Shown here: piece by piece, positions 1 to 64,000 of the stretch
Numbering within the stretch: position 1 is the stretch's first letter
Layout: each line of letters begins with the position of its first letter
Virus record (IMG/VR): IMGVR_UViG_3300035698_027665
Span: 1-64,000 of that record
Reading direction: 5' to 3' (one strand)
Length of the DNA: 64,000 nt
Source: a virus
Translations under genes and position numbers: made by a program
The notes under the pieces: generated by a model
What the model was told of the DNA's origin: nothing
What the model saw: only the letters and a program-made list of their open reading frames with translations
Database searches by the model: none

Positions 1-142
1 AAGTGGAACTTGGTCTATAGGAGCATATGCAGTAGTCCTTTATCCTGAAATCAATTTAGTTGGTAATGGTGAAAACATATCAAATGGTGATACTACACCT
101 TCCGAAGCGGATTATACCGATTTTGGAAGTGTAAATGTTTGA
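1..142 (+). CDS. 3' end of a partial CDS, possibly a surface or virion protein ending in a choice-of-anchor-D-like motif
   Basis: Frame 2 is open from the window start to TGA 140-142 and reads ...[32 protein letters not shown]. Confidence 0.4.
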
Positions 143-171
143 TGAAATGTTTTTTAATGCTATAATAAATC

Positions 172-1011
172 ATGAAAACATATTTTAGAATAAGTGATGC
201 TGGTACAAAAACAGAACGTTTACCGGGCGGCACAAAAGAGTTGTGTTTAGTTAATGCTTTACAAATATTTGAAAATGTCACAATTATAGCTGATAATTGC
301 ACACCTAAAACATTTGGATTTATAAATAATTTGCCTTTTGAAAATTACGATATTGTTAAAACATCGTTGGGTAATTCTGGATCGTTTATGAAAGCGTTAG
401 ATTTATCACTAGATCAAGAAGAAGAATTGATTTATTTTGTCGAAGACGATTATTTTCATCGTGATCATTCTTCAGATGTTATTCATGAGGCTTTGTCTTT
501 ACCTTTAAAACCAAGCTATGTCACTTTGTACGACCATCCAGACAAATATACTCCTATGTATTCTTGGGGTGAAATCAGTGGTGTAGTTCGTACTAAATCA
601 ACTCATTGGAGATATAGTGTTAGTACAACCATGACTTTTGCTAGCACAAAACAACATCTAATAGAAGATTACGATTTATGGAAAGAACACACAAAATCTT
701 CTATGCCGAATGACCATCTTGCATTTATGGATTTACAATCAAAAGACAAGTTTTTAGCAGTGTCTATACCGGGAAGAAGTTGCAATTTGGATATTGCCAT
801 GTTAAGCAATCAAACGTTTATAGATGGGACAAAAGGGCTAGATATGGTTGAATGGTGGGTTGTTGATTTTATGGAACAACTGTTAAGAAGCATATTGATT
901 CCTGAATATGGGGAAGAAAAATTAAATAAAATGCTAGAGCCACATGATAGATTAAACCAAATGAGAATTATGTCTACATTGTGTGGAGACAGATTAATCC
1001 CTACATTTTAA
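172..1011 (+). CDS. glycosyltransferase-like protein (GT-A fold)
   Basis: IYFVEDDY DxD-type motif; IIADNC; upstream TATAAT. Confidence 0.55.
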   Translation: MKTYFRISDAGTKTERLPGGTKELCLVNALQIFENVTIIADNCTPKTFGFINNLPFENYDIVKTSLGNSGSFMKALDLSLDQEEELIYFVEDDYFHRDHSSDVIHEALSLPLKPSYVTLYDHPDKYTPMYSWGEISGVVRTKSTHWRYSVSTTMTFASTKQHLIEDYDLWKEHTKSSMPNDHLAFMDLQSKDKFLAVSIPGRSCNLDIAMLSNQTFIDGTKGLDMVEWWVVDFMEQLLRSILIPEYGEEKLNKMLEPHDRLNQMRIMSTLCGDRLIPTF

Positions 1012-1780
1012 TCCATTTTTCTATTAATTCATTTTTGAAAACTGTTCTTTCCCACTGATGAATCATGGTGTAAGGCAAAGGGTTGCTGTATCCTTTAAAT
1101 AAAACCTGTCCTTGAAAAAAATCAACATCAATCCAATTTTTAGATATTCCTTCACCTGTAGCACAGTAAGGGAGCTTTTGCGGCAATACACAAGTGAATT
1201 TTAGAGGGGTGGCGTTTGCTATGTAATTTAATGCGGCTTGATCAGAACTATTTGTAGACGATATAGCACACAACCAAATAGTATTTAATATAGAGGCTAC
1301 TGATTTGGGATCGCCATAAATAACTCCCGCATTTATTATAGGCCAATTCATAAATTGTCTTGAAAATCTACTTATGTTCATTTGGAACTTTGTTTGATCT
1401 AAACAATTAAATGTGCTTTGCCAATGATTCCCACCTTCGGCACATAAAGCCAAATCCCCAAAATCTAAAGAGAAAGGATTGATTTGAAACAGCACGTCTT
1501 TTATGTCTACAACTAAAACTTTTTCATATTTTTCCCAAATATCCATATGTTCCAAATATCCATAGAATCTATCACGCACTACTGTTTCTATGTTTTCTGG
1601 ATTTACGTTTATTATATTACAATTGTATTTTTCAAATTTTTCTTTTTGATGCATATCATGGGAAAAAACTAATATATCTCCTTCAAAATTATGTCTTAAT
1701 GATTTTAAAAATATGTCAACACCAATATTGTTGATGAAATTTTTCCCACTAGCCCATGTTATTATTGCGTTTTTGCTCAT
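1001..1780 (-). CDS. glycosyltransferase-like protein
   Basis: VVDIKDVLFQINPF, INAGVIYG, SDQAALNY and HQW motifs typical of GT-A-like phage proteins. Confidence 0.55.
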   Translation of the reverse strand: MSKNAIITWASGKNFINNIGVDIFLKSLRHNFEGDILVFSHDMHQKEKFEKYNCNIINVNPENIETVVRDRFYGYLEHMDIWEKYEKVLVVDIKDVLFQINPFSLDFGDLALCAEGGNHWQSTFNCLDQTKFQMNISRFSRQFMNWPIINAGVIYGDPKSVASILNTIWLCAISSTNSSDQAALNYIANATPLKFTCVLPQKLPYCATGEGISKNWIDVDFFQGQVLFKGYSNPLPYTMIHQWERTVFKNELIEKWIKM

Positions 1781-1919
1781 TAAAAATTTCGACCTCTTTT
1801 TTGTTCAATATGGTTGTATCAACTTTCACACTTCCAGAGTACTTTGGAAGGTAGGGACACATCTTGCATTTCAACGTGCAGCATTTTTTTTGTTTTAATA
1901 AAAACTCTCTTGATAGCAT
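1749..1919 (-). CDS. small Cys-rich protein (DUF5522-like), not in the ORF track
   Basis: MLSREFLLKQKKCCTLKCKMCPY...; ATG overlaps the stop of the upstream methylase gene (TGATG). Confidence 0.55.
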   Translation of the reverse strand: MLSREFLLKQKKCCTLKCKMCPYLPKYSGSVKVDTTILNKKEVEIFNEQKRNNNMG

Positions 1920-2659
1920 CAATCACCGATTAATCTTTTTTGCCCCAACTTAAAATAATTTTCTTCTTTTTCTATGCAAATCCAATTTCTATTAGTGTTT
2001 TTGGCTGCTATTGCTGTAGTACAAGAGCCAGCACAATTATCTAAAACAATCATACCTTCATTGGTATATGTTTTAATTAAGTATTCAAATAATTTAACTG
2101 GTTTTTGTGTTGGATGAAATTTTTCATCTGAATCATTATTCACTACAGGTATTTCAATTATAGAAGTAGGAAAACGATCTGTTTGTCCACCACCTACTAT
2201 ACCTTGTTTTGTCAACCCGTAATTAGTGCCGTCACTTGTGTTTTTAGTGAAAGAATTGACAGGTTTATGCCCTGTTGTTTTTTGAGGATTATATATTGGC
2301 AATTTTTGATAAAAAACCAATATAAGTTCGTGCTTTCTTAAAGGCATTTTCTTAGCATTCAAGAATCCAGTAGATTTGTTTTTTGACCAAATAAGTTCAT
2401 ATCTGAACATTTTAGGATTGCTAGTTATTAGTTGACTGGCAAAAGGCTGTATTGCGGTTAGCACAATAGCAGCCTTTTTTTTTGCTATTCTTTTATATTC
2501 TTTCCACAATTTATCAAAAGGAATTATGACATCCCATTTGTTTTTTGCTGTTACTCCATATGGAAGATCGCACAAAATCATGTCTATTGATTCGTTTGGA
2601 ATATTTTTCATTATTTCCAAGCAATCGCCTAATATAAATTTATTATTCCCAATCATCAT
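1919..2659 (-). CDS. DNA N6-adenine/N4-cytosine methyltransferase (beta class)
   Basis: CDLPYG catalytic motif, HPTQKPV, and a C-terminal DNCAGSCTT SAM-binding motif. Confidence 0.9.
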   Translation of the reverse strand: MMIGNNKFILGDCLEIMKNIPNESIDMILCDLPYGVTAKNKWDVIIPFDKLWKEYKRIAKKKAAIVLTAIQPFASQLITSNPKMFRYELIWSKNKSTGFLNAKKMPLRKHELILVFYQKLPIYNPQKTTGHKPVNSFTKNTSDGTNYGLTKQGIVGGGQTDRFPTSIIEIPVVNNDSDEKFHPTQKPVKLFEYLIKTYTNEGMIVLDNCAGSCTTAIAAKNTNRNWICIEKEENYFKLGQKRLIGD

Positions 2660-3334
2660 AATAAGAACTAGAAGGCTTGTCTATGTTTTTCAATGCAGCA
2701 TTAGATGCTTTTTGTATTGCCATTTTTGTTAAATTAGGTTCAGCATTACGTACTAAACGACCTTGACTCAACGCATTAAGGGTTACTTCATGCGTTTTAT
2801 TATTAGAGTAAACATGAATGAAAACTTCGCTTGTTTTATTTACTTTATCTTGATAAGCATCATATATCCCATTAACTATAACTTTTATATCTTGTGGAGT
2901 TATGTTCCAAGTTTCGACGTTTAGCCCTTCTAGTCTTTTCCATCCCCAATTCTTAATGGCAAAAGCACGAGCATCGCCTTGCCCTTCTGCCATTTTATAT
3001 TCTTCTAAAGTCATCCCTTCGTCTTTCAAGGCTTCCCAAGCAAAGTCTTCTGGACTGTCTTCCCACTTGTCCATAATCATCTGTTTGGCAGATTGAGTTC
3101 TGGCAGCTTGTAATTCTTCTTCGTATTTTTCTTTTGCTATATATTCTTTGTAAGCAGGCCAATCTATGTATTCACCATGATCAAACTCATCATCAGCGTA
3201 TTTTGATTGAACATTTTGAATGGCTAAGATTCGTGGTTTTGATCACAAATATCGCCATCACAATATTGGGCTTCACCATATTCATTAATCCAATACTCAC
3301 CAGTTACAGATTCCAACCATAATCTAAAATTCAT
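2643..3334 (-). pseudogene. hypothetical protein split by a -1 frameshift at about 3226 (or an assembly indel)
   Basis: MNFRLWLES...NHES stops at TAG 3224-3226; the -1 frame is open from 3227 and continues in frame into ORF 2643..3080. Confidence 0.55.
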
Positions 3335-3373
3335 AAGTCTCATGATTTTATATATGGTTTTTGTTTTTTTTAA

Positions 3374-3457
3374 TAGCCCTGACAGGAGTCGAACCTGCAC
3401 GACCTTTCGGTCAATGGATTTTGAATCCATTGCGTCTGCCAATTCCGCCACAGGGCC
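3374..3457 (-). tRNA. trnL: tRNA-Leu(CAA)
   Basis: GGCCCTG/CAGGGCT acceptor, ATGGA-TT-CAA-AA-TCCAT anticodon arm, long variable arm, GTTCGA T-loop; no encoded CCA. Confidence 0.95.
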
Positions 3458-3460
3458 ATA

Positions 3461-3991
3461 TTACATTTTCCATTTAGCTACAGGTATTCCCATTTCTACT
3501 TCTTCCCAACAATCCCCTAAATATTCGTGTTTTACAATTCCATCTTTCCCAATTTGCCATTTAATATAACAAACACCTAAATCATTTTTATTTATTTTTA
3601 GATTTTCAAATTCTTCTTTTGATATTGTTTTAATTGATCTTAATTCTGGAAAAACATTGTAATTTTCTATCATTGTTTTTAAATTTTCACAATATTCGCT
3701 AATGAAATTTTTGTCATAGTCATTTGAAAAAAACATATCTTTTTCTTTTAACGCCAAATAGCTTTTCATTGATTGAAATATTTCTAAATAATTAATGACT
3801 TCTTGTGCTGCACGTAGTTCTGTTTCAACATCCGCAGAAAAAAGATTGTATGACAATTTATCATTAACTTTGTAAAAATGTACAGGAGCAGGAAATCTAT
3901 TCACCCAAATTTTACTATGAAAAGAGCATAATTGATGCATGTTATATTTGGTTGCGATGTTTTTAAGTTGTTTATAAAAAATGATTGGCAT
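3461..3991 (-). CDS. hypothetical protein
   Basis: 176 aa ORF overlapping the upstream gene and ending just before the tRNA. Confidence 0.55.
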   Translation of the reverse strand: MPIIFYKQLKNIATKYNMHQLCSFHSKIWVNRFPAPVHFYKVNDKLSYNLFSADVETELRAAQEVINYLEIFQSMKSYLALKEKDMFFSNDYDKNFISEYCENLKTMIENYNVFPELRSIKTISKEEFENLKINKNDLGVCYIKWQIGKDGIVKHEYLGDCWEEVEMGIPVAKWKM

Positions 3992-4568
3992 CCTTTTGTT
4001 TTATAAAATTGTAAAAATAAGGTTGGTTTTCAAAAAGATTGTAACAGTGAGAAAAGTATAATTTTCTTCTTTCACTCATTTTGACTATAAAAGTTTTATT
4101 TTTTTCATCTATTTTTGAGAAATCGTTATGGAAAGGAGGAGAATGCCAATGTTCGACAAGATACATGAATTCTTTAAAATTCTTTTGTGCATCTTGATCA
4201 ATACGAACTGTAAGAGCATAGTATCTTTCTTCATCAGACCCAAAAATATTATTTTTTCTGCATGTTTTACATGGACCAAAAGAGGAACAACGTATATGTG
4301 GGTCATGTTTTCTTTTAACATGATTAGAATATTTTGTACTATCTTTTTTTACTTTGTTTGATTTTTCACGATATTGTTTTTTTCTATAATTTTTCCAAGA
4401 TTTTGGATTCCATTCTGATCTGTCATTATCGTCCCAATCGTCCACTAGATAGCTTGGCGACCTTCTTGCTCTGTGTAACCTTTTGTTCCATCCAACTTCT
4501 TTAGCATCTTCTAAAGAGGCATAGTACGAACGTTTTTCTTGAGTCGTTTTTGGTAATCTAAAATACAT
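3972..4568 (-). CDS. basic hypothetical protein with a DDWDD...KSWK..RKKQY motif
   Basis: 198 aa ORF; SD GAAAGG lies inside an upstream hairpin. Confidence 0.6.
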   Translation of the reverse strand: MYFRLPKTTQEKRSYYASLEDAKEVGWNKRLHRARRSPSYLVDDWDDNDRSEWNPKSWKNYRKKQYREKSNKVKKDSTKYSNHVKRKHDPHIRCSSFGPCKTCRKNNIFGSDEERYYALTVRIDQDAQKNFKEFMYLVEHWHSPPFHNDFSKIDEKNKTFIVKMSERRKLYFSHCYNLFENQPYFYNFIKQKDANHFL

Positions 4569-4641
4569 TTGTAGCCTTTCGTAGTTAAAATAAAACTAAC
4601 GAAGGGCCAAATGTTTTCCTATTTTTTTATTTATAAACATT

Positions 4642-4944
4642 TTAACCTATTGCCTTTAGAAATTCATTGAATCTTTTTAATTTTATGGAACCTGTTACTG
4701 TTATCGTATAGGTTTTATCTCCCACTTCTCCCGAATCATGTAAGTGTGTTTCTAAATCTTGATTATATGTCATTTTTTCTAAAAATCTATATAATTGTCT
4801 TTTCCCATAGTAATTCGTTTTTTTAGAATAATGTTTGAATATTTGATATCTTGTCGGTGTTTCCGTTGGCTGTAAGGAACTTATAATTTTTAATATAGCT
4901 ATTTCTCTCATATCAAATTTTATTTTTTTTGGAGTAAAAAGCAT
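4642..4944 (-). CDS. small protein, possibly winged-helix DNA-binding
   Basis: AAGGA SD; C-terminal KTYTITVTG wing-like pattern. Confidence 0.45.
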   Translation of the reverse strand: MLFTPKKIKFDMREIAILKIISSLQPTETPTRYQIFKHYSKKTNYYGKRQLYRFLEKMTYNQDLETHLHDSGEVGDKTYTITVTGSIKLKRFNEFLKAIG

Positions 4945-4967
4945 AAATATTTCCTTTTTTAAAAAAG

Positions 4968-5053
4968 CGGAGAGTACAGGGATCGAACCTGTAAGGCTTT
5001 CGCTCGCTCGACTTCCAATCGAGTGCCGTCGCCATCCATCGGCTAGACTCTCC
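4968..5053 (-). tRNA. trnS: tRNA-Ser(GGA)
   Basis: GGAGAGT/ACTCTCC acceptor, G discriminator, CTCGA-TT-GGA-AG-TCGAG anticodon arm, long variable arm. Confidence 0.9.
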
Positions 5054-5158
5054 TAGTGTTCACTATTCATGTTGGGGGTTTGTTAAATCAAAATATCCTA
5101 TATAATGCCCTTCTTTGTAGGCTAAAATAGATTTTTGTTTTGTTTTCTCGATTAAGCA

Positions 5159-5632
5159 CTAGTCACAAATGATTATTTCTATTCCGAAAGTGTGAGTGAA
5201 ATCGTCAATCACGGTAGACCCGTAGTTTCCGCTTGTTCGCCAACAAGTTGCAGAATGAGGAATGTCGAGATATTTAGATTTTGCATTGTCGTCATTATCA
5301 TTGAATTCATTTTTGACAATACAATCACATATCAAACACTTCCTTGTATAAAAATCATCAATAGCCCTGACAGGAGTTGAACCTGCAAGAGTGTTTAGCT
5401 CGCCAGAACCTAAATCTGGTGCGTTTGCCAATTTCGCCACAGGGCTGAATTTATACTTACTAAGACTTTCCAATCTTTTTTTTGTCAATTCTCGATCCAA
5501 ACAAATAGGAACTTGCCTGTCTTCCCCTTTTAGCATATCTATAGTAGAAGGCATTTTTCTAAAAGGATTAAAAATTAAAGGATAAAATATTTTTATTTTT
5601 ATTTTGTTTAAAACGTTTTTAATAATTTTCAT
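5159..5632 (-). CDS. hypothetical Cys-motif protein whose frame runs through tRNA-Leu(TAG)
   Basis: Open frame from ATG 5632 with CLIC and GNYGST motifs; ICD*C at the TAG; the frame stays open to 5063. Confidence 0.4.
   Translation of the reverse strand: MKIIKNVLNKIKIKIFYPLIFNPFRKMPSTIDMLKGEDRQVPICLDRELTKKRLESLSKYKFSPVAKLANAPDLGSGELNTLAGSTPVRAIDDFYTRKCLICDCIVKNEFNDNDDNAKSKYLDIPHSATCWRTSGNYGSTVIDDFTHTFGIEIIICD
5362..5446 (-). tRNA. trnL: tRNA-Leu(TAG)
   Basis: AGCCCTG/CAGGGCT acceptor, CCAGA-TT-TAG-GT-TCTGG anticodon arm, GTTCAA T-loop. Confidence 0.93.
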
Positions 5633-5879
5633 GATTGTTTTCCGTTTTGAAACAGCTTTGACAATGAATGCATTCAACATTTGCAGGCATCAATAATAAT
5701 TTTCCACTATCCTCTGGTACGCTTTCCCAATCATTTAGTCCATATTGTTCTCTAACTATTTCTTCATGTTCTTCTTTTGACATTTCTGGTGCAATTAAGT
5801 TTCCATAATTGTCACGCCCACAGTCATCACAAGTCCAAGCAAAAGCAGGTCTTAAATCATCAATATTTATGGTTTTCAA
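5619..5879 (-). CDS. zinc-ribbon-like hypothetical protein
   Basis: TTG start after AAGGA; two CxxC motifs (CDDC, CIHC); the upstream part of the listed ORF is tRNA. Confidence 0.55.
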   Translation of the reverse strand: MKTINIDDLRPAFAWTCDDCGRDNYGNLIAPEMSKEEHEEIVREQYGLNDWESVPEDSGKLLLMPANVECIHCQSCFKTENNHENY

Positions 5880-5897
5880 AACTATTCCTTTAAAAAG

Positions 5898-5979
5898 TAG
5901 CACTGACAGGATTCGAACCTGCATATCTTTCGACACATCGACCTCAACGATGAGCGTATACCAATTTCGCCACAGTGCC
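5898..5979 (-). tRNA. trnL: tRNA-Leu(GAG)
   Basis: GGCACTG/CAGTGCT acceptor, CATCG-TT-GAG-GT-CGATG anticodon arm, GTTCGAATC T-loop. Confidence 0.95.
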
Positions 5980-6011
5980 ATTGTACTATACAATTGTCTT
6001 TTGTAAAACAG

Positions 6012-6476
6012 TTATTGCTGTTCCGTATTAACATTTTGTTTTTGAATTAACTCACCAACTGCTTTTATGGTTGATAATTCATCTACGTTTATATAAAGAG
6101 ATTTAGAATTAGTTAAAGAAATGACCCTAATTAATTTTAAACAATTATTTTCTAATTTTTCATGAACCATTTCTACCAAACTTTTGTTTGGAAAATAATA
6201 AAAACCATCATCACATTCTTTTATTTTTTCCCAAATTTGCTCATCCGAAAACATTAAGTACAATTCGACCTGACGGTTTTTTTTGGTAGACCACCATCTT
6301 TTTTTATTTTTTTCTGCAACTTTTTTACGATGCTTACGAATTATTTCTTCTTTTTCTTTTTCTCTTTCTGTTTTTATGTTTTTTATACAATTTTCACATA
6401 ACAATTTTAAAGTTGTAATATCAATTCTTAACATCCCCAAAAGAGGGGTGCTTTTATTTGTTCCACATGAAGACAT
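6012..6476 (-). CDS. hypothetical protein
   Basis: 154 aa ORF with AAGGA SD between tRNAs. Confidence 0.55.
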   Translation of the reverse strand: MSSCGTNKSTPLLGMLRIDITTLKLLCENCIKNIKTEREKEKEEIIRKHRKKVAEKNKKRWWSTKKNRQVELYLMFSDEQIWEKIKECDDGFYYFPNKSLVEMVHEKLENNCLKLIRVISLTNSKSLYINVDELSTIKAVGELIQKQNVNTEQQ

Positions 6477-6511
6477 GAATTTATCCTTTATAATTTACAA
6501 TTTACAACAAA

Positions 6512-6600
6512 CGGAGCGAGAGGGATTCGAACCCTCGGACCACAAATTTGCGATCAACAGTTTAGCAAACTGTCGCTTTAAGCCACTCAGCCATCACTCC
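6512..6600 (-). tRNA. trnS: tRNA-Ser(GCT)
   Basis: GGAGTGA/TCGCTCC acceptor, ACAGT-TT-GCT-AA-ACTGT anticodon arm, long variable arm. Confidence 0.95.
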
Positions 6601-6632
6601 TGATTCAATCGGGTATCACAAAACGAATTGTA

Positions 6633-7058
6633 TCATGTTCTCCCGGATTTTTTTTGCGATCCTGTAATAGTTTCTATTCTTTTCACTTGGCATTTTTCAC
6701 AATGGGTATGAAATACAAAACCAGTACCACCTGTTGAAAAAACGCCGGGATTATCATCGCAGCCTCCCTCATTTTCAGATGTCCATTTATGGTTACACAC
6801 ATTTACTTTTGCTTCTAACATAATGGCTTCCTCATCAGGGGCAATATCTATAGTGAAATATTCTTTTTCTTCATTCCCTGTTTCATCAGTTAGAATATAG
6901 GAACATTGTATCGATGCCCCTTCTATACCCCAATATCCCTCTCTACACCAATCTTCAACTTTACTGGATGTCATTCGACGTGCTTCTAAAAAGCCGTTTG
7001 CCTTAAAAGAAGTTTCCTCAACTGAACAATTATCATACATTTTAATATTGTAATTCAT
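6633..7058 (-). CDS. hypothetical protein (C/H-rich C-terminus)
   Basis: 141 aa ORF with AAGGA SD, directly downstream of the RNA ligase gene. Confidence 0.6.
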   Translation of the reverse strand: MNYNIKMYDNCSVEETSFKANGFLEARRMTSSKVEDWCREGYWGIEGASIQCSYILTDETGNEEKEYFTIDIAPDEEAIMLEAKVNVCNHKWTSENEGGCDDNPGVFSTGGTGFVFHTHCEKCQVKRIETITGSQKKSGRT

Positions 7059-7079
7059 AAAATATCCTTTTTTAGATAA

Positions 7080-8387
7080 TTATTTTTCGTCACTTATGTT
7101 TCTTCTTGATAAATAATCTGCACTAATAGATTTTAGTATCATTCTGCCATTAGTAGCTGTTAACATCATGTTTTCATCTATTCTCTCCTTAGCAGTTTTT
7201 ACAACCACGCCTTCTCTGCCTTTGAATCCCTCTAATTGATCAGTTTTAGCAATAGTTGTAAGACCATCAGTATATTCTTTTACTTTTTCTATGGAAAATT
7301 TTCCTTTATAAAGCACAGGAACAATGTCTATAGAAAAATCAGAAGCTAGTTTTTGTACTATATCAAAGTCTAAATATTTATTGTTTACAGCCACGTCAAA
7401 GAGTCTAAATTTCTTTTCCTTTTTTAATCCATAATTCATACCTTTTTGAATGCCTGCTCCATATAATTCTCCATAAGCAATAACGCTTTTAGCATTTTCA
7501 TGTTGAGATTTCACGAAAAGCAAAAGAGGTTCTACTTCATCAGCGTTTATCCAAAATTCAGACAGCTTTAAAACAGGCTCATTATTTGAATCAACCTGCA
7601 TACAACTTAAATACACTTCATTTTCTCTGTCGCTTTTTTCTTTTACTTGCCAATAAACATTCCCAAATTTAAATACATCATTTTCTAAGGGTTCTTTTTC
7701 TATAACACCTTTTTTTATTAGTTTATTTGATTCAAATCTTTTTATGTTGTCGTATTCTTTTTTTCTTTGACTGTCATGTGATCCGACGACAAATACATCA
7801 TTTCCAAATTCATCTACTATTATTCCTATACGATTGGTTTTACCATGTATTTTTTCAGTAATTACTACTTCTTCATCTTTTTTGAATGCATTTGGATAAT
7901 TATTAAATTGTTCTATTTCAGTGTAATGATAAAAACTAGGATCAGAGCAAATAACATCTAATTCTTGTATGTTTGATGGTTCCCACTTTTCAACATTAAA
8001 ATGACTTTTAACATCTGTACCTACTTCCCAATTTGGATCATCACCTTGGGTTTCGTCTATTGGCATTATAACCCCAAATGATTTTTCGCCACGCAATATT
8101 GCAGCACGAACAATTCCACCTTCTTTTGAATTCCCTTTTTCATCTTTAGGAATAGGCTTCAAATATTTCATGATTCCCAATCTAGATTCAGCTAGATTTT
8201 TTGGCAAGATGGAGTCTGGAGGAAAGTAAACGCATTTATCTCCAGACTTAAATTGTGCTTGTTGAGTTTCTGGATTAAATCCTATACATATTTCCCACCC
8301 TTTTACAGTGGCAATAGCCATTTTGTCGGCTCTAGGATGTGGTTTCACATCTTTGATTTCGCAAACTTCAACAATCAAACTACTCAT
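7080..8387 (-). CDS. ATP-dependent RNA ligase (Rnl2-related, DRB0094-type, with N-terminal OB/tRNA-binding-like domain)
   Basis: Nucleotidyltransferase motifs I TEKIHG, III YGELYG, IIIa FRLFDV, IV REGVVVK and V LKSIS; N-terminal HPRADKMAIA OB-like segment. Confidence 0.88.
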   Translation of the reverse strand: MSSLIVEVCEIKDVKPHPRADKMAIATVKGWEICIGFNPETQQAQFKSGDKCVYFPPDSILPKNLAESRLGIMKYLKPIPKDEKGNSKEGGIVRAAILRGEKSFGVIMPIDETQGDDPNWEVGTDVKSHFNVEKWEPSNIQELDVICSDPSFYHYTEIEQFNNYPNAFKKDEEVVITEKIHGKTNRIGIIVDEFGNDVFVVGSHDSQRKKEYDNIKRFESNKLIKKGVIEKEPLENDVFKFGNVYWQVKEKSDRENEVYLSCMQVDSNNEPVLKLSEFWINADEVEPLLLFVKSQHENAKSVIAYGELYGAGIQKGMNYGLKKEKKFRLFDVAVNNKYLDFDIVQKLASDFSIDIVPVLYKGKFSIEKVKEYTDGLTTIAKTDQLEGFKGREGVVVKTAKERIDENMMLTATNGRMILKSISADYLSRRNISDEK

Positions 8388-8418
8388 TTGTTTTTCCTTA
8401 TTAAAATTTTTAAGCCAA

Positions 8419-8500
8419 TGCGTCTGTACGGAATCGAACCGTCTAGTCTAAAGACATCGGAGTTACAGTCCGATTTTGATCACCACCCAACAGCAGACGC
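8419..8500 (-). tRNA. trnY: tRNA-Tyr(GTA)
   Basis: GCGTCTG/CAGACGC acceptor, TCGGA-CT-GTA-AC-TCCGA anticodon arm, long variable arm; atypical D arm. Confidence 0.88.
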
Positions 8501-8506
8501 AAAAAG

Positions 8507-8589
8507 TAGCCCTGACAGGATTCGAACCTGCAAGCCTGCAAGGACAACGCATTTTAAGTGCGTAGCGTTTTCCATTTCGCCACAGGGCC
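8507..8589 (-). tRNA. trnL: tRNA-Leu(TAA)
   Basis: GGCCCTG/CAGGGCT acceptor, ACGCA-CT-TAA-AA-TGCGT anticodon arm. Confidence 0.95.
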
Positions 8590-8598
8590 AATTTAAAG

Positions 8599-8685
8599 CG
8601 GAGAGCAGAGGTAACGATCCCCAAACCGATTAAAGTTCCAGCCGTTTTCAAAACGGCGCTGTCACGCCTGTACAGTTTACTCTCC
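8599..8685 (-). tRNA. trnS: tRNA-Ser(TGA)
   Basis: GGAGAGT/GCTCTCC acceptor, GCCGT-TT-TGA-AA-ACGGC anticodon arm; atypical T-loop ATCGTTA. Confidence 0.85.
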
Positions 8686-8699
8686 ATTATTACATCGAA

Positions 8700-8773
8700 T
8701 GGCTAGGACAGGACTTGAACCTGCAACCAGCGGTACTTCACACCGCCACTCTACCAAATTGAGTTACCTAGCC
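8700..8773 (-). tRNA. trnF: tRNA-Phe(GAA)
   Basis: GGCTAGG/CCTAGCC acceptor, GCGGT-GT-GAA-GT-ACCGC anticodon arm, GTTCAAGTC T-loop. Confidence 0.9.
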
Positions 8774-8790
8774 GTTAATTTCTTATTCAC

Positions 8791-8803
8791 TTTTCAAAGA
8801 ACA
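8791..8803 (-). promoter_or_regulatory. rrn-type boxA (Nus antitermination site)
   Basis: TGTTCTTTGAAAA between the attenuator terminator and the first tRNA. Confidence 0.6.
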
Positions 8804-8813
8804 AATTATTCAT

Positions 8814-8845
8814 AAAAAAAAACCGCAAGTCGCTAAGACTTACGG
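8814..8845 (-). terminator. intrinsic terminator of the attenuator
   Basis: CCGTAAGTC-TTAGC-GACTTGCGG stem-loop followed by 9 T. Confidence 0.85.
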
Positions 8846-8887
8846 TTTTAAAAGCATTTTAAAATTGCTTCGTTTAGTCTATAGCGA
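8830..8887 (-). promoter_or_regulatory. antiterminator hairpin, mutually exclusive with the terminator
   Basis: TCGCTA(T)AGACT..ACG at the leader 3' end pairs with CGT.AGTCT-TAGCGA (terminator 5' arm and loop), enclosing an inner AAGCA/TGCTT stem. Confidence 0.75.
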
Positions 8888-8960
8888 TATCTTCCATGTT
8901 ACTAAGTAACAAATAAGACGATGATAAACTAAAACTAAAAAACATGCAATTCATTTTCAT
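8874..8960 (-). CDS. attenuator leader peptide (MK)MNCMFFSFSLSSSYLLLSNMEDIAID
   Basis: GAGG SD at 8964-8967; ATGs at 8960 and 8954; 14 consecutive F/S/L/Y codons at 8942-8901; stop codon lies within the antiterminator arm. Confidence 0.8.
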   Translation of the reverse strand: MKMNCMFFSFSLSSSYLLLSNMEDIAID

Positions 8961-9029
8961 TTTCCTCAATTTAATATAGTCTTCTCAAAACTTTTTTTGA
9001 AAACTACAATTCCTTTTCTTCGCACAATC

Positions 9030-9057
9030 ATTATAACACGTTGTTGCTGATTGTAAA
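9030..9057 (-). promoter_or_regulatory. sigma70-type promoter of the tRNA operon
   Basis: TTTACA-16 bp-TATAAT with an extended TG. Confidence 0.75.
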
Positions 9058-9067
9058 GCACAGCGTG

Positions 9068-9853
9068 TTATTTTTTTTCTAGCATTCTATCTGTCACATC
9101 TTTACCTTCAGAAAAAATTGAGCTTTTTTCTGTTGGGGGTTTCACTTCTCCAATCGGATTTTTCAAAGTTGCAAAACCCTTAGCAGCTTCTTTAGTATAA
9201 TCAGCCATTGCTCCTTCAACCCCACTGGTGAAATTTGCAACAGAAGCTATTCCTGTGCTTCTACGGGTGAAATATCTAGAAGTACCGTCAGATAAAGCTG
9301 ACATGCCAGTTTTGGCGTCATTAGCCGTTTTGTTATCCCAAACAGCCATGTTTCCCAATGCAACCCCTGTTTCTGCGGCAACTTGTAACATGCTTTGCTT
9401 ATCACATCCCATAAAGGTAAATGTCCAGTTGCCTTTGTTTTGGCAAGTTTCAATCATGCTTTTTAATGTGTCTGCATCGTATACTTGATCTGAATTGGTC
9501 TGCCCATCAGAAATGCCAATTACAAGAAAGGCGGTATCTTTATCTTTATCTTCTGTTGCTGTTTTTTGCAACTTTTGAATAGTGTATCCAATGGCGTCTC
9601 GCATTGCGGTAGCACCTGATGGATTATAATGAGAAGGATCAGCCGTGACTAATTTTTCAACATTCTCATTCCAAAGATGTTCAGTGACACGTCCATTGAA
9701 AGTGACCAAAGATACAAATATATCTTGTTCTTTGGCGTATTCTTGCATTTGCTGAACTTGTTCATTGAATCCTTCAATGGCTTGGTCTTTAGTGGACCAC
9801 ATAGACCCGGATTTATCTAATACTATTGCGACATAAGTTTTTTTCTTTTTCAT
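9068..9853 (-). CDS. von Willebrand factor A (VWA) domain protein
   Basis: MIDAS motif LDKSGS, GATAMRDAIG, ISDG, WTFTFMG. Confidence 0.88.
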   Translation of the reverse strand: MKKKKTYVAIVLDKSGSMWSTKDQAIEGFNEQVQQMQEYAKEQDIFVSLVTFNGRVTEHLWNENVEKLVTADPSHYNPSGATAMRDAIGYTIQKLQKTATEDKDKDTAFLVIGISDGQTNSDQVYDADTLKSMIETCQNKGNWTFTFMGCDKQSMLQVAAETGVALGNMAVWDNKTANDAKTGMSALSDGTSRYFTRRSTGIASVANFTSGVEGAMADYTKEAAKGFATLKNPIGEVKPPTEKSSIFSEGKDVTDRMLEKK

Positions 9854-10995
9854 TTTTTGTTTCCTTTGTTTGTTTTATTACCTTTATATTCTCTTTGTAA
9901 AGAGTTGGCAGAGGCATATCTTACAGTTTGCCCTGATTTGTCTACTACTTCTGCCCAAGAATAAGAATTGTTGTCTGCCCATTCTTTACGTGTTATAGGC
10001 TGAATAGGAACAATTCCTATTGGCATTTCTTTAGGGATATTAGGCATATTTCTATTCGGCATTCTTGTTGGGGCAACAAGAATGCCGTCTTCAAAAGGGT
10101 TTGAATCACCAATTTTCACACGTCCTAGCACGATTTTCAAATTAGGAAGTTCGTTTGTGTTTTTTAGTTTTTCAAATTCGATTGCTGAATTTCTATATCT
10201 GTTTTTAAGAATTTTAAAAGCATCAGATTTAAGGGATGTTTCGATAATATCATGTGCTATATCAATGCTTATTTCAACTTCCCCGTTTTCGACAATTAAA
10301 TACACCAATTGTCTCACTTCATGGGGAACCCCATCCCAAGACCTGCCTGTTTGATCACAAGTGTCATCTGGACGCAATGGCCTTTCGTGCCATATAGGGT
10401 TTTCATTTGCGTAACTATCTGGTATGTCACCAATATAAAACACTTCGTGTGGTTCGCCATTTACATCAACATGATCCATTTCTGGATAATTTTGTTTTAT
10501 TTCTAAAAGAAGTTTGAGACTTGTAGCAACATCGATGATTTTACTGTTTTTTTCAAAAACAATAAACTTCTTCCCTTTGCTGATTTTTCTTAATCTATCT
10601 CCAACGGGAGAATCACTCTCAGAAGGGTCGTAAGCCTCTACCAATTCTTTTGGCGTCATTCTTTCGGCTTTACGAGAACTAACAGGCCGATTAACAGCAT
10701 CTTCGCCTTTTTCTTTGCGGCCTCGCCAGATATTAGCAATGTCTTTTGCTATTGAAAGGGGTTGTATTTTTTTGTTGTTTATCTCAACAACAGGCAAAAA
10801 GTTAAGGATTTCTTCGTATTTGAATGCAGCAAGTCTTTCAACGTTGGTCCCGCCTTGTGCTTTAATACAAATAATAAAATCTTCGATGTTTATGAATCCG
10901 GGGTCGTGTCGCCCGTCTTTTTGCCCAATAGATTCATTGTGTTCTTTGATTACTGCATGCGCAGCATCCATCATATCCAGATATGGACTTTTCAT
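9850..10995 (-). CDS. hypothetical protein coupled to the VWA gene
   Basis: 381 aa ORF with AGGAG SD; ATGA overlap with the VWA gene. Confidence 0.7.
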   Translation of the reverse strand: MKSPYLDMMDAAHAVIKEHNESIGQKDGRHDPGFINIEDFIICIKAQGGTNVERLAAFKYEEILNFLPVVEINNKKIQPLSIAKDIANIWRGRKEKGEDAVNRPVSSRKAERMTPKELVEAYDPSESDSPVGDRLRKISKGKKFIVFEKNSKIIDVATSLKLLLEIKQNYPEMDHVDVNGEPHEVFYIGDIPDSYANENPIWHERPLRPDDTCDQTGRSWDGVPHEVRQLVYLIVENGEVEISIDIAHDIIETSLKSDAFKILKNRYRNSAIEFEKLKNTNELPNLKIVLGRVKIGDSNPFEDGILVAPTRMPNRNMPNIPKEMPIGIVPIQPITRKEWADNNSYSWAEVVDKSGQTVRYASANSLQREYKGNKTNKGNKK

Positions 10996-11088
10996 TCGAT
11001 AGCTCCTTTTTTTCTACGCAGTCTAATACTGCTTAACTTCTACAGCGACTTTTAGTTGACCTTCAACATGGCTCGCCAAACCATTAGT

Positions 11089-11116
11089 AATGTATCACGT
11101 TTTCGTTGTTTGTCAA
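11089..11116 (-). promoter_or_regulatory. sigma70-type promoter
   Basis: TTGACA-16 bp-TACATT with TG extension, upstream of 10995. Confidence 0.6.
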
Positions 11117-11185
11117 CCTCAACATGAAAAATTTATTTATCGACTATTTAATATAGTTTTAAAAAACAAATTTATATATACAAAT

Positions 11186-11599
11186 ATGAAGTTTAGAGAA
11201 TTTTTAATTAAAGAAGGCCCGTTTGATAGTTTACCCGGTGGCGGCCCACCTTCATCAAGTCCCGGTGGCGATATGGGGGGTTTAGGCGGCGGTCTAGGCG
11301 GTGGCATGTCTATGCCATCTAGTTCTCCCCCACCTATGGGTGGAGGCATGAGCGGCGGTCTAGGCGGCATGGGTGGCATGGGTGGCGACCCATCAGCAGG
11401 TGCAGGCGGACAAGAACCTGAATTCGAATTAAAACCAAATGATGTATGGGATGTATTAAAAAAAATATTAAAAGGGCAACCTATAGAAGACGATAAAAAA
11501 AATCTAAAAGACTCTGGAAATAATAATCCATCTTCGCTACAATCTGGTCAACAACCGCAACAACAGGGCATGGCCCCCACTGGTCAAACAATTATCTAA
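11186..11599 (+). CDS. low-complexity G/M/P-rich protein with a capsid-targeting-like N-terminus
   Basis: Starts MKFREFLIKE; GGMGG repeats. Confidence 0.65.
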   Translation: MKFREFLIKEGPFDSLPGGGPPSSSPGGDMGGLGGGLGGGMSMPSSSPPPMGGGMSGGLGGMGGMGGDPSAGAGGQEPEFELKPNDVWDVLKKILKGQPIEDDKKNLKDSGNNNPSSLQSGQQPQQQGMAPTGQTII

Positions 11600-11620
11600 T
11601 TTTATTTGAACAGTTTCTCT

Positions 11621-12697
11621 ATGCCCAAAATTTTAGTTTTTACAGATATACATATCCATCCCCATAAGAGATCAACGGATCGCCTGCAACATTGTCTAGA
11701 TGCTCTAGATTGGGTTTTTAAAACAGCTAAAGAGCAAAAAATAGACAATATAGTTTTTCTTGGCGATTTATTTCATGATCGTCAAAAAATAGACGTGATG
11801 ACCTATCATAAAACTTTTGAAGTTTTTGAAAAACATTTATATGAAAGAGATGTAAATGTTTTTCTATTGCTAGGCAACCACGATCTATGGTATTCTCAAA
11901 AATGGGATGTATCCTCTGTCAATCCATTAAAAAACTTGCCGGGAGTGACGGTAATCAATAAGCCAACAACTTTAAATATAGCAGGCAGTGATATTAGTTT
12001 TTTACCTTATACACATGACCCAAAATCAGATTTAGAAAAAATAAAAAACGATTCTGGTTTTAAAATATTATGTGGGCATGTGGCTATTGACGGTGCTGTT
12101 TGGAATAAAATGGCAAACACCGTTGCAGAGGTTCATGTTGAACACGATGGAGATATGATTAAAGTTGATCAAAGCGTGTTTAATGGATGGGACCAAGTGT
12201 TTTTGGGACATTATCACGCTGAACAAAAATTATCATATAATGTGGAATACGTTGGGTCACCCTTGCAATTGAGCTTTGGAGAAGCTTTTCAACATAAACA
12301 CATATTGGTGTTTGATTTAGAAACACATAAAAAAGAATATATACGTAATAAATTTAGCCCGCAACATTTTATAATAAATCAAAAAGATATAGAAAAATAT
12401 GATTTAAATAACAATTTCATCAAAATACAAGTTGATGATTTAAGCGAATCCCAACTTGTTGATTTTAAAAATAAATTGCTAAATGACAATGCCCCTATTT
12501 CCATTGAAATAAAACAAAAACCTAATGATAAAAAAGAAGATCAAAAAGACATTGAAGGGGCAAGAGATATTCTTTTAAAAGAAGATGAGATGATAGAAAA
12601 ATATGTGGAAAAAAAAGAATTAGGGCAACTAGAAAAAAAGAGATTGCTTAAAATAGGTATGGATATATGTAACAACAGTCAAAATAAGGATAGTTAA
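11621..12697 (+). CDS. sbcD: SbcD/Mre11 (T4 gp47-like) nuclease
   Basis: Metallophosphoesterase motifs DIH, GDLFH, GNHD and GHYH; YVGSP; adjacent to SbcC. Confidence 0.92.
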   Translation: MPKILVFTDIHIHPHKRSTDRLQHCLDALDWVFKTAKEQKIDNIVFLGDLFHDRQKIDVMTYHKTFEVFEKHLYERDVNVFLLLGNHDLWYSQKWDVSSVNPLKNLPGVTVINKPTTLNIAGSDISFLPYTHDPKSDLEKIKNDSGFKILCGHVAIDGAVWNKMANTVAEVHVEHDGDMIKVDQSVFNGWDQVFLGHYHAEQKLSYNVEYVGSPLQLSFGEAFQHKHILVFDLETHKKEYIRNKFSPQHFIINQKDIEKYDLNNNFIKIQVDDLSESQLVDFKNKLLNDNAPISIEIKQKPNDKKEDQKDIEGARDILLKEDEMIEKYVEKKELGQLEKKRLLKIGMDICNNSQNKDS

Positions 12698-12843
12698 AAT
12701 GGGTGAAGGAAATGCCAAGAGGCTTTTACTTAATCGGGACACACGAGTTGTAATGCATGACGAAACCACCAAAAAAGTTCAAGATTTAAAAATCGGCAAC
12801 TTGCTAAAATTTATAAAACAGCAAAATAAGGATAGTTGAAATG
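12680..12843 (+). repeat. direct repeat CAAAATAAGGATAGTTRAAATG flanking a small ORF
   Basis: Copies at 12680-12701 and 12822-12843, 21/22 identical. Confidence 0.85.
12699..12839 (+). CDS. 46 aa ORF resembling a degenerate intein/Hint N-terminal fragment
   Basis: LLNRDTRVVMHDETTKKVQDLKIGNLL resembles intein block A/A2; AAGGA SD. Confidence 0.5.
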   Translation: MGEGNAKRLLLNRDTRVVMHDETTKKVQDLKIGNLLKFIKQQNKDS

Positions 12844-13272
12844 AGCGAAGAAGACGTTAAAAGTATTGTCGAAAGCAATCAGACTGTAACAATGAAATTT
12901 GTATTAAATGCAGAACAAGTTGATGCACAATGGAGGTCTTTATTTAATCGAGCAAGCGAGATATTTTTAAAAAATGCACAAAAGCATGGATTCACACCAG
13001 AAAAAGGTACAGCAGTAACGCCAGAATTTCATGCTACAAGAATGGCATTGATACATACTGAAGTTGCAGAAGCAACAGAAGCTATAAGAAATGGAAATCC
13101 AGAAGATGAAAAAGTGAAAGGATTTTCCAATTTAGAAATAGAATTAGCTGATGTTATAATTAGAATTATGGAATATGCAGCGTTTTCTGATTTGAATTTA
13201 GGCGATGCAATTTTGGCCAAACACAATTACAATGTCAAACGTGAACACAAACATGGCGGAAAGTTATTTTAA
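12841..13272 (+). CDS. MazG-like NTP pyrophosphohydrolase
   Basis: LIHTEVAEATEA...ELADVIIRI...KHNYN; C-terminal HKHGGK. Confidence 0.85.
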   Translation: MSEEDVKSIVESNQTVTMKFVLNAEQVDAQWRSLFNRASEIFLKNAQKHGFTPEKGTAVTPEFHATRMALIHTEVAEATEAIRNGNPEDEKVKGFSNLEIELADVIIRIMEYAAFSDLNLGDAILAKHNYNVKREHKHGGKLF

Positions 13273-15269
13273 TGCATGATTTACAGTTTAAATTTTTAGG
13301 GGCAAATAATTTCCTTTGTTACGGAGAAGAAGGAATAAAATTAGAGTTATCTAATTACGGCAATATCGTTTTAGTTAGAGGCGATAATCTAGATGTCGAA
13401 GAAGAAGAAGAAAGAATAGCTTCGAATGGCGTTGGGAAGTCCACAATTCCAGAAATTATAGTTTACACTTTATTTGGTAAGACAATTAAAAGCCCAAAAA
13501 AACTAAAGCACGAAAACATAATACATAATAAAATTGGCAAAGGGTTGAAAACAGAAGTTCACTGGAACAAATATAGAGTTGTTCGAACCAGAAAGCCAAA
13601 TACATTAAGAATGTGGGAAAGTGAAACTGGTGATTGGACTGATGAAAATGAAATCACTTTAGGTGGAATGCCAGCCACACAAGAATTAATAGAAACAAAA
13701 ATTGGATTATCTTACGAAACGTTCGTCAATGTAATTATCTTCACAGATAACAGCAATGGTGCGTTTATGGAATGTGATAAGCCAACTAAAAGGAAAATAG
13801 TAGAAAATCTTCTGTCTCTATCCCAATATCAGGCACATTCAGATTTTGCTAAAAAGAAAAAGAATTCTATTAAGCAAAACATAAAATTAATAAGCAATAG
13901 CTATGAACATTTATTGAACGAAAAAGATTCTAGATTGAAAAGAATAGACGAAATAAAAAATAAAGATAAAGAATGGATGGTTTCAAAAAAATCAGAATTG
14001 AAAAAAGTCAATGACATCATTGAAGGTAAAAAAGAAGAATTAAAAAGCACAGATCAAGGTAAAGCATTAGAAAAATATCAAGAGGCACAAGACAAAATCA
14101 AAGAAATTAACATTTTGTTTCCTCAACTAGAATCTAGTTTAGATGAATACACAGAAGGCGTAAATAAGTCTAAAGAGTTATCTGACAAACATTTAGAAAA
14201 AATAAGTGATATTGACAAAAGCATATCTAAACATAAACTTCAAATAAACGAATTAGAAAATTACATTTCTCAAAGAGAGAAATTGATTAGCTCTTTTGAA
14301 AATAAAGAAGGTCAAGAATGTGCTAGTTGCTTAGGAATTGTGGACAAGAAAAATTATAAAAAAGCAGTTGACAGTTATGAAAAAGAAATAGAATCATCTC
14401 AAGTCAAATTAGATAATTTTGACGACAATAAATCAGCGTTAGAAGCAGATAAGTTGAAATTAAAAGAAAAACTAGACTCTTGCAAAGAAATAATAGAATT
14501 CACAAAAAAGAAACAAAAAACCTTAGAAGACAAAATATCTAAAAATAGAGAATTGATAAGACAACTGTCTTTAATAGACAGGCCAGAAATAGATACAGAT
14601 CAAAAGGTTATAGAAAATCAGATAAATCAATTAAAAGAAATGGCTGTCGAAAAAGAAATTGAAATAAAAAACAATCCTTATAAGGAAATATTAGAAACTG
14701 CTGTAAAAGATCACGAGAAAAAGAAAACAGAATGCCAAGAAAAAAACGAAGAACTTAAAAAGGCAGAAGAAGAATTGCCTTATTACGAATTTTGGGTTGA
14801 GGCTTTTGGAGATTCTGGAATTAGAAAATTTATAGTTGAAGGCATAGTGCCTGCTCTAAACAAGAAGACGGAATACTGGATGGAATTTCTTATAGATGGA
14901 AAAATAAAATTATCTTTTGACAATGAGTTAGAAGAAACAATTAAAAGGAATCCTGCGGATGGTGACCCGTTTGTTTATCACGCAATGTCTGGTGGTGAAC
15001 GCCGCCGTCTTAATCTTGCCGTTTCCCAAGCTTTTGCTCATGTAATGATGCTAAATACAGGTGCTATTCCTTCATTGGTTTTTCTAGATGAAGTTTCTAC
15101 AAATATAGACCCTATAGGCATTCAAGGTTTATACAACATGATTGTAGAATTATCTAAAGATAGACAAGTTTTTGTTACTACACATGACCAAGAATTGTTG
15201 GAATTGCTTAATGGTTGTGATACAATAAATCTTCTTAAAAAGGATGGGTTCACTAAATTGTCTAATTAA
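13272..15269 (+). CDS. sbcC: SbcC/Rad50 (T4 gp46-like) ATPase
   Basis: Walker A NGVGKST, coiled coil, CASC zinc hook, MSGGE signature, FLDE Walker B, TH switch. Confidence 0.93.
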   Translation: MHDLQFKFLGANNFLCYGEEGIKLELSNYGNIVLVRGDNLDVEEEEERIASNGVGKSTIPEIIVYTLFGKTIKSPKKLKHENIIHNKIGKGLKTEVHWNKYRVVRTRKPNTLRMWESETGDWTDENEITLGGMPATQELIETKIGLSYETFVNVIIFTDNSNGAFMECDKPTKRKIVENLLSLSQYQAHSDFAKKKKNSIKQNIKLISNSYEHLLNEKDSRLKRIDEIKNKDKEWMVSKKSELKKVNDIIEGKKEELKSTDQGKALEKYQEAQDKIKEINILFPQLESSLDEYTEGVNKSKELSDKHLEKISDIDKSISKHKLQINELENYISQREKLISSFENKEGQECASCLGIVDKKNYKKAVDSYEKEIESSQVKLDNFDDNKSALEADKLKLKEKLDSCKEIIEFTKKKQKTLEDKISKNRELIRQLSLIDRPEIDTDQKVIENQINQLKEMAVEKEIEIKNNPYKEILETAVKDHEKKKTECQEKNEELKKAEEELPYYEFWVEAFGDSGIRKFIVEGIVPALNKKTEYWMEFLIDGKIKLSFDNELEETIKRNPADGDPFVYHAMSGGERRRLNLAVSQAFAHVMMLNTGAIPSLVFLDEVSTNIDPIGIQGLYNMIVELSKDRQVFVTTHDQELLELLNGCDTINLLKKDGFTKLSN

Positions 15270-15349
15270 AATTATTATTAATAAACAGAATTATTTTAAT
15301 AACACTTAGATATCGCTACCGACAAAAACAAATAGGAAGGTTTAGAAAT

Positions 15350-18300
15350 ATGAGCATTGCGAAAGAGTTTCACAGTGGTATGGGTCAAGCAGTTGCCGAA
15401 AGAACCATATTAAGAAAAAAAGACAATGGCGAATTAGAAAAATGGGAAGACGTGGCAGATAGGGTAGCATTGGGAAACTCTTTATTATGCAATACAAAAG
15501 AAGAACAAGAGAGAGAATATAAACTACTAAAAAAGCATCTTTTAAAGGCAAATACTCTAATGTCGGGTCGTCATTTGCAACACGGCGATGCAGATCAACC
15601 AAAACGAAATATGGAGATTTTTACTAATTGTGCTACAGCAATTAGTGGGTTTGCGTCATTTTACTTATTAATGAACGGAAGTGGCGTTGGTCGGTGTTAT
15701 GACGATGACATTATGCTTGTTAATTGGGATTACGCCCCTGTTATTCGGTGTGTAATAGATGAAAACCATCCAGATTTCGATTTTTCCGCTCATGAATCCG
15801 TGCGTGACGCTAAGCATAAATATGTTGGTGGAAAAGACATTCTTTGGCATCGAGTAGAAGATACAAGAGAGGGATGGAGCAAAGCTTTAGAAGTTTGGGA
15901 AAACGCAGCTTTTCAAAAAATACATACTCACAAAATGCTCATATTGGATTTTTCTGGCGTAAGAGCTAAAGGATCGCCGATTAAAGGGATGCAGAACAGA
16001 CCCGCTAGTGGGCCAGTCCCTTTAATGAATGCTTTCAATAAAACACTTGCCTTAAAAGGTGCGGGAATGCCACGCTGGAAACAAGCAATGTATGCAGACC
16101 ATTATTTTGCTGAATGCGTATTAGTTGGAGGCGCACGTCGAGCAGCTAGAATGTCTGTTAAAAATTGGCGAGACACATCAGTATTAGATTTCATTGCTGT
16201 AAAACGTCCTATAGAATATTATGGTAAAAAAGTGGATGAAGTTGTGGATATTAGATTGAATTCTGAACTTCATCCACAAGGTTTTTTGTGGTCTTCAAAT
16301 AATAGCATTACGGTTGATAAAGAATTTTGGGAGCGTGCAAATGCTGGACGTAACGATCCTTTGTTCAAAGAAGAATTGACCAAACACGCCAAGCGTGTTT
16401 TTAAAGCTGCTACATCTGCTTCTTATGCTGATGGTACTGGTGAACCGGGTTTTATAAATGAGGACAAGTTAGTAAAAAACAAGTCGGGTATTTCTGATTT
16501 GGTTAAAAACAATGAATACTTCGGCAGCGATAAATATCAGTTAGAAGAAGATACAGAAATATACATGAGCCGCCTTCTTAAAAAGGCTTCCAAAAAGCTT
16601 AATTTTATGATTGTCAACCCATGTGTGACAAAAGATACATGGGTCATGACTAATTTAGGACCAAGACAAGTATTTGAATTAATTGGCCATGACTACACTG
16701 CTGTTGTGGACGGCAAAGAATATAAAGCAAAAGGATTCTGGAAGACTGGTGATAAACGAGTTTTCAAAATGAAAACGAACAGGGGGTATGAACTAAAACT
16801 AACAGAAAATCATAAAATTTTGGTAGAAACCAGTAGAAAACAAAAATTTAATGGTGGCTATAACGTCAAGCAAGAATGGAAAGAATTAAAAGACATTAAA
16901 ATTGGTGATAAAATAGTATTAAACAATCATGATAATTATTCTTGGGAAGGTTGTGGTGGTACATTTGAAGAAGGCTGGTTGCTTGGCGAAATGGTAGGTG
17001 ATGGCGGTCATAATCCAGAAAAATATCCGAGTTATGTTAGATTTTGGAATGAAGATGAAGATGTTCAAAAAATGGCAGGAATAGCAGTAGAATATTTAGA
17101 AAATATTGGCGTTGGTCCACAATTCAAAAGCGAAAAAAGCGATACAAATGGAATTGTCACCGTATCCACTAAAACACTAAATAGGCTTACTTCTAATTTA
17201 ATAGAAGAAAAAAGTAAAAATCTATTGCCGAAAATTGAACAAATGAGCAAAGATTTTTATTGCGGGTTTATTAGAGGTCTTTTTGATGCTGATGGTACTG
17301 TTTTGCTACAAAAAGAAAAAGGGCGTAGCGTTAGACTGTCTCAAAACAACATCGAAAGATTAAAAACGATTCAAAGAATGTTGTTGCGATTGGGTATTGC
17401 TACTACAATTTATAAAGACAGAACTACAGAGTCAGGAAAATGTCTACCTGATGGAAAAGGTTCGCAAAAACTATATTTTTGTAAAGCCACTCACGAATTG
17501 GCAATATCGAAAGACAATATTAATAAATTCGAAAAAACAATAGGTTTTCATAGCGATAACAAAAATAAAAAATTAATTGGTTGCATCGAATCTATTACTA
17601 GAGGAGCTTACAAAGAAAGATTTACTGCTACTGTATCTTCAATTGAATTTGTTGGCGTAGAAGATGTATACGACACTACTGTAGAAAAAGTCCATGCTTT
17701 TGATGCAAATGGAATAAAAGCACATAATTGTGGTGAAATTGTAATAGCATTATGGGGTGCTTTTTGCACTATTGCGGATTTAGTACCTTTTCACAGCGAG
17801 AATATTTCCGACTTTGAAGAATGTGCTAGGACCATTACGAGAGGGCTGATTCGTGTAAACACTATGGATTCTATTTACAATAAAGAAGTAAAAAGAACTA
17901 ATAGAATAGGTATAGGACTTACAGGCGTTCACGAATATGCATGGAATGCATTTGGGTTGACGTTTAAAGATTTGTTAAATGAAGAAAAATCTAAAGATTT
18001 TTGGATGTCTTTGTCAAGAGTGAAAAGAGCAATTGTAGAAGAATCCGAAACGTATTCTAAAAAATTAGGAGTGGTTACTCCACATACTAATACTACAGTA
18101 AAACCTAGTGGAACGGTTTCAAAATTATTTGGACTTACAGAAGGATGGCATCTTCCCGCAATGAAATGGTATTTAAGATGGGTGCAGTTTAGAGTCGGCG
18201 ATCCTATCGTTGATGAATATGAAAAAAAGGGATATCCAACAAGGCATTTGAAGCAATATAACAATACTGTTATTGTGGGCTTCCCTACTGTTCCTATTAT

Positions 18301-18709
18301 CTGCAATCTAGGCATGCCAACAATAACAACTGCTGCGGAAGCAACTCCTGAAGAACAATACAAATGGCTCATGCTTGGCGAAAAATATTGGATTAGAGGG
18401 GTGGATGAAAATGGCGTTCCTCTAGAAGAAGATACAGGAAATCAAATTAGCTATACTTTAAAATATGATCCTGAAAAGGTTGATTATCAGGGCTTTTCAA
18501 AAACGCTAAAACAATATCAATCACAAATTAAAGCTTGTTCTATCATGCCTCAAGAAAAACAAAGCTCATATGAATACGTTCCAGAAGAACCAGTTACAAA
18601 AGCAGAATATGAAGATTATTGTAGAAAAATAGAGTTCATAAAAGAAGATGTAGATCGTGAACATGTAGATTGTGAAAGCGGAGCTTGTCCTATTGATTTC
18701 AATAAGTAA
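15350..18709 (+). CDS. nrdJ: class II (B12-dependent) ribonucleotide reductase with an intein
   Basis: GSGVG, GGARRAA, NP|CGE active site, TTVKPSGTVS, C-terminal CESGACP. Confidence 0.92.
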   Translation: MSIAKEFHSGMGQAVAERTILRKKDNGELEKWEDVADRVALGNSLLCNTKEEQEREYKLLKKHLLKANTLMSGRHLQHGDADQPKRNMEIFTNCATAISGFASFYLLMNGSGVGRCYDDDIMLVNWDYAPVIRCVIDENHPDFDFSAHESVRDAKHKYVGGKDILWHRVEDTREGWSKALEVWENAAFQKIHTHKMLILDFSGVRAKGSPIKGMQNRPASGPVPLMNAFNKTLALKGAGMPRWKQAMYADHYFAECVLVGGARRAARMSVKNWRDTSVLDFIAVKRPIEYYGKKVDEVVDIRLNSELHPQGFLWSSNNSITVDKEFWERANAGRNDPLFKEELTKHAKRVFKAATSASYADGTGEPGFINEDKLVKNKSGISDLVKNNEYFGSDKYQLEEDTEIYMSRLLKKASKKLNFMIVNPCVTKDTWVMTNLGPRQVFELIGHDYTAVVDGKEYKAKGFWKTGDKRVFKMKTNRGYELKLTENHKILVETSRKQKFNGGYNVKQEWKELKDIKIGDKIVLNNHDNYSWEGCGGTFEEGWLLGEMVGDGGHNPEKYPSYVRFWNEDEDVQKMAGIAVEYLENIGVGPQFKSEKSDTNGIVTVSTKTLNRLTSNLIEEKSKNLLPKIEQMSKDFYCGFIRGLFDADGTVLLQKEKGRSVRLSQNNIERLKTIQRMLLRLGIATTIYKDRTTESGKCLPDGKGSQKLYFCKATHELAISKDNINKFEKTIGFHSDNKNKKLIGCIESITRGAYKERFTATVSSIEFVGVEDVYDTTVEKVHAFDANGIKAHNCGEIVIALWGAFCTIADLVPFHSENISDFEECARTITRGLIRVNTMDSIYNKEVKRTNRIGIGLTGVHEYAWNAFGLTFKDLLNEEKSKDFWMSLSRVKRAIVEESETYSKKLGVVTPHTNTTVKPSGTVSKLFGLTEGWHLPAMKWYLRWVQFRVGDPIVDEYEKKGYPTRHLKQYNNTVIVGFPTVPIICNLGMPTITTAAEATPEEQYKWLMLGEKYWIRGVDENGVPLEEDTGNQISYTLKYDPEKVDYQGFSKTLKQYQSQIKACSIMPQEKQSSYEYVPEEPVTKAEYEDYCRKIEFIKEDVDREHVDCESGACPIDFNK
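16622..17728 (+). mobile_element. 369 aa intein with a LAGLIDADG homing endonuclease
   Basis: Starts CVTKDTWV, has LTENH block B, GEMVGDG and RGLFDADG, and ends VYDTTV...AHN before the Cys +1. Confidence 0.95.
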
Positions 18710-18787
18710 AATTAACTTATTGGCAAACAACATGTTGATATTTCAGCCATTTTCAAGTATAATAATTCTAACTTGAAAGGTTTAGAA

Positions 18788-18994
18788 ATGTATGTAATTG
18801 AAACGTTTAAGGGATTAGATAAAAAACATTATTTCCGTGTTAGACACTCTAATAATAGGATTATACTTGTAAGTGAAGGGTATGAACGCCCTAGTACTAG
18901 AACGAGAATTGCAAATAATGTTGCAAAAAGTTGGGGCATCTTTGTTGAAAAGATAACAGAAGAAAAAAAGAAAACATCTTTTTGGGATTTGTGA
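18788..18994 (+). CDS. small YegP/DUF1508-like protein
   Basis: YFRVRHSNNRIILVSEGY. Confidence 0.55.
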   Translation: MYVIETFKGLDKKHYFRVRHSNNRIILVSEGYERPSTRTRIANNVAKSWGIFVEKITEEKKKTSFWDL

Positions 18995-19030
18995 ACAATA
19001 AAAAATGTTTTCTTTTTTAGGATAAATTAA

Positions 19031-20629
19031 ATGTCTAAATATATTTTTGTTGTTGGTGGTGTAATAAGCGGTACTGGAAAAGGCATAGCTGCTGCTTCCA
19101 TTGCACTTCTTTTGAAACTAAGAGGGCATACTGTAGATATGCTAAAGTTTGATCCTTATCTTTCTATTGATGCTGGAATTTTATCGCCGGGACAACATGG
19201 TGAATGTTTTGTTTGTGATGACGGAAAAGAAAGCGATCTTGATATAGGTAGTTACGAACGTTTAGCCAATATCCCGGTATCTAAAGAAAACACATGTACT
19301 TCTGGAATTTTGTATAAAGAACTTTTATCTGAACAAGAATCTGGAGTTTGTTTAGGACAAACTTATCAAGTCATTCCGCATATGACTAATAAAATTCAAA
19401 AAAGAATAACAGACCTTGGCGAGAAATCCGATGTTGTCGTAATAGAAATAGGTGGCACTGTAGGAGATATAGAAAGTGCTGCATTTTATGAAGCCATAAG
19501 GATATTCAAACAAAAAAATGATTGTTTAGTAACTATGGTTGCTCCTATATTGTGGATACCCACTATAAAAGAATTTAAAACAAAACCATTACAAAACGCA
19601 ATAAGAGATTTGCAACATCATGGGATAAGTCCTGATTTATTGCTTTGTCGAGTGGATAGAGAAGTATCTGAAAAAATACTTAAAAAAGTATCTGATTTAA
19701 CGGGGATGTCACGAGATTGTGTGTTTGACGCTCCAGATGTTTCATCAATATATAAAGTTCCAATTGAGTTTTACAATCGCCATGTAGACGATGCTGTTGT
19801 AGATATTTTACACATGAAAAGAACACCATGTAGGATATCTAAATACAAAGAATTAGTAGAAACAAAAACAGATTCAGAAGTAAACATTGGAATAATTGGG
19901 AAATATGTTGATGTTGAAGATTCCTACATTTCTATCAAAGAATCTCTTTATCACGCTGGCGTTGCAAATAATGCAAAAGTGAATATAAAATGGATAGATG
20001 CCGAGAAGTTAGAGAAATCTAAAAGCACGCATTGCGTCCATAATTATTTTGAAAATCTGCATGGAATTATTGTTCCGGGAGGGTTTGACGTTCGTGGAGT
20101 TGAAGGGAAAATTAAAGCAATACGTTATGCTAGAGAAAAAAACATTCCTTTTTTGGGAATATGTCTAGGATTACAATGTGCGGTAATAGAATTCGCTAGA
20201 AATGTTTTAAACATAAGCAATGCGAATAGTTTAGAATTTGATCAAAAATCCACTGATCCTGTAATATACTACGTAGAGGGACAGGAAAATATAAAGAAAA
20301 AAAATGGAACTATGCGATTAGGAGCCTATGACTGCGATTTGAAAAAAGATAGTATGGCTCGTGATTTATATGGAAAAAAAAGAATATCAGAGAGACACAG
20401 ACACAGATTAGAAGTTAATCCCGAATATGTCTCAAAATATGAAGAAAATGGATTTAAAGTATCGGGGATTCATCCCCAATCTAATCTAATTGAAATAATG
20501 GAATTAGAATCTCATCCTTTCTTCATAGGGGTTCAAGCACATCCAGAATTCAAAAGTAGTTTGATTAATCCTGCTCCTTTATTTGTAGGATTAATACACG
20601 CAGCAAAAATAAATGAAAAATTAAGTTAA
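19031..20629 (+). CDS. pyrG: CTP synthase
   Basis: GGVISGTGKG, KFDPY, EIGGTVGDIE, KTKPLQ, GICLG, ERHRHR, QAHPEF. Confidence 0.97.
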   Translation: MSKYIFVVGGVISGTGKGIAAASIALLLKLRGHTVDMLKFDPYLSIDAGILSPGQHGECFVCDDGKESDLDIGSYERLANIPVSKENTCTSGILYKELLSEQESGVCLGQTYQVIPHMTNKIQKRITDLGEKSDVVVIEIGGTVGDIESAAFYEAIRIFKQKNDCLVTMVAPILWIPTIKEFKTKPLQNAIRDLQHHGISPDLLLCRVDREVSEKILKKVSDLTGMSRDCVFDAPDVSSIYKVPIEFYNRHVDDAVVDILHMKRTPCRISKYKELVETKTDSEVNIGIIGKYVDVEDSYISIKESLYHAGVANNAKVNIKWIDAEKLEKSKSTHCVHNYFENLHGIIVPGGFDVRGVEGKIKAIRYAREKNIPFLGICLGLQCAVIEFARNVLNISNANSLEFDQKSTDPVIYYVEGQENIKKKNGTMRLGAYDCDLKKDSMARDLYGKKRISERHRHRLEVNPEYVSKYEENGFKVSGIHPQSNLIEIMELESHPFFIGVQAHPEFKSSLINPAPLFVGLIHAAKINEKLS

Positions 20630-20649
20630 AGATAAGTCTAAATAATAAG

Positions 20650-21204
20650 ATGAGATTTAAAGAATTTATATTAAATGAAAACACTGCCTACCTTGGGCAA
20701 AGAATAAGCGACATTTTAAATGCTATTCATGATTTAAATCAAAATGCTGAAGGTATGGGGCCACGACAACTTGCTTCACAGGGAGAAGGCGTAGTTAATC
20801 AAATTAGACGCATTTTACATACTCATTGGGATCAAAAAGAAAAAAAATATTTGCCATCGCTTCAAAAAGCAGGAGTGGCGATTATGAAATCAATAGAAGA
20901 AAAAGGCGATTTAAAAAATGTTCTACAAGGAGCATCAGGCGAACTAGAAGAAATAGTTAACAAAATGGGTACGCCGCAAAATCGTTTGGCGACAATGCCT
21001 GAAACAGATAGCAAAAATCAAACTAGCCCCTCACAAGGGGAAGATGCACCTTCTGACTCATCAGCTTCACAACAGAATCCGCAACAAAATTCACAACCCC
21101 CATCTAACGTTGCGAATTCTCCAGCACAAGGGCCACAAACGCCGGGAGTGCAGGAGCCACAACCAGCAATGGATTCCACTTTACCCGTTGCTCCTGCTGG
21201 ATAA
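20650..21204 (+). CDS. hypothetical protein with a capsid-targeting-like N-terminus and Q/P-rich tail
   Basis: Starts MRFKEFILNE; preceded by CTAAATA. Confidence 0.7.
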   Translation: MRFKEFILNENTAYLGQRISDILNAIHDLNQNAEGMGPRQLASQGEGVVNQIRRILHTHWDQKEKKYLPSLQKAGVAIMKSIEEKGDLKNVLQGASGELEEIVNKMGTPQNRLATMPETDSKNQTSPSQGEDAPSDSSASQQNPQQNSQPPSNVANSPAQGPQTPGVQEPQPAMDSTLPVAPAG

Positions 21205-21219
21205 GCTGATGTTAAAATA

Positions 21220-21251
21220 ACCCCCTATTGAAAAATGGGGGTGTTTTTTTT
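21220..21251 (+). terminator. intrinsic terminator
   Basis: ACCCCCTATT-GAAA-AATGGGGGT followed by a T run. Confidence 0.65.
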
Positions 21252-21295
21252 ATCCTATTTTGATATAATAAAGATTACCGTTTGGAGAATCTATT

Positions 21296-22558
21296 ATGTG
21301 TGGAATGGCTGGATATATTGGGGAAAGTTTTAATCCCAAAGTAACTCATGAATTAATTACAGAACTGCTTTTGCAAGCAGAAAGTAGAGGGATTGACGCT
21401 TCTGGTTTTTGGGGTACTCAAAAAGGGAATGGTAAAGTTCTTTACCACAAGGAACCTCGAAGGGCTAGTGAGTTTATTAAAAAAGATGTTTGGAAAAAAG
21501 TTGAAAGATTTAACCCAAACATGCTTTTAGTACACGCTCGTGGGGCATCATCTGGCGTGGGGTTACCTTCTGCAAATAAAAACAATCATCCTTTTATGAC
21601 TTCTGATAGAAGTATAGGACTCATGCATAATGGCCGTATTCCTGATTTGGAATACAAATCTTTAAAAAAACAATATGAAGTCGTTTCAGAATGCGATTCT
21701 GAAATACTATTAAGAATATTTGAATCTGCAAAATACGATGATGATCATTCAGATTTTGAAGATTGTCAGCTTGAAACAATTGACAATCAAGTAAAATCAA
21801 GACTCACTGGTATTAGAGACATCTGGTCCCACATAATAGATGGTCATATGGCCGTAGCAATTGGGGAAAGAATAGATGATGACAATCGTCGTTTATGGCT
21901 GTTTAGAAATAAACATAGGAGTTTATGGTTGGCGGATTTAAGAAAAGAATTAGGACAAATCTTTTTTTGTTCTACCTTGAACATGTGGAAAAATGCTGTA
22001 TTCAACTCTACTTCTTTACAAACAATTATAAAAAAGTCAGTCAAATTAATAGAAATGCCAACAGAAGAAATATGGGCATTAAGAATTTCAAACAATGAAC
22101 CTGTTGTTGTTAAAGAAAACATAATGAAGTTTGACGTACTTCAACCTGAAGAATACACTTATTCTGATATAAAAAAAGAAAAAATCAAAATCCCTATTAA
22201 TAAAGCGGTAACTGGCGTTTATACAAATTTAGACGATCAAGAAAACGTCAAAGCCTCAAATATGATAAAAGAAACTCCGTATTCAACAAATCAAATAAAA
22301 TATAAAAAGAAAAAAGAAAAAGTAAAAGAAACTGAAATTGAAGAAAGAGATTATGAAGATGCAATGAAAGAAGCGATTATAGAAAAAGTTGATGCTGCTT
22401 GTGAAAAAATGCACGACCTTTTGACAGATATTGAAGTAGTAACAGCAAACAATTTAGGAGAAGGTTCTTTAACGCTATCTAATTGCGAAGAACTATTAGA
22501 CAACCTGAACACTCACGAACTGGATTTAAAGGCTACTTTAAAAATGTTTGGCAATTAA
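21296..22558 (+). CDS. class II (Ntn) glutamine amidotransferase
   Basis: MCG N-terminal nucleophile, RGIDASG, HAR, NNHPF, HNG, CDSE. Confidence 0.88.
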   Translation: MCGMAGYIGESFNPKVTHELITELLLQAESRGIDASGFWGTQKGNGKVLYHKEPRRASEFIKKDVWKKVERFNPNMLLVHARGASSGVGLPSANKNNHPFMTSDRSIGLMHNGRIPDLEYKSLKKQYEVVSECDSEILLRIFESAKYDDDHSDFEDCQLETIDNQVKSRLTGIRDIWSHIIDGHMAVAIGERIDDDNRRLWLFRNKHRSLWLADLRKELGQIFFCSTLNMWKNAVFNSTSLQTIIKKSVKLIEMPTEEIWALRISNNEPVVVKENIMKFDVLQPEEYTYSDIKKEKIKIPINKAVTGVYTNLDDQENVKASNMIKETPYSTNQIKYKKKKEKVKETEIEERDYEDAMKEAIIEKVDAACEKMHDLLTDIEVVTANNLGEGSLTLSNCEELLDNLNTHELDLKATLKMFGN

Positions 22559-22596
22559 TTCATATAATTATACTAGTTGTTGACTAATATAATTAT

Positions 22597-23157
22597 ATGA
22601 AAGAAAAAGATTTAGAAATTGATAGCGTTCTAGATAAAGTAAAGAAAAAAAAATCTATTAAATCTGGAAAAAAAGGGGGGCGTGGCGAAAGAATTATATG
22701 CAAATCTTTAAATGAAAGGTTTGCATGTTTGTTGCAAAAGCACAAAGATTGGGGAGGGTTTAATAGATCAGTAGGGTCAGGAAATCGTTGGGGACAAGGG
22801 GTGCATTTGTCTCAAGCAGCGAAACAAACGTTTAGTGGAGATATTTCTTGTCCTACTAATTTCAAATTCGTAATAGAATCTAAATCTGGCTACAATGACA
22901 TTGATTTGAATTCTATTTTTGATGGCGGGCAAAAAGAATTAGACAAGTTCTTTTGCCAAGTACTAGATGACGCTAGCAGAAGTGGAAGAAAACCTTTACT
23001 CATTTGGAGAAAAGATAGAAAACCTACTATAGCTTTTGTCTTATCAGAAGAAATAAACATAGAAGAATATCAATTCAGTATTCGATATAAAAATTGGGTA
23101 GGAGTCAATTTAGATAATTTGTTAAAACTAGACGATGCATTCTTTTTTAATCTTTAG
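22597..23157 (+). CDS. PD-(D/E)xK nuclease, Holliday junction resolvase-like
   Basis: KGGRGER, GDI, IESK. Confidence 0.7.
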   Translation: MKEKDLEIDSVLDKVKKKKSIKSGKKGGRGERIICKSLNERFACLLQKHKDWGGFNRSVGSGNRWGQGVHLSQAAKQTFSGDISCPTNFKFVIESKSGYNDIDLNSIFDGGQKELDKFFCQVLDDASRSGRKPLLIWRKDRKPTIAFVLSEEINIEEYQFSIRYKNWVGVNLDNLLKLDDAFFFNL

Positions 23158-24178
23158 GATTATAAGTAGCGGATGTATCACTCAAGTCCCCCACAAACAG
23201 TTCTTTCATAACCATAATAGGTTTTATAAATTTAAGTTTCTTTAAAGTATTTTTGGGACCATATGGCTGCATTCTAAAATGCCCCCTTCTCCAATGTGGT
23301 TTTGGAGAAGCATGAAACCCTTCTGCTGAACTTCTTGTTTTTTCTTTTCTTGTTTCGAAAAAATCTATTTTTTGTTCGAATTCAACAACAAACATCGTCC
23401 CATCAACTAGTCTTTTTGCTTGTTCTCTTTTAACTGCATTATTGCTGGACAATCTCCCTTTAAATTTGTCAAATTTTTGTTGTGACATTCCTAAAGGACC
23501 AATTATTTTCGTTCCTAGCAAGGTCATCATTAGAGAGAAATTCATGCCAATTCTTTGCACTTTTTCTGCAACCAAATCTTCTTGCATCAATTTTTCAAAT
23601 TTAAATTCATCATCTTTTGGCAGGTTTTTATATCTGTTTTTCATAAGTCCATCTTCAATAGTGTCGTAAACAGGCGACAAGCTGTTCATGATGGCAGACC
23701 CCTCTTTCAATAAAGTGTCTTCCGAAAAACATCCAGATGCTATAAACCCTGTTTTTTCTTCTAGAAAATTTGCCACGTAACTAGGTCTATAATTAGAATT
23801 GTGTTTTTCAACTAAAAGCTTTTTGTATTCTTTGGGTATTTTTATAAAAGTAACGGGATATGGTTGACGATAGTTTTCAAAAGAAATATTTAATTCTGTA
23901 TTTTCCAACGCAAGACATTGTTCGAATGTAGGGCAAAACACTTTAGGACCATCAGATAATGCTTTAGAAATAATGTGAACAAACATTGTGTTCGTTGTGC
24001 TATTTTTTGCAAAATCTATAAGACTAAAGACCATGCCTGAAATGTTTTCAGGTGGGGATAGTCTCAAGTTTACGTTGAAATAAACTTGTTTGTTTTTAGT
24101 TAAAAAATCAATCCAGTTGTTTTGCCCAAGCCACTTCAAAGCCGTGTGATATTGCGAAGGAATAAATTCTGACATCAT
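23147..24178 (-). CDS. hypothetical phage protein with an HWRRGH motif
   Basis: C-terminal SPKPHWRRGHFRMQPYG. Confidence 0.7.
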   Translation of the reverse strand: MMSEFIPSQYHTALKWLGQNNWIDFLTKNKQVYFNVNLRLSPPENISGMVFSLIDFAKNSTTNTMFVHIISKALSDGPKVFCPTFEQCLALENTELNISFENYRQPYPVTFIKIPKEYKKLLVEKHNSNYRPSYVANFLEEKTGFIASGCFSEDTLLKEGSAIMNSLSPVYDTIEDGLMKNRYKNLPKDDEFKFEKLMQEDLVAEKVQRIGMNFSLMMTLLGTKIIGPLGMSQQKFDKFKGRLSSNNAVKREQAKRLVDGTMFVVEFEQKIDFFETRKEKTRSSAEGFHASPKPHWRRGHFRMQPYGPKNTLKKLKFIKPIMVMKELFVGDLSDTSATYNPKD

Positions 24179-24470
24179 TGTTTTAATCTTTCAGTAAATC
24201 CATATAATAGACGATAGTACAAGTTGAAGCTTTTTAAAGGAGATGAAATGACAAGTACGAGCGGTCTATTGAATGATTCCACCGAATCAGAATTGTTCGA
24301 AAAGGAATATTATAAAAGTTATTGGGTTGCGAAATCTTATTTTTTAAACAATGAATATTTTTCAATTTGCATTGATAGGAAACAACTCGAAAGAGCGAAA
24401 AAGGTATGCGAAACCAACTTCCGGCTTTACGGTGAAACTTCTAAAAACCCTACACGAAATTTAATATTAT

Positions 24471-24506
24471 AAAAAAAGCCGGGGCAATATTACCCCGGCT
24501 TTTTTT
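24471..24506. terminator. bidirectional intrinsic terminator
   Basis: A7-GCCGGGG...CCCCGGC-T7 between convergent genes. Confidence 0.8.
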
Positions 24507-24520
24507 ATCAGTACAAGTTT

Positions 24521-25318
24521 TTAAAAACTCATACTTACACCAACGTTTCCAACAAGCTCGAAATCGCTATTGTTGTTGAAATTGTCTGCATCACCGCCGA
24601 GAAACAAACCATGAACGCCAGCATTCAAAGTCCAGTTGTCGCCAATGAATTCTAGGGGAATAGACCCTTCTAACCCAATATCGAGATATCCAAAATCAGC
24701 ATCGTCGCCATAATAGTCGTCAATGCTGAATCCTACGACAACAGGTGTGGAAACAGTTATATTATCTAAAATAATAACTGTTGGTCTAATTCCTAGCTCA
24801 AGATAAGAACCAGTGCCGTTGCCATCTCTTGAACCTTCTGTTTCAAATGCAAGAAGCACATAAGGGTTGACATCAACACCAAAAAATTCTTTGTTTGAAG
24901 AAACCCCTAAAGTAATTTCTTGTATCTCATCAAATGCTGCATTTGGACTTAAATACAGGTTGTATCCAAAAGATGTAGTTAAAAAATTGGTTAAGTCGAA
25001 ATCGACTGAAATTCCCAAACGTGTTTCATACCACGCCTCTACATCGTTGTTTACTGATGCTCTTGTTTGTGCTTCGTGAATGCTGTTCCACCAAACCCCG
25101 TTTACTCTGAGATTGTTGTGAGCGTGGTAAACAACATCTAAACTAGGTTGTGCTATTACGCCTGCGTCCTCTTGATTTATGCCTCTATGAAAATAGTGGG
25201 TCGTAAAATCAGTGTTTGCTCTAAAAGAAAGAGAATCTTCTTTAGCAAGGTCTTGCCCCATTACAGGCATGCTAAGTCCTACTGCAACTAGCAGTGTAAA
25301 TAAAAACTTCTTCATCAT
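24521..25318 (-). CDS. outer-membrane beta-barrel protein (TorF/TIGR02001-like putative porin)
   Basis: Signal peptide, YFHRGINQ...QP motif, alternating beta-strand pattern, terminal Phe. Confidence 0.75.
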   Translation of the reverse strand: MMKKFLFTLLVAVGLSMPVMGQDLAKEDSLSFRANTDFTTHYFHRGINQEDAGVIAQPSLDVVYHAHNNLRVNGVWWNSIHEAQTRASVNNDVEAWYETRLGISVDFDLTNFLTTSFGYNLYLSPNAAFDEIQEITLGVSSNKEFFGVDVNPYVLLAFETEGSRDGNGTGSYLELGIRPTVIILDNITVSTPVVVGFSIDDYYGDDADFGYLDIGLEGSIPLEFIGDNWTLNAGVHGLFLGGDADNFNNNSDFELVGNVGVSMSF

Positions 25319-25358
25319 GTTTGGTTCCTTTCGTTTAAACCATTGATGTAAGTCGTCT

Positions 25359-25418
25359 ATTGTACTGATCGTCGTTCATAAGTCAACTTCTTTACAATCT
25401 TATGAAAAGTCGTATAAT
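25359..25418. promoter_or_regulatory. back-to-back sigma70 promoters
   Basis: Minus strand TTGACT-16-TACAAT; plus strand TTTACA-16-TATAAT. Confidence 0.65.
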
Positions 25419-25448
25419 CATCGCAATCACGTTTTTGGAGCAAAATAA

Positions 25449-25766
25449 ATGAAGAATAATACTTATCCTAAAGAAAAAAATAAAAAATTAGCTTCTCATT
25501 ATAAAAGAATGCTCCATATAAAAGGAGAAAAATGGTCTTACAAAATCGCAGGTACAGATGTTTATATCTTGTCATCAAACAGACAAACAAAATATAAAAC
25601 TAGTACATTTGAAGCATCAGGCACGACAGAAGATGCCTTTTGGAGCGAACAAGATGAATATAGTAGCATGGATATAGAGTATCCGACATGTACGCCAAAA
25701 GATATAAAAATATTTATAATAAATAACATTTTTACGGGAAAACAAAATGGAATTCGAGTTATATAG
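25449..25766 (+). CDS. hypothetical protein
   Basis: 105 aa ORF with GGAG SD. Confidence 0.6.
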   Translation: MKNNTYPKEKNKKLASHYKRMLHIKGEKWSYKIAGTDVYILSSNRQTKYKTSTFEASGTTEDAFWSEQDEYSSMDIEYPTCTPKDIKIFIINNIFTGKQNGIRVI

Positions 25767-26238
25767 TAAAAGAGACAAAAGATGGATAAAGTCTGCGATT
25801 AAATCCGAAATCAAATCTGACGGTAAGATTGTGGTGGGACTAACCAGTGGATGTTATGATTTGTTGCACTATTTGCATCTTTTATATTTTAAAAGATGTA
25901 GAAGATATTGCGATATTTTATTGGTCGGGGTCGACAGTGATGACATGGTGCGAAAATCCAAACCCGGTCGTCCTATTGTTCCAGAGGCACATAGATTGGC
26001 AATGGTATCTGCTATAAATGTGGTAGATGCCGCCTTCATTATGGGAGATGTTAAAGATTTAGAAACTGCTATTAAAGAATTTGATGTTGACAAGCTTTTC
26101 AAAAATGATTTTTTCGTTGATCCAAATATAAAAATTGTAGGGGACGGATTGACAGAAATAGTAATTATTCCAGATGTGGACATGCCTGATTCCACATCTG
26201 GAATAATTGAAAGTATCATAAGAAAAAATAAAACATAG
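25747..26238 (+). CDS. cytidylyl/adenylyltransferase (TagD/RfaE domain II-like)
   Basis: SGCYDLLHYLH (HxGH-like), VGVDSD, GRPI, STSGII. Confidence 0.85.
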   Translation: MEFELYSKRDKRWIKSAIKSEIKSDGKIVVGLTSGCYDLLHYLHLLYFKRCRRYCDILLVGVDSDDMVRKSKPGRPIVPEAHRLAMVSAINVVDAAFIMGDVKDLETAIKEFDVDKLFKNDFFVDPNIKIVGDGLTEIVIIPDVDMPDSTSGIIESIIRKNKT

Positions 26239-26240
26239 TT

Positions 26241-26732
26241 TTATTTTTTCTTATGATAATAATGGGTTACGAATTTTTCACTTTTATTTATTTCTATTTT
26301 ATTTTTCAAAAAGTTATTTTTTATTTTGCTTATTGGAAAATAAACATCTCCAACATGTTCCCCATAAACAATGCTTAAAATTATTTCTTCAACATGTTCC
26401 AAGGCTTCTTCGTAAATAGAAGCACCACCTATAACAAAAATATCTCTATCTCCTGCTATTTTTTTGGCTAAATCTAAAGCAGATTCAAAACTATTACACC
26501 AATGTACGCTTTTTGGAACATCATCAGTACGTTCTTGTCGAGATATAACTATAGATTCTCTTTTAGGCAAAGGTTTTATGGGCAAACTGTCCCACGTTTT
26601 TCGCCCCATTATTAAGATGTTGTTTACTGTTGTTTCTTTAAACAAAGTTAATTCTTCTGAGATATGCCAAGGCAATTTATTTTTATTTCCAATAAGCCCT
26701 TTTTCATTTGCTGCCATTATCATTTTCAACAT
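26241..26732 (-). CDS. folA: dihydrofolate reductase
   Basis: IGNKNKLPWH, MGRKTWDSL, LPKR, IGGASIY, GDVYFP. Confidence 0.95.
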   Translation of the reverse strand: MLKMIMAANEKGLIGNKNKLPWHISEELTLFKETTVNNILIMGRKTWDSLPIKPLPKRESIVISRQERTDDVPKSVHWCNSFESALDLAKKIAGDRDIFVIGGASIYEEALEHVEEIILSIVYGEHVGDVYFPISKIKNNFLKNKIEINKSEKFVTHYYHKKK

Positions 26733-27381
26733 GGAGTACCTTTTCTAATGGATAATTTGTTTTTCTATACTTTTTTTCTAGTTCTTTTTTAGAAACGTTT
26801 AATTCCAAACAAGCAAAATTCAATAATTGTTCTTCGGATATTGGTTTTTTAGTCAATACAGTTTCGATATCTTTCGCTGACATGTTTCTGAATTTGTTTC
26901 GCCATCCTGTATTTTCTCCTTTATACCAAGTATACCCATTAATAAATTGTTGTACTGCGATTTTTGTTTCTTTAACATATTTGTTTTTATATAAAGCTTC
27001 TTCAAAATTGTCTTTTTCTATATCGTAGTCTTGCCCACATCTTAATAAAATTGTAAACAAAGACTTTCGTGCATTGTTGCGATTCCAAAAAGGGGCAGGT
27101 TCTATCCAAATTGATCTGTTATATGTTGTCTTCCCAAATTTACTAAGGTTGGAATGCTTCATGTTTTTTTCTAGCTTTAAAATAAAAGCTGCTATATTCT
27201 TCGATTTGTCTTTTTTGTGTGCAAAAAGAATACATTTAATATTAGGATGATTATTATGAAAAGCTTCTCTACATCGTTGCCAACTAGAAACATTGCCTGT
27301 ATCATCAACATGGGCGTAACTACCAGCAGCTACATTTATTGTTGGCATTCCAAAATTTTTTGTTTCATTTAGATAATTCAT
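26704..27381 (-). CDS. hypothetical protein, paralog of 56903..57676
   Basis: Shares the CR[ED], F..xLE and W.....SLFTILLRxG pattern with the ORF at 56903. Confidence 0.6.
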   Translation of the reverse strand: MNYLNETKNFGMPTINVAAGSYAHVDDTGNVSSWQRCREAFHNNHPNIKCILFAHKKDKSKNIAAFILKLEKNMKHSNLSKFGKTTYNRSIWIEPAPFWNRNNARKSLFTILLRCGQDYDIEKDNFEEALYKNKYVKETKIAVQQFINGYTWYKGENTGWRNKFRNMSAKDIETVLTKKPISEEQLLNFACLELNVSKKELEKKYRKTNYPLEKVLHVENDNGSK

Positions 27382-27844
27382 TTTTACCTTAAAAGTAGTA
27401 TTTTTTATAAAGGGATAAACCAACATTCTTCTGCTCTATAGCGGCCCAATGTAGAGAAAGTCATCATGGGCTTCACTTGAGAAACAGCTAGTACAAGAAT
27501 CCATTGTTTATCATCGTTAAAGGGATTTTTAACATTGTTAAAACAATTTTTACTCTTTATTCCGCAATTACAAGCAGAATGATGTGAAAAAGATACTCGA
27601 CTTGTTTTACTGTAGAAATCTGCTGTGTACCTTTTCACAGTTTGAAAAATGTTTTTTTTGAAAATAATCACTCTTTTTTATTATAGCTTTATAGTTTAAA
27701 CAATCAAACAATTAAAAATAGTTTACATGACAGAAATTTGAAACAAGTTTTAAAAGTTGAATTCTTCGATTAATTGCACTATAGTAGTAAATAAATGTAG
27801 TTGATGTGGAAACGAAGTTTTCTGCAAAATCTTTATATACCTCA

Positions 27845-27872
27845 TTGACACAAGAGAAAAACATGGTACATT
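27845..27872 (+). promoter_or_regulatory. sigma70-type promoter
   Basis: TTGACA-16 bp-TACATT with TG extension. Confidence 0.65.
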
Positions 27873-27918
27873 ATTTGAATCGTGTAAGAACAGTAACGCT
27901 TAACAAAGGAGCAATGAT

Positions 27919-28257
27919 ATGAAAAAAGCAGAAAAACAGGCAAGACAAGGGGACATATTTTTCAAGTCGGTTGAAAAAGCCCCAACGAAAACAGTTAAAC
28001 CCTATGGAAGTAACATTCTAGCATATGGCGAAGTTACGGGTCACGCTCATGCAATATCCAGCCCATCACTTTCAGAATACGAGTCTGTTATTGATGAAAA
28101 TGGTGATATCTTTGTCTATTCATCAGAAAAAGATATAGAAATTTCTCACGAAGAACATGGGACAATAACTCTTGAAGCCAATAAATGGTGGAATGTTTCT
28201 CGTCAAAGAGAATACGACCCCATTGCTGTTGAAAAAGAACGAATTGTCGCTGACTGA
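27919..28257 (+). CDS. conserved small protein (RQGD / GEVTGHAH / HEEH / RQREY)
   Basis: Motifs as named; AAGGAG SD. Confidence 0.75.
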   Translation: MKKAEKQARQGDIFFKSVEKAPTKTVKPYGSNILAYGEVTGHAHAISSPSLSEYESVIDENGDIFVYSSEKDIEISHEEHGTITLEANKWWNVSRQREYDPIAVEKERIVAD

Positions 28258-28339
28258 TTTATATTTGAGTTAATTTTTTGACTTAAATATATCTAATTAA
28301 AATGTATTAATTAGATATTTTACTCAATCCTTAAAAGGA

Positions 28340-28675
28340 ATGCATCAAATGTCCGCAAAAAAACAAGAACAAGAACAGCCAAGAAACGCAGCAGATATCT
28401 TTAAAAGATATTTAGGACAAAAGGTGGCTGTACTTTGTGCTAGATACCATTATCGAGGAATTCTTTCTGTTGTAACAGAAGATGCGATTGTTTTAGCGAA
28501 TCCAACAATGGTTGAAGTTAGCGGCATCGCCGCTGCTGAAAGACCCCATAGCGAAGACCCTATGGGGTCTGATGTCATTGTCAAAAATGATGCTATTGAA
28601 ATCATGCATCAGTCAAATTGGGTAACGTCCGCATTGCCTTCCGAAGACGGATATGTTGGTACCAATACCAACTAA
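28340..28675 (+). CDS. putative Sm/LSm-fold protein
   Basis: LGQKVAVLCARYHYRGILSVVTEDAIVL fits an Sm1-like pattern. Confidence 0.55.
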   Translation: MHQMSAKKQEQEQPRNAADIFKRYLGQKVAVLCARYHYRGILSVVTEDAIVLANPTMVEVSGIAAAERPHSEDPMGSDVIVKNDAIEIMHQSNWVTSALPSEDGYVGTNTN

Positions 28676-28677
28676 AT

Positions 28678-28717
28678 AAAAACCCGTCAGTTTTACTGAC
28701 GGGTTTTTATTTTTTTT
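28678..28717. terminator. intrinsic terminator
   Basis: AAAAACCCGTCAGT...ACTGACGGGTTTTT. Confidence 0.75.
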
Positions 28718-28732
28718 AAAAGTGAGTAAATA

Positions 28733-29335
28733 ATGTCAAAAACAAGCAGCCCTCTTTCAAAATGGCTTGCAAGGATTAGCATTGTCCATAGCGAATATGA
28801 TTTTGGCCCTTTGAAAGAATATAGAAATGAAGAAGGTCGTCTTCATAGGGATAATGCACCAGCGTATGTTTCGCCAACCAAAGTTACCTATTATCAAAAT
28901 GGGCGAAAACATGGGTTAGACGTAGGTATTTTTGGAACAATAGCCTATTATTATGAAGGAATTGCAGTTCCTAAAAGATTTATAGACGCACCAGAAACCC
29001 TAAATTTAGATTCTATAATTACAAATCCTAATACAGAGGTTAGGTATGTAGGATTAAAAGTTTATGGTTATGATAGAATGGAAAAGGAAGGGCGTCTCAA
29101 AAAAATCAATGAAGATGAAAAAGGGACTCTTTATCTTTTCAAATACAATGATGGCAAAACAGACCTTAATACAGAAATAGGTTTGGCAAAGGTGTTAAAC
29201 TCGTCTGCGGAGCCTGATGGGACGTATAAGACGTATTTCCTACAAGTACCGCCAGATATGACTACCTGTAAAGAAGCTATTGCATGGACCTTTAGAATGA
29301 ATGTCGACGATTATTTTCCAGAACAGGAAAGTTAA
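28733..29335 (+). CDS. DUF6745-like protein
   Basis: GRLHRDNAPA, NTEVR, PDGTYKTYFLQVPP...AIAWTF. Confidence 0.7.
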   Translation: MSKTSSPLSKWLARISIVHSEYDFGPLKEYRNEEGRLHRDNAPAYVSPTKVTYYQNGRKHGLDVGIFGTIAYYYEGIAVPKRFIDAPETLNLDSIITNPNTEVRYVGLKVYGYDRMEKEGRLKKINEDEKGTLYLFKYNDGKTDLNTEIGLAKVLNSSAEPDGTYKTYFLQVPPDMTTCKEAIAWTFRMNVDDYFPEQES

Positions 29336-29343
29336 TATTTATT

Positions 29344-29377
29344 AAAAAAAGCGGATTCAATTGAATCCGCTTTTTTT
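29344..29377. terminator. bidirectional intrinsic terminator
   Basis: A7-GCGGATTCAA/TTGAATCCGC-T7. Confidence 0.8.
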
Positions 29378-29714
29378 AATAAATGCTGTTGTATTCTTTT
29401 ACTTTTTTTTCTATTGCTTTTCGTTCTAAAAGCATTTCTTTTACTGTTTCTTTTTTTGCCCAATCTAGAAGCAACTCCCCTCTCATTCCTTGTTCATAAC
29501 CTTTTATTAATTTTTTGGTTTGTATTTTTTTATACACAGGAGCGCTAGGAGTCCCTATTATTTCTTCAATTTCTTGTTCAATTTTTATTTTTCTTTCATT
29601 ATTCTTTTTTTCTAAAAAAAGATTCCAAAAAGGGGCCACAAAAAACAATATGAAAGCCAATAACCAAAGTTTATTTAAAGATTTTCTTGATATTGGGACG
29701 TGCAACATGTTCAC
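29376..29714 (-). CDS. small membrane-anchored protein
   Basis: N-terminal hydrophobic helix LWLLAFILFFVAPFW. Confidence 0.5.
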   Translation of the reverse strand: MNMLHVPISRKSLNKLWLLAFILFFVAPFWNLFLEKKNNERKIKIEQEIEEIIGTPSAPVYKKIQTKKLIKGYEQGMRGELLLDWAKKETVKEMLLERKAIEKKVKEYNSIY

Positions 29715-29799
29715 CTTATAATTATTTGTGCTTATTAAAATAAAAAAACGTTATTATTTTTCCATTGTCGAAAAAGAAATTTATTGTCTAAATAATAAT

Positions 29800-32334
29800 A
29801 TGAAATTTCATAGTTTTATTATCAATAAGAAATTTGGACATTCTTTAAATTTAATTAAAGAAGAAAGCCAAATGCCTTTTGGAAAATACAAAGGGAAGCT
29901 TATTTCTCAAATTCCATCTGGATATCTTAATTGGGCTGTAGATACTGTAGATAGCAGAATCCTACCGGATGTTTTAAAACAAGAAATCATTGCTCTTATT
30001 AGACAAAACAAAAATATTCCTAGTGTCCCTAACGCAAACACAAACACAAATACAAATACAAATACAAATACAAACACAATAAACATTTTAAACAAAAAAG
30101 GGAGATGGATAGGCGTAAAAATAATAAGCAATCCTCCTTTAAATTTTCAAGTTGGGGACGTTTTAACTATCGAAATGAACGGTGAAGGCGATTGGTTTGC
30201 GGTGAGAGAAGATAAAAAAACTGCAATCTTATCAAAAAACATGATTTCCTCTATTGTTCAAAGTCTAAAAACAGATGATGGGAAAAGCATTCAAGGGGCC
30301 ACCCCATTAGAAGTATTTAATATTATAAAGACTTTAAAGCCTTTAAAGAAAAACAAAAAAGATAGTCCGTTAATCCCATCTGAATTGATGAGTGATGAAC
30401 AAAAAGCTATTGAATCCAAATTTGAAAAAATAATTAATGGACAACAAGATCACATTGTAATTAACGCCTTAGCAGGCACAGGCAAAACAACAGTTTTGAA
30501 ACATTTAGCTTGGAAGTTCGGCAAGCCGGGCCAAAAGTGGTTGTATTTAGTTTTCAATAAAGCAAACGAAGTGGAAGCAGTAGAAAAATTTCCAAGTTTC
30601 GTAACAGTAAAAACAACTAATAGTTTTTTAGGAGATGTTTTAAAAGCTAAAAGCAATATAACGAAAATTCCTCAAACTGATAGGTTGATAGGAATAGCGA
30701 ACCAAGACAATGGCAGCAAAAATATTGAAAAGATAAGATTATTGGCAGATAGCACAGAGTTCCAAGCAATAGAAAACACGTTGTTGAATTTATCAAATGT
30801 ACATAACGAAACAGATTCTATAGGGAAGACTACAGGAAGGCTTATCAAAGCAATTAGATATTCTTTTAAAGAACAAGCTTTAAAATTAGCAAATTTAGCT
30901 AAATCATATGCAGTCGATCCAGAAGGAGATTTAGAAAAAGAATTTAAAATCATTATGGATAAATACGATTTTGACTACGATTTATCTGACATCAAAGAAA
31001 GAATTCAAAAATACGACTCTAGTTTTGGGGCTGCTGTAATTGATCGCTTGCAAGAAGTTTTAGGATATGATTTTATGACGGCTAATTTTGAAAAACAAAT
31101 TATTAAAGCCTCTGAATGGATGATTAGAAAAAGCGTTCCCAATGCAACAAAACAAAAATACAAGTCGGGTAAGAACGAATATGATTTAGGAAAAATGAGA
31201 GATTTCAATGACGATTTGTGGTTCGCCGCAACGATGGCCAACAAAATTGATTGGCCTAAATACGATGTCGTTCTGGCTGACGAAGTGCAAGATTTCAACG
31301 TATCACAAAAAATTATGGTTCTGAAATTGCACGATGCTGGTAGCAAAATAGTTGCTGTAGGTGACCCCAATCAGTCGATATACAGATTTAGAGGGGCTGA
31401 TGGAGAATCGTTTGATAATCTGGCAACTTTATTAAAAAAGGTTTCCCAATCAGATGAAAACGTTGAGTATTCTTTAACTAAAAACTTTAGATCGAAAAAG
31501 GCTATTATAGATTTCGCCAATGAAGAAACACATGTAAAGAATTTAATTCATGGTAGAACATCTGATGATGGAGATGATGGGATTGCAACCAAATTTAAAG
31601 TCGACTACAATCAGGCGTTTGAGGTTCTTAACCAAGAAGGAAATTCTAGAAAAAACACCGCCTTTATCGCCAGAACAAATGAGCCGTTAGTGCATGCTGC
31701 TTTAAAACTTTTGTCAAATAACATCCCTTTTGTTATTGTTGGAAAAGATATAGCTAAAGACTTGAAGAATCACATTGCTTATATGATTAGATTAAATAGA
31801 CTGCATGACAATGATCGTGTTGGAGATTTACATCAAGCATTGTTTGATTTTCAAGAAAAAGAAAAGGAACAACATGAATCTAAATCCACAAAAAAATCTT
31901 ATTTAGAAGAAGTTAATGAGGTAACAGAGGCGTTGTCATCTGCGATTGATAATTTTAGTAACAGTGAAAGAAATACATATGACTCTCCCACGAATAATGA
32001 TGAAACAATTGGTGAATTTAAAAAATGGATAGAAAATAGATTGGGGGGATTAAATGTTGGCGAGCGTGTATCCGATACGAAAAAATATCAAAAGAAATTA
32101 GAAGAAGAAAATCCAGTAGTTTTGACGACAGCCCATCGTTCTAAAGGATTGGAATTTGAGAGGGTGTATGTGTTGAGGTACGACGGGTATCCTAATAAAA
32201 AAGCTACAAGAGAAGAAGACTTGAAGCAAGAAGAAAATGCGAAATATGTCACAATAACAAGAGCAATGGATGAACTGCATATTTTAGATTTGAAAGACCA
32301 ACCGGGCTACAAAAAACCCAATTCAAGCGAATAA
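29800..32334 (+). CDS. SF1 UvrD/Rep-like helicase with an N-terminal MPFGKYKG (DUF3820-like) domain
   Basis: ALAGTGKT, DEVQD, VGDPNQSIYRFRGA, NFRS, TAHRSKGLEF, YVTITRA. Confidence 0.9.
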   Translation: MKFHSFIINKKFGHSLNLIKEESQMPFGKYKGKLISQIPSGYLNWAVDTVDSRILPDVLKQEIIALIRQNKNIPSVPNANTNTNTNTNTNTNTINILNKKGRWIGVKIISNPPLNFQVGDVLTIEMNGEGDWFAVREDKKTAILSKNMISSIVQSLKTDDGKSIQGATPLEVFNIIKTLKPLKKNKKDSPLIPSELMSDEQKAIESKFEKIINGQQDHIVINALAGTGKTTVLKHLAWKFGKPGQKWLYLVFNKANEVEAVEKFPSFVTVKTTNSFLGDVLKAKSNITKIPQTDRLIGIANQDNGSKNIEKIRLLADSTEFQAIENTLLNLSNVHNETDSIGKTTGRLIKAIRYSFKEQALKLANLAKSYAVDPEGDLEKEFKIIMDKYDFDYDLSDIKERIQKYDSSFGAAVIDRLQEVLGYDFMTANFEKQIIKASEWMIRKSVPNATKQKYKSGKNEYDLGKMRDFNDDLWFAATMANKIDWPKYDVVLADEVQDFNVSQKIMVLKLHDAGSKIVAVGDPNQSIYRFRGADGESFDNLATLLKKVSQSDENVEYSLTKNFRSKKAIIDFANEETHVKNLIHGRTSDDGDDGIATKFKVDYNQAFEVLNQEGNSRKNTAFIARTNEPLVHAALKLLSNNIPFVIVGKDIAKDLKNHIAYMIRLNRLHDNDRVGDLHQALFDFQEKEKEQHESKSTKKSYLEEVNEVTEALSSAIDNFSNSERNTYDSPTNNDETIGEFKKWIENRLGGLNVGERVSDTKKYQKKLEEENPVVLTTAHRSKGLEFERVYVLRYDGYPNKKATREEDLKQEENAKYVTITRAMDELHILDLKDQPGYKKPNSSE
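30031..30078 (+). repeat. 6-bp microsatellite (AAYRCA)x8 encoding an NT linker
   Basis: aacgca aacaca aacaca aataca aataca aataca aataca aacaca. Confidence 0.85.
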
Positions 32335-32475
32335 ATCGCTTTACAAAACGCACAGAAGCCCTATACTTAACAAGCAAGATGTTTAACAAACAACAGCAAA
32401 ATTGAATAGTATGGGCATAACGTCTCAATTTAAAACACGAATCAGACCTGCATACTCCGAAATGATGGGCAATAT

Positions 32476-32742
32476 ATGAATACAAAAGTTAAAATTTTAA
32501 TTTATATTTTAGTGGTTTTTACATTTATATCAATGGCTATTTTAATTGAGCCATTAAACACTAATGAAATGACAAATAACGCATTGCAAGCCGTAAATGG
32601 GACATCGAACCAATTTATAGAGCAACAAACATATCGTGAAACAAGCGTGCTTATCAAAACGTGGTTTATGCCAATTGTATTGATTGTAATTGGCATATTT
32701 TTATTCAAAAAAGAATTTGTTAAATTCTTTAAAACTCTTTAA
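32476..32742 (+). CDS. small two-TM membrane protein
   Basis: Two hydrophobic segments; upstream of the SPFH gene. Confidence 0.6.
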   Translation: MNTKVKILIYILVVFTFISMAILIEPLNTNEMTNNALQAVNGTSNQFIEQQTYRETSVLIKTWFMPIVLIVIGIFLFKKEFVKFFKTL

Positions 32743-32755
32743 AAGGAAAATGTAA

Positions 32756-33841
32756 ATGAAGCATGACATTGGAATTATTTTGGCAGTAGCAATTATGACA
32801 CTAGCTGGATGTAAGCCATATCAAGAAGAAAGATATGTAGAAGCTGGTACAAATGAAACGGTTTATGTTATTCCAATCGACGGCGATGCAGCAACACAGG
32901 TTAAGCTTGATTCAAAAGAGGCTTATGAAGAAAGACGGGTTTTAGCTCGTAGAATAACTGTGCCTACTCGCTGGAAGAAAACGGGAAGATTTTGGGCTGA
33001 TGGATATTATATTCCTACTGTAAGAGTAATACGAGTTAATAGAAGTCCTGTTACTAGAGAATGGACCGCAGATAACAACAGCGGTACTTCTAGAAACAAT
33101 CAAGCTATTTGGATCGAATCTTCTGATTCTGTTGGTTTTTCTCTAGGATTCAACTGCACTGCAATGGTTCGTGAAGAAGATGCTTCTTTGTTTCTTTACT
33201 ATTATCCCTCTGAAAAATCAGATGGAGAAAAAGGCAATGAAGACACCAATAGCCGACTAGCCGTTGTTATAGATACAGAAATCAGGGGATTGGTGCAGTC
33301 TGTTAGTTCAGAAGTAGCAGCTAGATACAATCTCGATCTTCTGCGAGAAAGAAAGAACGAGATTTTAGACGAAGTACGAAAAGCATTAATCCCTTATTTT
33401 GCAGAACGGGGCATTACCATAACAACTATTGGTATGTTCGATGGATTTTCTTATGAAAACGCCAATATTCAGAAATCTATTGATGATGTGTTCATCGCAC
33501 AGCAAGAAAAAAATAGAGAAAAAGCACTTCTCGATGCTATGGGTTCAAAAGAACAAAGATTGAAGCGAGAAGGCGAAGCAGAAGCAGAAAAATTTGCTGC
33601 TATAGCTGAAAAACGTTTGGAAACTCGTGAAAAAGAAATTGATGTTGAAGTTCAAGGAATCCTCAAGAAGAACACTGCTCTTGCAAACGCAAGTCCTATA
33701 TATGTTCAACTACGAGCTTTAGAAGTCGAACAGAACAGAGTAGAAAAATGGGATGGGAAAGCTCCGCAAATGATGATGGGGAGCAACGGTAATGGGTTTT
33801 TGCCTATGATGCAAATGCCAATGACAGTCACAAGCCCATAG
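32756..33841 (+). CDS. SPFH/band-7-like lipoprotein
   Basis: Lipobox LAGC, AERGITIT, coiled coil, KWDGKAP tail. Confidence 0.75.
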   Translation: MKHDIGIILAVAIMTLAGCKPYQEERYVEAGTNETVYVIPIDGDAATQVKLDSKEAYEERRVLARRITVPTRWKKTGRFWADGYYIPTVRVIRVNRSPVTREWTADNNSGTSRNNQAIWIESSDSVGFSLGFNCTAMVREEDASLFLYYYPSEKSDGEKGNEDTNSRLAVVIDTEIRGLVQSVSSEVAARYNLDLLRERKNEILDEVRKALIPYFAERGITITTIGMFDGFSYENANIQKSIDDVFIAQQEKNREKALLDAMGSKEQRLKREGEAEAEKFAAIAEKRLETREKEIDVEVQGILKKNTALANASPIYVQLRALEVEQNRVEKWDGKAPQMMMGSNGNGFLPMMQMPMTVTSP

Positions 33842-33868
33842 AGAAAAATACGAGATAAAATTTAATAC

Positions 33869-33897
33869 AAAAGCCCACGTTTTAAACGTGGGCTTTT
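33869..33897. terminator. intrinsic terminator
   Basis: AAAAGCCCACGTTT/AAACGTGGGCTTTT. Confidence 0.75.
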
Positions 33898-33925
33898 GTA
33901 TTTTAATTGCTATATTAAAATCATT

Positions 33926-34861
33926 ATGGATATATTAGTAGTTCCTACAATTAGAAAAGATTGCATTCTTAATTTTTTAAACAAATGGGAGGGAAATGGA
34001 GATTGGGATAAGATTATTATTGTAGAAGATAATCCTACTTGTACTTTTGACATTAAAGGAATAGACTTTCACTATAGTTGGGAAGACATAGAAAAGGATT
34101 TAGGAAAAGACTCTTGGATCATTTCAAAACGTGATAGTGCAATTCGAACATATGGATTTTACAAAGCTTACCAGCTAGGGGCAGACTATATTTTCAGTCT
34201 AGATGACGACTGCATGCCTTATAAAAAAGATTTTTGTAAATCACATAAAGAAAATATGCTTTTTGAAAAATGGATGAGCCTGATTCCAGATGTTAGAACA
34301 AGGGGATTGCCCTATAAAAATAAAGGGATGTTAAAATGTGTAGCTAATGTAGGTTTGTGGAGAGGAATACCAGATTTTGACGCTGTGACTTCTTTAGCAA
34401 ATGGAGTTCCAGAAAACTTTGACCCTCAATCTAAAAAACAAATTATACCAAATGGAGTTTACTTTCCTTTTTGTGGTATGAATATGGCATTTCATAAATC
34501 TATAATCCCATTAGCTTATTTTCCATTAATGGGGCAAAATCAAAAATATTCTAGATTTGATGATATTTGGTTTGGAATTATTTTAAAAAAGATATGTGAT
34601 CATTTGAGGCTAAACATTAGCTACGGACATCCAGAAATAACTCATAAAAAGGCAAGCAATATGTTTGTCAATTTGATAAAAGAGGCTTCTGGTATTTATT
34701 CAAATGAAACTTTTTGGGAAACAATAGATCAAATAAAATTAACTAAAAACAATCCTAAAGATTGTATGGCTGAAATAGGGGATGGATTGCTTCACCTTGA
34801 AGATGAATATTTATCTAATCTTGGGAAAGCTATATTGATTTGGATTTCGTTTTTTAATTGA
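33926..34861 (+). CDS. RGP / UDP-arabinopyranose mutase-like protein (GT75)
   Basis: DSAIRTYGF, LDDDC, RGLPY, GLWRGIPDFDA, PFCGMNMAF, RFDDIWFG. Confidence 0.8.
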   Translation: MDILVVPTIRKDCILNFLNKWEGNGDWDKIIIVEDNPTCTFDIKGIDFHYSWEDIEKDLGKDSWIISKRDSAIRTYGFYKAYQLGADYIFSLDDDCMPYKKDFCKSHKENMLFEKWMSLIPDVRTRGLPYKNKGMLKCVANVGLWRGIPDFDAVTSLANGVPENFDPQSKKQIIPNGVYFPFCGMNMAFHKSIIPLAYFPLMGQNQKYSRFDDIWFGIILKKICDHLRLNISYGHPEITHKKASNMFVNLIKEASGIYSNETFWETIDQIKLTKNNPKDCMAEIGDGLLHLEDEYLSNLGKAILIWISFFN

Positions 34862-34875
34862 TATATAAAAATATA

Positions 34876-35199
34876 ATGAAATTTAAATTATGGTTGGAAA
34901 ACGGGCAACTAGAATTTCCTTTTGCGAAAAAGGAACCTTATGACGTTAAAACAGAACCCATGTCTACAGAAAAAACACCAACAAAAAACCTTAAACTTGT
35001 ATCAATAACCAATGATTATTCTAACCAAAAGGTGGTTAAAATAATCATTGGTCATGATACGTATGAATATTTTATACCTGCATTTGAAGGGAGAGATAGA
35101 TTGATATCTCAATTGTCTACAAATGGGGCATGGAGTGCTTTAAATAAAATAAAAAAAATAAGTTCTTTTTATTATAAAAACGGACATCCTATTGAGTGA
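34876..35199 (+). CDS. hypothetical protein with a capsid-targeting-like N-terminus
   Basis: Starts MKFKLWLEN. Confidence 0.6.
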   Translation: MKFKLWLENGQLEFPFAKKEPYDVKTEPMSTEKTPTKNLKLVSITNDYSNQKVVKIIIGHDTYEYFIPAFEGRDRLISQLSTNGAWSALNKIKKISSFYYKNGHPIE

Positions 35200-35488
35200 T
35201 TTTCAAATTGGGTGTCACTATTCCATTGCCATATTTTGCATTGAATTCATTAGCTATTTCTTTTAGAGGCGTTGCGACAATTGCAACATGTTCTTTTTTT
35301 ATTTTGAACACATCATCATCTGAAATAGGGATTAAAGGCATCAATCCGAATTGCGGCCTTCCAGTTGCAGGATCAACATCCATGACTGGTTTAAATGCAT
35401 TTTTCATTTCGTAATAGTCATCTTTTTCTGTCAAAAAACACACTACCTGATCGCCATTGGTCAATTGTAAAACTTTAATATTATTCAT
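35189..35488 (-). CDS. conserved T4-like small beta-rich protein
   Basis: IKVLQLTNGDQVV...GIVTP; AAGGAG SD. Confidence 0.65.
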   Translation of the reverse strand: MNNIKVLQLTNGDQVVCFLTEKDDYYEMKNAFKPVMDVDPATGRPQFGLMPLIPISDDDVFKIKKEHVAIVATPLKEIANEFNAKYGNGIVTPNLKITQ

Positions 35489-35557
35489 AATATTTTCTCC
35501 TTTTCAACATTATAAAAGTTATTTACTAAAAAATCAACTAAGTTTCTTTATTATTCC

Positions 35558-35812
35558 GTGAAGCAGATAATAGAAAAGGTTCTTGAAGAAAACGATGAAG
35601 CAATTTTAGCAGATGGATTTGAATCTTCTGCAATTGGAGTTGGATATCGTTGTGGACAAAAACCTGTCATCGTTTATGATTATAAAAAATGCATTGAAGA
35701 AATAATTAAAAGCAAAGGAGTTTCAAGACTTGAAGCTGTTGATTTTTTTCACTACAATGTTGTAAGATGTTGGATCGATGAAAACTCACCTATATTTTTA
35801 GAACTATGCTAA
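35558..35812 (+). CDS. conserved phage hypothetical protein
   Basis: ADGFESSAIG...VYDYKKCI...EAVDFFHYN. Confidence 0.6.
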   Translation: MKQIIEKVLEENDEAILADGFESSAIGVGYRCGQKPVIVYDYKKCIEEIIKSKGVSRLEAVDFFHYNVVRCWIDENSPIFLELC

Positions 35813-36081
35813 TACTACTTATTATTTCAAATTTATTATTGCCTTTTGCAGTGGTTTTGTATTTCGTTTATTATTCAAAAAAAGCAAAACAGAAAGATAA
35901 ATCTATTTTGCTTTTGCTTGAATCTGTATTAAAAAAAATAGACTCTAACAAGAATGAGTTATATGAAATTTCTGACACTGTATATGAAATATTAGAATTG
36001 TTAGAAGATGATGGAGATGATGGGGATGATGACGGAGAACCTATTATTCTCATTGAATCATCATTGAAATTAACAGGTTAA
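35806..36081 (+). CDS. small membrane-anchored protein with an acidic tail
   Basis: N-terminal TM segment; DDGDDGDD. Confidence 0.5.
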   Translation: MLILLIISNLLLPFAVVLYFVYYSKKAKQKDKSILLLLESVLKKIDSNKNELYEISDTVYEILELLEDDGDDGDDDGEPIILIESSLKLTG

Positions 36082-36632
36082 ATCTCGAACCAATGTGGCA
36101 ATTGAGGTTTTATCAATTCTAAAAATTCTTTAGAAGAATCAATTCCTAATTTCAATCTGAATCTTCCTCTTTCTTTAATTATCTCTGAATCAAAATAAGC
36201 ATAATTAAAATATTTTTTAATATTTTCAGTACCTTCTTCTCCCCAAATATTTGTATTTAAAATAATATTTTTGTTTTTTAATTTTCCACAGTCTCCGTAC
36301 CAAACAGCAAACCCCACGTCTTTTAAAGAGCTAATATATTCTATATCAATTACTCTTTTTCCATTGGAATAAAAGTTTTTTCTATATTCATTAAATATAG
36401 GATAGCATAAAGAGTGCCATCTGTTTGTTTTTTCGATAGTAAAAGGCTTGTCAGAAGATAAGTTGCTTAATTCAAAAGACTTGTGTTCAAGCCACTTGCC
36501 TTTTATACATCTCATAGATAAATAAGCTGTTTTGCTTTTTTCAGACTTTATTAAAGATGAACCTCCTAATATAGTCCCTAAAATATATTGTTTTTGAAGA
36601 TCAGATATTTCTGGATTTTTATTGTGTGCCAT
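36078..36632 (-). CDS. LAGLIDADG (type 2) endonuclease-like protein with degenerate active sites
   Basis: ILGTILGGSSL and AVWYGDCG motifs; LNTN; fold-typical length. Confidence 0.7.
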   Translation of the reverse strand: MAHNKNPEISDLQKQYILGTILGGSSLIKSEKSKTAYLSMRCIKGKWLEHKSFELSNLSSDKPFTIEKTNRWHSLCYPIFNEYRKNFYSNGKRVIDIEYISSLKDVGFAVWYGDCGKLKNKNIILNTNIWGEEGTENIKKYFNYAYFDSEIIKERGRFRLKLGIDSSKEFLELIKPQLPHWFEI

Positions 36633-36634
36633 TC

Positions 36635-36681
36635 AATTATTTATGCAATTGGATAAATTTTATCCAATTGCATAAATAATT
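36635..36681. repeat. perfect 47-bp palindrome (23-bp arms, 1-bp centre)
   Basis: AATTATTTATGCAATTGGATAAA-T-TTTATCCAATTGCATAAATAATT. Confidence 0.95.
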
Positions 36682-36739
36682 TGTTTCTAAATGTTTAGAT
36701 ATAATTGAGATCAAAACAAATTATTTAAGGAGGCATTTT

Positions 36740-37069
36740 ATGTCAGCAACAAGCGTAACAGGAAAAGGGGCAGGAGCAGCGGGGAATCTTAAAGGTCCGG
36801 GAAACGGTCGTAATCATTTCGTACCATCAGTAACTCCACATGTTGTAGCAGCCGATGAAATTGCTTTAGTAGCCGGTGCAGCTACTGTAGAAGTGCCGGG
36901 TTTATCTGGCGTGAACTATACGGTTCAAGCTCAAGATATTACTACTCCATCTAACACAGTAGCAGTTACTAAAACTAACGTATCAAGTACACTTTCTAGA
37001 TTGACTTTTGCAGGAACCGGCACTGACGTTGTTTCATACATCGTTGTGAAAATGGGCCAAGCTGGTTAA
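36740..37069 (+). CDS. putative virion structural/decoration protein
   Basis: A/G/T/V-rich beta-type composition; strong AAGGAGG SD; terminator-like hairpin downstream. Confidence 0.55.
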   Translation: MSATSVTGKGAGAAGNLKGPGNGRNHFVPSVTPHVVAADEIALVAGAATVEVPGLSGVNYTVQAQDITTPSNTVAVTKTNVSSTLSRLTFAGTGTDVVSYIVVKMGQAG

Positions 37070-37134
37070 TATTGTTAGACGATTCATCTTTCTAAACAAC
37101 GTTCTTTGGTTGAAAAATCAAAGAACGTTTTTTA

Positions 37135-37749
37135 TTATCCATTATAAGCTGGTTGTCCCATAAAGGTTTTGTTTTTGTTTCCACCGGGAGAATAAGCTGG
37201 TTGTCCCATAAAGGTGTGATTCTGATTACCTTGTTGATTCTGTTGATTCTGATTACCTTGTTGATTCTGTTGATTTTGATTACCTTGTTGATTCTGTTGA
37301 TTTTGATTACCTTGTTGATTCTGGCTTACTTGCTTGCCATATTCAATAACACTTTTCAATATGTCATCAAACACGTTTTTTAATTCTGGATCAATACTTT
37401 GAGACAATTGGCTCAATCTAGATAGAAGCTTTCCCATTTCTTCTATTTTTGCTTCTTTAGAAGGAGCGGGATTTACATTGCCATGATAATTTTTCGCAAC
37501 ATCGCCAGCAAAGTTTCGAACCCCTGCTGCTGCCTGTCCTATAGAATTCGCCAGATTTTCATTTAGCGAATTGTTGAAATTTAATATTTTAATTTTATCT
37601 TCGTTTTTTTCTGCATAAGCGATAAGATGATCAATATAATGCTCTGCCACTACTTGCGTAGAAATGTCGTTTCCCACATAGTAGGATGCGGCTTTTGTTG
37701 TTGTATTAACTTCTTTTTCTTTATTGTAAAAATCTTTAAATGTTTTCAT
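37135..37749 (-). CDS. hypothetical protein with a capsid-targeting-like N-terminus and Q/N repeats
   Basis: Starts MKTFKDFYNKE; (QQGNQNQQN)n; TFMGQPAY twice. Confidence 0.7.
   Translation of the reverse strand: MKTFKDFYNKEKEVNTTTKAASYYVGNDISTQVVAEHYIDHLIAYAEKNEDKIKILNFNNSLNENLANSIGQAAAGVRNFAGDVAKNYHGNVNPAPSKEAKIEEMGKLLSRLSQLSQSIDPELKNVFDDILKSVIEYGKQVSQNQQGNQNQQNQQGNQNQQNQQGNQNQQNQQGNQNHTFMGQPAYSPGGNKNKTFMGQPAYNG
37217..37323 (-). repeat. 27-bp coding tandem repeat (about 4 copies)
   Basis: tgattaccttgttgattctgttgattY units with no spacers. Confidence 0.85.
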
Positions 37750-37752
37750 AGT

Positions 37753-38553
37753 TCACTCCCAATAGCTTTCTTTTAGATGTAATTCGTGTTCGTATATGGA
37801 ATAATCTAATTTTAAAAATTTAGTCCATAACTCTAAAACAATACCTTCATTTTTATATATGAAATCAAGTTTAATATCTTTTTTATTTAATAATCCTGAC
37901 ATTGGCGTAAAATAAGATATCCCATTAAAAGACGCCATAGAATTGTAGTCAAACAAAATAGAACTAATTACGCCTACTAATTCGTAATCAGTATTGTAAA
38001 CTCCCCCTCCTGAATCTCCCTTGACCACGTACATAGAAGTTCTGTATCTTTTATTATTTATGGATGTATCTGTTATTTTTCCGGGTATAAACCTTGGCGT
38101 GTCTTTATAGCCCACTCCATAAACATCATTCCCAATGTAAAGTTTGGGTGAAAAATTAATTTTAGCTGTGGGTAAAGGGAATGGTGTAAGAAAGACAATT
38201 ACAGCCAAATCTAAACTTGGATATCTAGCATATGTTATGTATGGGAAAGAGTGATTTGAGCGTTTTGCAAAAACGAACTTTTCATAATATGCTATTTCCA
38301 AAAAAGACTTAGTGTTGAGGGCAACAACATGGTCGCAAGTTATCGCTGTGTTTAGATAAACATTGCGACTTGTCCTTATACTTTTTACGACAACCCCACT
38401 CCCACTTCCAGTTATCCGTTTATCAGTTCCAACTAATATATGCACTGATGGAGACAAGGATTGTTGATAAAGAACAATGTCTGCTTTTTGAGCATGCAAT
38501 TTATTATTTGCGGCAAATAAAAACAGAAACAATACTATAATAATCTTGTACAT
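37753..38553 (-). CDS. trypsin-like serine protease
   Basis: Signal peptide, GSGSGV, TCDH, DLA, GDSGGG. Confidence 0.85.
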   Translation of the reverse strand: MYKIIIVLFLFLFAANNKLHAQKADIVLYQQSLSPSVHILVGTDKRITGSGSGVVVKSIRTSRNVYLNTAITCDHVVALNTKSFLEIAYYEKFVFAKRSNHSFPYITYARYPSLDLAVIVFLTPFPLPTAKINFSPKLYIGNDVYGVGYKDTPRFIPGKITDTSINNKRYRTSMYVVKGDSGGGVYNTDYELVGVISSILFDYNSMASFNGISYFTPMSGLLNKKDIKLDFIYKNEGIVLELWTKFLKLDYSIYEHELHLKESYWE

Positions 38554-38582
38554 AATTTTATATATTATTTAGGAGTAATAAC

Positions 38583-38831
38583 ATGAGTGGAGAAAATTGT
38601 TGCAAAAAAAACCCTGATCTTAAAAACGAATTGAATTCTTGCGAAAACGATTGCAAAAGCACAGGTTTTTTATGGGATTTGTTTGGCGAAAAAGAAAAGA
38701 CATTTACCTTAAAAGAAGTAAATGTTTTAGTTGAAAAAATAAAGAAGTTTAACGCAGGGGCCATTGATGAATACTTGGACAACCACGTAAACGAAGCTAT
38801 TAAAGAATGGGTTGACACTTACAGTGAGTGA
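38583..38831 (+). CDS. hypothetical protein
   Basis: AGGAG SD; 82 aa. Confidence 0.55.
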   Translation: MSGENCCKKNPDLKNELNSCENDCKSTGFLWDLFGEKEKTFTLKEVNVLVEKIKKFNAGAIDEYLDNHVNEAIKEWVDTYSE

Positions 38832-38977
38832 AGATAGTTATTGGGATTTAGATGAAGTGACAAAAGCCATATGTGTCACTTGCCATGAAAAAACACCAAA
38901 AGGGTATTTATGGAAAGGCACAGAGTATGGATATGGCGAACACAAAATAGAATGTTCTATTTGCGGGAAAGTTATTA

Positions 38978-39784
38978 ATGAAGAAACTAAGACCAGTAGT
39001 TAAAATACACGGTGGAAAATATTATTTATCAAAATGGATTATTGATGCTTTCCCTCAAGAATATGAAAAACTAAGTTATATAGAACCATATTGCGGCGGT
39101 GCAAGTGTTTTTATGAACAAAGTCCCGTCTAATAATATAGAAATAATTAACGATATATCTGCATCATTGATGCAAATATATCGTGCATTAAGAGACGAAC
39201 CAGAATTATTCATACAAAAAGTTAAAAGAACCACATATTCAGAACGTGTATTTATTCGTGAGAAAAACAAACAAGGGAACGTGTTTGATGATTATCTCAA
39301 AGAAGCTTTAAATGAGTATGTCGTAAGAAGAATGAGCAGAGGTGGATTGAAAGAAGCTTTTGCTTGGTCTGATAGAGAAAGAGGCGGCAAGCCCGGAGAT
39401 TTAAATGCGTGGATTACGATGGCTGACCATCTATCTCTTTTAGGGGATAGAATTAAAAAATGCTATTTGCTAAACAAACCAGCTTTAGAAATTATAGAAG
39501 TTTTTGATTCGAAAAATAGTTTGATTTACGTTGACCCTCCATATGATCCAGAAGCTAGAGTTTCTAAAAACGTATATGAAAATGAAATGACTACAGAAGA
39601 TCATCTAAAGTTAATAGAACTCATAAAAACATGTAAGTCTAAAGTAGTTATTAGTGGATATCCATCAGCTATTTATAGAAGCCACTTGAAAGAATGGAAC
39701 TGTATTCAGAAAAAGATAGCTAATCATTCATCTCAGAAAAAAACAAAACCAATTAAAACTGAATGTCTTTGGGTTAATTATTAA
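38978..39784 (+). CDS. Dam-like (D12 class) DNA adenine methyltransferase
   Basis: HGGK, YIEPYCGGASV, IND, YVDPPY, ECLWVNY. Confidence 0.9.
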   Translation: MKKLRPVVKIHGGKYYLSKWIIDAFPQEYEKLSYIEPYCGGASVFMNKVPSNNIEIINDISASLMQIYRALRDEPELFIQKVKRTTYSERVFIREKNKQGNVFDDYLKEALNEYVVRRMSRGGLKEAFAWSDRERGGKPGDLNAWITMADHLSLLGDRIKKCYLLNKPALEIIEVFDSKNSLIYVDPPYDPEARVSKNVYENEMTTEDHLKLIELIKTCKSKVVISGYPSAIYRSHLKEWNCIQKKIANHSSQKKTKPIKTECLWVNY

Positions 39785-39835
39785 CTCAAAGACATTTTTA
39801 TTTTAAAACAATATAATTACTTCATAGATAAATGC

Positions 39836-40027
39836 GTGAGGCTGTTATTTAAACAATGGTTGGAAAACGCAGGTGTTGTTTACTCTAATGTAAACAACAG
39901 AAACTATACCAGCAGGTGTGTTGGCAGCAATATAGTCGCAGTTGACAAAGAAAACTGCGACTCTCTTGTAAATGTTGAGAAAATATTTGGTAAAAGAAAA
40001 AAAAGACACAAAAAGGAGAAGCCATGA
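39836..40027 (+). CDS. small protein with a capsid-targeting-like N-terminus
   Basis: Starts MRLLFKQWLEN. Confidence 0.5.
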   Translation: MRLLFKQWLENAGVVYSNVNNRNYTSRCVGSNIVAVDKENCDSLVNVEKIFGKRKKRHKKEKP

Positions 40028-40320
40028 ACCCTAGTCCAGCAATTACTTTCGAAGTCGATTTGACACTTGTAAAGAGTGAAAATATAGGACCAGTAACATC
40101 CCAAAAGTCAATAGGAATTAAAAGTGCAAATCAAGCGGATAACGCAACAGCACCAAATAGAGTTTCTACGTGGCTTCCATCTTCATTAGGTTCATCTAAC
40201 GTTAATCTTAAACACGGTGAAACATTCACACTTTATGGATTAGAAGCTATTAAGTTTAGAAATTTGTACGCCGAAGGCTATGCACCAGAAGAAAGAACTT
40301 GGGTGACAGTTTCATCATGA
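40024..40320 (+). CDS. hypothetical protein (possibly structural)
   Basis: AAGGAG SD; ATGA-coupled operon. Confidence 0.6.
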   Translation: MNPSPAITFEVDLTLVKSENIGPVTSQKSIGIKSANQADNATAPNRVSTWLPSSLGSSNVNLKHGETFTLYGLEAIKFRNLYAEGYAPEERTWVTVSS

Positions 40321-40745
40321 TTTCTTTTCACAAACTATTAGAAAAAATGATGGAATCGGATCAATATGATGACGATTCTCAAGATTCCAACGCATTGCTT
40401 AAAAGTGGCGTTGAATCTAAAGCTATGGACATGATACGTTCAGGTAAAGATTTAGAAGGTTCTTTTTGGCAAAATTTTATTAATATGTGTTCTAATTCTG
40501 AATCCATGTCTGATTTGCTAGACGTTCCTAAACACAAAATTGCGGAATGGCCTTCTAAAATACAAGAGTTATTAGACGAAGTTGAAAATTTGGATTCAGA
40601 AGATGTAAAAGAAAAGAAAAAAGTGGTTTCTACTGGTGATAACACTTCGTTAGCTGATCCAAGCGGACCAGACGGTAGCCAACTAGACCAATCAGCCCCG
40701 AATAATGTAACAGGAGAAAAAAATGAGTTTAAGTTCAATACATGA
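40317..40745 (+). CDS. acidic hypothetical protein
   Basis: Starts MISFHKLLE; ATGA overlap with the upstream gene. Confidence 0.6.
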   Translation: MISFHKLLEKMMESDQYDDDSQDSNALLKSGVESKAMDMIRSGKDLEGSFWQNFINMCSNSESMSDLLDVPKHKIAEWPSKIQELLDEVENLDSEDVKEKKKVVSTGDNTSLADPSGPDGSQLDQSAPNNVTGEKNEFKFNT

Positions 40746-41049
40746 TTTCAAAAAATCAAAACATGTTCTAAATGAAGAAGATGGAATAGACATGAGTCGT
40801 TTAGCAGGTGCAAACAGTCTTTTAGGCACTGGAAGCGAACAAGTCGACACAAGTTTGTATAATAGATTAAATAGCGCAATAGGAAATTATTTGGAACAAA
40901 AATATCCTAATAAACAAGACGCTATAAAAGCTGTAATTGTTGCCACATTGAAAATTTTAAATACAGATTTGAATTCGATGATGTCTTCAACAGATTTGCA
41001 AAGAAGTTTGCCACAGCAAACAGACGACACACCTGACTCGGAAGTATAA
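40723..41049 (+). CDS. hypothetical protein
   Basis: AGGAG SD; 108 aa. Confidence 0.6.
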   Translation: MSLSSIHDFKKSKHVLNEEDGIDMSRLAGANSLLGTGSEQVDTSLYNRLNSAIGNYLEQKYPNKQDAIKAVIVATLKILNTDLNSMMSSTDLQRSLPQQTDDTPDSEV

Positions 41050-41051
41050 TT

Positions 41052-41333
41052 ATGAATTTTAATGATTGGGTGAAATTACACGAAAACGAGCCTTCTACTC
41101 CCGTAACTGACGGGAACGAACAGGCTGCACGTCCTACTGGTGTCCCTTTAGATGAAATGCAGATTAAAAACATTCTAAAAATGAGACTAGAAGCTTTATT
41201 TAAAGAACTAGAGAACCAAAATTTTTCTCGTGACAAGTCTTTAGAATTGCTAACTATAATATTGAAAGAATTTAGTCAAGAATTTAATTTAACTTCGGTC
41301 CAACAAAAGCAGGCAGTTGACAATATTCAATGA
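41052..41333 (+). CDS. hypothetical protein with a capsid-targeting-like N-terminus
   Basis: Starts MNFNDWVKLHE. Confidence 0.6.
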   Translation: MNFNDWVKLHENEPSTPVTDGNEQAARPTGVPLDEMQIKNILKMRLEALFKELENQNFSRDKSLELLTIILKEFSQEFNLTSVQQKQAVDNIQ

Positions 41334-43300
41334 AAAGCAATATCACAAGAAATCAAAGGCCATCCTTAGATGATAAAATAAAAAAAGCTTTGGCTAAAAA
41401 ACCAACTGCTGATTATATCAATTCTAATGGGCTTACATCACTTCAGGTAAATAAAATGTTTGGCAACACAAAGGTTCCAAAGGCCACATTGATGAAAATC
41501 AATGGAAAAAAAGGAGGGTTGAAAAGACGCCTCACTGTAGAAAGAACCCCTAAAGTTTTAAGAAAAAGCAATAAGGGGCATTTGCCTGACCATAGTTCTA
41601 AAAAGTTAAAATTACCATTGTGGTTTGAATCTCAAGATAATATTGATGTTTCTATTATTGTGCCTTGTTTTCGCAGTAAAAAAGTCATAGAAAAACAAAT
41701 ACAATCTTGGGATGTAATTAACGATAATTATAACGTGGAAATAATTTACGTTAATGATGCGTGTCCAAACGATTCTTATCAAGAAGTAATTGCTTCTTGG
41801 CGAAAAAGAAAAGATGAAATTAAAAATAATGTTGGACAAATAATATTGAATGATGCAAATTATGGATATTCCATATCTTGCAACATAGGGGCTTCTCAAG
41901 CAAAAGGCAAATATCTTATATTTTTAAATGCTGATTGTGAAGTTAAACCCAATTGGATACGTCCTATGATAGAGTTATTGGACTCTGATGATGAAATAGG
42001 AATTGTGGGGAATTTACAAACAAAGAACGGAGAAATAGATTCTGCAGGATCGGAATGGTCTTGGAGGTCTAGTTCATTCGAACATATAGGTCGTAATGTT
42101 TATAATGGCGTTCCTATTGGACAAAGAATGAAAACAACCTCTTTGCCAGCGGATTTAAAAAATCCAATAGAAAGACAAATGGTGACAGGCTGCTGTTTTG
42201 CAATCAAAAGAGATTTATTCGTAGAACTAGAAGGCTTTGACACAAATTTCAGAATAGGATATTGGGAAGACTCTGATTTAAATATGAGAATAAGAGCAAA
42301 AGGGTTGAAGGTATATTTTCAACCCAAATCAGAAATAATACACATCGGTGGACATTCAGGAGGGGGCGGACATCCCTACATGGCAGACAACAAAAAACTG
42401 TTTCTGTCAAGATGGATAGATAATGGCAATTTTAATCCAAGAGCTAATACTGTTGTTGCTCCAACTATAAAATCAAATATTTTTGGCAAAGTCGTTGGTT
42501 GTGTAATAGCCTGTAATGAAGAAGAATTTTTACAGGTTTCTGTTGAAAGCGTAACAAAAATAGTTGATGAATGGGTATTTGTAATTGGTGGCAATCAGCA
42601 TGCCTACAAAAGTGGAATGTGTGACGAAAAAGGATATCCCAACGATGAAACATTAGAGATAGCAAAAGAGTTGGCTGCAAAATATAACGGTACAGTTATT
42701 GAACCTCCTGATAGATTGTGGAAAGACAAGGTGGAAATGAGAAACGCCTATGTCCCATATTTAGACGATGGAGATTGGCTGTTTGTTCTAGATGGCGATG
42801 AAGTATACAAAGATGAACAATTGTGGCGAATATCAGAACTCATGCATACACATGAAGCATTTATAATGCAATTTTGGCTATTTTGGAACAATATGTCTAC
42901 TCTAGGAACAGGCGCTTGGGATTCTTATCCTCAAGAAAGAATAATTCGCTGGCGGAAAGGGTATGGATATACAGGGAAGAATCATCTTTTTGTGTCTGAT
43001 TCTTCCGGCGCTGTCGCACACAATAAAGTTCCATGCTACAGAGGGCAAGACAAATTATTTTATCATTATTCTTGGATTAGACCGATAGAAAAAATAAGAC
43101 AAAAAAGAGAATATTATAAACATCAGTCTGGTAATCATAATGATACTTATGTTGATGAAGTGTTTCTCAAATGGCGTGAGAAACCAAAAGAAGTGGATGG
43201 CAAAACGCATCCTATGGGCGGTGGGAGTTATATAGATTTTATAGGAATGCACCCTAGAGGGGTCCAGAAACTTATAGAAGAAGGTAAGTTTGACTTCTAA
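41330..43300 (+). CDS. two-domain family 2 glycosyltransferase
   Basis: SIIVP, VND, FLNAD, YWEDSD; second GT-A domain IACNEE...VLDGDE. Confidence 0.88.
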   Translation: MKSNITRNQRPSLDDKIKKALAKKPTADYINSNGLTSLQVNKMFGNTKVPKATLMKINGKKGGLKRRLTVERTPKVLRKSNKGHLPDHSSKKLKLPLWFESQDNIDVSIIVPCFRSKKVIEKQIQSWDVINDNYNVEIIYVNDACPNDSYQEVIASWRKRKDEIKNNVGQIILNDANYGYSISCNIGASQAKGKYLIFLNADCEVKPNWIRPMIELLDSDDEIGIVGNLQTKNGEIDSAGSEWSWRSSSFEHIGRNVYNGVPIGQRMKTTSLPADLKNPIERQMVTGCCFAIKRDLFVELEGFDTNFRIGYWEDSDLNMRIRAKGLKVYFQPKSEIIHIGGHSGGGGHPYMADNKKLFLSRWIDNGNFNPRANTVVAPTIKSNIFGKVVGCVIACNEEEFLQVSVESVTKIVDEWVFVIGGNQHAYKSGMCDEKGYPNDETLEIAKELAAKYNGTVIEPPDRLWKDKVEMRNAYVPYLDDGDWLFVLDGDEVYKDEQLWRISELMHTHEAFIMQFWLFWNNMSTLGTGAWDSYPQERIIRWRKGYGYTGKNHLFVSDSSGAVAHNKVPCYRGQDKLFYHYSWIRPIEKIRQKREYYKHQSGNHNDTYVDEVFLKWREKPKEVDGKTHPMGGGSYIDFIGMHPRGVQKLIEEGKFDF

Positions 43301-43871
43301 ATACAATAAAAGCTTTTTAATAACTGGAAGTGGGAGATCAGGCACGAAATTCTTGTCTAGTTTGATGAACAAGTCAGAAAAATGGACTGTTCTACATGAA
43401 CCCAAACCAAAAAAAACAGATTACGAAAAAGCTTTTGTTGAAACAATTCAAAACAGATTTAATAAAGACTATTACGGTGAAGTAAACTCCTATTGTAGAA
43501 AATATCTTTTTGACTTAAAAATAAAGAATAAAGCTGTTATTGTTAGAAATCCATATGATATATGGGTTTCTATTGTTAATAGACGAAATAAAAATAAATT
43601 TTGGGAAAAAAGTTTGGAAGAATCTTTAAAAATAATCGACAAAGCGATAGATGATAAAAATATTTTTCCTATTAGTTTTAAAAAAATGACAACTAACGTC
43701 TATTATTGTCAAAACATTTTGTATGAATTTGACATACACGATGTTACAATTAAAGAAAAAGATTTGAAGCAAAAAATAGGCGAAACTAAAGAATTTAATT
43801 TCAAACGTTCCAATTGTCAAGAGAATAGATATTTTGAATATTTTTGCAACAAATATAAAAGTTTAATTTAG
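43290..43871 (+). CDS. sulfotransferase-like P-loop protein
   Basis: ITGSGRSGT, HEP, IVRNP. Confidence 0.7.
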   Translation: MTSKYNKSFLITGSGRSGTKFLSSLMNKSEKWTVLHEPKPKKTDYEKAFVETIQNRFNKDYYGEVNSYCRKYLFDLKIKNKAVIVRNPYDIWVSIVNRRNKNKFWEKSLEESLKIIDKAIDDKNIFPISFKKMTTNVYYCQNILYEFDIHDVTIKEKDLKQKIGETKEFNFKRSNCQENRYFEYFCNKYKSLI

Positions 43872-43909
43872 TTGAAAAAATCATACTAGTTTATTTTAAA
43901 ATTGGAGTT

Positions 43910-44545
43910 TTGACAATGGATAAAAAAATACAAAGAGAAGAAGTAGTTAAAGAAATCAATAGCTGGACAAAAGCTATGAACTATCAATCAATCCCTTTTA
44001 GAAACTATGAAGGAATAAGACCTCATCGGGAAGACCACAAACATGTTTTTAATTCTTGTGTTAATGCTATTAAAAAAGAAAATTATGACATTAAAGGTAA
44101 AAGCGTTTTAGACGTGGGTTCAAATATAGGTTATTTCGCCTTTTCCTTTAGAAAAGAAGGTGCTGGAGATTTGTTTTTATTGGAAAAAATAGGCAAAATC
44201 GCTGAAACAGCGAGAAAGATTGCCGAAATAGAAGAATTGGAAAATGTTGAAGTATCAAAATCCACAATAAACAATTTAGAACAAGCAGAAAAAATAAAAA
44301 AATGCGATATCGTTGTTTATAAAAGCGTTCACCATTGGGTTAGAAAATTTTCTGACAATGAAATGGCAAAAAAAATATTTGGAGAACTAACAAAACAAGC
44401 TTCTATAGTTTTGTACGAGCCGGGCAATTTTGGCAACGCCAAAGTAAGTGAAGAAGATGATAACTTGCCTGAGATTTTTGGCTTCAAAACAGTTACTATA
44501 TCAAAAAAGTTTAGAGGAAGAAAAGTTAAAGTCTGTTTTAAATGA
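43910..44545 (+). CDS. class I SAM-dependent methyltransferase
   Basis: VLDVGSNIGYF, SVHHW. Confidence 0.85.
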   Translation: MTMDKKIQREEVVKEINSWTKAMNYQSIPFRNYEGIRPHREDHKHVFNSCVNAIKKENYDIKGKSVLDVGSNIGYFAFSFRKEGAGDLFLLEKIGKIAETARKIAEIEELENVEVSKSTINNLEQAEKIKKCDIVVYKSVHHWVRKFSDNEMAKKIFGELTKQASIVLYEPGNFGNAKVSEEDDNLPEIFGFKTVTISKKFRGRKVKVCFK

Positions 44546-45162
44546 TTTTAGAAGCTAATAAAAAATATAATATGTTTGATAAAGAATTAACTTTTGAATC
44601 CTTTTTTCATAGAGTGGGTTGCAAAAAGGATTCTATAGGCAAAATGGTTTCAGTTAGGTTTTTAGACTTAGACAAAAAACACCCTCCAAGAAAAGATTTG
44701 CATCAGCATTTGTATGCTGCGGCTTTAGATGAAAATAGAAGCAAATGGTTTGTCAAATTCTTAACAGAAGGGCATTATAGAAAATCAAAAAATGTTTATG
44801 ATAGCTTAAAATCTTTCGACAAAGACAATGTTGTTTTAGAAACATTCTACGACAGCGTGAATAACGCTCTTTGTCAACCAAAATTGCCTAAGACATTGCA
44901 TGAAGGTATAAAGAATATAACCCTTCAACAAGCTTCTGAAAATGCTGATATAATTGTTTCTTTTATAGAAAGAATTTATAAAAGCGAAGACGAAGATGCT
45001 AAAAAAAATATTTCTCATTTTGACATGTCATATGGGAATTTCATGTTCGATTCTAAAAAGAGAATTGCTATTATAGATTTTGGGTTGTGGCCTAGAGACA
45101 CAACTATACAACACTGGTATGAACTAGCAGAAAAAATTAGAGGTATGGCAAATGATTTATAG
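44542..45162 (+). CDS. kinase-like (APH/protein-kinase fold) protein
   Basis: FVK, HFDMSYGN, IIDFG. Confidence 0.65.
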   Translation: MILEANKKYNMFDKELTFESFFHRVGCKKDSIGKMVSVRFLDLDKKHPPRKDLHQHLYAAALDENRSKWFVKFLTEGHYRKSKNVYDSLKSFDKDNVVLETFYDSVNNALCQPKLPKTLHEGIKNITLQQASENADIIVSFIERIYKSEDEDAKKNISHFDMSYGNFMFDSKKRIAIIDFGLWPRDTTIQHWYELAEKIRGMANDL

Positions 45163-45913
45163 TTGTTCTATGTTTTTTAACGAATTTGATCTTCTGGACC
45201 TTAAAATAGCAGAAGAAATAAATATAGTAGATAAAATAATTTTAGTAGAATCTACTAAAACACATTCAAATCAAAATAAAAATTTGTTACTAAAAAACAA
45301 TCCAAAATATGTTCACCCCAAAATAGAAATTGTAGTCGTAGGAGAAGACTTTTCTAATTCTAAATTTGATAACGAAGCATCTCAAAGAAACGCCTCAATA
45401 AAAGCCATGCAACAGTTGAAAGATGACGATGTTATTATTTCTTGCGATTTAGATGAAATATTATGTGAAGAAGATATTTCTAAAGTTGTAGAAAAAACTA
45501 AAGAAAAAAAATATATAAAAATCGGAATGAAATCTCATTTTTATAAAATAAATCTTTTGTTTGGAACGTGGAAAAGCCCCATTGCAGTAACTGGAAAAGT
45601 TTTAAAAGAAAATAAAATGGATTTAACAAAATTGAGACATGATAGAGCAGGCGTATTAGTAAATACAAACGGTCATCATTTTAGTTATCTAGGCACACCC
45701 GAAAATATTAAACTCAAACTTGACAGTTTTAAACATAGCGATGTTTCTTCTAAAGTTAAAAAAATAGATTGGATAAAAGAAAGAATAGCCAACAAAGAAG
45801 ACATATTAAAAAGAAAAGGTAGAGTAGGAACAATTGTCCCTATTGATCACACTTACCCAAAAACTATTTTAAACAATCTAGAACAATGGGAAAAACACAT
45901 AGAAAAAGAATGA
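45152..45913 (+). CDS. family 17-like glycosyltransferase
   Basis: FFNEFDLL, VESTKTHS, QRN, CDLDEI, GHHFSY. Confidence 0.85.
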   Translation: MIYSCSMFFNEFDLLDLKIAEEINIVDKIILVESTKTHSNQNKNLLLKNNPKYVHPKIEIVVVGEDFSNSKFDNEASQRNASIKAMQQLKDDDVIISCDLDEILCEEDISKVVEKTKEKKYIKIGMKSHFYKINLLFGTWKSPIAVTGKVLKENKMDLTKLRHDRAGVLVNTNGHHFSYLGTPENIKLKLDSFKHSDVSSKVKKIDWIKERIANKEDILKRKGRVGTIVPIDHTYPKTILNNLEQWEKHIEKE

Positions 45914-45916
45914 AAT

Positions 45917-46675
45917 CTATTTAAAATAGTTTGTATAATCTTCGCTTAATTTAGAAAAATATTGCTTTTGCCAAAGTCTACCATGCAAAATTTGAATTTC
46001 TGGCATGCGTTTCCACCATTCTAAATAAACCTTATCGGAATATTTTTTATCCCCTTTTGCGGGTTTTACTCTATGCGATTTAGGAGTTGGCATTGAAGGA
46101 TGTTTCCAATTGTAAGCAAGAGGCAAACTCCCTATGTTCAATTTAGAAGCCCATGCAGCCTTTCTAAACGAGTTTTGATCATGGCCTGTCATTTGCGGCG
46201 TGTAAACGCTTTGCCAGTCGGAGAACAGGGTACACGCTGTTTTTTTATATAACATTACCCCACAATTGAATTCAGGGAAACAAGCAGGAATAACATGGTC
46301 CCTTTTTGACTGTCCACCACTATGTGATAGTGCTATATCATATTTATCTAGTAGCTGGAACATGTCTTTTATTACAGGTTGAATCACTAATGTGTCATTG
46401 TCCAAATATAATGTATTTTCATAAGGAGTTTTTTGCAACGTCTTTATTCTATTAAGTTTGTATCCACGAGGTTGTGGATCAGGAATTATTTTTTGAACAT
46501 CAACACCAGAAGGAACAGGCATTCCATTGGCATTTGTGAAAATTGTGATTGGTACATCAGGATGAAAGAATTTTATTGATTTTGCTGATATTAAAGCTTC
46601 TTTTATATGCTTCCCTTGACCAGATGACACTTCTGCTATAAAAATTACGCCATTCATAGGATTATATATTAACAT
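45917..46675 (-). CDS. nucleotide-diphospho-sugar transferase (GT8-like)
   Basis: TLYLDNDT, FNCGV, HDQNSFR, ILH. Confidence 0.75.
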   Translation of the reverse strand: MLIYNPMNGVIFIAEVSSGQGKHIKEALISAKSIKFFHPDVPITIFTNANGMPVPSGVDVQKIIPDPQPRGYKLNRIKTLQKTPYENTLYLDNDTLVIQPVIKDMFQLLDKYDIALSHSGGQSKRDHVIPACFPEFNCGVMLYKKTACTLFSDWQSVYTPQMTGHDQNSFRKAAWASKLNIGSLPLAYNWKHPSMPTPKSHRVKPAKGDKKYSDKVYLEWWKRMPEIQILHGRLWQKQYFSKLSEDYTNYFK

Positions 46676-47432
46676 GGAAATAGATTACAATACAAACTGT
46701 TTTGAGGGATCATGGAAGGTAATGTTACAAACTAACTACCTTGAAGAAACAATAAAAAACAATAAAATAAATTTTGATAAGAAAAATTTGTGGATTAACA
46801 ATGTAGAAGATTGGGATGAGGTTGCCCATTACGCACAGAAAGCTGTAGATAAAGGAGTATTGACAAACTTTTATAATTGTGAAGATTATATTGAAGAAGC
46901 AATGGCTCATTTCGATGTTAATCGATCCGATAAATCTTTAGGTAGAGGGTACCCATATTCAGTTGGGAGTTTATGTGCGATTTACAATTGTAAAAAAGAA
47001 TGGATGTTGTACTTTACTGATGATGCATATGTCCCGTTTGAAGTAGATTGGATACCAGAAACTGTAAAATTCATAGAAGAAACTCCAAAGGTTAGATTTG
47101 GTAATTTGATGTGGGGTAGAGGAATAGAAAAGATAAGTTGGCCTACTGTCAAAAGAGAGGCATACTATGAAACATCTGATTATTTTGTAGGTTATGGATT
47201 TTCCGATCAATGTTATTTGGCGAAAACAGATTTGCTTAAAAATTTAGATTATAATATGAGTCATAAACTATCAGATAGAAGATTTTCCAAACAAAGAAAA
47301 CCGGGTACCTCTTTTGAAAAAAGGATAGAAGCTTGGAAGTTAAACAATGATGCTCATAGAGCGACGTTTAAAAATGGATTTTATGTACATGCTTCTGTTA
47401 TGAACTCTAGAAAAAAAAGGATGGCAAAATGA
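46674..47432 (+). CDS. glycosyltransferase-like hypothetical protein
   Basis: YFTDD; GFSDQCYL; located in the glycosylation cluster. Confidence 0.5.
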   Translation: MEIDYNTNCFEGSWKVMLQTNYLEETIKNNKINFDKKNLWINNVEDWDEVAHYAQKAVDKGVLTNFYNCEDYIEEAMAHFDVNRSDKSLGRGYPYSVGSLCAIYNCKKEWMLYFTDDAYVPFEVDWIPETVKFIEETPKVRFGNLMWGRGIEKISWPTVKREAYYETSDYFVGYGFSDQCYLAKTDLLKNLDYNMSHKLSDRRFSKQRKPGTSFEKRIEAWKLNNDAHRATFKNGFYVHASVMNSRKKRMAK

Positions 47433-47986
47433 TTTTTGTACACGTACACAAAACAGGTGGGCAAAGCATTCAGTCTGCCCTAAAAGGCAGAATAGAAAAA
47501 ACAGGGCATACTATAGCTTCTGAAATAATTAAAGACATAGGAATTAATGGATGGAATTCAAATTTCACATTCTGTTTTGTTAGAAATCCTTGGGATAGAG
47601 TGGTATCTGTGTATCATTTTTACAAAAAGAAAAGAATTACAAAAGGGAAGCCATATGAGGAAGACTTTGAAACATGGCTGAAAGACTGGATAAAAGTTTC
47701 AAAACCTTTGCATAAAAAACACCGTTTTATTAGAAATGCACCACAATGTCATTGGATGTTCGAAGGAGATAAACAATTAGTTAATTTCATAGGAAGATTT
47801 GAAAATCTTAACAAAGATTTTCAAAAAATATGCGAAATAAACAACTTTAAGTCTATGCCTAAACTTGAACATAAAAACAAAACCGAACACAAACATTATA
47901 GTGAATACTATAACGATAACACCAGAAAATTGATATATGAATACCATAAAGAAGATGTAGAAAGATTAAATTACAGTTTTGTATAA
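47429..47986 (+). CDS. sulfotransferase family 2 protein
   Basis: FVHVHKTGGQSI, VRNPWDRVVS, FIGRFENL. Confidence 0.88.
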   Translation: MIFVHVHKTGGQSIQSALKGRIEKTGHTIASEIIKDIGINGWNSNFTFCFVRNPWDRVVSVYHFYKKKRITKGKPYEEDFETWLKDWIKVSKPLHKKHRFIRNAPQCHWMFEGDKQLVNFIGRFENLNKDFQKICEINNFKSMPKLEHKNKTEHKHYSEYYNDNTRKLIYEYHKEDVERLNYSFV

Positions 47987-48118
47987 AGTTTCATCTGATG
48001 CTTTTTAAATAAAAACCTTTCAATCTAGATTTTTCTATAAGCCAATGTTTAAAACTTCTTGTTTTATGCATTTATGGAAGTATAATGAAAAACATCGGCT
48101 GATATATCAGGATAATAA

Positions 48119-49471
48119 ATGAAAACTTTAAATCAAAAAATATTAAAAAAACATGAAGTTAAAACCCGTTCTCTAGAAGAAGTTATTAAAAGATTCCCTT
48201 CATGGTATGATCCAAATGCGCCATATCAAAGAAACAAAGTTTGGTCAAAAAGACTAAAAAAATCTTTAATAGAATCTATTTTAGCCGGGTTACCTATTGG
48301 TCCAGTACATCTAGTCCCTAAAGAAGAAAAGGGAGCTACTTCTTGGATCATAGACGGAAAACAAAGATTGTCTTCTATTGATTCTTTTACAAAAAACGAA
48401 TTCGATATCATGTGGGACGAAAAAAAATTAAATTGGAATATATTACAAAAGAATGAAAATCAATATCTTTTAGAAAGATTTCAAACATATCAAATGAGTT
48501 TGATAATTTGGCCTTCAATGTCTCTTTTGACGCAAAAAGAAATTTTTGAAATGATCAATACTTATGAAAAACTAAGCACTGCTGAAAAAATATATTGCCC
48601 TAATTTTCTTTCTCAATCTTTGTTTGAATATATTTATAAAAACTGTTTTTCGGGACTTGCAAAGCATGCAAGAGGCGAAATGAGATTAAACAAGAGGTTT
48701 TCTGGAATATATTGGACTCATAAAATTTCTGTAATTGCATGGGGAGCAATATTGAATGACAAATGGGCGACTAGAAAAATAGATTTTACAAACATTAAAA
48801 GATCAGCAGTTGAGATAAATGAATCTCTTTGTAAATACTTCACAGAAAAAGGCAATCTTGAAGAATTCAAAAGCGATTTGATAACAAAAAATGTAATAGA
48901 AGATTTAGGCTACAAAAGTCAAATCAACTTCATGAAAAAAATAAACGACGCTATAGTTTATTGTATTGACTATAGAGGCGATTTGCCGAAACAAATTCCT
49001 TCTGTAGATTTAACTGATATAGCTGTTGGTTTTTACAAAAAAGCTCAAGATATGGTAATAACCGCTTCTTTCATTAAAGAAAACGCAGAATTGTTTCATG
49101 ATTTTATTATACGCTTCATATCTGAAAAGAAACAAGAAATAGAACTGTCACGCCATACTACAGATAAAAACAGTATTGAAATTAGAAACGGATTATTTAA
49201 TAAACTTTTTGATCAATTGGAAATAGATAAAACAAAAAAAAATAAGCCTATTCCTCCTGTGAATAGGGCATTAGCTTTACTAAAAGCAGATACACAATGC
49301 CCTATTACTGGCGAGGAATTAACTCCCAAAAACACTCAAATAGATCATGTGCTTCCGAAATCAAAATATGGACATACAGATTACAAAGCTGTTTCATCAA
49401 CTGGCAATAGGAATAAGTCTAATCATACAGAGAACTCTATTGAAAAAATAAGTTCTTACATGAAGTCTTAA
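48119..49471 (+). CDS. DUF262 (ParB-like/GmrS) plus C-terminal HNH nuclease, GmrSD-like
   Basis: YQRNKVW, LIESIL, IDGKQRL, IFEMIN; C-terminal CPIT...DHVLP...N..KS. Confidence 0.8.
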   Translation: MKTLNQKILKKHEVKTRSLEEVIKRFPSWYDPNAPYQRNKVWSKRLKKSLIESILAGLPIGPVHLVPKEEKGATSWIIDGKQRLSSIDSFTKNEFDIMWDEKKLNWNILQKNENQYLLERFQTYQMSLIIWPSMSLLTQKEIFEMINTYEKLSTAEKIYCPNFLSQSLFEYIYKNCFSGLAKHARGEMRLNKRFSGIYWTHKISVIAWGAILNDKWATRKIDFTNIKRSAVEINESLCKYFTEKGNLEEFKSDLITKNVIEDLGYKSQINFMKKINDAIVYCIDYRGDLPKQIPSVDLTDIAVGFYKKAQDMVITASFIKENAELFHDFIIRFISEKKQEIELSRHTTDKNSIEIRNGLFNKLFDQLEIDKTKKNKPIPPVNRALALLKADTQCPITGEELTPKNTQIDHVLPKSKYGHTDYKAVSSTGNRNKSNHTENSIEKISSYMKS

Positions 49472-50049
49472 ATTATTTTTATTTGATTGGAGAAATCCAC
49501 TAAACCAGAACCAGACCAATGTCCTACATCTGTTAGATCGTATTTGGTTTCTTCTATAGACTCCCAAAATTTTTTCATGTTGCCAAGTCTCTTTAAATAG
49601 ATATCGTCTAGTAATAGTACACCAGTCCATTTGAGATCGCACAGAGCTTTGTAGAACTTCATTTCGTCTTTGCCATTATGGGTAATGTCTAATAATATAA
49701 ATTTAGATTTGCTTACTAATTCTTGAAATTTTTCATTTTCATCTAGACTGGTAGCGTCGTAAGCAATGGGGATTACAGGGTAGGGATGAAATTTTTTCGC
49801 TTTAAACTTTTGTTTGTAATCAATTGTATAAACCGTGTTTTTTTTATTCAAAGCTAGTGATAATGCACTTGCTCCCAAAAAAGTTCCTATGTCTAGTAGA
49901 GTTTCCCCTTCAAACCAATTAGATATATAATGTAACAATTTATAGTGTTCTCTATCTTTATGTAAATATTTATTCGCCTTTACAGGGAGAAGGTTGAAAA
50001 CTGGTGACAAATCTATTTTTTTTATATCTTTTTTATATAAGCTATACAT
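49468..50049 (-). CDS. SAM-dependent methyltransferase
   Basis: LDIGTFLGASA, LDITH, LLDDI. Confidence 0.75.
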   Translation of the reverse strand: MYSLYKKDIKKIDLSPVFNLLPVKANKYLHKDREHYKLLHYISNWFEGETLLDIGTFLGASALSLALNKKNTVYTIDYKQKFKAKKFHPYPVIPIAYDATSLDENEKFQELVSKSKFILLDITHNGKDEMKFYKALCDLKWTGVLLLDDIYLKRLGNMKKFWESIEETKYDLTDVGHWSGSGLVDFSNQIKII

Positions 50050-50093
50050 GAAAATATATAGTGTTTTATGTTTTCAACTATATAAATAAAATA

Positions 50094-51236
50094 ATGAATA
50101 ATTTAGATTTGCAAAAAAGTATAGAAGATAGATTGTATAAATATATTGATTTATTAGATTTAATGATATGCAAACGGTGTATATATTTCCGTTCAGGAGA
50201 AAGTAAAAAATGGACAAACCACCATCAAGGAAAACTTTCAATTGAGTTTTCACAAAACAATAAAGTAGAAGAAAAATATATTGACAATTGGATAAAAGAT
50301 ACGGGGCATGGCCTTTTACATTGCTTTCTTACAGGATTTTTTGCCTATGGCGAATTGCTCAAAAAAAAGAGTTATGACGACATCGTTAAAGATATATGCA
50401 AGGGGGCTTTTGAGGATAATGATTTCGAAAAGCTAACTGCAAGTTGTTTATTGCACGATTTGGTAAAATGCACAGATGGGCATGACGCCCATGATGTTAA
50501 ATTAAAAAAATATTATCCAAATTTATTATCAGAGACATACACTCACACTAATCCATTAAGCGATTCTTTATTGACTATAGGAGACAGGATAGAATTAAGA
50601 AGATATTCAGACTGGAAAGAATGGTCTACTATTGACATAGAAAAATACAACTCTTTTAATGTTGAGGAAATAGAACATTTTTACAAAACAATTCGCCCTG
50701 CATTGTGCAATCTTTTTGCTCATCGTTATGATTTATGGATCAGGCACGGAGCAGAAGGTAAAACTAATTTTGGGAAAAACAATTTTTTCCCACAAGTTTT
50801 AGATCATGAAATAAAAAGACAAAATTTAAAACTAGTCAGTATGGAATCGTGTAAACTTTTTACTTTTACTTCTATAGATTTTCCTAATTCTAATTGTATT
50901 TTAGACCATTCTAAAACTTGGTGTCCTAGAGGGCTGCTACCATTGAAAACCGTCAAAAAATATGAATTTAAATGCATTCCATGTAAGACACATGCAGGTA
51001 GAGATAGAGATTTGACTGGTGGAATTGTAAAAGGTCGAGATCATATAGGAATAGATGATTTAAAAATACCTTTAAATGAATGGGTGTTCTTTTATGATTA
51101 TAAAAATACACCTAAAACAAAAAATGCAGATTTAGAAGATTTAGTATCTAACACAATGGGCCTAGAAGAAAAATTGGCAATAAGGATTTTAAATTGTACC
51201 GAAAAAATCATTGAAAGAATAAAGATTTTATTATGA
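50094..51236 (+). CDS. HD-domain-like hypothetical protein
   Basis: HGLLH, LLHD, GDRIE; TATAAATA at 50081-50088. Confidence 0.5.
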   Translation: MNNLDLQKSIEDRLYKYIDLLDLMICKRCIYFRSGESKKWTNHHQGKLSIEFSQNNKVEEKYIDNWIKDTGHGLLHCFLTGFFAYGELLKKKSYDDIVKDICKGAFEDNDFEKLTASCLLHDLVKCTDGHDAHDVKLKKYYPNLLSETYTHTNPLSDSLLTIGDRIELRRYSDWKEWSTIDIEKYNSFNVEEIEHFYKTIRPALCNLFAHRYDLWIRHGAEGKTNFGKNNFFPQVLDHEIKRQNLKLVSMESCKLFTFTSIDFPNSNCILDHSKTWCPRGLLPLKTVKKYEFKCIPCKTHAGRDRDLTGGIVKGRDHIGIDDLKIPLNEWVFFYDYKNTPKTKNADLEDLVSNTMGLEEKLAIRILNCTEKIIERIKILL

Positions 51237-51823
51237 ATATATTTAAATACGAATCATATAAAGAATATAAAGAAAATCAAGTTAAAGCAAATAAAAGGAA
51301 ATTAGATAGGATTTGGGCTTTAGAAGAACCAATAATTTTTATTTCAGACTATATCAAAAAGAACATTCCAGATGCTGAACAGGGAATATGTCATGGCGTG
51401 CGAAATGGGTGGGAAGTGGAAAAATTTAAGAAATATTTGGATTTTAAGATAACAGGAACTGAACTGTCTGATACTGCAAATTCTTTTGAAAATGTCATAG
51501 AATGGGATTTTCATCAAACAAAAGATGATTGGCTGGATTCTATAGACTTTATTTATTCAAACTCTTTAGATCACAGCTACAAGCCTGAATTTTGCGTGCA
51601 ACAATGGCTTAAATGCTTGAAGCCTGAAATTGGCAGGTGTTTTATCGAATGGGGAAAAAGCCATAATAAAGGATTTGGAAAAGTAGATTGTTTTAGCGCA
51701 GACAAGAAGGACTATGAACAAATAATATCTTCTGTAGGAGAAATAGAAGACGTTATTAATATCACATCTAAATGCAGAACTCAAGGAACAAGAAAAACAT
51801 GCATCTTCATTGTAAAGCGTTAA
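51233..51823 (+). CDS. methyltransferase-like protein
   Basis: ICHGVRNG, DFH, DFIYSNSLDH, LKP. Confidence 0.65.
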   Translation: MNIFKYESYKEYKENQVKANKRKLDRIWALEEPIIFISDYIKKNIPDAEQGICHGVRNGWEVEKFKKYLDFKITGTELSDTANSFENVIEWDFHQTKDDWLDSIDFIYSNSLDHSYKPEFCVQQWLKCLKPEIGRCFIEWGKSHNKGFGKVDCFSADKKDYEQIISSVGEIEDVINITSKCRTQGTRKTCIFIVKR

Positions 51824-52706
51824 TTTGCCTTATTACTTCGTCAACCGTTAACTCTTTCATGCATTTCATGTCGTATGGACATCCTGATCTGTTACCGTCA
51901 AAAACCGTTTTTCCGTCAATTTTTTTGAATTGACATGGTTTGCATGGAAGGCTAAGACCGATAGCATGTGCGTTTGGAGAAATAGGTTTATTTTTAACAA
52001 TTGACGATGGGCCGAAAATAATATAAGTAGGAACGCCAGTTGCAGCAGCAACATGCGATAATCCTCCGTCATTTCCTATGAACATTTTGCAATTAGATAT
52101 ATAAGACGCCATTTCCATTAAACTTCCGGTACGAAAACGAACGTTTTCTGGCCAACTCCAAGGTTTCTTAATCCATGTAGGATCACCATGAGATTTTATA
52201 TCTTCTTCTTTTCCAACTATTGTTACTTTTTCAAATCTTTCTGCTAGCGAATCGTACTTATCCCATCTTTTCATTGCCCAATTTGGTTTCGAACCGGGAT
52301 AAAGAACAACCGCATTATTCAGATTGTCTTTTTTTGTTGATACATTTATTTCAGGGTTAGGCAGTAATGGAGTTGGGTATATCCCCATTTGTAATGCTAA
52401 ATCATAATATACTTCTGTTTCTGGTATATGTTGAGCGTAGTTTATTTGATAAGAATAATATTTATCTACATTGTATTTTTTATTAGGAGTGAACGGTCCT
52501 CTTAATTGTATGTCGTATTTTGTGTCTGGAGCTTTATTTATAAAAACCTCCCCTACGCAAGACAAATTCAATATTTCTGCAAGATCAGATGAGCTATTAC
52601 AAAACAATAATAAATCAACGTGATGGCTCTCTGCAACTAGTTTTATAGTTGGTGTAGCTTGGATGATGTTCCCGATTCCGCCGCCTAATGTAAATAAAAT
52701 TTTCAT
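51807..52706 (-). CDS. family 9 glycosyltransferase (heptosyltransferase-like)
   Basis: GGIGN, PGS..KRW, IGNDGGLSHVAAA, IFGP, CxPC...CM. Confidence 0.88.
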   Translation of the reverse strand: MKILFTLGGGIGNIIQATPTIKLVAESHHVDLLLFCNSSSDLAEILNLSCVGEVFINKAPDTKYDIQLRGPFTPNKKYNVDKYYSYQINYAQHIPETEVYYDLALQMGIYPTPLLPNPEINVSTKKDNLNNAVVLYPGSKPNWAMKRWDKYDSLAERFEKVTIVGKEEDIKSHGDPTWIKKPWSWPENVRFRTGSLMEMASYISNCKMFIGNDGGLSHVAAATGVPTYIIFGPSSIVKNKPISPNAHAIGLSLPCKPCQFKKIDGKTVFDGNRSGCPYDMKCMKELTVDEVIRQINALQ

Positions 52707-52708
52707 TT

Positions 52709-52716
52709 TATTTATA
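52709..52716 (-). promoter_or_regulatory. T4-type late promoter motif TATAAATA
   Basis: Exact TATAAATA 2 bp before the GT9 ATG; related motifs precede several other genes. Confidence 0.45.
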
Positions 52717-52922
52717 GTAGTAACGACAGGGATAAATAAAATTATGGATTACGAAGGATCGGGACAGTTAGGCATTACAGGTGGAGCATCGTATTGTTAC
52801 GATGATTCTAATTCTTCAACTATCAGTGTTGTAACAACATTCGAATCTATTGATCTGCATCACGTTCAAGAAAGTATTGCATATAAACTAATTTTGCTTA
52901 AAAACAAAGTTAAAACAGGCAG

Positions 52923-53282
52923 GTGTGTTGTATGAACTTTTCCTACATATCTTCTGGTGCTTTTTCTTTAGGAGGATGCAGTTCTCCAATTGTGTTAACT
53001 CAAAATTTTTATATAAAATTTGCTGTAGGATCAATGGTGTACATAAAAGCAAAAGCCGAAATTGGAAAATTGGAAAAAATAATAATAAAAAAAGTTAATA
53101 GAAACACGTTAAACAATACGCAATATTCAGGAGTATCCCCAACAATTGTTTATATAGATTCTTTAAATGGAGCTTGGCTAGAGAATGAGTTGTGTTGGGA
53201 AGCTATGGCATTAAGTTTGAGCATAGATTATTACGAAGAATTAGCACAATATAATACGAATTTAGTAATGCAGTGTAAATAG
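52923..53282 (+). CDS. hypothetical protein
   Basis: 119 aa ORF upstream of the protease. Confidence 0.5.
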   Translation: MCCMNFSYISSGAFSLGGCSSPIVLTQNFYIKFAVGSMVYIKAKAEIGKLEKIIIKKVNRNTLNNTQYSGVSPTIVYIDSLNGAWLENELCWEAMALSLSIDYYEELAQYNTNLVMQCK

Positions 53283-53296
53283 AATATAGAGGTTAT

Positions 53297-54688
53297 ATGA
53301 AAAAAGAAATAAATCCAGTTGGCAAAGTAGCCGAAAATGAAAAAATAGAATTAATAGTGCAAAACTTAAAAGAAGTTTGGGACAATGATTCTAAAATAAG
53401 CACAAAAGAAAAAAAAATAAAGGCGACACACTATATGCTTGCCTCTACTGATGAGTTGATAAAAGAGGCAGAATCATTAGAAGTAGAAGGACAAGATAAA
53501 AAAGCTACTGTTCTAAATGCTTTAGACACAATTTATGATTATGTCGCTAAAGGGCTTGTGCCTTTTTTGATGAAACCTTTTTCTAAAGTTATTAAAAATT
53601 TCTTTTTAAATGTCGTGATTTCTTATGCTATTGATTGGTTTGTCGAGAAATACAATGTCAATGAATGGGGAGAACCCAATGTTAAAGAAAGCGAAAACGT
53701 TATAACTATAGAGAACCCCGATGTCGAGATACAATCTTCGAATAAACCAAAAGACTTTTGCAGTTTGTTCCCATTTGAAGTCAAAGAAGTTGTGACATTA
53801 CAATCAGCAAAACAACAATCTGGTTGGGGTATTAGTGCCTTCGAACTTCCTAAAGCTTGGGAGTTTTCCGAAGGCGAAGGGGTGACTATAGCAGTTATAG
53901 ATACGGGATGTGATTTGGATCATCCTGATTTGAAAAATAATTTGTTACCCGGAAGAAACTTTATAAATGCTAGAAAACAACCTCAAGATGACAATGGTCA
54001 TGGTACGCATGTTGCAGGTATAATAGCTGCCATAAATAATACCATTGGAATGGTAGGAGTTGCACCAAAAGCTAAAATAATTCCTATAAAAGTATTAGAT
54101 AAAGACGGCAATGGGAGCATGTCAAATGTAGCTAAAGCAATTAATTGGGCGGTAGACAGGAATGTAGACATTATTTCCATGTCTTTAGGTTCTCCAAGAC
54201 CGCTAAGAAACGTTAGAATAGCCATTAAAGAAGCTGCAAAAAAAGGAATTCCTGTTTTTTGCGCTGCTGGAAATGCTGGTCGTACAAAAGAAGTTTATTA
54301 TCCTGCGGCATATCCAGAGACAATAGCAATTGGCAGTATTGATAAAGATTATAAACGTTCAGATTTTTCTAATACTGGAAAAAATTTGGATTTCATGGCC
54401 CCCGGTGGCGATGTATTTTCAACAGTTCCAGATGATTGGTACGCAATCATGTCAGGAACATCTATGGCTGCACCTTTTGCTGTTGGTGTATCTGCATTGT
54501 TGCTTTCATATTCAAAGAACAACAATAATAAATATTCTTTGAAAAATGTAGACGATTACAGAAGAATATTGAGAAAATACTGTACTCCTATTAGTGATCC
54601 AAAATTTGCAGGCGATCATTTCTTTGAAGGATATGGAATTATTGATCCAAGAAAAATTAAACAATGGGCCGAAAAAAACATGTTATAA
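53297..54688 (+). CDS. subtilisin-like (S8) serine protease with an N-terminal extension
   Basis: VIDTG, GHGTHVAG, AAGN, SGTSMAAP. Confidence 0.93.
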   Translation: MKKEINPVGKVAENEKIELIVQNLKEVWDNDSKISTKEKKIKATHYMLASTDELIKEAESLEVEGQDKKATVLNALDTIYDYVAKGLVPFLMKPFSKVIKNFFLNVVISYAIDWFVEKYNVNEWGEPNVKESENVITIENPDVEIQSSNKPKDFCSLFPFEVKEVVTLQSAKQQSGWGISAFELPKAWEFSEGEGVTIAVIDTGCDLDHPDLKNNLLPGRNFINARKQPQDDNGHGTHVAGIIAAINNTIGMVGVAPKAKIIPIKVLDKDGNGSMSNVAKAINWAVDRNVDIISMSLGSPRPLRNVRIAIKEAAKKGIPVFCAAGNAGRTKEVYYPAAYPETIAIGSIDKDYKRSDFSNTGKNLDFMAPGGDVFSTVPDDWYAIMSGTSMAAPFAVGVSALLLSYSKNNNNKYSLKNVDDYRRILRKYCTPISDPKFAGDHFFEGYGIIDPRKIKQWAEKNML

Positions 54689-54717
54689 AAAAAGTCCGCC
54701 ATTGGCGGACTTTTTTT
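54687..54717. terminator. bidirectional intrinsic terminator
   Basis: A7-GTCCGCC-ATT-GGCGGAC-T7. Confidence 0.8.
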
Positions 54718-55156
54718 ATAAATTATCCATGAAATCTTCAAACACTTTTTTCAACTTTTCTTTTATTTCTAGAGCGTCTTCCACAGAAGAATTGTTTAAT
54801 TGCAACTCTAATTCTTTTTTGTCTTTGTTTATATTTTCTATTTTGCGTATCTTGTCGTCTATTTCTTTTGCTTTTTCGTATTTTTCTTCATGTAATATTT
54901 TTTCAAGCTTGTTTTTCAAAAAACTCAAATATGAATCTATCCCCTTTTCAGCAAAAGATTTAGGATATTCGTCTTCTCCATTTAAAAAAGAAAATCCATC
55001 AATGCTAACTTCATTCATTTTTTCTGTAAGAAAATAATTTTCCGCACATAATTTGCAACATTTTACGTTTTTTACTACTTCTCCGTTTATGAAATCGTAA
55101 ATAGGGATGTTTTTGCTTTCACTACATGGTTTGTTTTTTATTGGACAATCACTCAT
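54716..55156 (-). CDS. UVR-domain, Cys-containing protein (McsA-like)
   Basis: CCKLCA; EEKYEKAKEIDDKI UVR motif. Confidence 0.55.
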   Translation of the reverse strand: MSDCPIKNKPCSESKNIPIYDFINGEVVKNVKCCKLCAENYFLTEKMNEVSIDGFSFLNGEDEYPKSFAEKGIDSYLSFLKNKLEKILHEEKYEKAKEIDDKIRKIENINKDKKELELQLNNSSVEDALEIKEKLKKVFEDFMDNL

Positions 55157-55695
55157 TGCTCCCCTAACATATCTAAATAAGCTTTTAACTCTACTTCATT
55201 TAGAATAGTTCCCTTAGCCAGTAATTCCAAATCGTGTTTGAAGTTTTTAATTTCTATATCCAAAAGTTTTATGTAAGGCACAGAGTTTGGTTCTTTTTCC
55301 CATTCTTTCTTGTACCGTTTTAATTTTCTCAATATTGTGAATCCTATCCACAAATAAAAATCGTTATCAATTTCCATTTTAAAGTTATCGGCTTTTTCTA
55401 GTTCTAAATAAAATTCTTTATCATCAAAATTGTCTATCCAATTTGTGTAGTGTGTTAAAACTTTTAAATAGTCGTCTTCTGTAGGAACTTTTTCTTCGTC
55501 GAAATAAAAGACAGGTGGTTCTATTTCGACTATGGTTGGCGGTTTTACTTCGACTATGGGAGAGGGGTCTATTATAATAGGTTTTTCAATAGACTCTGCT
55601 TTTTTGTAACTGTAAATAGAAATTATAGTTGTCGCTATAATTAAAAAAGGCAATATTAATTTTATTATATTTTTTTTCATTTTGTTAGCAATCAC
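55153..55695 (-). CDS. membrane-anchored hypothetical protein
   Basis: N-terminal TM segment; PP-rich linker. Confidence 0.55.
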   Translation of the reverse strand: MIANKMKKNIIKLILPFLIIATTIISIYSYKKAESIEKPIIIDPSPIVEVKPPTIVEIEPPVFYFDEEKVPTEDDYLKVLTHYTNWIDNFDDKEFYLELEKADNFKMEIDNDFYLWIGFTILRKLKRYKKEWEKEPNSVPYIKLLDIEIKNFKHDLELLAKGTILNEVELKAYLDMLGEQ

Positions 55696-56519
55696 AAGAA
55701 AGGCGTTCCCGTTATTCTTAATGAAACGCCATCGTTTTCCAATGCGTTTATCCCTTCACTTGTAACACGTTTAAACCATATAGCTGCTATATCTCCGGGT
55801 TTTAAAGTTCCAAAAAGAAGTGGAGAACTCTCACTGGTATCTATAAAAGTTACTTCAAAAGGTTCGATATTGTCAGCAGTTAACAAAGAAGCAGAAAGAT
55901 TTATCGGACCTCCATTTATTGTTTTTGTAATTTCCACACTAGGGGCAGAATTTAAATTGTTCTCACTTAACTCCAATAATTGATGGTACCTATTGTTAGA
56001 ATCTCCTTTAAAGGCAATAGTAAAAGTAGTTTTAGGGCCGACTGTCTCCACGGCGGTTACCTCCACGTCTGAAAGTTCAGAAAGTGAATTTATTGCATTT
56101 TTGAAATTCGAAGCCCATGTTGACAAATTAGAATTGTGGTTTACCGTAAATGAATTTGTCGTATTACCGATATAATTAAAAACCATGTTGCCGCCTGTAG
56201 CAACGCCATCTACAACCACTTTTTGCGTGTCTGTAGCAAAAGTGGTTCCGATTTGCACACTGCTTCCGTTTTCCACTTGTGTCAAAATAAATATTTTGGT
56301 ATTGTACAAATAGTCAGATTCACTAATGTTTGAAACATAAATACAACGATAGTCTATATTTCCTATTAAAGATTCATCAGGTAATACATCATCAAACAAA
56401 TTGTTGGTTGAACCAACTACAGGCTCTACAGATGGATCGCCGCCTATAGACGCATTGGGGGCAGAATTTGTTGTGCCGCCTGAAAGAAACAAGGCTATAT
56501 CAGATGCGTTTATTGTCAT
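55692..56519 (-). CDS. putative virion structural protein
   Basis: SGGTTN..PNASIGG, NLFDDV, YRCIYV, AIWFKR; T/N/S-rich. Confidence 0.55.
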   Translation of the reverse strand: MTINASDIALFLSGGTTNSAPNASIGGDPSVEPVVGSTNNLFDDVLPDESLIGNIDYRCIYVSNISESDYLYNTKIFILTQVENGSSVQIGTTFATDTQKVVVDGVATGGNMVFNYIGNTTNSFTVNHNSNLSTWASNFKNAINSLSELSDVEVTAVETVGPKTTFTIAFKGDSNNRYHQLLELSENNLNSAPSVEITKTINGGPINLSASLLTADNIEPFEVTFIDTSESSPLLFGTLKPGDIAAIWFKRVTSEGINALENDGVSLRITGTPFL

Positions 56520-56809
56520 TTTTCCTCTTTTTTAAGAATGTATCTTATATTTCTCGGCGTATACCCTGTTAATTTAGCTACAGAATTCAAATTTAATCCT
56601 GAATCCGATAAAATTCTAACATTTTCATGATTTTTAATTTGTCTATTAGGGTTGACCCCAAAATTTTCTAATGTTCTATAAATTTCCCCTATAGATTTAC
56701 CAGTTTGTGTTGATATTTCTTTTACACTTACAGCAGGGGATTTCGAATAAAGGGATACGATATTGTAATCCAAATTTGCATTTTCAACGAATTCTCTAAA
56801 TTGTGCCAT
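56516..56809 (-). CDS. tandem HTH protein with a capsid-targeting-like N-terminus
   Basis: MAQFREFVEN; SVKEISTQTGKSIGEIYRTL and LNSVAKLTGYTPRNIRYIL HTH patterns. Confidence 0.65.
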   Translation of the reverse strand: MAQFREFVENANLDYNIVSLYSKSPAVSVKEISTQTGKSIGEIYRTLENFGVNPNRQIKNHENVRILSDSGLNLNSVAKLTGYTPRNIRYILKKEEK

Positions 56810-56902
56810 ACTTTATTTATTGAAGAAAACCAATATTCTCTTGAAATCAGAAATAAGTTTATTAGACTTAACAAATCAGCACTTCGGTGAACACATTACA
56901 GG

Positions 56903-57676
56903 ATGATTTTTGTGATAAGAAAAAAGAACATTAATTGGCGAAAACAAACAGGTTATTTATCTCAAGCTGTTAATTCGGGAATAGAATTTGCATTCGTTTC
57001 TGATGACATGCATCAATGTACTCCATTTGTTTATTGCAGGGATTATTTGCAAGACGCCATTCAAGGCGTTCTTACAAATAAGAAGAAAACCATTTATGGT
57101 TTTAAATTTAACCCTCAAGATGAACACTTGCCTTCTGTTAAAAAAACTCAATTGATCGTTTGTAATTCAATTGATAAGTCATTCCATAAAAAGATGGCTA
57201 ATTGTTTGGATTTTTTAAATCAAATTGAAACAAAGTTAAAAATCAAAAAAACAAAAATGTGTTTGTGCAATACGCCTCCTTTGAAATATAAAGCTGGTGG
57301 AGTTATTTTTATAAGCGGGAGCAAACGATGGATAAATAGTCCGCCTATGATTTCTTTTTACACTTTGCTAATTCGAATTGGGTTCGGATATAATCCTAAA
57401 AAACATGGGGATTACAAAAAATTTATAAATGGGATAGTATCCAATAAAATAAATCCTTACATGTCCGTCGACCACTCCAGACTAAAAAATGCGTCTGCTG
57501 CCATTGATAGAATTTTCAACAACGGGGATCGTTGTATATTTCATAAAGCAATGGAAGATAATTATTGTGACAAAATAGCATTGTCAGTCATGCATAATTC
57601 TTGTGGGATTGTCGGTTTGTCTTTAGGAAATTGCAGAACACAAATGCCTAGATGGTATAAAGGAGAAGATAAATGA
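56903..57676 (+). CDS. hypothetical protein coupled to the COOH-NH2 ligase
   Basis: ATGA overlap; CRDYLQD; paralog of 26704..27381. Confidence 0.65.
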   Translation: MIFVIRKKNINWRKQTGYLSQAVNSGIEFAFVSDDMHQCTPFVYCRDYLQDAIQGVLTNKKKTIYGFKFNPQDEHLPSVKKTQLIVCNSIDKSFHKKMANCLDFLNQIETKLKIKKTKMCLCNTPPLKYKAGGVIFISGSKRWINSPPMISFYTLLIRIGFGYNPKKHGDYKKFINGIVSNKINPYMSVDHSRLKNASAAIDRIFNNGDRCIFHKAMEDNYCDKIALSVMHNSCGIVGLSLGNCRTQMPRWYKGEDK

Positions 57677-58611
57677 AGTTTTCATTTGGCAGTGATCCAG
57701 AATTTGTAATAGTAGATGAACATGATAATATTTGTAGTGCTATAGATGTTTTAAAAGGCTCAAAGGACGAGCCAGTTTTAAATGGCAAAAACAAGTTTTT
57801 TTACGACAATGTACTAGCGGAATGTACCATTACCCCTTCTAAAACTAACAAAGAAGCTGTAGAAAGTTTTCGAAATTCTTTGCTAATATTGTCAGACATG
57901 GCGAAACCATACAAAATCAAACCTTTAGCTTCTGCAAAATACAACAAAAAACAAATGCTTCATCCGATGGCGCAGAAAATAAATTGCGACAAAGAAATCT
58001 GTGCATATGAATTGAAAACAATTGAAGTAGATGAAGAAGTATTCAAAAAAAGCAATTTGAGAACCGCTGGCGGGCATATTCACATAGGTGGAAATATAGA
58101 CGGTATTGAAATACTTTCTATAGTTAGAATGTTGGATTTGTTTTTGGGTATCCCTACTCTTTTTCTAGATAAAGACCCCACTAGCAAACCTAGAAAAGAA
58201 TTTTATGGACAAGCAGGAAGATTCAGAACTCCAGAACATGGTTTGGAATATCGATCTTTAAGCAACTACTGGACTGCATCTCCTGAATTGGTTTCTTTGA
58301 TATTTGACATATCTAAATTCACATATGAATATGTTAAAAGTAAAAAGCACGAAAAATTCTGGTTTATAGATTTAGAAAAACTAGAAGACGAAAACGTATG
58401 GGCAGAAGAAGATTTTAATATAGCGGACTATCACATTTGTACTGGATATGATGCAAAATTATTAATAAAAACTATTGGCAATGCCGATAAAAGTGCGGCT
58501 GCTATTTTTATGAAAATGGTAGAATCTGAATTGCCAGATTCTATTTTTAGTAAAATCAAAAAGCTTTCTAATAAAAGAAAACCTTTTGATCTCTACAAAT
58601 CTTGGTTTTAA
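57673..58611 (+). CDS. phiEco32-like COOH-NH2 ligase (amidoligase)
   Basis: GSDPEF, DNVLAE, RTAGGHIHIG, YGQAGRFR, LEYRSLSN. Confidence 0.85.
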   Translation: MKFSFGSDPEFVIVDEHDNICSAIDVLKGSKDEPVLNGKNKFFYDNVLAECTITPSKTNKEAVESFRNSLLILSDMAKPYKIKPLASAKYNKKQMLHPMAQKINCDKEICAYELKTIEVDEEVFKKSNLRTAGGHIHIGGNIDGIEILSIVRMLDLFLGIPTLFLDKDPTSKPRKEFYGQAGRFRTPEHGLEYRSLSNYWTASPELVSLIFDISKFTYEYVKSKKHEKFWFIDLEKLEDENVWAEEDFNIADYHICTGYDAKLLIKTIGNADKSAAAIFMKMVESELPDSIFSKIKKLSNKRKPFDLYKSWF

Positions 58612-58620
58612 AGGACGAAA

Positions 58621-59376
58621 ATGAAAAAGATAAATAACGAATGGTCTATTTTTAGAGATGAAAATTCTGAAAATGTGGATTCTTGCGTTCTGGCTTTGCC
58701 GGGACGTTTTCAGTCAGGCAATGATTTTGCTTTAAGGCATTATGAATTAGGAAATTTCAAAGATACTGTCGTCATAGGGATAACGCCAGAACATCTTGAG
58801 TGGTATCCTATGCCCAATGGTGCTTATGATCAGAGTAACGCCATAGACGGAATCCCCTGCGCAGTAGACACAATTGTCAATGTGATGCATAAGATAGAGC
58901 AATACTATGGGGTTCCATCTGAAAGGATCATACTTTCGGGATACTCGGCGGGTGCTGTAATGGCTATTCAAACACTGGCATTACATAAAAAAGTTGCAGG
59001 AGTTGTCAGTTATTCGGGGGCTATATTAGACCCCGACAACCTGCCTTTAAGCGAAACTGATTCTCCGCTTCTTCTGCTTCACAATGAAGATGATGTTGTC
59101 TTTTCTTGGGAAGAAAGATTTCTCCCAATGGAAAAATCTTTGTTAAACAAAGGGTATAATCTTTTTACGAGAACGTTTGATGAAGGCAATCATCAATTGT
59201 GTTTCGACGATTACCTTATAGGAAACGCTTTCGCTTCTTATATATTAGGAAAATATGATGAAAAAGAATATTTTTCGCCATATTTCAACTTCGATACGAG
59301 GTTGCTTAGATTGGTTGTAAAGAATTTAATAACAGAGTTGGAATCTAATTTGGGATCGCCTTCAATTGTCTATTAA
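58621..59376 (+). CDS. alpha/beta hydrolase (phospholipase/carboxylesterase)
   Basis: GYSAG nucleophile elbow, HNEDDVV, GNH. Confidence 0.85.
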   Translation: MKKINNEWSIFRDENSENVDSCVLALPGRFQSGNDFALRHYELGNFKDTVVIGITPEHLEWYPMPNGAYDQSNAIDGIPCAVDTIVNVMHKIEQYYGVPSERIILSGYSAGAVMAIQTLALHKKVAGVVSYSGAILDPDNLPLSETDSPLLLLHNEDDVVFSWEERFLPMEKSLLNKGYNLFTRTFDEGNHQLCFDDYLIGNAFASYILGKYDEKEYFSPYFNFDTRLLRLVVKNLITELESNLGSPSIVY

Positions 59377-60127
59377 TAGTTTTTCTCAAATGTGATATAT
59401 CGTATTCTCTGCATTTTCCACAAGCCCATTCCCTTCCTATTGATGAAAATGCTTTTATTTCTGATATGTGATATCTTTTTTTGTAAAAATGAATATGATT
59501 GCAAACCGGGCATATGGTTTTAACATTACCCGGTTTGCAATCATAATTCCATTTATATCGTTTAGATTCTAGTTGTTCAAAAGCATCAACAGAAGATTTG
59601 TGATTAACAGAAAAAATCTTTTTCGAATCTCTATTTTTCTTTTTCTTTGTTTTTGAATTCAATTTATTAAACAAAGAAATTAAGCTATCAGGAAGCGGAG
59701 GGATTACAAAACTATTATTGTTAATCCATTCATATTTAACGTGCTTTTCGTGCATGCTTGGCGGCATAACAGAAATGTGTCTATTTGCTCTGAATTCAAT
59801 ATTGTCACAGCTAACCCTTGTCAGGTTTTCAAATGGGTTAAGAAACAAATGATGCTTGGATTTAAAGCTTAAATAGACAGGATGTGCATATCCATTTACC
59901 GCTTCATCTATTATTGCATTAGCGTTTGCATCATCCCCTTCTACATCAATTATAGTTCCTAATAATATAGCAATATTGAATTGTTTATATCTTTTCATTT
60001 CACTTATAACAAATTCTTTATTCCAATTTTTCCAAGGAACTAAAGGCGATTTAGTACCCCAAGCAGTTGGGACAACTTGAAACCCCATTTCTAAATATTT
60101 TTTCGCCCAATCATGATTGTTAAACAT
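59345..60127 (-). CDS. bifunctional primase/polymerase (Prim-Pol) N-terminal domain with a Zn finger
   Basis: GFQVVP...KSPLVPWK, NIAI, DVE, HHLF, VMPPSMH; two CxxC. Confidence 0.75.
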   Translation of the reverse strand: MFNNHDWAKKYLEMGFQVVPTAWGTKSPLVPWKNWNKEFVISEMKRYKQFNIAILLGTIIDVEGDDANANAIIDEAVNGYAHPVYLSFKSKHHLFLNPFENLTRVSCDNIEFRANRHISVMPPSMHEKHVKYEWINNNSFVIPPLPDSLISLFNKLNSKTKKKKNRDSKKIFSVNHKSSVDAFEQLESKRYKWNYDCKPGNVKTICPVCNHIHFYKKRYHISEIKAFSSIGREWACGKCREYDISHLRKTINRQLKAIPN

Positions 60128-60319
60128 TAGTTTTTGCTTTTAATAGCTGCAAGTACTTCTTCTTCTTTTAAATCTCTAGGATGCTTGTTTTGCTTTTGTG
60201 CATATGAAACTATTTTAAGGAGAATTTTTTCTTCTTTTTTAGATGTCCAAAAGAAATTGTCAGTTGTCATAATAAAAATCCTTTTATTGTTGGTGTTAGA
60301 CAGCTAGAATATAGCGGAG

Positions 60320-62032
60320 TTGTTGAAAAAGTCAAGCAGCATAATTGCAAAAGGGTTGATGGAGAACGTCCTGTTCCCTTGTTTGTTAATTAAAAGCGAT
60401 GAAAAAGGTTCAGGAGGTGGTCGTAGTAGCAAATTAAATGCTTTTAGCCTTTTGGTTGATGATCCTCAGACGCAGCAAGATATTGAATCTGATATTGTTA
60501 TGCGTTGTCTAAAAGAGGAAGAATACTCTGGTGCAGTTACTCGTGATTCTTTTGATGGTTTCGTAGAAGAAATATTAGATCAGTATGGTTTTGATAAAAT
60601 TGATAATTTAGAAGATGTAACAAATGCCCTTTGGGTTTCGTTGTGTAATAGGACTAAGAAATTCATCGATGGTCTTGATGTTTCAGAGATTGACATTGAT
60701 TTAATTCGTAGCGGCGATCCTATTGGTTGGCTTAAATATTATTTTACAAGTGATTTGTGTGGTACAAAAACGTTTGCTGATATTCGAGAAGCTATTGGCA
60801 ATTTGAATAGTGCTGACGAAAATAAACGTGTTCTTCTTCAAATGGCGATGGATGGTAACGGTAAACCACATGTGAAAAGTAATTTAGGAATAGCGTTAAA
60901 TAATTACAAAAGAAGATTAAGCGGTTCTTATGATCCTGTTTTCGATGCGGAAATAACAAAAGAAAGACCTGATTGGTTTGAAAACAGTTCTGTTGTTGCT
61001 AAGAATAAATTGATCGAAATGGCAGAAAATGGAGAGAATAAACCTCACAGTAAAACTAAACTAGGAAGTTGTTTTGCAGAGTATATAAATGTAAATAGAA
61101 ATACTTATGACTCTGTTTTTGTCGATAATATAAAAAAACTTTGCAACTGGTTAGTAAAATCCACTGACGTTAAAAAATCAGAGTTGTTAAAAATGGCTAA
61201 AAATGGTGACAAACGACCAAGTGGTAAAAATACTAAATTGGGAGTGGCTTTGCTTCATTACACAAGTAGTAATTGCACTGATAAAAAATTTAATGCTGAA
61301 CTACGTAAGTGCCGTCCTGATTGGTTTGATAACACGGCCAGTGTTAAAAAAGAAGAATTTCTCAAAATGGCCAAAAATGGGGAATCTAGACCTGCCCAGA
61401 ATTCAGCTTTATGTTCTTATACAAATAAAAAAAACGGTTCTTACGATCCTGATTTTGACGCTAAAATAAGAAAAATAAGTCCTGATTGGTTTAAAAACAG
61501 TGCTGATGCAAAAAGAGAAAATATCTTGGAAATAGCTAGGGCTGGCGGATATAGACCTAACAGTAAAACCAATATAGGTATCGCCTTGAACAATTATACA
61601 AATAGTCGTAAGGGCAATAGAGGGTTTAGTAAAAAATTTAATGATAAAATAAGAAAACTGCGTCCTGATTGGTTTGAAAATAGTGCTAATGTTTCAAAAG
61701 AAAAATTGCTTAAAATGGCTAAAAATGGAGAAGCAAAGCCAAGTCAAAAAACAAAATTAGGACAGAGTTTATGTAATTATGTAAATTCAAATAGGGGTTG
61801 TTATGATCCTGCTTTTGATGCTAAGATACGAAAGCTCCGATCTGATTGGTTTGTGAGGTATTCAAATAGAAAAGAAGAATTGTTTATGGTGGCAAAAACT
61901 GGAGAAAAGAAGCCTCATTATAAAACAAAATTAGGATCAGCTTTGAAAAATTATTTAACCAAATCATCAAGTTCTTACGATCCTGCTTTCGACGCCAAAA
62001 TACGCAAACTCCGTCCTGATTGGTTTAAATAA
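60320..62032 (+). CDS. protein with seven 55-61 aa tandem repeats (helicase-associated-domain-like)
   Basis: Repeat K..LL.MAKNG..KP..KTKLG..L..Y...YDP.FDAKIRKLRPDWF; start uncertain (ATG 60359 is an alternative). Confidence 0.75.
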   Translation: MLKKSSSIIAKGLMENVLFPCLLIKSDEKGSGGGRSSKLNAFSLLVDDPQTQQDIESDIVMRCLKEEEYSGAVTRDSFDGFVEEILDQYGFDKIDNLEDVTNALWVSLCNRTKKFIDGLDVSEIDIDLIRSGDPIGWLKYYFTSDLCGTKTFADIREAIGNLNSADENKRVLLQMAMDGNGKPHVKSNLGIALNNYKRRLSGSYDPVFDAEITKERPDWFENSSVVAKNKLIEMAENGENKPHSKTKLGSCFAEYINVNRNTYDSVFVDNIKKLCNWLVKSTDVKKSELLKMAKNGDKRPSGKNTKLGVALLHYTSSNCTDKKFNAELRKCRPDWFDNTASVKKEEFLKMAKNGESRPAQNSALCSYTNKKNGSYDPDFDAKIRKISPDWFKNSADAKRENILEIARAGGYRPNSKTNIGIALNNYTNSRKGNRGFSKKFNDKIRKLRPDWFENSANVSKEKLLKMAKNGEAKPSQKTKLGQSLCNYVNSNRGCYDPAFDAKIRKLRSDWFVRYSNRKEELFMVAKTGEKKPHYKTKLGSALKNYLTKSSSSYDPAFDAKIRKLRPDWFK

Positions 62033-62697
62033 TGGCTATAGCTTTAAACCAAAAAAACTGGAACGATCCCAATAAGATTCTAGCAAGGACTGAGACAATC
62101 ATCAGTCCTTACAAGAGGCTGTTCGGACACAACCTTCCAGAAGATAAACACTACTGGTCAATGTGTGAACAATGCTCGACTCCAAATGGCACATTCCAAG
62201 AAGGATGCGAATTAGATCAAATCCTAAAAGAAGATATAATCTCTGTAAATCAGTTTCACGGAGTTGATTGGAATGAAGAAATAACAGAAGCCAATAGAAA
62301 TGCAAACCCTGATGCCAATTGGTATCATGGCGATTTCCAAAGGACAATGAGTGAACAAAGAGCAAAAGGAAACTTTGATCCAGCAGTCATTAATGCAGAC
62401 TTTACAAGTATGCAGGGCAAAGCTATGCCTTACATCGCTTCTATATTGAATCTTGCCTCATATTACGATGGAGAGTTAATGGTTATTTGCAATATGGTGT
62501 TAGGTTATCAGAGATTCCCTGATAGGATGGGCAATATTGATTTGGCAATTGAAAAATTAAATGAGTTGCCAATGTTTCGTCGTGCTAAAAGAAAGTGTAA
62601 TTGGGAAGCAATGGATAATTCTTTTTATGAGTATGGTGGCACTGGCGATAAACACTCTACAAAAATGGCATCTATTATATTTTACAAAGAGGCATAA
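62032..62697 (+). CDS. hypothetical protein, possibly a methyltransferase-like fold
   Basis: FHGVD...WYHGDF...INAD; TAATG coupling to the repeat protein. Confidence 0.55.
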   Translation: MAIALNQKNWNDPNKILARTETIISPYKRLFGHNLPEDKHYWSMCEQCSTPNGTFQEGCELDQILKEDIISVNQFHGVDWNEEITEANRNANPDANWYHGDFQRTMSEQRAKGNFDPAVINADFTSMQGKAMPYIASILNLASYYDGELMVICNMVLGYQRFPDRMGNIDLAIEKLNELPMFRRAKRKCNWEAMDNSFYEYGGTGDKHSTKMASIIFYKEA

Positions 62698-62699
62698 AC

Positions 62700-62990
62700 A
62701 TGGCAACAGGAGAAACAGCGTTAAAATTTTTATTGACGTTAATAAATAGAAGTTTTGTACCTTTTATTATAACTATTTTTTTAGTTGGTGGATTTGATAT
62801 TATTCGCTTTTTTTACAATCCTAATTGGTTTGATAAAATAACTACGGCTGATTTTTGTTTTTTCTTATTCGTTTTTTCTACAATTGCTATTTTTAAAGAA
62901 TGGATAGATTATAGAAAAAGAAAAAATACTGTGTATGAATTCCGTCTTATTGAAGGCAAAGACCTTTTGCCTCCATTGGATAAATATTAA
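62700..62990 (+). CDS. small two-TM membrane protein
   Basis: Two hydrophobic segments; GAGG SD. Confidence 0.55.
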   Translation: MATGETALKFLLTLINRSFVPFIITIFLVGGFDIIRFFYNPNWFDKITTADFCFFLFVFSTIAIFKEWIDYRKRKNTVYEFRLIEGKDLLPPLDKY

Positions 62991-63022
62991 ACAGATTTCT
63001 ATATTAGAAAAAGGAGCTTAAC

Positions 63023-63163
63023 ATGGCAACTAGAGAAGCAGCATTAAAGGCGTGGGATACACGCAGAGCCAATCAAAGAAGCGAGTCAGCACATAAAGCA
63101 TGGAAAACCAGACGACGAAAGGCGGCTGCTAAGAAAGCGTGGGAAACACGCAGAGGAAATTAA
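63023..63163 (+). CDS. 46 aa basic peptide with three A.KAW.TRR repeats, not in the ORF track
   Basis: AAGGAG SD; MATREAALKAWDTRRANQRSESAHKAWKTRRRKAAAKKAWETRRGN. Confidence 0.75.
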   Translation: MATREAALKAWDTRRANQRSESAHKAWKTRRRKAAAKKAWETRRGN

Positions 63164-64000
63164 ATGAAAGTGATTCGGGGTTACAAAACTGAATTAAAAC
63201 CAAATAACAAACAACGTTCTGCACTACTGCAACACGCAGGAACAGCCCGTTATGTCTGGAATTGGGCATTAAATAGGATTGAGAGCAAAGTCTCTAAACC
63301 AAACGCTATCCAACTTCATAAAGAATGGAACGTATGGAAAAGAGATAATGCTGTCTGGTACAAAGAAGTGTCAAAATGCTCGCCTCAAGAAAGTTTAAGA
63401 AACCTAGAAAATGCTTTCAAACACTTTTTTAGAAAGTGTAAAGATAAGAAGAAAGGAAAGTTTAAAGGAAAAGCAGGTTTCCCAAGATATAAGAATAAAC
63501 ATAAAGGCATTGGTTCAAGTAGATTTACAGGAACAATAAAAGTTGCAGAAAATACTATTCAACTTCCAAGACTAGGAAAGTTAAGATTAAAAGAAAACAG
63601 TTATTTGCCAATTAATGCCAAGATACTGTCTTTGACAATAAGCGAAAAAGCAGGAAAATGGTTTGTGTCGATTCAAGTTGAGGAAAATATTCCAGAGCCA
63701 AAGGCTAAGAAAGAAAATGTAGTTGGAATTGATTTAGGAATTAAAACATTAGCGGTTTGTAGCGATGGAAAAGAATATCAAAACCCCAAAGCATTAAAAA
63801 CTAGACTCAGAAAATTAAAGATGCTACAATGTTCAGCTAGTAAAAAAGTCAAAGGTTCTCAAAATAGGAAGAAAGCAAATCGTAAAGTAGCGAGATTGCA
63901 TTATAAGATAGGAAACATTAGGAAAGATACATTACATAAAATCACTACAGAATTGACGAAAACCAAGTCAATTGTTGTGATTGAAGATTTATGTGTATCT
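63164..64000 (+). CDS. tnpB: TnpB (IS200/IS605/IS607-type RNA-guided nuclease), 3'-partial
   Basis: GYKTELKPN..Q, AGTARYVWNWAL, GFPRYK, IQLPRLG, RuvC-I VGIDLGIKTLA, RuvC-II VVIEDL; runs off the window end. Confidence 0.92.
   Translation, partial: MKVIRGYKTELKPNNKQRSALLQHAGTARYVWNWALNRIESKVSKPNAIQLHKEWNVWKRDNAVWYKEVSKCSPQESLRNLENAFKHFFRKCKDKKKGKFKGKAGFPRYKNKHKGIGSSRFTGTIKVAENTIQLPRLGKLRLKENSYLPINAKILSLTISEKAGKWFVSIQVEENIPEPKAKKENVVGIDLGIKTLAVCSDGKEYQNPKALKTRLRKLKMLQCSASKKVKGSQNRKKANRKVARLHYKIGNIRKDTLHKITTELTKTKSIVVIEDLCVS

Follow-up and report, generated by a model that had tools for sequence, protein, structure and literature searches.

Can a phage make the transcription of its own tRNA genes depend on how quickly ribosomes read the codons that those tRNAs decode? 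The question is raised by a short leader region on the minus strand of the window, i.e., the whole 64,000-nt stretch of DNA analyzed here, which corresponds to the initial 64 kb of an IMG/VR record of 99 kb with a GC content of 33%. CheckV puts the completeness of this record at 20%, so that only part of a giant phage genome is represented. The original prediction for this region placed a promoter, a short ORF with consecutive Phe, Ser, Leu and Tyr codons, and an intrinsic terminator directly before an operon of tRNA genes for the same four amino acids, and interpreted the arrangement as a leader-peptide attenuator. A 3-kb fragment (L073) that is 99% identical to the window does not contain the leader, and contigs assembled from salt-lake DNA (four runs) are identical to the window across all covered positions, so that they provide no population variation to use.

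Organization of the leader and the tRNA operon

Each of the predicted parts (promoter, Shine-Dalgarno motif, ORF, codon run, terminator and tRNAs) was found at the position claimed for it. All lie on the minus strand, in the order promoter, Shine-Dalgarno motif, ORF, terminator, boxA-like motif and tRNA-Phe, and directly before the promoter-leader region a VWA-domain gene on the same strand ends at 9068. The promoter (9057-9030, minus strand) is of the early sigma-70 type, TTTACA-16-(TG)TATAAT, with an 11/12 match plus the TG, and ranks best among the 37 sites of an 8-kb scan; the predicted transcript start lies near 9023. About eight promoters of the form TTTACA-N16-TAnAAT are present in the genome, and the others precede ordinary genes with leaders of 30-55 nt. 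The transcript is predicted to fold upstream of the ORF into a 5' hairpin (8975-9008) that is common to the minimum-energy and centroid structures. The fold of the whole leader (-50.7 kcal/mol, z = -4.0) comprises this hairpin, a second hairpin in the Shine-Dalgarno/start region, a 9-bp stem between 8932-8924 and 8882-8874, and the terminator.

Downstream of the promoter, the Shine-Dalgarno motif GAGG (8967-8964) is followed by the leader ORF (8960/8954-8874), which has 28 codons if read from the ATG at 8960 or 26 if read from the ATG at 8954 and ends with TAA at 8876-8874; a leader with an ORF start and ribosome-binding motif behind the promoter is what an attenuator calls for. Within the ORF is the putative sensor run FFSFSLSSSYLLLS (8942-8901), which consists of 14 consecutive Phe, Ser, Leu or Tyr (F/S/L/Y) codons and precedes tRNAs for these four amino acids only, i.e., the regulatory codons are cognate to the product. 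F/S/L/Y codons make up 30% of the triplets in all frames of this 33% GC genome, and runs of 12-13 such codons occur six further times in the 99-kb record when all frames are considered, but the 14-codon run is the longest in any of the six frames. It had been acknowledged from the outset that such a run might arise often in shuffled T-rich sequence, and this was ruled out: when the 173-nt leader was shuffled 5,000 times with its dinucleotides preserved, ORFs containing a run of 8 or more arose with a probability of 0.0012, and none of the shuffles reached 14. The further claim that the match extends to individual isoacceptors fared less well. The correspondence in amino-acid set stands, and the run does cover 8 of the 9 anticodons as counted, but this count is not significant, given that 33% of draws of 14 random F/S/L/Y triplets cover at least 8 anticodons and that synonymous resampling in the window yields P = 0.5.

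The nine tRNA genes and their anticodons are as originally described. A first block encodes tRNA-Phe(GAA), -Ser(TGA), -Leu(TAA) and -Tyr(GTA) (8418-8773, minus strand), and the remainder of the operon (3373-6600, minus strand) encodes Ser(GCT), Leu(GAG), Leu(TAG), Ser(GGA) and Leu(CAA), with small ORFs in between. Between the two, and thus inside the operon, lies a gene for an RNA ligase (7080-8387, minus strand; PF09414 with the OB domain PF21189). The presence of the ligase in the operon holds for the window, but not the implication that it belongs to a conserved module: in the related phage genome LR756511.1, described below, the sole RNA ligase homologue is located ~370 kb away from the tRNA cluster, and judging from this arrangement the ligase is outside the module. 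Between the terminator and the first tRNA is a boxA-like motif, TGTTCTTTGAAAA (8803-8791, minus strand), which is similar to the boxA consensus. The core of this motif, TCTTTGA(A/C)AA, recurs at the same place in 8 of the 17 members of the leader family.

Predicted switch between terminator and antiterminator

The intrinsic terminator (8814-8849, minus strand) has a core stem of 8845-8837 paired with 8831-8823, a 5-nt loop (8836-8832) and a tract of nine T (8822-8814); counting an A/U extension, the stem reaches 8849-8819 and has 13 pairs. With a predicted energy of -19.4 kcal/mol (z = -4.4), it is the sole strong minus-strand terminator within 8 kb and stands at the head of the operon; no strong terminator was found within the operon after 8814 and down to 3373. 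The 45 nt that separate the terminator from the first tRNA (8818-8774) contain no promoter-like site. An intrinsic terminator therefore precedes the putatively regulated genes with no promoter behind it, another feature of an attenuator.

The last codons of the leader and its stop codon (8887-8871, minus strand), referred to here as region 2, could form the 5' arm of a competing antiterminator. This segment is predicted to pair with 8844-8830 through 14 pairs (-15.5 kcal/mol, z = -3.05), and the 3' arm so engaged includes most of the 5' arm of the terminator, its loop and two bases of its 3' arm. Measured between the stop region and the terminator 5' arm, the pairing reaches -15.6 kcal/mol, whereas shuffled sequences average -7.7 (P = 0.003; range 0.003-0.01 across tests).

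The effect of ribosome position was modeled by cutting the transcript at the terminator loop, adding a ribosome footprint and refolding. With the ribosomal A-site on codons 7-21, which correspond to the run, the antiterminator formed with a predicted probability of 0.93, and with the A-site on codons 24-29 it was gone. Folding with and without the ribosome-covered segment, the check proposed with the original prediction, thus gave two exclusive structures, with the switch falling exactly at the end of the run, so that an alternative pairing that a ribosome could block is predicted to exist. Equilibrium folding with the complete terminator present was not discriminating, since the terminator wins at every ribosome position, which implies that any switch must be kinetic, as is common to the trp attenuator.

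A segment within the run (region 1; 8932-8924, minus strand) can pair with 8882-8874 in region 2 to form the 9-bp 1:2 stem, a candidate for the anti-antiterminator or pause hairpin that would favor termination on an untranslated leader; such a stem is present in both the window and LR756511.1. In the absence of a ribosome, the predicted states of the window leader are mixed, with probabilities of 0.36 for the 1:2 stem and 0.57 for the 2:3 (antiterminator) pairing. The 1:2 stem is not general across the family, in which the terminator arm without a ribosome is sequestered at 0.62 on average, again with mixed states.

Conservation of the leader among related phages

Several routes to related loci yielded little. 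Searches with the RNA ligase as a marker returned homologues of no more than 48% identity and no syntenic array, a 28-nt tRNA-Phe pattern had no match in viral contigs, the neighboring VWA gene led to one noisy contig without tRNAs, and blastn of the leader against GenBank phages gave generic tRNA matches only. Relatives were reached through the CTP synthase gene (19031-20629), which led to LR756511.1, and then through an SbcD alignment, which retrieved 80 loci of the phage lineage from IMG/VR.

LR756511.1 is the genome of an uncultured 595-kb phage with 42% GC. It has ~40 proteins in common with the window genome (26-64% identity) and shares its synteny, with the tRNA cluster and leader on one strand and, in divergent orientation, sbcD, sbcC and the genes for ribonucleotide reductase and CTP synthase. 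The cluster is headed, on the minus strand, by a leader (L146) with the promoter TTGACA-16-TAAAGT after a TG, followed by a Shine-Dalgarno motif and a 27-codon ORF that starts with GTG and contains the run LSSYSLSSLLYS; the ORF is followed by a 17-bp terminator, the boxA-like motif TATCTTTGACAAT and tRNA-Ser. A 5' hairpin analogous to that of the window is also present. No other Ser/Leu/Tyr run in any of the six frames of the 595 kb is as long as the 12-codon run of L146.

The tRNA genes of LR756511.1 fall into ~48 short-arm tRNAs at 176-291 kb and a separate cluster at 427-437.5 kb that encodes only Ser (4), Leu (6) and Tyr (2) tRNAs. Since the cluster is one of several tRNA regions in this complete relative, the restriction of the window tRNAs to four amino acids is probably an effect of the fragmentary record. 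In this clade of huge phages, the leader also marks a conserved cluster in which the long-arm tRNAs (Ser/Leu/Tyr) are set apart and probably regulated on their own.

Seventeen of the 80 SbcD loci, 15 of them distinct and with 33-60% GC, have an orthologous Ser/Leu/Tyr cluster upstream of sbcD, usually with Phe included and once with Cys. The leader is present at all cluster loci, i.e., in 16 of 16 relatives (L146 plus 15), and the window, L146 and the 15 distinct SbcD loci together form the set of 17 leaders considered below. Across these 17 loci the leader ORF is 21-30 codons long, the terminator stem starts 23-36 nt past the stop codon at every locus, 15 of the leaders have a Shine-Dalgarno-like motif (L235 and L242 lack one), and F, S, L and Y account for 63% of the encoded residues. 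It had been recognized that relatives keeping the tRNA array while losing the reading frame or the covariation of the stem would speak against an attenuator. The opposite was observed: frame, run, terminator and spacing are kept, and conservation of the frame together with the structures extends over 17 loci.

The pattern of substitutions was followed in six close pairs of leaders. Run positions differ by 21 synonymous substitutions, 7 substitutions within the F/S/L/Y set and 3 out of the set, and codons of the tail by 9 synonymous versus 16 non-synonymous substitutions; indels are all multiples of three and amount to the gain or loss of Ser, Leu or Tyr codons. Between the runs of L146 and L225, only 4 codons are identical and 10 differ synonymously; as far as the aligned sequences tell, the amino-acid class is kept while the nucleotides drift. 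The sole cluster with a tRNA-Cys gene, L203, is also the sole one with Cys codons among those of the leader run. Four leaders (L146, L198, L225 and L234) have Phe codons in the absence of a tRNA-Phe gene from the examined cluster. The number of distinct synonymous codons in the leaders exceeds the prediction from local codon usage (Fisher P = 4e-7, a lenient value because the sequences are related). Full coverage of the anticodons, found in 15 of the 17 leaders, was no better than expected from synonymous resampling (Fisher P = 0.13).

In each lineage, a segment that extends from -20 to +16 nt around the stop codon can base-pair with the terminator 5' arm, even though the sequences involved are quite different. 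For 11 representative leaders, the stop segment was paired with its own arm and with the other ten arms. After centring, pairing with the own arm was favored over foreign pairing by 3.6 kcal/mol (permutation P = 7e-5), and the own arm ranked first in 5 of the 11 leaders and among the top three in 8, indicating that the stop region and the terminator arm co-vary, as an attenuator would demand. When duplexes were compared with shuffles leader by leader, the signal was individually weak in the GC-rich members (median P = 0.17). The predicted sequestration of the 5' arm, as family means, was 0.77 with the ribosome mid-run, 0.68 at the run end and 0.36 at the stop codon, although the last drop is partly trivial, as less RNA is then free.

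The distance between the terminator and the first tRNA is also informative. At five loci (L182, L200, L202, L204 and L228), only 3-10 nt separate the end of the T tract from the first tRNA. A promoter would not fit into this interval, so that the tRNAs of these loci can be made by read-through alone. At six other loci, the window included, the distance is 32-58 nt, and at four loci an ORF of 0.4-1.2 kb intervenes.

The specificity of the arrangement was assessed by scanning the 80 loci (1.49 Mb) blind, in all six frames. Matches had to have an F/S/L/Y run of at least 8 codons with at least three residue types, a stop codon within 14 codons, and, 10-50 nt past the stop, a hairpin with a predicted energy of -15 kcal/mol or lower and a T-rich tail. 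The scan returned 15 matches, and all 15 are located upstream of a matching cluster on the same strand; there was no match in the 63 loci without a cluster or elsewhere in the 1.49 Mb. Two more cluster loci fall below the thresholds of the scan and were confirmed by hand. Neither a matched short ORF nor a strong terminator was found at the ~40 other tRNA blocks of LR756511.1, and no matched leader was found at ten unrelated phage tRNA arrays near ligase genes, so in the data examined the leader is not general to phage tRNA genes. The scan of other tRNA clusters that had been proposed with the original prediction thus gave such leaders at 16 related loci but not at the other tRNA blocks examined, and the coverage of the anticodons by leader codons was not significant.

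Proposed mechanism, alternative explanations and known systems

Based on the data presented above, the element is probably a ribosome-mediated, multi-codon leader-peptide attenuator of the trp/his type that gates a phage tRNA operon. This reading is supported in silico by the conservation of the leader, the own-specific pairing between stop region and terminator arm, the need for read-through at five loci and the restriction of blind-scan matches to clusters, and the core of the original prediction has passed the sequence-based tests of conservation, co-variation, shuffling and footprint folding. Transcription would begin at the early promoter, and a ribosome would load onto the 26-28-codon leader ORF, which we infer from its sequence to be translated. 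If the 14 codons are decoded fast, the ribosome would arrive at the last codons and stop codon and cover the segment complementary to the terminator 5' arm; with this segment covered, the terminator would form and transcription would stop before the first tRNA. If charged cognate tRNA is scarce, slow decoding of any such codon would cause the ribosome to lag in the run, leaving the stop-proximal segment to pair with the terminator arm and allowing read-through into the nine tRNA genes. In terms of the folding models, it is ribosome stalling that would set the level of read-through, by way of a kinetic choice between hairpins. As the tRNA products would relieve the stall, the loop would be a closed feedback on tRNA supply. 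Given that a leader of cognate codons and a switchable stop precede the tRNAs, and that both recur in 16 distant relatives, the phage probably makes its Phe, Ser, Leu and Tyr tRNAs only during slow reading of those codons. A host anticodon nuclease as the trigger, and a link to RNA repair through the ligase, are purely conjectural parts of the original prediction.

It is conceivable, but improbable, that the terminator is regulated by something other than cognate decoding, such as an antiterminator protein of phage or host origin, Nus factors together with the boxA-like motif, or a temporal switch, with the ORF serving only for coupling or unfolding. Huge phages encode many unknown regulators, the predicted ribosome-free state is ambiguous, and 8 of the 17 loci do have a boxA-like motif after the terminator; being 3' of the terminator, however, the motif cannot act on it. 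Moreover, control independent of decoding offers no account of why the run is held to F/S/L/Y by synonymous and within-set changes over a range of 33-60% GC, why the run matches the tRNA set down to the Cys codons of L203, or why the spacing from stop codon to stem is fixed at 23-36 nt.

We regard as less probable still that the ORF is a stand-alone gene for a Ser/Leu-rich micro-protein with its own terminator, the tRNAs being expressed from another promoter or by constitutive leak. The succession of promoter, ORF and terminator does resemble a complete small gene, and both the composition and the length of the peptide are conserved, yet a T tract that ends 3-10 nt before the first tRNA at five loci leaves nowhere for such a promoter. 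Within-set swaps and in-frame gain or loss of Ser and Leu codons indicate that selection acts on the class of codon and not on one particular peptide sequence, and the tail outside the run evolves freely (16 non-synonymous versus 9 synonymous changes). A micro-protein gene would also not be expected to occur only at the head of a matching cluster, as is the case for all 15 blind matches, or to have a stop region that co-varies with the terminator arm. As for a chance short ORF in T-rich intergenic DNA beside an ordinary terminator, which the high background of F/S/L/Y triplets at 33% GC (30%) and the six additional runs of 12-13 codons might have suggested, this explanation is effectively refuted: no shuffle reaches 14, the leader recurs in 16 relatives with GC contents of up to 60%, the run in the 595-kb relative is the longest genome-wide, and the blind scan is without matches away from clusters.

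Read as an attenuator, the phage element can be compared with several known systems. Leader-peptide attenuation is the textbook control of amino-acid operons, exemplified in enterobacteria by trpL, hisL, leuL and pheL and, for more than one amino acid, by thrL (Thr and Ile) and the ilvL leader of ilvGMEDA (Ile, Leu and Val). The phage element resembles these in its short, putatively translated leader, where regulatory codons for several amino acids follow one another, in the position of the stop codon within or beside the segment competing for the terminator 5' arm, and in the intrinsic terminator before the structural genes, with the position of the ribosome expected to pick one of two exclusive hairpins. 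In contrast with these attenuators, which control biosynthetic enzymes, the phage element is viral and would control tRNAs, so that the loop would sense and correct tRNA supply itself; furthermore, the 1:2 stem is not general in the phage family. A cmscan of 8300-9200 (E ≤ 10) reported the tRNAs and chance-level matches only, with no Rfam Trp, His, Thr, Leu or Phe leader and no T-box.

In the pheST attenuator of Escherichia coli, Phe codons of the pheM leader sense charged tRNA-Phe and control Phe-tRNA synthetase. Like the phage element, it reports on the translation apparatus and not on a biosynthetic pathway, but it is cellular, responds to a single amino acid and targets a synthetase instead of tRNA genes. 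The E. coli tRNA-Phe genes pheU and pheV were considered as attenuator-led precedents and rejected, as their promoter lies directly before the tRNA, with no leader ORF or terminator. T-box riboswitches, which are likewise transcription attenuators that sense tRNA status and control genes of the decoding apparatus, differ in that they bind uncharged tRNA directly and need no ORF.

The nearest published conditional array appears to be the trn operon of Anabaena PCC 7120, described in two reports as a long, stress-induced tRNA array (PMC8421152, PMC10272220). As portrayed there, it is an accessory array that is silent until translation is impaired, similar to what is proposed here, but it is cellular and is held by a protein repressor, TrcR, at its promoter (PMC10272220); the words attenuator, leader and terminator are absent from the text of PMC8421152. 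A full-text literature search, with most subscription journals outside its scope, turned up no description of an attenuator that controls tRNA genes, whether cellular or viral, in line with the statement accompanying the original prediction that no codon-matched attenuator was known for a viral tRNA array. The novelty, as supported in silico, would lie in the application of leader-peptide attenuation, a known mechanism, to viral tRNA genes.

Extended to the family, these results make it reasonably likely, albeit with somewhat less confidence than for the element itself, that the huge phages of this clade possess a self-contained homeostat for tRNA, in which the speed of decoding at the codons of a cluster (Ser, Leu, Tyr, Phe and sometimes Cys) sets the transcription of that cluster, which would be the first ribosome-mediated attenuator known for tRNA genes. 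If this is true, the ribosome would sense tRNA supply and feed back on tRNA transcription within a single cis element of ~200 nt, and phage tRNA genes of this kind would be conditional rather than constitutive. The phage would replenish precisely these tRNAs whenever the host pool falls, be it through codon demand, loss of tRNA during infection or tRNA-targeting defence. Such control would bear on why large phages carry tRNAs at all, i.e., whether for codon compensation or for replacing losses to host shut-off and defence nucleases, and it would make this question directly testable, as the element is small and portable and has a predicted codon-specific response.

Segregation of the Ser, Leu and Tyr tRNAs

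In this clade of huge phages, the tRNAs with long variable arms (all Ser, Leu and Tyr isoacceptors) are grouped in one separately regulated cluster adjoining sbcD. The cluster lies on the minus strand upstream of sbcD, both in the window (3373-8773) and in L146 (1201-11021), the corresponding locus of the related uncultured 595-kb phage LR756511.1, and the same arrangement was observed at ten further loci of related phages (L182, L198, L200, L203, L204, L225, L228, L234, L235 and L243). In LR756511.1, 136 kb separate the cluster from the approximately 48 other tRNAs. Phe is often added to the Ser/Leu/Tyr cluster, and Cys was added once; codons starting with U specify the amino acids Phe, Leu, Ser, Tyr and Cys.

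The addition of Cys occurred in L203 (IMGVR_UViG_3300033075_000861; 60% GC), the sole member with tRNA-Cys in its cluster, where it is represented by two genes. The leader of this locus, located about 300-400 nt upstream of the tRNA-Ser at 7377, is also the only one with Cys codons (two) within its codon run, a single instance of leader content following cluster content.

RNA ligase, further tRNA and tmRNA genes, and metagenome copies

An RNA ligase within the tRNA operon was found only in the window's phage (7080-8387), whereas the single RNA ligase homologue of LR756511.1 (64628-65725; 26-31% identity) is distant from its tRNA cluster. LR756511.1 also encodes a CUA-anticodon tRNA, an amber reader (179588-179661; locus L155), a tRNA called with the four-base anticodon gaaa (290614-290689; L161), and a tmRNA gene (341280-341632; L164). 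Contigs from several salt-lake metagenome runs, derived from different studies, displayed no differences from window positions 8400-9400 over the parts they covered, and a 3-kb metagenome fragment (L073) was 99% identical to the distal operon.

Additional signals in the leader and operon

A second early-type promoter sequence, TTTACA-16-TACAAT, is present on the minus strand of the window (5980-6007). It ends one base ahead of the 5' end of tRNA-Leu(GAG), so that a transcript initiating from it would start inside the tRNA. This sequence match may have arisen by chance, or it may drive the distal genes from within the operon.

Of the 17 leaders, 8 share a conserved boxA-like core, TCTTTGA(A/C)AA, in the stretch that separates the terminator from the first tRNA (window 8791-8803; L146, about 11035-11047; and L198, L203, L223, L224, L225 and L234); the core is missing in leaders whose tRNA abuts the terminator. 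Once read-through has occurred, this core may serve to load Nus factors. Further upstream in the leader, at window 8940-8972 (minus strand), the minimum-energy fold pairs the Shine-Dalgarno and start region (UUGAGGAAAA) with the first codons of the run (UUUUUUAGUU), and this predicted pairing implies that ribosome loading on the leader may be restricted to a brief co-transcriptional window.
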